Of a stretch of 27,033 bases of DNA, positions 1 through 27,033 are shown piece after piece. The stretch's first letter is position 1; every line of letters begins with the position of its first letter. The translations under genes and the position numbers were made by a program. Below the pieces are notes generated by a model. That model did no database searches and had not been told where the DNA came from. It saw only the letters and a list, made by a program, of their open reading frames with translations. Source of the stretch: a virus (Duplodnaviria > Heunggongvirae > Uroviricota > Caudoviricetes); the IMG/VR virus record IMGVR_UViG_2974747673_000001, positions 39,882 through 66,914 of that record, one strand, 5' to 3'.

Positions 1-273
1 GTGTTTAGTTTGTGAATATATTGTACGAGATTAGTTAAGTAAATGGTGGAGGTGTAGGGGACTAGGACGCTACCTGTTCTTTTTCTGAACATAAAGGGAA
101 ACACCTGTTCAGTTTTAGGTCATTATGTTTTATTATAGTACATTGTGTACTTTTATCATACACAATTAATAATTATTACTAATAATATTTATTATTATCT
201 ATTAATAACATTTATTTACATTAATTATTATTTTTTATAGTTGAATAATTTTTTAATTGGCTTGTGCTAATAA
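1..273. repeat. Left arm of a perfect inverted repeat (may be truncated by the window edge)
   Basis: Position i is complementary to 916-i for i=1..273; the first mismatch is 274/642. Confidence 0.97.
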
Positions 274-642
274 CTTTTATTTAATATAATTTTTATTTAT
301 AGTATCTTTATATAAAAATAATTATTATTCATTATAGTTTATAAAATAATTTATTAATAATTTTTATTGATGGTATCTTTTATTTAAGATTCTAATTATA
401 TTTATTAATTATTATTCTTATAAGTTGCACAAGAAAAATTATTATACTAATTAAATAATAAATATTTATAATAATAATTACATTTAATAATTGTTATCTT
501 TAAAGTTGGCACTAAAAAAAATAACAAACTATCATTAATAATAATTACTAAAAATAATTATTATCTGTTATTGCAACAATAAAAATATTATTAAATTCAA
601 TCTATAATATTTAATTAAAATAATTATTAGTAGTATTATTTA

Positions 643-915
643 TTATTAGCACAAGCCAATTAAAAAATTATTCAACTATAAAAAATAATAATTAATGTAA
701 ATAAATGTTATTAATAGATAATAATAAATATTATTAGTAATAATTATTAATTGTGTATGATAAAAGTACACAATGTACTATAATAAAACATAATGACCTA
801 AAACTGAACAGGTGTTTCCCTTTATGTTCAGAAAAAGAACAGGTAGCGTCCTAGTCCCCTACACCTCCACCATTTACTTAACTAATCTCGTACAATATAT
901 TCACAAACTAAACAC
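643..915. repeat. Right arm of the 273-bp inverted repeat
   Basis: Reverse complement of 1-273. Confidence 0.97.
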
Positions 916-1374
916 TTATCCCAATACCTAACAATTTCTATCTTTACTGTCATATTTCAATACTTTCATATCCCTTTTTTGAATTTCATTCGTTACACTC
1001 ACTCAATTATAGTACAGTATGTTTATGTATCTTACTATCTGTATTATATCTATAATAATATAAATCTATTGTTCTAAAATAAACTATTGACAACTATTAT
1101 ATTTTATGTATTGAATCAATTTGTTTTTATTAAAGTAACCTTGTATGTTTTTAATACTCTTATTCTATGTCAATACTCTCAAACTCTCTATTTATCTATC
1201 ATTGACTATCTTTTTAAATCTGTATATATTCTATACACTGCCTTTTCTCTCAATCTGTTATCTATTTATTATACAGTGTTATTTTATCGCTTTTAGTACA
1301 TCAATCCTGAAATATTACAGCCTCAACTCCTCTATTTATGCACTGTCTAGCTTTGAACCTCTATAATCAATTTT

Positions 1375-1414
1375 AAAAGGTGTTATTTTATTATTTGATA
1401 TAATAATACCTTTT
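1375..1414. other. Imperfect hairpin element, TATA-core family (copy 1, divergent)
   Basis: aaaaggtgttatt ... aataatacctttt arms around tgatataat. Confidence 0.5.
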
Positions 1415-1554
1415 ATGTCTATAAACTCTCAAATTATGTCTATTAATTTTTAACAGTCCATTTTATGCTAGGTTGAAACCTCTCCAGCATTAATTATATA
1501 TGATTAAATTAGTATACTAATAATTTATAGCCTTTTCTTAAATATAAACTTATT

Positions 1555-1583
1555 ATTATACTATAAATTATTTTAATTGTCAA
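1555..1583 (-). promoter_or_regulatory. sigma70 promoter, no downstream ORF recognised
   Basis: TTGACA-17-TATAAT on minus strand. Confidence 0.8.
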
Positions 1584-1623
1584 TATGTTATTTTTATAAA
1601 TTTTTCTTTCTGCTAGTGCAATT

Positions 1624-1658
1624 AAAAAAGATTATAGATTTCTTGAATCTATAATCTT
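1624..1658 (-). terminator. Intrinsic terminator
   Basis: 13-bp stem aagattatagatt/aatctataatctt with U-tract on minus strand. Confidence 0.7.
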
Positions 1659-1683
1659 AAATTATTATATAATTTTATTGAAC

Positions 1684-1720
1684 AAAAAAAAGCTATCTAA
1701 TATCTTACTTAGATAGCTTT
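1684..1720 (-). terminator. Intrinsic terminator after 1727-2002
   Basis: Stem aaagctatctaa/ttagatagcttt followed by U-tract. Confidence 0.8.
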
Positions 1721-1726
1721 AATCTT

Positions 1727-2002
1727 TTAATCTAAGACATCTACTATAATACTATCTAATATCTTAGATGTCTTAATACTTTGATATTCAATTTCAATTC
1801 TATCATTTTCAAAATCATGATAGAAATTAATATACATAGAGTTCTTGAATCTCTTAAAGAACTCTTTAATTTTTTCTATATCCTCAGTATTTACAATTTT
1901 AAAATTGTAAATACCTTTTTTATATTTACTATGAACCTTATTTTTAAATGTTAAGGTATCCCCTAACACCTCTAAAATTGCAAACTTGCTTTCTATTTTC
2001 AT
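1727..2002 (-). CDS. Hypothetical early protein, 91 aa (paralogue family A)
   Basis: RBS aggaggt, own promoter and terminator; INFYHDF segment resembles VRFYHEF in 2574-2858. Confidence 0.85.
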   Translation of the reverse strand: MKIESKFAILEVLGDTLTFKNKVHSKYKKGIYNFKIVNTEDIEKIKEFFKRFKNSMYINFYHDFENDRIEIEYQSIKTSKILDSIIVDVLD

Positions 2003-2040
2003 TTTAAAACCTCCTAAAAAATTTATTATTTTACTATATA

Positions 2041-2069
2041 ATTATACTATATTTTTAAACATATTGCAA
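2041..2069 (-). promoter_or_regulatory. sigma70 promoter
   Basis: TTGCAA-17-TATAAT. Confidence 0.75.
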
Positions 2070-2112
2070 GAAAAATTTTAATAAAATTAAATTGATTTTC
2101 CTGAACCAAAAT

Positions 2113-2143
2113 AAAAAGCTAGTGTATTTCACTAGCTTTTTTT
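2113..2143. terminator. Bidirectional intrinsic terminator
   Basis: aaaaagctagtg/cactagcttttt, with A-tract and T-tract flanks. Confidence 0.8.
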
Positions 2144-2383
2144 ATTTTCAATTCTAATATTTTCAACTTTAAATTGATATAATAGTTCTTTCTCTTCGTC
2201 TATTATTTCAACTTTGTTTCTATCTTTTAAAATATTGATAAAAACATTATCCTTGTTTCTTAAAAGAGTTCTAACTGTTTCAATACTCTCTCTATTTTTT
2301 AATCTAAATGCTAATTTATCCCCATCTTTAAAAATTAGTTTAAAACATTTACCAAGTCCTAAAAAATAATCTAAATTTTTCAT
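2132..2383 (-). CDS. Hypothetical early protein, 83 aa (family A; start revised to MKNLDY)
   Basis: ggaggt RBS precedes the ATG at 2383. Confidence 0.85.
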   Translation of the reverse strand: MKNLDYFLGLGKCFKLIFKDGDKLAFRLKNRESIETVRTLLRNKDNVFINILKDRNKVEIIDEEKELLYQFKVENIRIENKKS

Positions 2384-2421
2384 ATAATTTACCTCCATAA
2401 AATTTAATTTTCTATACTATT

Positions 2422-2450
2422 ATAATATCATACTTCTTTTAAAATTGCAA
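2422..2450 (-). promoter_or_regulatory. sigma70 promoter, extended -10
   Basis: TTGCAA-17-TATTAT with TG; -35 overlaps an AGTTGCAACT-like palindrome. Confidence 0.65.
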
Positions 2451-2535
2451 CTATTTTTTTTTAATTTTTATAAAAAATTTTTAATCTTACAATTTATCTA
2501 TATTTCAATTAAATTTTTATGAATTAGTTGCAACT

Positions 2536-2565
2536 AAAAAAGCTAGTATCTTTAAATACTAGCTT
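2536..2565 (-). terminator. Intrinsic terminator
   Basis: aagctagtat/atactagctt plus U-tract. Confidence 0.8.
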
Positions 2566-2573
2566 GAATATAT

Positions 2574-2858
2574 TTAATTTATCATTAAACTTGTTATAAA
2601 TATATCTTTAAAGATATATTTTTCTATTTCTGTAATTTCTACAGAAAAATTTAACTTATTAAATTCATGATAGAATCTAACATTTAAACTATATCCTTTT
2701 TTATCCATATAATCTAATAATTTTATTAGATTATATAAATTTTCTTGAGAGTTTTCATTGAACTTAAATTTTAAGTTTTTTATTATAATTTCTCCAGTAT
2801 TCACATTAATATTTACATAAACTCCAAATATTAGCCATTCTTTTTTACTTATTTTCAT
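2574..2858 (-). CDS. Hypothetical early protein, 94 aa (family A; start revised to MKISKK)
   Basis: ggaggt RBS before the ATG at 2858; promoter directly upstream. Confidence 0.85.
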   Translation of the reverse strand: MKISKKEWLIFGVYVNINVNTGEIIIKNLKFKFNENSQENLYNLIKLLDYMDKKGYSLNVRFYHEFNKLNFSVEITEIEKYIFKDIFITSLMIN

Positions 2859-2907
2859 TTTTGATACCTCCATTTTTTTAGATGTCTTAAACATCTTTTA
2901 TATTTTA

Positions 2908-2936
2908 ATTATACAGTATCTTAAACATAATGTCAA
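2908..2936 (-). promoter_or_regulatory. sigma70 promoter
   Basis: TTGACA-17-TATAAT. Confidence 0.85.
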
Positions 2937-3020
2937 TAAAATTTTTATAATATTAACATATAACTTGTATATATTAATCATTTATACTATAAATATTAAA
3001 ATAAAGATTCCAACAACAAA

Positions 3021-3081
3021 TTTAAGACATCTAAAATACAAGCTATATAAAATTATATCACTTTTCTTTTAAAGCTTTAAA
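3021..3081. other. Imperfect hairpin element, TATA-core family (copy 2, weak)
   Basis: tttaa...ctatataaaattatatc...tttaaa. Confidence 0.4.
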
Positions 3082-3171
3082 TTCGGCTATCTGATGGCTT
3101 TAAAATAGATATTAGATTTAAGATTACATCTAATTATTTTAATCTATAATTGTCTATATCCTCAAATAAAT

Positions 3172-3200
3172 AAAAAAAAACGGCTTGTTATAGCCGTTTT
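3172..3200. terminator. Bidirectional intrinsic terminator
   Basis: aaaacggct/agccgtttt. Confidence 0.8.
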
Positions 3201-3264
3201 ATTTACATCTTAGAATAATTATTATGAAAATAATTACCCCCAAGTACACTCCTATACTCTCCAT
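3199..3264 (-). CDS. 21-aa hydrophobic peptide MESIGVYLGVIIFIIIILRCK (not in ORF track)
   Basis: RBS gcaggtgg; last ORF before terminator; single TM-like segment. Confidence 0.55.
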   Translation of the reverse strand: MESIGVYLGVIIFIIIILRCK

Positions 3265-3276
3265 TTTTCCACCTGC

Positions 3277-3399
3277 CTAAGAGTATAAACAAGCTAACAG
3301 TTTATACTCTTTATAAGTAGCAACTAACTTGCTACTTTTACTCTTTATTAGCTTTCTCTTAATACTTTTTAGTATTAAAATAATTTCTTTTTTGTTCAT
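3277..3399 (-). CDS. 40-aa basic protein (not in ORF track)
   Basis: aaggag RBS, ATG at 3399; 3' half overlaps two DNA/RNA hairpins (about 3280-3337). Confidence 0.55.
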   Translation of the reverse strand: MNKKEIILILKSIKRKLIKSKSSKLVATYKEYKLLACLYS

Positions 3400-3422
3400 T
3401 CTTTTCAACTCCTTTTTTTTTA

Positions 3423-3659
3423 TTATAAAATTAATAGTTTACTATAATATTTATTACAACAAATATCTTCTATAACTGTTTTTAACTGTCCTTGTGCTAT
3501 TAAATCCCCTTCATTTGTGTAAAGACTATATTTATAACCTTTACTATTTCCCCAGCACTTGAAACTATTATTATAAGTTCTATAAAGTTCTAATTTTATA
3601 GAATGTGTTTTATTCCATTTTACAACTTTTCTCGCCAAACTTTCATAATCTCTAATCAT
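3423..3659 (-). CDS. Hypothetical early protein, 78 aa
   Basis: aggagg RBS; downstream of promoter 3730-3758. Confidence 0.85.
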   Translation of the reverse strand: MIRDYESLARKVVKWNKTHSIKLELYRTYNNSFKCWGNSKGYKYSLYTNEGDLIAQGQLKTVIEDICCNKYYSKLLIL

Positions 3660-3729
3660 TTTAATCCTCCTGTTAGCCGATTTTACGGCTTTTCTTAATT
3701 TTTTACAAGTTCTCTACTTGCTTGAATAT

Positions 3730-3758
3730 AATATACATTATTTTCTAAAAAATGTCAA
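3730..3758 (-). promoter_or_regulatory. sigma70 promoter
   Basis: TTGACA-17-TATATT. Confidence 0.7.
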
Positions 3759-3938
3759 TATATTTTATTAAATAATTTTAAATTATTTTTAACTCTCCAT
3801 TTTTCCAGAACTTGCAACTAATAAAATAACATTCTATACAATAAATTTAATAAATTTCTATGAACTTCTTTTAAATTTTATGAATACATCTATATCTAAT
3901 TAACTATTTATCTATAAATTTAAACTTGAATGTCTATA

Positions 3939-4014
3939 ATATGCTTTAAAAGAATTTTAATCTATATAGCTATATAATTGTATACCTTGCTTTTAAAATT
4001 CTTTAAAACCATAT
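3939..4014. other. Imperfect hairpin element, TATA-core family (copy 3)
   Basis: atatg-tttaaaagaattttaa ... ttaaaattctttaaa-catat arms, centre ctatataattgtatacc. Confidence 0.7.
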
Positions 4015-4278
4015 CACAAGCCTTTTAAATTGATATAACCTTTAATAGTCCATTTTATCAATAATTCCTTTGTATTGATTGAACTTGCTAGAATATTGAA
4101 TATACTAATATTTAAGATATTGATGCTAGGACAATTAACCTATTATTCTATATTTCTAGTATATTGTGTATTATAATTATACTACATAATTAACTTGAAT
4201 AAAAAGACATCTTTAATTTTTATATCTTAGATTCCAACACCAGCAACTTTTATAATTCTAATATAGAATCTTAAATCT

Positions 4279-4386
4279 AATTTAAAGCTATTATACTATG
4301 TTTTAAAGCATTCTATACATATAGATATATAAATTATAGTTTAATATCTTAGAACTTTAAATAATAGTATATTATAACTTTAAATT
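4279..4386. other. Imperfect hairpin element, TATA-core family (copy 4)
   Basis: aatttaaag/ctttaaatt, tatactat/atagtata, tttaaag/ctttaaa and ttcta/tagaa nested around tatataaattata. Confidence 0.7.
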
Positions 4387-4411
4387 ATTGTTTGTTTTTC
4401 CTGCACCAAAT

Positions 4412-4445
4412 AAAAAAAAAGGTATCTAATAATCTTAGATACCTT
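4412..4445 (-). terminator. Intrinsic terminator
   Basis: aaggtatctaa/ttagatacctt plus 9-U tract. Confidence 0.85.
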
Positions 4446-4452
4446 GAAATTT

Positions 4453-4521
4453 TTAAAATTTTATAATAAAGCTACTGCTAATAATGTATATTATTGTTAA
4501 TGTATAATACCATTTATTCAT
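4453..4521 (-). CDS. 22-aa hydrophobic peptide MNKWYYTLTIIYIISSSFIIKF (not in ORF track)
   Basis: aggaggt RBS; last ORF before terminator. Confidence 0.55.
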   Translation of the reverse strand: MNKWYYTLTIIYIISSSFIIKF

Positions 4522-4556
4522 ATATTCCACCTCCTGAACCAATTTTATGAATATAT

Positions 4557-4799
4557 TTAAGATACAGAAATTAAAGTTTTATTAGACTTCAACAATGTAT
4601 TGTCTATATGTAGTAAATAGCACTTTTTACCTGTTTTTGTTTTATACTTTATATTCAAATGTTTACTATTTTCTTGAATATCTAATACATTTACTCCATT
4701 TTCTGCTAAAAAGAATAAATAATTATTTAAAATCTTTTTAGTATTTTTTCCAGATAAACCTAATTTTTCAACAAGTCCAACTAATTCTAATTTTTTCAT
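4557..4799 (-). CDS. Hypothetical basic protein, 80 aa
   Basis: aggagg RBS. Confidence 0.8.
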   Translation of the reverse strand: MKKLELVGLVEKLGLSGKNTKKILNNYLFFLAENGVNVLDIQENSKHLNIKYKTKTGKKCYLLHIDNTLLKSNKTLISVS

Positions 4800-4823
4800 T
4801 TTTCATATCCTCCTATTTTTTGC

Positions 4824-4860
4824 ACTTTTAGAGTACCATTTTTTCTGATACTCTAAAAGT
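4824..4860. terminator. 12-bp-stem hairpin; U-tract only on plus strand
   Basis: acttttagagta/tactctaaaagt followed by atttttattt on plus strand. Confidence 0.5.
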
Positions 4861-4864
4861 ATTT

Positions 4865-4942
4865 TTATTTTTTAACTGTGAAATAAATTGCTAACACTAT
4901 AAACAAGCAAGGAATAAATAATCCCTTAACTAATTCAAACAT
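4865..4942 (-). CDS. 25-aa hydrophobic peptide MFELVKGLFIPCLFIVLAIYFTVKK (not in ORF track)
   Basis: gaaggt RBS; ATG overlaps the end of 4935-5315; TM-like core with C-terminal lysines. Confidence 0.6.
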   Translation of the reverse strand: MFELVKGLFIPCLFIVLAIYFTVKK

Positions 4943-5315
4943 CTAAACCTTCTGAAATATCTGAACCTAAAGCTTTAAGTTCAGATAAAATCTCAAGGTG
5001 TTCAGTTTCCAAACATTCTCCATAAATGTCTAAAAACTCTGAAATTATTTCCTTTTCTTGATTTAATATTGATTTTTCGTGTTCCATTTCTAAACAACTT
5101 TCAAAGTTTCCACAACCATTGATATAAAAATAATCGTCTTGCCAGTTTTTTATATCTCCAAAAAAAACGGCACTAGCTATTTCTTCTCCTTCATATCCTG
5201 AAAATTCAATTAATTCTTCTATACTACTAAAAACATTAATAATGTCTTCAAATGTACCATTATAATTGCATACATATCCTGCTAGTATTTCCAATAATTC
5301 AGCTTTTCTTTTCAT
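4935..5315 (-). CDS. Very acidic phage protein, 126 aa; candidate DNA mimic or anti-defence protein
   Basis: About 29 D/E versus 7 K/R by hand count; own promoter. Confidence 0.85.
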   Translation of the reverse strand: MKRKAELLEILAGYVCNYNGTFEDIINVFSSIEELIEFSGYEGEEIASAVFFGDIKNWQDDYFYINGCGNFESCLEMEHEKSILNQEKEIISEFLDIYGECLETEHLEILSELKALGSDISEGLDV

Positions 5316-5346
5316 TTAAGACCTCCATTATTTTTTAAGATAACTA

Positions 5347-5375
5347 ATTATACTATAAATTTTATAACTTGTCAA
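5347..5375 (-). promoter_or_regulatory. sigma70 promoter
   Basis: TTGACA-17-TATAAT. Confidence 0.85.
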
Positions 5376-5385
5376 ATATTTTTTT

Positions 5386-5425
5386 ACAAGTTGCATAAAT
5401 TTTTTTATTAACTTATGCAACTTGT
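5386..5425. other. 13-bp inverted repeat (terminator or operator)
   Basis: acaagttgcataa/ttatgcaacttgt; no clear U-tract on minus strand. Confidence 0.55.
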
Positions 5426-5433
5426 GTATTTTC

Positions 5434-5730
5434 TTAAACTTCTTTTAATACATAACCTTGCAAGTCTTGATTATATACCATTTTTTCAGATATAAACTTT
5501 TCAAGACTTTTTAAATCTGAAATTTCTGAAAAATAGTTTGTAAAAAACAAATTTCTATATTTTCCAGTAGTTTTTGAGGCTTGGTAATTACCTCCAACAA
5601 ATTTAAGTTTTCCATATTCTATAATAGCAATAATGCTATTATAAGATTGAAATATAACTCCCTTGTCTGTAGCAATTACATATTGATTTTTAACTCCAAA
5701 ATCCTCAATAACTCTTGTAAAATCTTTCAT
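5434..5730 (-). CDS. Conserved-type phage hypothetical protein, 98 aa (NQ..FQSY.S.IA..S.TT.KYRN motif)
   Basis: aggaggt RBS; the motif pattern recurs in phage early proteins (recalled, not searched). Confidence 0.85.
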   Translation of the reverse strand: MKDFTRVIEDFGVKNQYVIATDKGVIFQSYNSIIAIIEYGKLKFVGGNYQASKTTGKYRNLFFTNYFSEISDLKSLEKFISEKMVYNQDLQGYVLKEV

Positions 5731-5790
5731 ATACTTCTACCTCCTAAAATTTTAATATTCATTTTCCATTGTTCTTAACCTTATAAAACT

Positions 5791-5819
5791 ATTATAGCAT
5801 CTTTTTAAATTTATGTCAA
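5791..5819 (-). promoter_or_regulatory. sigma70 promoter, extended -10
   Basis: TTGACA-17-TGnTATAAT. Confidence 0.85.
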
Positions 5820-5879
5820 TAATTTTTTTAATTATTTTATAAATTTCTTTTTCTGCTATCTGTTTATCTAAGTGTTTAC

Positions 5880-5908
5880 ATAATACCATAGATTAAAAAG
5901 TATGTCAA
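5880..5908 (-). promoter_or_regulatory. Tandem upstream sigma70 promoter
   Basis: TTGACA-17-TGnTATTAT. Confidence 0.7.
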
Positions 5909-6074
5909 TACATTTTTTATAAAATTTTTAGATTTCTCCAGAATGAACCATTTTATCTGTGTTTCCAGCATCAAAAAATTTTTATCTGTTGTAGAAGTTG
6001 CAACTATTTTAAATCTTTTCTTAAATCTAATTATCTAAAATTCTATAATTACACTTGTAAAGCTATCAGATACC

Positions 6075-6142
6075 TTTTAAAATTGTTTTATACATGTAGG
6101 CTATATAATTATATACCTAGCTTGTATAAACCTTGTTAAAAG
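6075..6142. other. Imperfect hairpin element, TATA-core family (copy 5)
   Basis: tttataca/tgtataaa and tagg/ccta around palindrome tatataattatata. Confidence 0.75.
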
Positions 6143-6207
6143 CCTTTTAAAATTTAATAAAAAATATAGGACTTTTTATAACCTGCTTCAGTTTCCAGCA
6201 ATGCAAC

Positions 6208-6238
6208 AAAAAAGACTACTAATAATTTTAGTAGTCTT
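6208..6238 (-). terminator. Intrinsic terminator
   Basis: aagactactaa/ttagtagtctt plus U-tract. Confidence 0.85.
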
Positions 6239-6246
6239 AAATAGCT

Positions 6247-6663
6247 TTACTCTAATATTTTATAAATAATTTCATTGTTTATAGTTTTAAATGTATTTTC
6301 ATTTAAAACGATTATATCTTTTTTTGCATAATAGCAATTATTTATAATTATATCTTTACTTTTTACTTCTGTAGCCAAGTTTCTTTTAAATATGTTTATC
6401 ATTTTATCATAATAAATCATATTATTAGCAATATTTAAAGACCTATTTTTTGTCTTTAAATATGAATATAAATTAATATAACCATTTTCTATTGTATAAT
6501 ATATTTTAGTTTTTTTAATTTCATTTTTCTTAAAAAAACCTTGATTATACCACCAAACAAGCACTTCTTTTATCTGATTATTTCTTAATTTTTCAATTTC
6601 TTTTAAATTATCAATTATAACCTTTTTTCCCTCAACCTTTTTATAAAATTCTCTTTTTGTCAT
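6247..6663 (-). CDS. Hypothetical protein, 138 aa
   Basis: ggaggc RBS; operon context. Confidence 0.85.
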   Translation of the reverse strand: MTKREFYKKVEGKKVIIDNLKEIEKLRNNQIKEVLVWWYNQGFFKKNEIKKTKIYYTIENGYINLYSYLKTKNRSLNIANNMIYYDKMINIFKRNLATEVKSKDIIINNCYYAKKDIIVLNENTFKTINNEIIYKILE

Positions 6664-6692
6664 TTTCTGCCTCCATTTATTCCAGCATTAAC

Positions 6693-7004
6693 CTAAAATG
6701 TTAATGCTTTTAAATATAATTTTTCTCTAAATATCATACTATTTTTATTTCTATCAAAAATAGTAAGCATATTAGAATTATTATAATCACATATAAAATT
6801 ACCATTTTCATTTGTATTCAATACTTTTATAAGTTCATTAAATACATCTGTATTATTATTTTTATCATAGTCAAAATATAGTAATTGACTATTTCCAGTA
6901 TATGAATTTTTAATCTCTAAGTGCAAACTAAATTTAGATGTCTTAAATATATATAAACTATTATTATATGTATTTATAATTTTAAATTCTTTTATATTTT
7001 CCAT
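6693..7004 (-). CDS. Hypothetical protein, 103 aa (possible family A member)
   Basis: gaggt RBS; LYFDYDKNNNTDVFNELIKVLN resembles LKFKFNENSQENLYNLIKLLD in 2574-2858. Confidence 0.8.
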   Translation of the reverse strand: MENIKEFKIINTYNNSLYIFKTSKFSLHLEIKNSYTGNSQLLYFDYDKNNNTDVFNELIKVLNTNENGNFICDYNNSNMLTIFDRNKNSMIFREKLYLKALTF

Positions 7005-7021
7005 TTTTTAAACCTCTCTTT

Positions 7022-7246
7022 TTAAATAAATTTTGATACCTTTATATTAAAGTTTTTATCTTCTCTATCAAAGACTTCTACTAAAAAATTTTGAGTAAAC
7101 TCTGCTAAAGCTACATTAATATAATTAGCTTTTCTTAATAATTTTATATTAAATTCTTTTTCCATTTTTATAATAAAATCATTTAAAACCTCTCCTTTAT
7201 CTCTGTATTGTCCCTGTTCCAAAACAAATATTTTCTTTGTTTTCAT
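7022..7246 (-). CDS. Hypothetical protein, 74 aa, paralogue of 7640-7864
   Basis: ggaggc RBS; shared KI..Y..E..N(D/E)FI..L(L/I)RK..A..EFT pattern. Confidence 0.85.
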   Translation of the reverse strand: MKTKKIFVLEQGQYRDKGEVLNDFIIKMEKEFNIKLLRKANYINVALAEFTQNFLVEVFDREDKNFNIKVSKFI

Positions 7247-7256
7247 TTTCTGCCTC

Positions 7257-7625
7257 CTATTTTATTTCTATTCCACTATTTTTTAACAAATTTTTTATAT
7301 TATATATAAATTGTATTTTTTCCCTAAGAATTTCTACAATTTTTTCTTTTGCTTTTTCTCCAACTTTTATATTTTGTTTATTGCATTCAAGTATAACACT
7401 ATCTAAATAATTATAAATAGTATCGTCTTCATATTCTTTTATCCCTAAATCATAAGAAAATACATCAGTATATAAATAGTTTTCTATATCCCTATAATTT
7501 TCACAAGTATTAAGAATATACTCTTTATCTTTACTTGTTAATTGTTCTCCATAGTTAAAGTTATAAAATATTTCTCTTCCTAACTCTCTAATAACATTAT
7601 AACATATTTTTTCAATCTTTTTCAT
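7257..7625 (-). CDS. Hypothetical protein, 122 aa
   Basis: aaggag RBS; operon context. Confidence 0.85.
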   Translation of the reverse strand: MKKIEKICYNVIRELGREIFYNFNYGEQLTSKDKEYILNTCENYRDIENYLYTDVFSYDLGIKEYEDDTIYNYLDSVILECNKQNIKVGEKAKEKIVEILREKIQFIYNIKNLLKNSGIEIK

Positions 7626-7639
7626 ATAATTTCACTCCT

Positions 7640-7864
7640 TTAATCTTGAATTATCATTATTTCATAACTATCTTTTAATTTTGTGATAAATACATCAGTA
7701 TCTTTTGTAAATTCTATTATAGCACTATTTTTATTAATGTTTTTTCTAATTAGTTCTAATCTTCCCATAGCATTAATTAGAAAATCTTGTATAAATTCGT
7801 TACAAGCCTCGCTTATATTTTTATACTTATTTATACTTACATTATAAATTTTTTGAAATCCCAT
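7640..7864 (-). CDS. Hypothetical protein, 74 aa, paralogue of 7022-7246
   Basis: aaggag RBS; first gene after promoter. Confidence 0.85.
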   Translation of the reverse strand: MGFQKIYNVSINKYKNISEACNEFIQDFLINAMGRLELIRKNINKNSAIIEFTKDTDVFITKLKDSYEIMIIQD

Positions 7865-7893
7865 TTTTCAACTCCTTTTAATTTTGATACCTA

Positions 7894-7922
7894 ATTATAC
7901 ACCTAAAAATAAAATATGTCAA
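7894..7922 (-). promoter_or_regulatory. sigma70 promoter of the 7864-6247 operon
   Basis: TTGACA-17-TATAAT. Confidence 0.85.
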
Positions 7923-8105
7923 TAAAAAATTTTAAAAATATTCATAAATTTTTAAATACACTCTTAACCTTACATAAATTCATAAGTTTATAATATAAAA
8001 TATTTTTATCTTTACTATATAATAGTATAGTATTTTCTTTTTACCTGTTCCAACTCTACAATTTACCTACAATTAAAAATTATTTTAAAATTTATAAAAA
8101 ATTTC

Positions 8106-8134
8106 TTGCAATATTTTTTAATGTATGCTATAAT
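8106..8134 (+). promoter_or_regulatory. Divergent plus-strand sigma70 promoter into an ORF-less region
   Basis: TTGCAA-17-TGnTATAAT; the only clear plus-strand promoter seen. Confidence 0.7.
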
Positions 8135-8291
8135 GTTTTTAGTTAGATAGATAGCAACATATCTAACAAGGACTTTAGAAATTAAATAAGATAGAATATA
8201 GCAAGTTAGTTGCAACTTTTAAGACCTGCTATATAATATCACACATTTAAGATTTTAGAAATGTAGACCTCAAAAATCAAACTTTTAAAAA

Positions 8292-8435
8292 CCATTCAAT
8301 CTGTTCTAAAATTAAAATGTCTAAAAATAGAACAAAATGTACTAAAAACGAACTGTTCAGAAATAGCACATAATGTTCTAAAAGTAAACAGTTCAAAATT
8401 AGAACAGACTGTCTTAAATGCGAACACCTAGAAAC
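8292..8435. repeat. Degenerate 36-bp tandem array (about 4 units) of TAGNACA-N3-TGTWCTA palindromes, iteron-like
   Basis: Sites start at 8328, 8364 and 8400, with an in-phase half-site TGTTCTA at 8302-8308. Confidence 0.7.
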
Positions 8436-8727
8436 TGCCACAGGCGACCGACCACTCCCGTCCTCATATAGTTAGGAAAAAGCCCAGCGAGGTCGAGGCT
8501 CGAGAGGTCGTGAGGGTTGAGGCTAAATCTTAACTTTGGTCGAGATATTTACTAGGTAGATATACATATCTTATTTAATAAAATATTATTCATTCTTTTA
8601 TTTCCTATTGAATGTAATAGAATTTTTATTTTTCATTTTACAAGTCTAGGAATACACCTCCAAAAATAAAGTATTCCTAGCACTCCCTAATTAATAACTC
8701 TAATTACAGTAGAGTTTATTATATAAA

Positions 8728-8775
8728 TCACTTGACTTCTTTAACTGTCGAGTATCTAAAATTTCTTGTTTTCAT
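8728..8775 (-). CDS. Possible 15-aa peptide MKTRNFRYSTVKEVK
   Basis: Strong aaaggaggt RBS, but it lies downstream of the nrdG terminator with no clear promoter. Confidence 0.25.
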   Translation of the reverse strand: MKTRNFRYSTVKEVK

Positions 8776-8810
8776 TATTTTGAACCTCCTTTCAAAAATA
8801 AATGAATATG

Positions 8811-8842
8811 AAAAGGACACCTATTAATTAGATGTCCTTTTT
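8811..8842. terminator. Intrinsic terminator after nrdG
   Basis: aaaaggaca/tgtcctttt. Confidence 0.8.
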
Positions 8843-8845
8843 GTT

Positions 8846-9328
8846 TTAATCATTTAACATTTCTAATATTTCTTTATCTGTCTTTTGTACTCCATTACAA
8901 AATATTCTTTGATTGGTGCTACCTCTTAATAATATCTTTAAATTCCTATTCTCTACCTCAAATCTATCTGTGATTAAAAAGTCTATTATAGATATATCTA
9001 ACCACTGTTCAACTTCTTCTTTTGAATATCCTGTCCATACATAAACTATTTTATTTAATTCCTTAGAATACTTTACTAATTCTATTGTTTCTTGTCTATG
9101 TATATCTAGCATAGGTTCTCCACCAAGAAATGAAATATTATGGCATTTGGTACTAGAAATAAAGAATTTTAATTGTTCTAAATCATAGGGAGTACCACCA
9201 TTTATATCCCAAGTAGACTTATTATAACAACCTTTACAAGCGAATTTACAACCATTACAGTATATACTCAATGTAAAGCCTGTTAAACTATTAATGCTAT
9301 CATTATCTACAATACTAGCAATTCTCAT
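8846..9328 (-). CDS. nrdG: Anaerobic ribonucleoside-triphosphate reductase activating protein (radical SAM)
   Basis: CKFACKGC CxxxCxxC motif, TWD..GG, FLGGEP, VWTGY, LRGSTNQRI; size and position near nrdD fit. Confidence 0.95.
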   Translation of the reverse strand: MRIASIVDNDSINSLTGFTLSIYCNGCKFACKGCYNKSTWDINGGTPYDLEQLKFFISSTKCHNISFLGGEPMLDIHRQETIELVKYSKELNKIVYVWTGYSKEEVEQWLDISIIDFLITDRFEVENRNLKILLRGSTNQRIFCNGVQKTDKEILEMLND

Positions 9329-9383
9329 ATTATCATATCCTTTTCAGTTATTTCAAAATGTGAGTCTACTCACATAATATAGT

Positions 9384-9417
9384 AAAATAGTGTGATTTTA
9401 CTCACACTATTTCTTTT
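9384..9417. terminator. Terminator-like hairpin upstream of nrdG
   Basis: aaatagtgtga/tcacactattt; a second hairpin atgtgagt/actcacat is adjacent. Confidence 0.55.
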
Positions 9418-9576
9418 GTTATTTTTTTGTTTCTAACCATATTTTATATGCTTTACCACTATTAGTTTACTTTTCTTATTTCTATTTTTCAATTTCTGAA
9501 ATTTCAAATTTTGAAAATCTGAAAAAGGGAATAGGGGTAAAGGGTAATGGCACTCTACCTTTTAAGGTAAAGGGGG

Positions 9577-9801
9577 TTATTTCTTCTTAGGTAACCAACC
9601 TTTCATTCCAGCATAAAACATTATTAAAAAGAATATAAACCATAATCCTATCTCTATTAATAATATTGTTCCTATTCTATTTACAGTAAATATACCTAAT
9701 AAATTTAAGAACCATAAGATAAAAGTAATAGGTGTTATAATATTCAATACCCATACTCCTATAACAATTATAAACACGATTGCACTAATTATAATTTCCA
9801 A
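9577..9801 (-). CDS. Small membrane protein, 74 aa
   Basis: Two hydrophobic segments; coupled to the upstream ORF. Confidence 0.8.
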   Translation of the reverse strand: MEIIISAIVFIIVIGVWVLNIITPITFILWFLNLLGIFTVNRIGTILLIEIGLWFIFFLIMFYAGMKGWLPKKK

Positions 9802-10115
9802 AATACACCCACCTTTATAAAGTCTTGTAACTCTTCCACAGTTATTTGTTCTCTTGGTACATTATATTCTCTCATAACATAATTTATAAAAGGTTCTACA
9901 TTATATCTATACCAAAAGATTGTAGCCATAGGAACACCTTTAATCTTGTTATCAGCAAGAGTTTTAATTCTATCCTCAAATTCTTCTTTTGCTAATTCTT
10001 CTACAGTCTTTTGAGGTTTTGATTGTTCCTTTTTCTTATCTCTCTTACTTAAAATAACTCTTCCAGCTATCATAATTGCTATTAAAAACACCAATACTAA
10101 AATAAAAATTTGCAT
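9789..10115 (-). CDS. Membrane-anchored hypothetical protein, 108 aa
   Basis: N-terminal TM helix followed by a charged domain; aggaggt RBS. Confidence 0.85.
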   Translation of the reverse strand: MQIFILVLVFLIAIMIAGRVILSKRDKKKEQSKPQKTVEELAKEEFEDRIKTLADNKIKGVPMATIFWYRYNVEPFINYVMREYNVPREQITVEELQDFIKVGVFWKL

Positions 10116-10124
10116 AAATACCTC

Positions 10125-10586
10125 CTATATTTCTTTTCTAAAATGTCCATAAATACTTGTAGTAATAGTAAAATACTTTGTTAGTTCTTCTAAAGATATT
10201 TCATAAGACTTATGTTCAGCCCATTTATCTGTTGAAGATACCCAATAAGTAAATATTATCTTATCTGCTATACTAATACTTAACCCAGTAATATCTAATA
10301 CAGCATATAAATCCGTTGTTTTCATAACATCTTTAAACTCAATATTTATATTGTTTTCATAATTCACATAAATATTAGACACTCTTAAATACTCTCCATC
10401 TCTAAAAAGCATTTCTATTACTTCTAAAGTATTTTTGACATATTGTTCATTACATTTAGTAAAATCAAATTTATCTAATATTTTAAATAAATCTTTATGA
10501 TTTTTTCTACTCTTACTATGTATCTTAAAGTTAAAATGTCCACCTAACACATCATAAGTTTGTATGTTTGTTTTACTTATACTCAT
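10125..10586 (-). CDS. Hypothetical protein, 153 aa
   Basis: Translationally coupled ORF. Confidence 0.85.
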   Translation of the reverse strand: MSISKTNIQTYDVLGGHFNFKIHSKSRKNHKDLFKILDKFDFTKCNEQYVKNTLEVIEMLFRDGEYLRVSNIYVNYENNINIEFKDVMKTTDLYAVLDITGLSISIADKIIFTYWVSSTDKWAEHKSYEISLEELTKYFTITTSIYGHFRKEI

Positions 10587-11074
10587 TATATTAACCCCTT
10601 TTCTCTTAACTTTACTACTGTATGTTTATCTATATTAGAACATTTCATTATTTGATTAATAGTAGTTTTAAGTATATATTTATTATAACTAGACATAACT
10701 ACTAACTCTACTGTATCATCAAAATCTGAAATTCTAATTTCTGAAAGAGATAGATAGGGTAATACATTTGTATTTTCAGTAAAAAAATACATACTAAATC
10801 TCTCATCTTTGAAATATTGCCAATGAATTGGAATTAATAAATTGCTATGAAACATCTTTTGTAATATTTTACAAAGATTTTTACCACAATTATCTGACAT
10901 ATTTACTACTTCTTCATTCACTATTTGGTCTACAATGTTATAATATTCTTTTTTCTCTGTTGTCAACCAAAAATGAAAGTTTACATTATCGTGATAATTA
11001 ATTCTAACATCTGCATTAACAATTTCTCCAAAAATATTCTTATTTGTTTCACTGTTATTTTTAATCTTAACCAT
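10586..11074 (-). CDS. Hypothetical protein, 162 aa
   Basis: gggag RBS; first gene after promoter 11218-11246. Confidence 0.85.
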   Translation of the reverse strand: MVKIKNNSETNKNIFGEIVNADVRINYHDNVNFHFWLTTEKKEYYNIVDQIVNEEVVNMSDNCGKNLCKILQKMFHSNLLIPIHWQYFKDERFSMYFFTENTNVLPYLSLSEIRISDFDDTVELVVMSSYNKYILKTTINQIMKCSNIDKHTVVKLREKGLI

Positions 11075-11105
11075 AAAATCATCTCCCTATAATATTTATT
11101 TTGAC

Positions 11106-11197
11106 CTTATGAGATAGCCTTAAAAACGATTTTAAAAGATTAGACGACTAATTATATACCTAACCTTTTTAGAATGTCTTAAAAAGCCTCTCATAAG
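11106..11197. other. Imperfect hairpin element, TATA-core family (copy 6)
   Basis: cttatgaga/tctcataag outer stem, aaaagattag/ctaacctttt inner stem, centre aattatatacc. Confidence 0.8.
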
Positions 11198-11217
11198 TTC
11201 ATTTATTTTATACACAT

Positions 11218-11246
11218 ATTATAGCATTAATTTTATAGTTTGTCAA
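11218..11246 (-). promoter_or_regulatory. sigma70 promoter, extended -10
   Basis: TTGACA-17-TGnTATAAT. Confidence 0.85.
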
Positions 11247-11255
11247 GAGAAAATT

Positions 11256-12587
11256 TTATTTTAAAGGTTTTATGTGTTTTACTCTCTTATCCATTTCTTT
11301 AATTCTACCCCTAACAGCTTTTGTGATATTATACTTAGCCAAGTATCCACAGCATCTAAGTGTAATATCCAATTTTAGAGGGTTTGAGTTATTACAATTT
11401 GGACACACATAAGTATTTTTCTCATTATCATAAGGAATATCTCCTACATAACCACATTCAAAACACTTATTGCTAACTGTATTAACTCCAAAATATTCTA
11501 TACCACATTCATAAGCCCATCTCATTAGCTCTATTGCAACTTGCCAATTTTCTAACTTACCTGAGTTTTCTACATAAGTAATATTTCCACCATTAGAGTA
11601 TTTATGGAAATTAGCTTCTGCTTTTATTTTATCAAAGGCATCAATAGGTTGTTCTGATGGGTAGTGAAAACTATTAGTATAATATCCTCTATCTTTTAAC
11701 CATTGAGGTATTATATCTCCATAATTTTCTACATCTGTTACAAAATATGTATATATTGAACTTTCAGCAGGAGTGCCATATACTGATACAGGAAGTCCTG
11801 TATTTTCTTTTATTTTATTTGCTTCTTCACTTATAGTTTTTATTAATTGTAAACCTAAGTCTAATCCTACCTCATCATTTATACTATGTTGTCTGTCTGT
11901 ACATACTTCTAGTACATCTCCAATTCCAATATAGCCATAACTGATAGATGATTGAGTTGATTTAAGGAAAGGCTCTATGCTATCCTCTGCTTTTAGCCTA
12001 GCAATTCCACCTGCCATAAATAATATAGGTACATTTTTAGGTTTTAATTTCTTTACTTGATTATATCTCCATTCCATAGATTTTTGCATTAATGGAGTAT
12101 AACTTTTTATCTTATCTTTGACTTTATCTATTCTTTCTTGATAAGATAATTTATTCCAATTTGATGTTTCTCTTATACAACTCCACAATAGATTAGGTAT
12201 TGAGAGTGTTTGCACTCCAAAATTAAATCTACCTTCTTGTTGATATTCTCCTTTTTCATTTTTGAAATCGTGATTTACTCTACTTCTGCATCCCATTCTA
12301 CTATAATATCTTCCATTGTCGTAGTCTTGTTTACTTATTGCTAAAATGTCGGGATAAACACAGGTCATTTGTGTCTTTGCGACCTCTTTTGTTATATAAA
12401 AATATGGGTCTGTATCTCTTAAATTATACCCATCAACTAGGAAATAGCTAATTTTTGGGAAGATTGTTGTCTTGCTACCTGCTTCCTTTCCTAGCCCTCT
12501 TTGTCTTACTTTTAAATATTGTAAAATTAATTCTTCACTTTCCCAAGATGTAGGAACACCAAAGGAAATGGTAGAAAATGGTGTTTG
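11256..12587 (-). CDS. nrdD: Class III ribonucleotide reductase NrdD, exon 2
   Basis: QTPF, MGCRS active-site Cys, two CxxC zinc pairs, glycyl-radical motif RCCGY. Confidence 0.95.
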   Translation of the reverse strand, partial: QTPFSTISFGVPTSWESEELILQYLKVRQRGLGKEAGSKTTIFPKISYFLVDGYNLRDTDPYFYITKEVAKTQMTCVYPDILAISKQDYDNGRYYSRMGCRSRVNHDFKNEKGEYQQEGRFNFGVQTLSIPNLLWSCIRETSNWNKLSYQERIDKVKDKIKSYTPLMQKSMEWRYNQVKKLKPKNVPILFMAGGIARLKAEDSIEPFLKSTQSSISYGYIGIGDVLEVCTDRQHSINDEVGLDLGLQLIKTISEEANKIKENTGLPVSVYGTPAESSIYTYFVTDVENYGDIIPQWLKDRGYYTNSFHYPSEQPIDAFDKIKAEANFHKYSNGGNITYVENSGKLENWQVAIELMRWAYECGIEYFGVNTVSNKCFECGYVGDIPYDNEKNTYVCPNCNNSNPLKLDITLRCCGYLAKYNITKAVRGRIKEMDKRVKHIKPLK

Positions 12588-14026
12588 CATAACCCTCTAA
12601 GTTTCCTTAGAGGTCTGACTATATATTCATCCTTATAGAAATATAAGGAGTATAGTTATTCAATTTAAAGGGTTTTCTCCTACTTAATATTTCAATTAAG
12701 CCTTACTCCTGATGACAAATTATTTATAGTTGCTTGTCCAAAGGGATAGTCGATGCACCTTTTATACTCTAATAAATTCGGCACAGTATTACCTGCTATC
12801 TATATTCCAAGACCGTAGGCTCTCTTAGTCAGCGTATTCGTCTGCTTTTAAAAAGCTCAAAAATTGGTTATCGTCGAACCAAAGTCTTATCTAACTGATA
12901 CTGTTAGTTTTAAAATATTCATAACAGTTCAAATTTTAAATGAGGAGCATATCTAAATTCACTATGTCTACTTAAATGCCTACTAATAGTTACTTTTGTA
13001 ATTGCTCTGTAACCTAAATTAGTATAATATCTTGCACATTGAGTTATGGATTCAAAAATATTACCATCAAATAGACATTTTATTTTCTTATTACAAGTTT
13101 CTTTAGTTTTTTGCCATCTATCTATTTTTACATCTTTTATTTTTAACCAACTCTCATAATCTATTTTAAATATAAATTTTAAATTACTACCTCTAGTCAA
13201 ATCAAAAGCGACTGTATGTAAATTTTTATGATGTCCTAAACATTGTCCTCTTATACTTTGATGAGAAAGATTATAGGCTTTTCCACATTCCTGATAACTT
13301 TTATATTCTTTCATATCATTTAAACATAAAATTGTTTTATCTTTTATTTCTCTTGATTTTAGAATTTGTTGTATTTTCGGAGAATTTATATAATTTGGGT
13401 CATCTGCTTTAGTCAAAATAGGTTTATCATTTTCATCTACAAATCTAAATTTATGAGGTTCATCTATATCTATTAAGCCTTTACATTGTCTATAAATTTT
13501 ATCATCTTTTAAACCTAGTAATGTAATAGCTTGTGTGCCACTTTCATATATAATACCTGTAGTTAAATCTATAATTCTTTTACTGGCATTACTTTGACCC
13601 CACTTCTTACCATACATATGATTTTTCTTACCTATTTGTGCTTTTCCTATTTTATGTTTAACTAAATCAGTACAATAGGCATTGCTTCCTCCACCTTTTA
13701 AATTATATCCTATTTTTAAATCAGTAGAATTATAAAATTCTATCCAATAAGTTTCTCTTTCATTTAATAAATCTATATTATCTACTGTTTCTAAAATTTC
13801 CCAATCAAAACCTTCTTCTCCATATTTCCTAAAAGCCTTATCAAAAATAGACTTACCCCATTTTCTATGTCTATTTCTTTCTTTTAAAGTATGAACTGTC
13901 TGTCCTATATAAATTTTACCATTTTTCTTATTGGTAGCTTTATATATTATCATTTTTTAACACCCTCTTTTAAGGTTTTCTATATTTTTAAATATATCTT
14001 ACGATATAAGTGAGCCAAACATCTCA
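12588..14026 (-). mobile_element. Group I self-splicing intron (1439 nt) in nrdD
   Basis: Internal guide UGUUUGGCUC (14021-14012) pairs with 5' exon GAGU (U.G wobble) and 3' exon CAAACA; P7 GACUA/UAGUC; GNRA-capped P2 and P9 hairpins; terminal G at 12588; in-frame rejoin SCQS/QTPF. Confidence 0.92.
12919..13953 (-). CDS. Intron-encoded GIY-YIG homing endonuclease with NUMOD3-like and three HTH-type repeats
   Basis: IIYKATNKKNGKIYIGQT N-terminus, E..WI..YNS..GYN motif, NHMYGK segment, repeated I.C/D.....Y/FES modules. Confidence 0.92.
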   Translation of the reverse strand: MIIYKATNKKNGKIYIGQTVHTLKERNRHRKWGKSIFDKAFRKYGEEGFDWEILETVDNIDLLNERETYWIEFYNSTDLKIGYNLKGGGSNAYCTDLVKHKIGKAQIGKKNHMYGKKWGQSNASKRIIDLTTGIIYESGTQAITLLGLKDDKIYRQCKGLIDIDEPHKFRFVDENDKPILTKADDPNYINSPKIQQILKSREIKDKTILCLNDMKEYKSYQECGKAYNLSHQSIRGQCLGHHKNLHTVAFDLTRGSNLKFIFKIDYESWLKIKDVKIDRWQKTKETCNKKIKCLFDGNIFESITQCARYYTNLGYRAITKVTISRHLSRHSEFRYAPHLKFELL

Positions 14027-14932
14027 ACTCTGACAACTAATACTATTTATCTGATACTCAAATATTTGACAAGCATCATATATATCTTTTCTTGTCTTAT
14101 TCTTAGCTTCTGTAAATTCTCTTTCATATATTTTTTCTAATTCTTTATTTCCACTATCTATTCTACCTATGCTATCTTCTAGTTCTAATATAGTTTCATC
14201 TAAACTAGCAGTAGATATGTTATGTAATAATCTATATACATCTATAAAATTCTTTCTAAAATTCTTTTTAGCAAAGAAAGATAAGGTTTCATTGATATTA
14301 TGGCTTGATATCCCACCAAATTCTTGATTAGCCGTAGACAAAAATATTTGACTTACAATATTAAAAGCAGTCTGTACACTATTAGGTTGATTTATGACTG
14401 CATTAGTTATCCAAGTTCCATTCATTAACATATCTTTAATATTTAAAATACAGCAATTTGTGAGCTTTTCCCATTGGTCAAAATCGTGTTGATAAATAGC
14501 TTTCTTTCTATGTGCTTCTAATAAGTCTTTAGGTAGCATTTTCTCTCTTCTCTTTCTAAAATACTCTCCTGCTATTAAATCTCTTTTAACATTAGCTACA
14601 TCAGTTTTCTTATTAGAGTTTTCATCATCTCCATAATCTAAGAATCTTTCAATTTCTTTATCTAACTTCTGTTCTCTCAATACAGTTCTCCTAGTTCTAT
14701 ATCTCTCAAACTCTCTCGCAGTGATTACGAGGTTATTTTTAACTAAGATAATAAATACTAGGTCTTGTATCTGCTCCACTGTCATACCCTCTTTAATCGC
14801 TTTACAAACGATTTGAGATAATTCCTTAGCATTACCTTGTTCTTTTGTTTCAGATAAGGCTTTACTAATTACCTTTTCAATCTTTTCAGGATTAAATTCC
14901 TGTAATTCTCCGTTTCTTTTAACTATTTGCAT
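14027..14932 (-). CDS. nrdD: Class III ribonucleotide reductase NrdD, exon 1 (ATP cone and N-terminal region)
   Basis: VKRNG..QEFNPEKI ATP cone, HDFD, NCC, FGGIS, YQIN; spliced product about 745 aa. Confidence 0.95.
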
Positions 14933-15179
14933 TTTGTTCTCCTTTTGTTAATATAATATATCTAACAATATTGATATTATTGTCTAATTCATCTTTATTA
15001 AATGTATCTGTTTGCCATAAAGATAAATAACATTCAATATCAGGTACTAGATGTCTTTTACCTATTATTGTTAAGTTTTCTTTCATTTGTGGTTGTTCTA
15101 CTGTATATATTGCTATTTCATACATATTATCCTCCTTAGATAACAAAAGAGTGTCAAAAGTAGACACTCTGTATATCAT
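14919..15179 (-). CDS. Hypothetical protein, 86 aa
   Basis: Operon context; overlaps the nrdD start. Confidence 0.75.
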   Translation of the reverse strand: MIYRVSTFDTLLLSKEDNMYEIAIYTVEQPQMKENLTIIGKRHLVPDIECYLSLWQTDTFNKDELDNNINIVRYIILTKGEQNANS

Positions 15180-15182
15180 ATA

Positions 15183-15506
15183 TTACTTCTTTTTTACTCT
15201 TTTACCATATAATTTATTAATATTAGTTATTAATTCTATATATCTTTTAGATTGTCTTTCTTCATCTGTTAATACATATCTATCCTCTATTTTCTTTTGG
15301 TTAAGATTATAGAAAGTTATTAGTAAATGTGTCTTAGATACTACCAATAACTTTCCATTCATTAATAAAAAATGATATACATTCTTAGTAGGTTCAAGAT
15401 ACACCTTATATATAGGTGCATAATACAATGCTCTATATTTTCTTTTCCTAGAATGTTTACTATTTAACAGAATGAAGTTTAAATCCAATCCTTGTACTTC
15501 TGTCAT
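15183..15506 (-). CDS. Hypothetical protein, 107 aa, with an intein/Hint block-B-like segment
   Basis: KNVYHFLLMNGKLLVVSKTHLLIT. Confidence 0.8.
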   Translation of the reverse strand: MTEVQGLDLNFILLNSKHSRKRKYRALYYAPIYKVYLEPTKNVYHFLLMNGKLLVVSKTHLLITFYNLNQKKIEDRYVLTDEERQSKRYIELITNINKLYGKRVKKK

Positions 15507-15970
15507 ATTCTCTTTTTAGTGGTCTTTTTTAACTCTTTATAAGGTATATTTACTTTGTCCTTATAAGGTTCAAAAGACTTCATATTCTTAACTAATATTA
15601 ATGGGTTATTATTAAAGTCTACAACCTCAAAAGCAAAATCTTTAAATGTATAATAAGCTAATGTAGGTTTATCATCTACTACTTGTAATATATTCTGTTT
15701 ATTAATTATTAATTCTTTTGGTTTATAGGTAGCAGATATAGATGTATGTTGTGTATCATCATACATAACTACATCTATTGATTGTAGTCTACCTTTAATA
15801 ATCTCCTCTTTCTTTATATTGGTATTTTTTGTTTGGTGGTCTGTAATTAAATACTGTTTGTAAATCTTAATAGATTTTAATTCCTCTCCTTTTGTGTGTA
15901 TAATACATTGTTGTTTAGATATTCTTAATCTCCCTCTATTAAAATTTAAGAATATTGTTGTTTCTAACAT
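15503..15970 (-). CDS. Hypothetical protein, 155 aa
   Basis: aaggag RBS. Confidence 0.85.
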   Translation of the reverse strand: MLETTIFLNFNRGRLRISKQQCIIHTKGEELKSIKIYKQYLITDHQTKNTNIKKEEIIKGRLQSIDVVMYDDTQHTSISATYKPKELIINKQNILQVVDDKPTLAYYTFKDFAFEVVDFNNNPLILVKNMKSFEPYKDKVNIPYKELKKTTKKRI

Positions 15971-15983
15971 AAAATCATCTCCT

Positions 15984-16142
15984 TTAATCTTCTTTATAAG
16001 TTATAAAAGCTATATAAATAACTTTATTATATATTACTTCAGTTTTAAATGTTATAGAAATTATTGTTTTATCTTCTATAAATTTATTAATTTCATATTC
16101 TAGTAATTCTCTACTAGAATCTTTAAATATTGTTACTTGCAT
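15984..16142 (-). CDS. 52-aa protein resembling Cse60/DUF2758-type small phage proteins (not in ORF track)
   Basis: ggag RBS; MQVTIFKDSSRELLEYEINKFIEDK...YIAFITYKED fills the gap between ORFs; family call is from recalled pattern only. Confidence 0.7.
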   Translation of the reverse strand: MQVTIFKDSSRELLEYEINKFIEDKTIISITFKTEVIYNKVIYIAFITYKED

Positions 16143-16575
16143 AGTATTTCTCCTTAACTAAGTGTAAAAAGTTTATATCTTCTTTTAATTCATTTACATC
16201 TATTTCTATTTTGTTATTTTTAGATAATAAAACATAAATTGTATTTTCTAAAAAAGCAATAGAGTTATGATATATAATATTATCTACTTTGGTCTGTACA
16301 CTTAATTCTATCTCAAGTTTTTTATCTAATAATTTTCTTTCATTTTTAGATTTAAAATTTATCTGAATATTTTGTTTATGTAATAACTCTAAAGTTCTTA
16401 AAAAGGTTTGCATTGTAGTTTGAGAAATATTATTTACATATATCTCTTGATTTTTCCAATCTTTAAAATCTAATATTTGTAATAATCTATTACATCTCAT
16501 GAGGTCAATATTAAATTTATAAATATGTTCTCCACACTTTATTGATATATTTGTATCTAGTTTTAACATTTTCAT
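16123..16575 (-). CDS. Hypothetical protein, 150 aa
   Basis: aaggag RBS. Confidence 0.85.
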   Translation of the reverse strand: MKMLKLDTNISIKCGEHIYKFNIDLMRCNRLLQILDFKDWKNQEIYVNNISQTTMQTFLRTLELLHKQNIQINFKSKNERKLLDKKLEIELSVQTKVDNIIYHNSIAFLENTIYVLLSKNNKIEIDVNELKEDINFLHLVKEKYYASNNI

Positions 16576-16603
16576 TTTATCTCCTTTTTACATTTAATAG
16601 TCA

Positions 16604-16843
16604 TTAATCCCTTCTCCATAGCCTAGTAAAATAAATATGTACTAATTCATCTTTAGTAATATTATACTTAAATTGTATATAATAATTTGAATCTTGGGAT
16701 ATGATAACATTATCTCCCTCTTCATCTACTGTTATTTCAATAGGATAATCACATAATTCTTGAATATCATTACTTAAACATATAGAATCAAAATAACTAT
16801 CTTGTATTTCATATATTAAATTTACCCAATCTTCTCTATTCAT
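16604..16843 (-). CDS. Hypothetical protein, 79 aa, tandem paralogue
   Basis: DWV.L...I.D.YFD.....DI..LC.YPIE shared with 16852-17097. Confidence 0.85.
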   Translation of the reverse strand: MNREDWVNLIYEIQDSYFDSICLSNDIQELCDYPIEITVDEEGDNVIISQDSNYYIQFKYNITKDELVHIYFTRLWRRD

Positions 16844-16851
16844 TTTTCCAC

Positions 16852-17097
16852 CTACTTTCTATGTAAAGAAACTTTATCTATATAATATAACTGTTGTATT
16901 CCATCATCTTTCATAGAACCTACAAAACTTAAATAATGGTCAGAATTTTTACAAGTTATTGTAAATTCCAAATAGTCTTTTGTATTAAACTCTATTGGAT
17001 ATTTACATAATTGTTTAATATCATATTTCCAACTAGAATAATCAAAATAATTATCTTTTATTTGTTGTTTTAATTTTACCCAATCAGATTTAAACAT
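16852..17097 (-). CDS. Hypothetical protein, 81 aa, tandem paralogue
   Basis: Shares the DWV.L...YFD...LC.YPIE pattern with 16604-16843. Confidence 0.85.
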   Translation of the reverse strand: MFKSDWVKLKQQIKDNYFDYSSWKYDIKQLCKYPIEFNTKDYLEFTITCKNSDHYLSFVGSMKDDGIQQLYYIDKVSLHRK

Positions 17098-17103
17098 ATT
17101 AAA

Positions 17104-17415
17104 TCACTTCCTAACTTGTTTTAAATATGCTTCATATACATCTACACATTCATTTTCTTCATCAATATCTACAAGAATTTCTAAGTACCATTCTTCTCCA
17201 TCATATTTATATCTATTTTCTTGTAGTACCCATACATCTTTTTGTTTATGTTCTAATATTACTTCATATTCAGTAGGTACACTACATATAATATCATCTT
17301 GCCAAGTATCTAAATCATAACTCCACATCTGTAATTCTGTTTGTAATGCTTCCCACTTATCAAGAGTCATACACTCTAATTTAGGTTCACTAGGTTTTAT
17401 TATTTTGTTTTTCAT
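17104..17415 (-). CDS. Acidic hypothetical protein, 103 aa, possible distant paralogue
   Basis: aaggag RBS; W..L...L...D..W..DI pattern. Confidence 0.8.
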   Translation of the reverse strand: MKNKIIKPSEPKLECMTLDKWEALQTELQMWSYDLDTWQDDIICSVPTEYEVILEHKQKDVWVLQENRYKYDGEEWYLEILVDIDEENECVDVYEAYLKQVRK

Positions 17416-17416
17416 A

Positions 17417-17695
17417 TTATCTCACTCCTTCCATATTTAAAGATTTAATACTCTTATCTATTTGATGTAAAGTAACAGAGAATTTAACATATTTACAATT
17501 ATCTTTAGTGTAAGACTGTTCTATATTATCTATTAACTTATCTAAAGAAAAAGTTATAAACTCTTCTTTTTTAATATCTCCATATACCACTCTAACATAC
17601 TTAGTATTCAATGTCTTAAACATTCCTAAGGTTAAAGCTAAGGTAATATAAGATATAGGCTTGTTTAATTCTATTATCATATCTTTTGTTTCCAT
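17417..17695 (-). CDS. Hypothetical protein, 92 aa (start revised to METKD)
   Basis: aaggag RBS before the ATG at 17695. Confidence 0.8.
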   Translation of the reverse strand: METKDMIIELNKPISYITLALTLGMFKTLNTKYVRVVYGDIKKEEFITFSLDKLIDNIEQSYTKDNCKYVKFSVTLHQIDKSIKSLNMEGVR

Positions 17696-17737
17696 ACTAT
17701 CACTCCTTTTGTACATTAATTTTTATTTTCATAATTC

Positions 17738-17766
17738 ATTATAGCATATTAGTTAGAACTTGTCAA
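17738..17766 (-). promoter_or_regulatory. sigma70 promoter of the operon leading to nrdD
   Basis: TTGACA-17-TGnTATAAT. Confidence 0.85.
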
Positions 17767-17819
17767 GTGAATATTTTATTATTTGTACAATAATTTATTT
17801 TGTGTTGGTATATAAAAGA

Positions 17820-17871
17820 AAAATAGCACTCTGAAATAGACTAGAAATGGCTAGTTGTGGAATGCTATTTT
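17820..17871 (-). terminator. Possible terminator of the ORF-less 18.6-kb transcript
   Basis: aaaatagca/tgctatttt stem with long inner loop, followed by cttttat on minus strand. Confidence 0.45.
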
Positions 17872-18642
17872 ATAGTGTTATTTACTACTTTCTTTTATAT
17901 TATGTAATACTTTATTTTTATCTATATATTCTGCTTCAAAATCTTTATCTATGAAATTTGTATCTTTTTATTAACCTTTATCTTTATAAGAAATAAGTAA
18001 AATTTTATGAATATGGCTATTTTTGATTTTTCCTAGTCAAAAATTTTCAAAAATAAAATAGGTATATTTATCAACTAGGCTATTTATGGGAAGTTTAGAA
18101 TAGGCATAAATACATAAGTAGAGAGATTATTTTATATACTTGAACGATAGTGAAAGTCAATAATATCAAAGAGATAATAAACATTTTGATGTTACTAATG
18201 AATTATTGGGGGTGAGTCCTCGCCTCGACCTGCTGACCCCTTTATTATATACACATATAAAATATCCTCCCCTATTTTCTCCTCTTTCATATCTCCCTCT
18301 CTCAATTTACTCATTTCCATACTCCCTTTTCACTCATTTTGTCTACTTTTCCTCTATTTTGTTCAGTTTCTGTACTTTTCCTCTCTGATTTTCGTTATCA
18401 CTCAAATACTTTCTTACTAATATCTCAATTCCTCCTAGTTTTACCCTTTGTCCTATCAATACCTTTTGATTTCTTTGAGTTGAGATTATCTTATTTCATA
18501 CTCTCATTCTGCATAACTCTAACATATTCTACTCTGATTGTATGGTAGCTCCTACTTGTCTACAAGATAAATCGATTATTCACTCTTTCCAATGTTCTTA
18601 TAAAATATCTAAGAGAGTTGTAGCTCTCTAACTTTATAACCT

Positions 18643-18671
18643 ATTATAACATTAAAAAAGGAATATGTCAA
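18643..18671 (-). promoter_or_regulatory. sigma70 promoter into an ORF-less region
   Basis: TTGACA-17-TGnTATAAT. Confidence 0.8.
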
Positions 18672-18727
18672 TAGTCAAGACAAAATAAATTTTGTCAAGT
18701 ATTTTCTTTCATATTCCTTTAATTATT

Positions 18728-19108
18728 TTATTTATAGTATATTGTAGTATATAAACTTCTAGTTTGACCTTCAACTACAAGTCTTGTAGTTATATCCACT
18801 ATCTCTTTCATATCCTTAATATAGGCAGTTAAACTATCACTATGGATATACTCTAAATAAGGATAACGAGAAATATTATTCTCTGAAGTCTTTACTATCT
18901 TTTTATTATACCAAACTGCTTCATAAGGTTTTACTTCATATTCTAACATAGTTATAATAGATTCCCCAATTACATTAGTATTAATTATATAACTATTTGG
19001 GTACACAAATAAATAAGAATTTACTGTTTGTTGATGTCTTTCTGCAAGAATAGACATATCCTCATTAGAAATTCTATCACTTACTACTAATCTTGTCTTT
19101 TTAATCAT
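18728..19108 (-). CDS. Hypothetical protein, 126 aa
   Basis: aaagga RBS; end of long operon. Confidence 0.85.
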   Translation of the reverse strand: MIKKTRLVVSDRISNEDMSILAERHQQTVNSYLFVYPNSYIINTNVIGESIITMLEYEVKPYEAVWYNKKIVKTSENNISRYPYLEYIHSDSLTAYIKDMKEIVDITTRLVVEGQTRSLYTTIYYK

Positions 19109-19121
19109 AATTAATCCTTTC

Positions 19122-19871
19122 TTAAATATCTAATACTATATATTTAGGTTGTTGCACTACACTACCACATAGGTAATCTGTACCTACCTCTACATATTCT
19201 ATATTTTTAATGCCTTGTATTTCTAATGGTTTACTGAATTTAATACTTAAACCCTTCTCTCTGTTTATATTTCCTTTTCCTATTGTAAACTTTATTTGTT
19301 TCCTATCTGCTATTTCACATACTTTTAATATCTTATTTAATAACTCATCTTTAATATCCGTAGGAAGATTATTTATTTGTTCTATATTATTACTCATTGT
19401 AAAATAATATTGAGTGTTTTGTGTTTCTTTAATACCTTTCCAAAACTCTTTTAGTTTAATTACTGTTTCTTTTGCTTTTTCTATATCCTTAAAATAATTA
19501 CCTAAGTCATAATAAGTATTGTCTATTGCACAAAATAAGTCTTTACTTTCTCTTATTGTTAAATCAGAATCTATATAATAATATTTTTGTCCTTTTACTC
19601 TATCAGAATTTAAGTCTTTATTAATTTTATTGATTAACTCACTTAATTCTTTTAGCTGTGTTTTATTTATAACTCTATTTTCTGAATAATCTATGTGAGT
19701 AATTTTATCTAAGATATTCCAATAAGCATTATGTTTATAAACAGAATAATTATCTGTTTTAACATAATATATTATATCCTCCCATTGTTCTACACTTTCA
19801 AAATTCATTTCTAGTGTAAAAACATACTTTCCATTAAATACTTTTTGTGTTTGTAATATTATCTTTTTCAT
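19122..19871 (-). CDS. Hypothetical protein, 249 aa, with YYYID...GNYF module
   Basis: Paralogous module shared with 19873-20445 and 21478-21918. Confidence 0.85.
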   Translation of the reverse strand: MKKIILQTQKVFNGKYVFTLEMNFESVEQWEDIIYYVKTDNYSVYKHNAYWNILDKITHIDYSENRVINKTQLKELSELINKINKDLNSDRVKGQKYYYIDSDLTIRESKDLFCAIDNTYYDLGNYFKDIEKAKETVIKLKEFWKGIKETQNTQYYFTMSNNIEQINNLPTDIKDELLNKILKVCEIADRKQIKFTIGKGNINREKGLSIKFSKPLEIQGIKNIEYVEVGTDYLCGSVVQQPKYIVLDI

Positions 19872-19872
19872 A

Positions 19873-20445
19873 TTAAACCTCCTTATTATCTTTCAAAACT
19901 TGTTGCAATATATTCCATACTTTCTCTGCTTGTTCATAAGTTTTAAAATAATTACCCATTTCTTTTCTTTGTTTATCTACATTTGTTGAATCATCTCTGT
20001 CTTCCAGTATTGCATTATTGTTATACATAGGTATATAGATATAATAATACTTATTATTTGTATTATTTATATCTTCATTTATATAATCTCTTAATTCATT
20101 AATCTCCTCATCAGTTAAACCTTTTCCTGTATCATATAATTTATATGTTCTATCATAAAAATACTTTATATAAATGTATTCCTTATTATTATAAGGTAAT
20201 ATCTCATAATCTCTACCTTTAAGTGATAATTCTTTATCTAATATTTCAAGATTCCATTCCCAAGTGTTATTAGTTTCATAAAAATGAAACTGTTTTATTC
20301 TTATCTTTTCTTGCATATTATCCTCCTTTTTAATATCAAAATCAAATGGAATTATATTCCCATCTTTTGTCTTTATCCATATTCCTTTCCTATTAGTTCT
20401 TTTTACATCATAATAGTCTAATAATTCATCTAAATATTCTTTCAT
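19873..20445 (-). CDS. Hypothetical protein, 190 aa, with YYYI...GNYFKTYEQAE module
   Basis: Paralogous module shared with 19122-19871 and 21478-21918. Confidence 0.85.
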   Translation of the reverse strand: MKEYLDELLDYYDVKRTNRKGIWIKTKDGNIIPFDFDIKKEDNMQEKIRIKQFHFYETNNTWEWNLEILDKELSLKGRDYEILPYNNKEYIYIKYFYDRTYKLYDTGKGLTDEEINELRDYINEDINNTNNKYYYIYIPMYNNNAILEDRDDSTNVDKQRKEMGNYFKTYEQAEKVWNILQQVLKDNKEV

Positions 20446-20792
20446 ATTTCCTCTTTTATATAATCTATTACATTTTCTAAATTATTAAATATTACAATAT
20501 TATCTTCGTCATCATATACCCACTCTATTTGAAATATAATATTATTTGCAATTCCTATTATAAATCTATCCTCTTGAAATTCAGTTTGTTCTTTATAAAT
20601 AATATATTGTTTATCTTGTATTATTTCTAATCTTGCTGTTGGGTTTGTTCTTAATATTCTATCATATTTAGTTTTCTTATATTCATTTACCCCCGTATAA
20701 ATATATCTATATTCTAATTCTTTAGGTAATGCTCTTATTACTATATTCTTTTCTAACATTAATTCTTGTAATTGTAATAATTTATCTTTCAT
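20442..20792 (-). CDS. Hypothetical protein (start revised to MKDKLL)
   Basis: ggaggagg RBS before the ATG at 20792. Confidence 0.8.
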   Translation of the reverse strand: MKDKLLQLQELMLEKNIVIRALPKELEYRYIYTGVNEYKKTKYDRILRTNPTARLEIIQDKQYIIYKEQTEFQEDRFIIGIANNIIFQIEWVYDDEDNIVIFNNLENVIDYIKEEI

Positions 20793-20794
20793 AT

Positions 20795-21013
20795 CTATTC
20801 CTCCTCCAATATCCATCTTAGTTCATTTATCTGTATAGACAATTCTTCTAATAATTGTTGTTCCATACTTATCCCTTCCATTATTCCTTTTCCTTTTCTT
20901 TCTACCATATGTTTAAATATATTAGTAAGATAATCCTCTATTATTTTCTCTAATTCTGTAGCCTTACTTTCTAAGGCTTCTAATCTTTTTTTGATTTCAT
21001 TCTCTTTTCTCAT
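20795..21013 (-). CDS. Small coiled-coil protein, 72 aa; paralogue of 21303-21488
   Basis: MR...EI.....L ... I..L..(I/V) pattern. Confidence 0.8.
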   Translation of the reverse strand: MRKENEIKKRLEALESKATELEKIIEDYLTNIFKHMVERKGKGIMEGISMEQQLLEELSIQINELRWILEEE

Positions 21014-21034
21014 AATCTATCCTCTCCTAAAAAC

Positions 21035-21298
21035 TTATAATTCCAAAACTTCTATATTATTATGATACCAATTTAATATGGTAACACTTGTCCCCCATAT
21101 AGATTCTCGTGTATTTATATCTATTTTTTCTAATAATACCTCTGTTAATTTAACATTTTCATCAAAATTAGTCCATAAGTTAAATAACTGATATTCATTA
21201 TTCTCATATATTATTATTTGAGTATGTTTTAATATCCAATCTCTATATGAATTATATACTAATTCTTGTACTAAATTTTGTAATTTAATTAATCTCAT
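21035..21298 (-). CDS. Hypothetical protein, 87 aa
   Basis: ggaggt RBS. Confidence 0.8.
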   Translation of the reverse strand: MRLIKLQNLVQELVYNSYRDWILKHTQIIIYENNEYQLFNLWTNFDENVKLTEVLLEKIDINTRESIWGTSVTILNWYHNNIEVLEL

Positions 21299-21302
21299 AT
21301 TT

Positions 21303-21488
21303 TTAACCTCCTATTACTCCTTTTAGTGTTTGTATTTTAGCATAATATATTTGTATCCTTTGATTTGTAGCATTAATATTATCTTTATTATTAGAAGTAT
21401 TTATCTCATTACATAAGTCTTTAACTTCTAACATTAATTCATCTACTAAATCATTTATTTCTTCCCTTATTTCCTCTTTATTTCTCAT
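21303..21488 (-). CDS. Small coiled-coil protein, 61 aa
   Basis: Operon context; paralogue of 20795-21013. Confidence 0.75.
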   Translation of the reverse strand: MRNKEEIREEINDLVDELMLEVKDLCNEINTSNNKDNINATNQRIQIYYAKIQTLKGVIGG

Positions 21489-21918
21489 TATTCTCTACTT
21501 CTCCTTTTATAATATCTATTATTTTATTATATTTCTCTTGTGCTTCCCAATAAGTATCAAAATAGTTATTCAATCTTTTTCTAGTTCTATCCTTATCTAA
21601 ATCTCTATCATAATCTAATACTATACTTACTTTATCTGATATGTCTATATAAAAATATGCTTTATTTATACAATCTACTATTTCTTTAATTTCTTCCATT
21701 GCATAAGATGTAACTTTTTGTGTAGTAGAATATATTTTTGTATTATATTTATCTTCCTCATTGAACTGTACTATTATGAAATCATTTTTGCCTATATTAA
21801 ATATATCATAACCTAACATATTAAAATCATACCCTCTGTCTAATATATTTAATTCCCATTTATATAAATATTCATCTTCTTTTGGTAAATAAAAATTTAC
21901 TTTTATTCTCTCTTTCAT
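21478..21918 (-). CDS. Hypothetical protein, 146 aa, with YFYID...NNYF module
   Basis: Paralogous to 19873-20445 along most of its length. Confidence 0.85.
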   Translation of the reverse strand: MKERIKVNFYLPKEDEYLYKWELNILDRGYDFNMLGYDIFNIGKNDFIIVQFNEEDKYNTKIYSTTQKVTSYAMEEIKEIVDCINKAYFYIDISDKVSIVLDYDRDLDKDRTRKRLNNYFDTYWEAQEKYNKIIDIIKGEVENNEK

Positions 21919-22295
21919 ATCTTACCTCCTTGTTGTTTTAAATAATGTTTACATATATCTATGTATATTTTTGTTTCTTGTTCTTCTTTATATTTATACT
22001 TTTCTTCCTCCTGTTTATAATAAATATTTAATACTCTCTTGGCATATCTATATTCCTTATAATTATTCACAGTAATTATATAACATAAATGATACCATAT
22101 AAAAGAGAATATAATAAATATAATAAGTAACACTAGCCATAATAGTATATAATTATAGTTTTTAGGAATAAAACAACCAATAATTATTGTTGAAGCTAAA
22201 CCAAATACTAAATGAAAACCTACAGGTTTATCTGAATTAGCTTCACTTACTATATTTTCAGATTTTTGTATAAGATACTCTATATTATTATCCAT
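21915..22295 (-). CDS. Two-TM membrane protein (start revised to MDNN)
   Basis: TAATG overlap with the upstream stop; two hydrophobic helices. Confidence 0.8.
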   Translation of the reverse strand: MDNNIEYLIQKSENIVSEANSDKPVGFHLVFGLASTIIIGCFIPKNYNYILLWLVLLIIFIIFSFIWYHLCYIITVNNYKEYRYAKRVLNIYYKQEEEKYKYKEEQETKIYIDICKHYLKQQGGKI

Positions 22296-22663
22296 TATAA
22301 CCACTCTCTTATACTAATATCTACACTTGCATTAGGTTCATCTATAACTATCAATAAATTATTATTTTGAGGAATATTTCCTCCATTATATTTACCTAAT
22401 TTGAACTCTAATATTACAGTGTATATTAAATTTACAGTATTTACTACTGACATCTTATGTGTTCCGTCTAATAAAACTATATCCCCATCATTCATAGTTA
22501 CTTTATATTTAGGTTCATCTAATATTATTACATCTCTATCATATTTATTTTGTGAATAAATACCTAATAATAATTCATTACTAGCCTTTTCCACTTTTAT
22601 TGGGTTTATTGTTTCTTCAAAACTAAAATCATCTACAATATTTATTATTTTTATATCTCTCAT
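22295..22663 (-). CDS. Hypothetical protein, 122 aa, with an intein/Hint block-B-like segment
   Basis: PKYKVTMNDGDIVLLDGTHKMSV. Confidence 0.8.
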   Translation of the reverse strand: MRDIKIINIVDDFSFEETINPIKVEKASNELLLGIYSQNKYDRDVIILDEPKYKVTMNDGDIVLLDGTHKMSVVNTVNLIYTVILEFKLGKYNGGNIPQNNNLLIVIDEPNASVDISIREWL

Positions 22664-22678
22664 ATATTCACTCTCCTT

Positions 22679-23119
22679 TTATTTACTGAATAGTTTACTG
22701 AATAAACCAAATATTCCCATTTCTTTTCTTAGTTCTTCTTTAATTACTTGTTTAGCTTCTTTTAATTGTATTTCTGCATATAATCTATTATACTCTTCTT
22801 TACTAATATCCACTAAATCATATTCATATCTTTTCCAAGTACCTTGCATATATTTAGTATTTAACTCTACCTTAATACGAATTTTTAAATATATAGACCG
22901 AATAACCAGTTTTACATTAAAATAATTACTTGTATATATACTACCTAAAATATAATCTGAAACCTCATTTTTATATACACTATCTAAGTCATCAAAATCT
23001 AATACATTTAAAGTTATATGTTCATTTACTGTTGGTTGGTATTCCTGTCTTAATTCATCTAATTTCTTATACATTTCAGCTTTTGCTTCTGCAAATATTT
23101 TATTTATTGGTCTATTCAT
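22679..23119 (-). CDS. Hypothetical protein, 146 aa
   Basis: gggag RBS. Confidence 0.85.
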   Translation of the reverse strand: MNRPINKIFAEAKAEMYKKLDELRQEYQPTVNEHITLNVLDFDDLDSVYKNEVSDYILGSIYTSNYFNVKLVIRSIYLKIRIKVELNTKYMQGTWKRYEYDLVDISKEEYNRLYAEIQLKEAKQVIKEELRKEMGIFGLFSKLFSK

Positions 23120-23131
23120 AGTATCATCTCC

Positions 23132-23599
23132 TTATCTTATTGCTAATCTTTCTTCTTTCTCTTTCTTAGCTATCTTTTTATTTCCCATCATATTTCTCAT
23201 ATCTTGCATTGAATAACTACTACACTTAGTTACTTTCTTTGTACTTCCACTATAATAATATTTACTATGTTTACTACTCCAAAAGAAACCTAAATCTTTA
23301 AGTAATTTATCATTATCTCTACTTGTATCTACCCATAACCAATCTCCTACTACTTCTAATTCCATATCCTCATAGTACATTAACTCATCTATCAATGACT
23401 TTACCATTTCAGACATTCTAACATCTTTATATTCTTTCTCTACAAAGTGTTTGATAAGATATTCATACTCATTATATAATTCTCTAAATTGCTCGTCTGT
23501 ACCTCCTTTATCAGGGTGGTATTTCTTTGATAACTCTCTAAAATGTTTCTTAATATCTGTTATTGTTTCATATTCTTTATTTAGATATTTATATTTCAT
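23132..23599 (-). CDS. J-domain (DnaJ-like) protein, 155 aa
   Basis: IKKHFRELSKKYHPDKGGTDEQFRELYNEYEYL with intact HPD; distinct C-terminal domain (GDWLWV...GFFWS). Confidence 0.9.
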   Translation of the reverse strand: MKYKYLNKEYETITDIKKHFRELSKKYHPDKGGTDEQFRELYNEYEYLIKHFVEKEYKDVRMSEMVKSLIDELMYYEDMELEVVGDWLWVDTSRDNDKLLKDLGFFWSSKHSKYYYSGSTKKVTKCSSYSMQDMRNMMGNKKIAKKEKEERLAIR

Positions 23600-23627
23600 A
23601 ATTTCACTCTCCTTTACTTGATAACTA

Positions 23628-23656
23628 ATAATATCATACTTTTATCTGTTTGTCAA
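23628..23656 (-). promoter_or_regulatory. sigma70 promoter of the 23599-18728 operon
   Basis: TTGACA-17-TGnTATTAT. Confidence 0.8.
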
Positions 23657-23708
23657 GTAAAATATTCACTATTTATCAGTATTTTTATTTGAGGCTATGA
23701 GAGGCTGT

Positions 23709-23760
23709 TTAACGAGTTTTATCTTGTGAGAGGTATAATTATATACCTTACTCGTTTTAA
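23709..23760. other. Imperfect hairpin element, TATA-core family (copy 7)
   Basis: aacgag/ctcgtt arms around aggtataattatatacct. Confidence 0.75.
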
Positions 23761-23823
23761 ATGTGTTATACGAGGTGTGAGAGGGTTGGTTTTTAATGAG
23801 GAGATATAGGAAAAGTTGGGGAT

Positions 23824-23872
23824 AAAAAAGAGAGTAGGAAGTAGGGTTAGCTACTTAGGTACTCTCTTTTTT
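23824..23872. terminator. Bidirectional terminator of the acrIII-1 operon
   Basis: aaaaaagagagta/tactctctttttt with inner aagtag/ctactt. Confidence 0.8.
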
Positions 23873-23896
23873 ACTTGTGATGTATATTAATAATTA

Positions 23897-24220
23897 TCAG
23901 TTTTTTCTTTCTAGTAGTTGAAATTCATATCCTATTTCTTCTATTTCTTGTATTGTTAATAATATTTGTCCTTCCAATAGTCTACTCTTTAACTTGAATA
24001 TAATTGCCTTTTGTCCTACTTCTTGTTTAAATTGTCCTCTATTCATTGGTACTTCTGTTCCTAACAATATACTTATTATTTCTGCTGTTGCTTGGTGTCC
24101 TATGTAACTTATAAATTCATTTTCATTAACTAATTTTTGTGCTTGTTCTAATGTTATATTACTTAATTTATATGTTCCTTCTCCTGTTAATATTGGTGTG
24201 TTTAAAATTCCTATTGTCAT
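23897..24220 (-). CDS. acrIII-1: AcrIII-1 family (DUF1874/YddF) viral ring nuclease, anti-type-III CRISPR
   Basis: 107 aa; ILN..I...G.Y, SYIGHQATAEIISILLG (catalytic GH motif), NR, GQKAIIFKL..RL.EG.IL and YEF.L match the recalled DUF1874/YddF pattern. Confidence 0.92.
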   Translation of the reverse strand: MTIGILNTPILTGEGTYKLSNITLEQAQKLVNENEFISYIGHQATAEIISILLGTEVPMNRGQFKQEVGQKAIIFKLKSRLLEGQILLTIQEIEEIGYEFQLLERKN

Positions 24221-24251
24221 ATTATCACTTCTCCTTTTATCTTCCTAAAAA

Positions 24252-24425
24252 TTACCAATCTACATTACTTGCCACTTGTTTTCCATTTAATAAATATATT
24301 TTATGTTCTATGTATCCATCATAATGGTCGTTAAAATATGTATCTGTTCCTAAATGTGTCCCACCTTGTTGTTCTATTTCTTTGTTTGTTAATTCTACTA
24401 AATTGTATTTTGTTAAGTCTGTCAT
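24252..24425 (-). CDS. 57-aa protein co-transcribed with acrIII-1 (not in ORF track)
   Basis: aaggaggt RBS; MTDLTKYNLVELTNKEIEQQGGTHLGTDTYFNDHYDGYIEHKIYLLNGKQVASNVDW. Confidence 0.75.
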   Translation of the reverse strand: MTDLTKYNLVELTNKEIEQQGGTHLGTDTYFNDHYDGYIEHKIYLLNGKQVASNVDW

Positions 24426-24436
24426 ACATTACCTCC

Positions 24437-24502
24437 TTATAGATTATTAATACTTATTATTGCTATTACTACATAACCAACTAACATACTTGTTATTATC
24501 AT
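24437..24502 (-). CDS. 21-aa hydrophobic peptide MIITSMLVGYVVIAIISINNL, first gene of the acrIII-1 operon (not in ORF track)
   Basis: aaaggag RBS directly after the promoter; its stop abuts the next RBS. Confidence 0.55.
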   Translation of the reverse strand: MIITSMLVGYVVIAIISINNL

Positions 24503-24533
24503 ATTATCATCTCCTTTCTTAACTTTATAATTC

Positions 24534-24562
24534 ATTATAGCATATCGTAAAATATATGTCAA
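24534..24562 (-). promoter_or_regulatory. sigma70 promoter of the acrIII-1 operon
   Basis: TTGACA-17-TGnTATAAT. Confidence 0.85.
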
Positions 24563-24568
24563 GTGTTT

Positions 24569-24790
24569 TTATAATTTATTTAATAAAGTATTTAAGTCAC
24601 TATCTATACCTATATGTGTATCACTGTAAGAATTCACATCTATATAATAATTATTTATAGCATTTATTATATTCTGTTTATTTTTAAGTAGTTGTCCACT
24701 ATTCATATCCTTATAGATTGTAAGTATACCTAAATCATCTAATCTACACATTATAGCTTTTAATGTTTGTCTATCTTTTTTATTTGCCAT
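24569..24790 (-). CDS. Hypothetical protein, 73 aa, with its own promoter
   Basis: aaggaggt RBS. Confidence 0.85.
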   Translation of the reverse strand: MANKKDRQTLKAIMCRLDDLGILTIYKDMNSGQLLKNKQNIINAINNYYIDVNSYSDTHIGIDSDLNTLLNKL

Positions 24791-24818
24791 TTGTTACCTC
24801 CTTTATTTTATATAAATA

Positions 24819-24847
24819 ATTATATCATAACTTTAAATTAATATCAA
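24819..24847 (-). promoter_or_regulatory. sigma70 promoter
   Basis: TTGATA-17-TGnTATAAT. Confidence 0.75.
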
Positions 24848-24856
24848 TACTTATTT

Positions 24857-25606
24857 TTAAAATATTTCAAATCCACCTTTCCAATAATTTCTAGTACCTA
24901 CTTTTATATTAAATTCTTTATTTAATTGTTTTGCTAACTCTGTTACATATTCCATTGTTGGAACTTTAAACTCACAACCCTTAACTTCATTATATTTTCT
25001 TAATGTCCAAAATACATTGTTATAATGTTTTAATTCCTTTGCTATTTCTCTAAGTTCTTCTATTGTTGTATCTGCAAATATTGGTGTTCTAACATCTACT
25101 ATAACATTGTTTTCTTCACATAAAGCTAATATTTCTTTTTGATGCATTCTAGGGTTATTTATTCCTGTTATTTTTTCTATGTTTTCTTTATAAAATGCTT
25201 TATAGTCCATTGCTATATAGTCTAAATATTCTATTATTGATTTTACATAATTATAATTACTTCCATTATGTGCTATTGATATTTTACTATTATAATTTTC
25301 TTTCATATATTTTGCTATTTCTAAACTTTCTTTTGGATATACACTTGGGTCGCCACCACTTAATCTTACCCTTCTACCTTTTATAGCTTCTCTATCTATT
25401 AGTTCTTTTAATTCTTTTATACTTACATTTCTAGTCTTTATTACATTTCCTTGACTATCTATGTATTGACAATCTCTCTTGCAATATGGACAGTGAAAAT
25501 TACACCCACCAAAAGAAATTATAGCCATTTCTTCTGTTTCTCTTTCAAATGCCTTTAAAAAATATGCCTTTCTTATTTCTAAGTTATTTCTATTTAATAA
25601 TTTCAT
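24857..25606 (-). CDS. Radical SAM protein of the glycyl-radical-activase (PflA/NrdG2-like) type, 249 aa (start revised to MKLLNR)
   Basis: GGCNFHCPYC CxxxCxxC, LSGGDP, DYIAMDYKA, VDVRTP; aaggag RBS before 25606. Confidence 0.85.
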   Translation of the reverse strand: MKLLNRNNLEIRKAYFLKAFERETEEMAIISFGGCNFHCPYCKRDCQYIDSQGNVIKTRNVSIKELKELIDREAIKGRRVRLSGGDPSVYPKESLEIAKYMKENYNSKISIAHNGSNYNYVKSIIEYLDYIAMDYKAFYKENIEKITGINNPRMHQKEILALCEENNVIVDVRTPIFADTTIEELREIAKELKHYNNVFWTLRKYNEVKGCEFKVPTMEYVTELAKQLNKEFNIKVGTRNYWKGGFEIF

Positions 25607-25634
25607 AATATCATCTCCTTTTATGTTATATCTC

Positions 25635-25663
25635 ATTATACACTATTTATAAAATTATGTCAA
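25635..25663 (-). promoter_or_regulatory. sigma70 promoter
   Basis: TTGACA-17-TATAAT; the -10 overlaps the ATG used by the ORF track. Confidence 0.85.
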
Positions 25664-25684
25664 TATATTTTTTTAGTGTATATT

Positions 25685-25713
25685 AAAAGAGATAGAGGGT
25701 TAGTCTATCTCTT
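25685..25713 (-). terminator. Intrinsic terminator
   Basis: aagagataga/tctatctctt plus U-tract. Confidence 0.8.
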
Positions 25714-25716
25714 AAA

Positions 25717-27033
25717 TTAAATATAATCTCTTGTTTCTGTATTATAAGTCTGTTCTGATATAACTTGAAATAAAGACATAAATTTATTTAAGTCTAGGTA
25801 ATTTATATGTAAATCCATAGCTCTAAAATTTAAAGGTCTAAAGTAATTTGCTAAATCTTTAATTGTACTATCTAACATTACTTGTTTATTTCCTTGAACA
25901 CCTATACAATTATTATTTCCATTTAACCATTCATCTAATCTAGGAAAATAAGGTTTAAAATGTTTAAACACATTCATTTTATTACTTAAATTAAAACCTA
26001 TTGCATTTTGATATAAATTTTCTTTCATATTAAAATTAAAAGTTTGAGTAAATGGTAATGTATATACTGTTTTTATCTTATAATATTCTTGTATATTTTT
26101 ATAAGGATTTTCTTTTTTCAAATAGGAAATTAAACTTACTCCATTACTTACTAACTTAGGTACTACTGAAAGTTTATACTCTGTATTATCCTCATATGTG
26201 AAAATAAAACCTGAAATATAACCTACACCATATGTACTCTTATTAGAACTATCATATATAGAAAGGAAATCTATTTGTCCTCCACTTTCTTTAAAATTCA
26301 TCTTAGGGTTATAAATAGTTTGCCAACCTGAAAAGAACCCTACATTATGATATTTTATATTTGAGAAATAAACAGAATCTTGTAAACCATTATGATATAT
26401 ACTAATACCCCAATCTTCCTTTGGGAATTTTACAGGAGTCATACTAAGTTCATAAGTTTTGTCCTCTAAATTAACATATACTTTATTATTCTTAACAAAA
26501 AATATATTCTCTAATAGTGAAGTTTTTTTCATTCTTACATAATTTTGTTCTCTTAATACATAAGGTTCTGAACCATATAACATAGAATTACAATCCGAAT
26601 AAGCATATAATTGTTGTGGGGATACTAACCCTATTGTACTTTCTGATGTTCTAACAATATATAACTTAGGTAATACTACTTTATAATCTACAGTACCTTC
26701 ACTTGAATCCCCTGAAACTTTAAGATATACTCTTTTAGTTCCTAAAGATTCAAAAGAAGTATTAGAACCTACCCCCTCTAATTTATATATTGAAACATTA
26801 CCACTTTGTCCTGTACAAGTTATATTACTCTTAATTTTGTGAATAACTTTTACATTTTCTCCATTTAAAACCCTATCAAATATACTATATAATCTTTCAT
26901 ACAGAGGATTAGGTCTATAATTAGGGTATTTTTTACTCACTGAAAGAAAATCTACCAAAGGTACAAGTTTATATTCTCCTTGACTTTTAACTACAAATGA
27001 ATATACTGGAGATTGTATTAAAAAAGTATTATA
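25717..27033 (-). CDS. C-terminal part of a large hypothetical protein, possibly virion or tail related; 5' end outside the window
   Basis: The frame stays open for 25 more codons upstream of the TTG at 26958, to the window edge; rich in S/Y/N/G/V. Confidence 0.8.
   Translation of the reverse strand, partial: YNTFLIQSPVYSFVVKSQGEYKLVPLVDFLSVSKKYPNYRPNPLYERLYSIFDRVLNGENVKVIHKIKSNITCTGQSGNVSIYKLEGVGSNTSFESLGTKRVYLKVSGDSSEGTVDYKVVLPKLYIVRTSESTIGLVSPQQLYAYSDCNSMLYGSEPYVLREQNYVRMKKTSLLENIFFVKNNKVYVNLEDKTYELSMTPVKFPKEDWGISIYHNGLQDSVYFSNIKYHNVGFFSGWQTIYNPKMNFKESGGQIDFLSIYDSSNKSTYGVGYISGFIFTYEDNTEYKLSVVPKLVSNGVSLISYLKKENPYKNIQEYYKIKTVYTLPFTQTFNFNMKENLYQNAIGFNLSNKMNVFKHFKPYFPRLDEWLNGNNNCIGVQGNKQVMLDSTIKDLANYFRPLNFRAMDLHINYLDLNKFMSLFQVISEQTYNTETRDYI

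Follow-up and report, generated by a model that had tools for sequence, protein, structure and literature searches.

The question raised by this locus is whether the small genes which precede an AcrIII-1 ring nuclease gene in a phage operon are themselves counter-defence genes. The 27-kb window (27,033 nucleotides, the whole stretch of DNA that was analysed) is Fusobacterium phage FNU1 itself, and the locus contains the following features:

24847-24819, minus strand: promoter of the 73-aa gene, TTGATA-17-TATAAT with a TG extension, 11/12 consensus matches
24569-24790, minus strand: 73-aa gene (FNU1 ORF81), ribosome-binding site AAGGAGG
24562-24534, minus strand: operon promoter, TTGACA-17-TGnTATAAT, sigma-70 consensus, 12/12 matches
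24437-24502, minus strand: 21-aa peptide ORF, AAAGGAG 9 nt upstream
24252-24425, minus strand: 57-aa ORF (p57, FNU1 ORF80), AGGAGG upstream
23897-24220, minus strand: AcrIII-1/DUF1874 gene (FNU1 ORF79), Pfam PF08960 match
23874-23822, minus strand: intrinsic terminator hairpin with A-tract and U-tract, dG −21.9 kcal/mol
23492-23896, no strand: right arm of a 405-bp perfect inverted repeat, 100% reverse-strand match to FNU1 38981-39385

The original prediction had described a promoter, a peptide ORF, a 57-aa ORF, a DUF1874 gene and a terminator, and all of these were found, at positions which were exact or a few bases off. Ribosome-binding sites of the peptide, 57-aa and 73-aa genes could likewise be read in the sequence. 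The terminator hairpin stood out clearly against shuffled sequences (z = −7.55, with 0 of 200 shuffles as stable); it looks bidirectional, and it had been overlooked by a simple consensus scan because of its long loop. No Rfam family matched between 23000 and 25800. In relatives, everything from the promoter to DUF1874, peptide and middle gene included, was kept as a unit with variable genes upstream, and the operon promoter hexamers were conserved in diverged relatives despite differing upstream DNA, which together with the ribosome-binding sites and terminator indicates that the three genes belong to one conserved unit running from promoter to terminator. The upstream genes had been described as unannotated, which is inaccurate: the FNU1 paper already has ORF80 (58 aa) and ORF81 (74 aa), and the FNU2 record contains all four genes as hypothetical proteins, so that only an assigned function is missing. 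Across approximately 20 related metagenomic phage contigs, purifying selection was found on all four ORFs (pN/pS 0.15-0.5, with DUF1874 in the same range), and the small ORFs, by these values and by the codon-position pattern of the peptide, behave as true coding genes.

We lean slightly towards an explanation in which the cassette of the lytic phage FNU1 is an early counter-defence operon, made up of the ring nuclease, p57 as a second component and a membrane-type peptide. Host RNA polymerase would transcribe the cassette early, from one consensus promoter through three tightly spaced genes to a strong terminator. The ring nuclease, judging from its family, would cleave the cyclic tetra-adenylate (cA4) of type III CRISPR and so switch off cA4-activated effectors. 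p57 would most likely be a second, separately acting component against cyclic-oligoadenylate (cOA) signalling, a role to which its genomic associations point, and might, for example, bind an effector or messenger beyond the reach of the cA4-specific nuclease. The first gene would give a translated, uncharged hydrophobic peptide of 21-22 residues, probably inserted in the membrane and translationally coupled to the next gene, and the 73-aa gene would be a neighbouring accessory gene which is co-transcribed by read-through and in some relatives joined into the operon.

The identification of the third gene as an AcrIII-1-type ring nuclease was supported. Its product matched PF08960 at 100.6 bits (E = 6e−29, cut-off 26) over profile positions 3-100 of 101, and its best PDB match was AFV3-109 (2j6b, E = 4e−23). 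Residue H42, which was invariant in the homologue alignment, lies in an IGH motif that aligns with the IGH of SIRV1 ORF114 (2x4i), 6scf and AFV3-109 and corresponds to His47 of SIRV1 gp29, the absolutely conserved catalytic histidine of the AcrIII-1 family. The residues of gp29 reported to contact cA4 are R66, R85, T50, S49 and N8. T45, R61 and R80 of the FNU1 protein align with T50, R66 and R85 (residues counted along a local phmmer alignment), the position of Ser49 is occupied by Ala44, as it is by Ala in AFV3-109, and N7, invariant close to the N terminus, is the inferred counterpart of N8. The protein also matched a PADLOC model named Csx16, and DefenseFinder called acrIII1 in FNU2 and FNU3. 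The homologue in phage Fnu1 which the original prediction mentioned is real and is this very gene: the Fnu1 protein is included in the published AcrIII-1 family alignment, and its AcrIII-1 identity is therefore already published and not new. Like the AcrIII-1/Crn2 proteins SIRV1 gp29, AFV3-109 and THSA-485A, it is full-length, viral and early-promoted and shares the catalytic His and key cA4-contacting residues, whereas its place in a fixed cassette of three genes, the other two encoding a micro-peptide and a small acidic protein, is undescribed for AcrIII-1. What is new here is the purifying selection, the conservation of the peptide, and the p57 family with its ring-nuclease association.

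We take p57 (pI 4.8) to be the founding member of an undescribed family of acidic, ring-nuclease-associated small proteins, which are uniformly acidic (pI 4.4-4.8). The AF2 model of p57 had a pLDDT of 88 and a beta-alpha-beta-beta-beta topology. Searches of Pfam, PHROGs, PADLOC and NCBIfam returned nothing meaningful for p57, the peptide, the 73-aa protein or the alternative 63-aa protein described below, profile searches gave no HTH or RHH match for the first three of these, and a protein-atlas feature search gave no usable match for the three small proteins queried. Fold searches with p57 (PDB Foldseek, VIA wide, AFDB clusters, BFVD and Atlas) gave weak generic matches only. The VOC/glyoxalase-bleomycin-resistance fold, which is built from paired beta-alpha-beta-beta-beta modules, has a similar single-module topology (best Z 3.7, Foldseek E ≥ 0.03, TM by query 0.5-0.6), and matches to STING ligand-binding domains had E values of 0.17 or worse and were not trusted. 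In FNU1, FNU2 and FNU3 a TAA stop removes a C-terminal xFLGR tail which is kept by close FNU1-like relatives, and more distant members of the family carry related tails; that FNU1's own copy is without this conserved tail counts against the favoured explanation. In some relatives the middle slot holds an unrelated basic protein of 61-63 aa instead of p57, an exchange which is characteristic of accessory counter-defence cassettes.

The original prediction proposed checking the small genes for co-occurrence with DUF1874 across genomes, and for p57 this gave a positive answer which extended to a second family of ring nucleases. We used the family alignment for an unbiased scan of metagenomes, which yielded 23 p57-family loci; 16 of these had a same-strand ring nuclease within 5 kb (DUF1874 in 8 and Csx20 in 8), and a same-strand ring nuclease lay within 3.6 kb in 36/50 p57 loci. 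The linked ring nuclease always shared the strand of p57, which preceded it in the DUF1874 loci and followed it in the Csx20 loci. Csx20, which is unrelated to DUF1874 in sequence, has been shown by experiment to be a cA4 ring nuclease and is also phage-borne, and p57 relatives were found directly downstream of csx20 in five loci (L021, L022, L048, L049 and L051). The Csx20 assignments were made with NCBIfam NF040559, an equivalog model (L023, 83.1 bits, cut-off 70), and the PADLOC Csx20 model (E = 1e−14 to 2e−22 for proteins of L021, L045 and L048). Genes for TnpB, SocA/Panacea, NrdG and DHH-like proteins occurred in these neighbourhoods, where we saw no cas genes; a 71-72-aa protein downstream of p57 resembled a distant paralogue by eye, but with an hhalign probability of only 8.9% we do not propose it as one. 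DUF1874 adjoins p57 in FNU1-like phages and is three genes away in L056-L066. As the DUF1874-linked contexts probably descend from one ancestor, the number of independent associations is about three, not sixteen. A species-representative genome collection scanned with the p57 and Csx20 alignments gave no confirmed locus, viral contigs scanned with the Csx20 alignment gave none, tblastn of a p57 relative against plasmids gave no match, and a 400-aa neighbour protein of a p57 relative had no match in phages. It is thus association which links p57 to cOA counter-defence, and it suggests that p57 is a good candidate for a new counter-defence protein.

The peptide, MIITSMLVGYVVIAIISINNL, consists of 21 hydrophobic or otherwise uncharged residues, and its ORF is the sole intergenic hydrophobic mini-ORF with a preceding Shine-Dalgarno site in the 27-kb window. 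We found 11 nucleotide variants of this ORF, all in frame and one with a one-codon insertion, with 9, 3 and 10 variable sites at codon positions 1, 2 and 3 respectively and pN/pS mostly at 0.2-0.5. Substitutions were conservative and hydrophobic, apart from one variant with Asp in the hydrophobic core; this variant, and the loss of the first ATG in L009 and L010, count against the favoured explanation. The ORF persists where the 57-aa gene is replaced by the unrelated basic protein and, together with its ribosome-binding site, where the internal promoter is deleted. The FNU2 record gives the peptide as a 41-aa version with a TTG start, which we rejected: this start would fall inside the −35 hexamer, and the ATG and ribosome-binding site are conserved in relatives. 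Only a weak promoter-like site was found on the plus strand near the ORF. The peptide is specific to FNU1-like phages, and the 21-aa ORF represents a well-supported conserved phage micro-protein which standard annotation has missed or mis-started. Type I toxins of the Ibs group are also very short and hydrophobic, at about 19 aa. With its 21-22 residues, nearly all of them hydrophobic and sufficient to cross a membrane once, the FNU1 peptide resembles type I toxins, but it differs from them in being uncharged and in that its gene opens a protein-coding operon of a lytic phage. A block of membrane-bound cOA effectors, as proposed in the original prediction, would be a speculative role for it.

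The 73-aa gene was, as predicted, separately promoted, and no terminator structure was found after it (z = 0.27 versus shuffles), so that read-through into the operon is plausible. In L069 and L071 the peptide ORF follows it directly, without an intervening promoter; the 73-aa gene is absent from L003-L010 and present elsewhere with or without a radical SAM gene. Its pN/pS was 0.2-0.6, and its homologues (63-90% identity) were found only in FNU1-like phage contigs. The AF2 model (pLDDT 77) was predicted to be all-helical, with no fold match below an E value of 2.6. The suggestion that this protein is also an anti-defence candidate gained no support: its relatives are confined to FNU1-like phages and its model matched no known fold, which leaves it without an independent association. 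From its distribution it is a variably present accessory gene. The region as a whole is a hot spot in which radical SAM, GmrSD_N and 73-aa genes come and go among relatives.

The main rival explanation is that the ring nuclease alone is anti-defence, and that the other three genes, for the peptide, p57 and the 73-aa protein, are unrelated accessory genes of early infection or host takeover, found beside ring nucleases because phages gather small accessory genes in the same variable regions. We regard this as a serious but not a probable alternative. It would fit a hot spot with such a turnover of genes, and no known Acr or defence-related family was found to resemble p57 or the 73-aa protein. 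It would also fit the two Fusobacterium provirus contexts in which p57 occurs in early regions without an adjacent ring nuclease; p57 is therefore not an obligate ring-nuclease partner, and the two could be linked simply because both are placed in accessory or early regions. Against this, p57 has a close neighbour from one of two ring-nuclease families, encoded on its own strand, in at least three architectures which have diverged from one another, and ring nucleases are rare in phages, with 36 AcrIII-1 and 5 Csx20 reported in 28,114 genomes. A related doubt concerns the 21-aa ORF, which may be a mere leader or coupling ORF, or a membrane-damaging toxin-like peptide, with a product that has no specific counter-defence role. 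Its stop codon does overlap the ribosome-binding site of the 57-aa gene, it is very short and uncharged, and its first ATG is missing from two relatives, but its amino-acid character is kept over all 11 nucleotide variants, with few second-position changes and an in-frame insertion, and no cassette type lacks it, not even those in which the middle gene is swapped or the promoter missing; we therefore think this reading improbable.

It is very improbable, in our judgement, that transcription of the acr operon is regulated in the manner of an Aca protein by p57 or by the 73-aa protein. Small regulators are common in acr operons, and published csx20 operons pair csx20 with the RHH protein Aca14. 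However, p57 is acidic and predicted to be beta-rich, the 73-aa gene is outside the promoter-to-terminator unit and often absent, and no conserved operator-like inverted repeat was found at the promoter, so that the FNU1 cassette has neither the HTH or RHH Aca nor the promoter operator of a canonical acr-aca pair. It is therefore unlikely that p57 is a DNA-binding regulator. Phage csx20-aca14 operons resemble the p57 loci in that they are small, lie on mobile elements and pair a ring nuclease with another small protein, but that protein, Aca14, is a basic RHH regulator, whereas p57 has no DNA-binding signature. With Acr clusters and anti-defence islands the FNU1 cassette shares small acidic proteins of unknown fold beside a validated Acr family, a strong early promoter and cassette-like gene swapping; it differs from them in having no HTH Aca anchor, and in that p57 associates with a whole class of enzymes, the ring nucleases, in two different folds, and not with one Acr family.

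Beyond the favoured explanation of an early counter-defence operon, we tentatively consider a bolder one, in which p57 represents a new counter-defence family acting alongside ring nucleases against cOA signalling and the peptide is a membrane-acting counter-defence micro-protein. In this case p57 might act by sequestering or blocking an effector or messenger which the cA4-specific nuclease does not reach, and the FNU1 cassette, with p57 and the peptide, would be the first anti-type III cassette of several components to be described from a bacteriophage. Known inhibitors of type III CRISPR are very few, and the action of AcrIII-1 is limited to cA4; a small family travelling with two ring-nuclease families would suggest a second, complementary phage route against cOA signalling, and existing heterologous type III assays allow p57 to be tested directly. 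FNU1 is under development as a therapeutic phage against Fusobacterium nucleatum, and its counter-defence genes are relevant to its host range and to the ways in which resistance could develop. For FNU2 and FNU3, the hosts that have been reported have type I-B CRISPR with no type III system listed, which we counted against a counter-type-III explanation; type III-A with Csm6 has been reported in another Fusobacterium species.

It should also be noted that the right arm of the inverted repeat begins directly after the AcrIII-1 stop codon and contains the terminator, and that the FNU2 and FNU3 records terminate exactly at the outer edges of the two arms.

The source virus record is 130,914 bp long, of which the window covers positions 39882-66914. 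Phages FNU2 and FNU3, both placed with FNU1 in the species Latrobevirus FNU1, have GenBank records whose ends match window 23897-27033 at 100% identity. Minus-strand reading and a consensus promoter scan placed every gene of the cassette region on the minus strand and gave the layout originally predicted, with a promoter, a peptide ORF, the gene for the 57-aa protein p57, the DUF1874 gene and a terminator.

Features of the cassette region (window coordinates)
24857-25636, minus: radical SAM gene, own promoter 12/12 consensus
24847-24819, minus: promoter of the 73-aa gene, 11/12 consensus, TG extension
24569-24790, minus: 73-aa gene, AAGGAGG site
24562-24534, minus: cassette promoter, perfect TTGACA-17-TATAAT, TG extension
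24437-24502, minus: 21-aa peptide ORF, AAAGGAG site
24252-24425, minus: p57 ORF (57 aa), AGGAGG site
23897-24220, minus: DUF1874 gene (107 aa), ring nuclease
23874-23822, minus: terminator hairpin, -21.9 kcal/mol, z -7.55, 0/200 shuffles equally stable

The cassette is an operon in which the peptide stop codon overlaps the AGGAGG site of p57, and its host-type promoters suggest early expression. Besides the peptide ORF, no intergenic hydrophobic mini-ORF in the whole 27-kb window has a Shine-Dalgarno site. The genes upstream of DUF1874 had been thought unannotated, which was wrong: the FNU1 paper lists ORF80 (p57) and ORF81 (the 73-aa gene), and GenBank FNU2 has four hypothetical CDSs at this locus, including a 41-aa version of the peptide ORF. 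We rejected the TTG start of this version, which would fall in the -35 box.

By sequence comparison the 107-aa protein is a member of the DUF1874 ring-nuclease family: it scored 100.6 bits against Pfam PF08960, its best PDB match was AFV3-109 (E 4e-23) and its IGH motif aligns with the IGH of the SIRV1 AcrIII-1 protein gp29. In gp29, His47 is the catalytic residue and is absolutely conserved, and R66, R85, T50 and S49 contact cyclic tetra-adenylate (cA4); a manual residue count along the alignment gave H42, R61, R80, T45 and A44 as the FNU1 equivalents, and AFV3-109 likewise has alanine at the S49 position. The FNU1 protein would be expected to degrade cA4. Its identity as an AcrIII-1 homologue is already known, as the original prediction had noted: the family alignment in the AcrIII-1 paper names the Fnu1 protein, and DefenseFinder acrIII1 calls have been reported for FNU2 and FNU3. 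It also matches the PADLOC model named Csx16 (1.2e-19), in keeping with a reported resemblance in structure between Csx16 and AFV3-109. In one Fusobacterium provirus (L033:1471-2100) DUF1874 forms part of a 209-aa fusion protein in which ~100 extra residues precede the domain, and in another (L034:1474-1800) a stand-alone DUF1874 gene lies beside the integrase at the prophage end.

Word-index searches found homologues of p57 (80-91% identity) and of the 73-aa protein (63-90%), all on metagenomic contigs of FNU1-like phages. Across these loci the promoter, peptide, middle gene and DUF1874 form a constant unit, whose promoter hexamers are kept despite differing surrounding sequence, and the DNA upstream is variable. 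The variation indicates that the small ORFs are genuine coding genes, as had been proposed. Pairwise pN/pS lay between 0.15 and 0.5 for the peptide, p57 and DUF1874; the 73-aa gene gave 0.2-0.6. All 11 nucleotide variants of the peptide ORF are in frame, and in one set a single extra codon is inserted; 9, 3 and 10 sites vary at the first, second and third codon positions, respectively, and the substitutions (I/V, M/L, A/V, A/T, S/F) are as expected for a constrained hydrophobic peptide. The ORF is kept in loci where the middle gene is replaced, and in the related loci L069-L071, which lack the internal promoter. Counter-points are L009 and L010, where the first ATG is lost and a possible 16-aa product remains, and one contig with Asp in the hydrophobic core.

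The replacement for p57, in L011-L013 and L067-L071, is an unrelated basic protein of 61-63 aa (pI 10; L011:5368-5559, L067:4001-4186, L069:4001-4186), encoded between the peptide and DUF1874 and directly upstream of the latter. It had no family match and could be a nucleic-acid binder or regulator. Such exchange of a middle gene, with the peptide and the nuclease on either side unchanged, is typical of accessory counter-defence cassettes.

Among 1.8 billion representatives, an exhaustive HMMER search added just two p57 clusters (46-51% identity), and scans with the family alignment gave 6 provirus and 23 metagenome loci. We searched all ORFs of the p57 loci with HMMs built from our own DUF1874 and Csx20 alignments, and found that the p57 family is associated with both of these ring-nuclease families.

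Architectures of p57 loci
A: peptide, p57 and DUF1874 adjacent; FNU1-like phages
B: p57, three genes, DUF1874; contigs up to 128 kb
C: Csx20 then p57 adjacent, then a 71-aa protein; DNA of higher G+C
D: Csx20, 390-aa protein, p57
E: Csx20, then interleaved or tandem units of 380-430-aa proteins and p57
F, G: provirus early regions; no adjacent ring nuclease

In the unbiased metagenome scan, DUF1874 lay within 5 kb of p57 in 8/23 loci and Csx20 in a further 8/23, and 5 of the 7 loci with neither were too short to tell; over all loci, 36/50 had a same-strand ring nuclease within 3.6 kb. The architecture B contigs have a GmrSD_N gene in common with FNU1-like phages, to which they are probably distantly related. 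The Csx20 proteins near p57 pass the NCBIfam equivalog cut-off and PADLOC models; Csx20 has been confirmed by experiment as a cA4 ring nuclease, also occurs in phages, and may, according to a published proposal, be a co-opted anti-CRISPR. Around the Csx20 genes of the p57 loci lie TnpB, SocA/Panacea, NrdG and DHH-like genes, and cas genes were not observed; these neighbourhoods look like mobile elements rather than CRISPR loci. In one (L048:7178-8365) a gene 2 kb downstream of the Csx20-p57 pair encodes a DHH-family-like phosphoesterase, a weak match that falls short of the Pfam cut-off; that it could act on linear oligoadenylate products is only a thought. The 380-430-aa proteins between Csx20 and p57 (L023:3198-8962, L055:2033-8903, L045:3808-4980), which in L023 form tandem units alternating with p57 copies, had no Pfam, PHROG or PADLOC match and are a candidate further counter-defence family.

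We infer that p57 would be part of counter-defence against cyclic oligoadenylate signalling. A serious rival is that p57 and the ring nucleases are unrelated neighbours, because p57 also occurs without a nearby nuclease; of the five proviruses, two carry DUF1874, at distances of 8 and 47 kb. Phages in general seldom encode ring nucleases (36 AcrIII-1 and 5 Csx20 in 28,114 genomes) and the p57 association is far above that base rate, although it represents only about three independent lineages and Fusobacterium phages clearly have a higher base rate. It is unlikely that p57 is instead an Aca, a transcriptional regulator co-encoded in acr operons, since it is acidic, has no HTH or RHH match and no operator was found at the cassette promoter. 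The family is uniformly acidic (pI 4.4-4.8). The AlphaFold2 model from a 16-sequence alignment (pLDDT 88, pTM 0.71) has the order beta-alpha-beta-beta-beta. Fold searches yielded nothing beyond weak, unspecific resemblance to a single module of glyoxalase/VOC proteins and to comparable folds (best Z 3.7); the predicted fold points to no function. In FNU1, FNU2, FNU3 and the related locus L044 a TAA stop (window 24252-24254) removes a C-terminal xFLGR tail, so that the three laboratory phages carry a truncated p57; other FNU1-like relatives (63-64 aa) have a sense codon there followed by FLGR or a near variant, and more distant members have a related tail (WxF-type or shorter), another or none.

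The expected co-occurrence with ring nucleases held for p57. The 73-aa protein has no relatives beyond the FNU1-like phage group, so that nothing independent ties it to defence. It had no fold or family match (helical model, pLDDT 77). Its gene is missing from L003-L010, and other genes, such as one with a GmrSD_N domain, substitute in upstream positions. Read-through from it is possible, as suggested: folding found no structure downstream (z 0.27), and in L069-L071 the stop codon of the 74-aa gene runs directly into the ribosome-binding site of the peptide, so it can belong to the transcription unit of the cassette. The radical SAM gene comes and goes among relatives independently of the 73-aa gene and the cassette. 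Its stand-alone product falls under every curated cut-off, scoring best against NrdG2 (70 bits, cut-off 131); its matches to prokaryotic viperin models were weak (NCBIfam 42 bits, cut-off 180; PADLOC pVip 4.8e-11).

The analysed hosts of FNU2 and FNU3 have type I-B CRISPR, and type III is not among their listed systems; F. periodonticum is reported to have a type III-A locus that includes Csm6. The presence of DUF1874 in three distinct lineages of Fusobacterium phages speaks for type III pressure on phages of this genus.

Immediately past the AcrIII-1 stop codon begins one arm of a perfect 405-bp inverted repeat (window 23492-23896 vs FNU1 38981-39385; L036:3542-3946), containing the terminator, the promoter of the next gene (23656-23628) and its first 36 codons. 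The product of that gene (23132-23599) is 155 aa long, and its N-terminal DnaJ (J) domain narrowly exceeds the Pfam cut-off. The arms flank a 24.8-kb block (about window 1-23896), in which lie the nrdD/nrdG region, tRNAs and numerous small genes, so both block ends carry an A-tract/U-tract terminator. The FNU2 and FNU3 GenBank records stop precisely at the arms' outer edges and contain neither block nor arms. This accounts for the many metagenomic contigs that end just past the DUF1874 gene. Since the layout is like that of large and small single-copy regions with inverted repeats between them, the block may be invertible or may have been dropped at assembly; in the related loci L015 and L019 it lies in FNU1's orientation.
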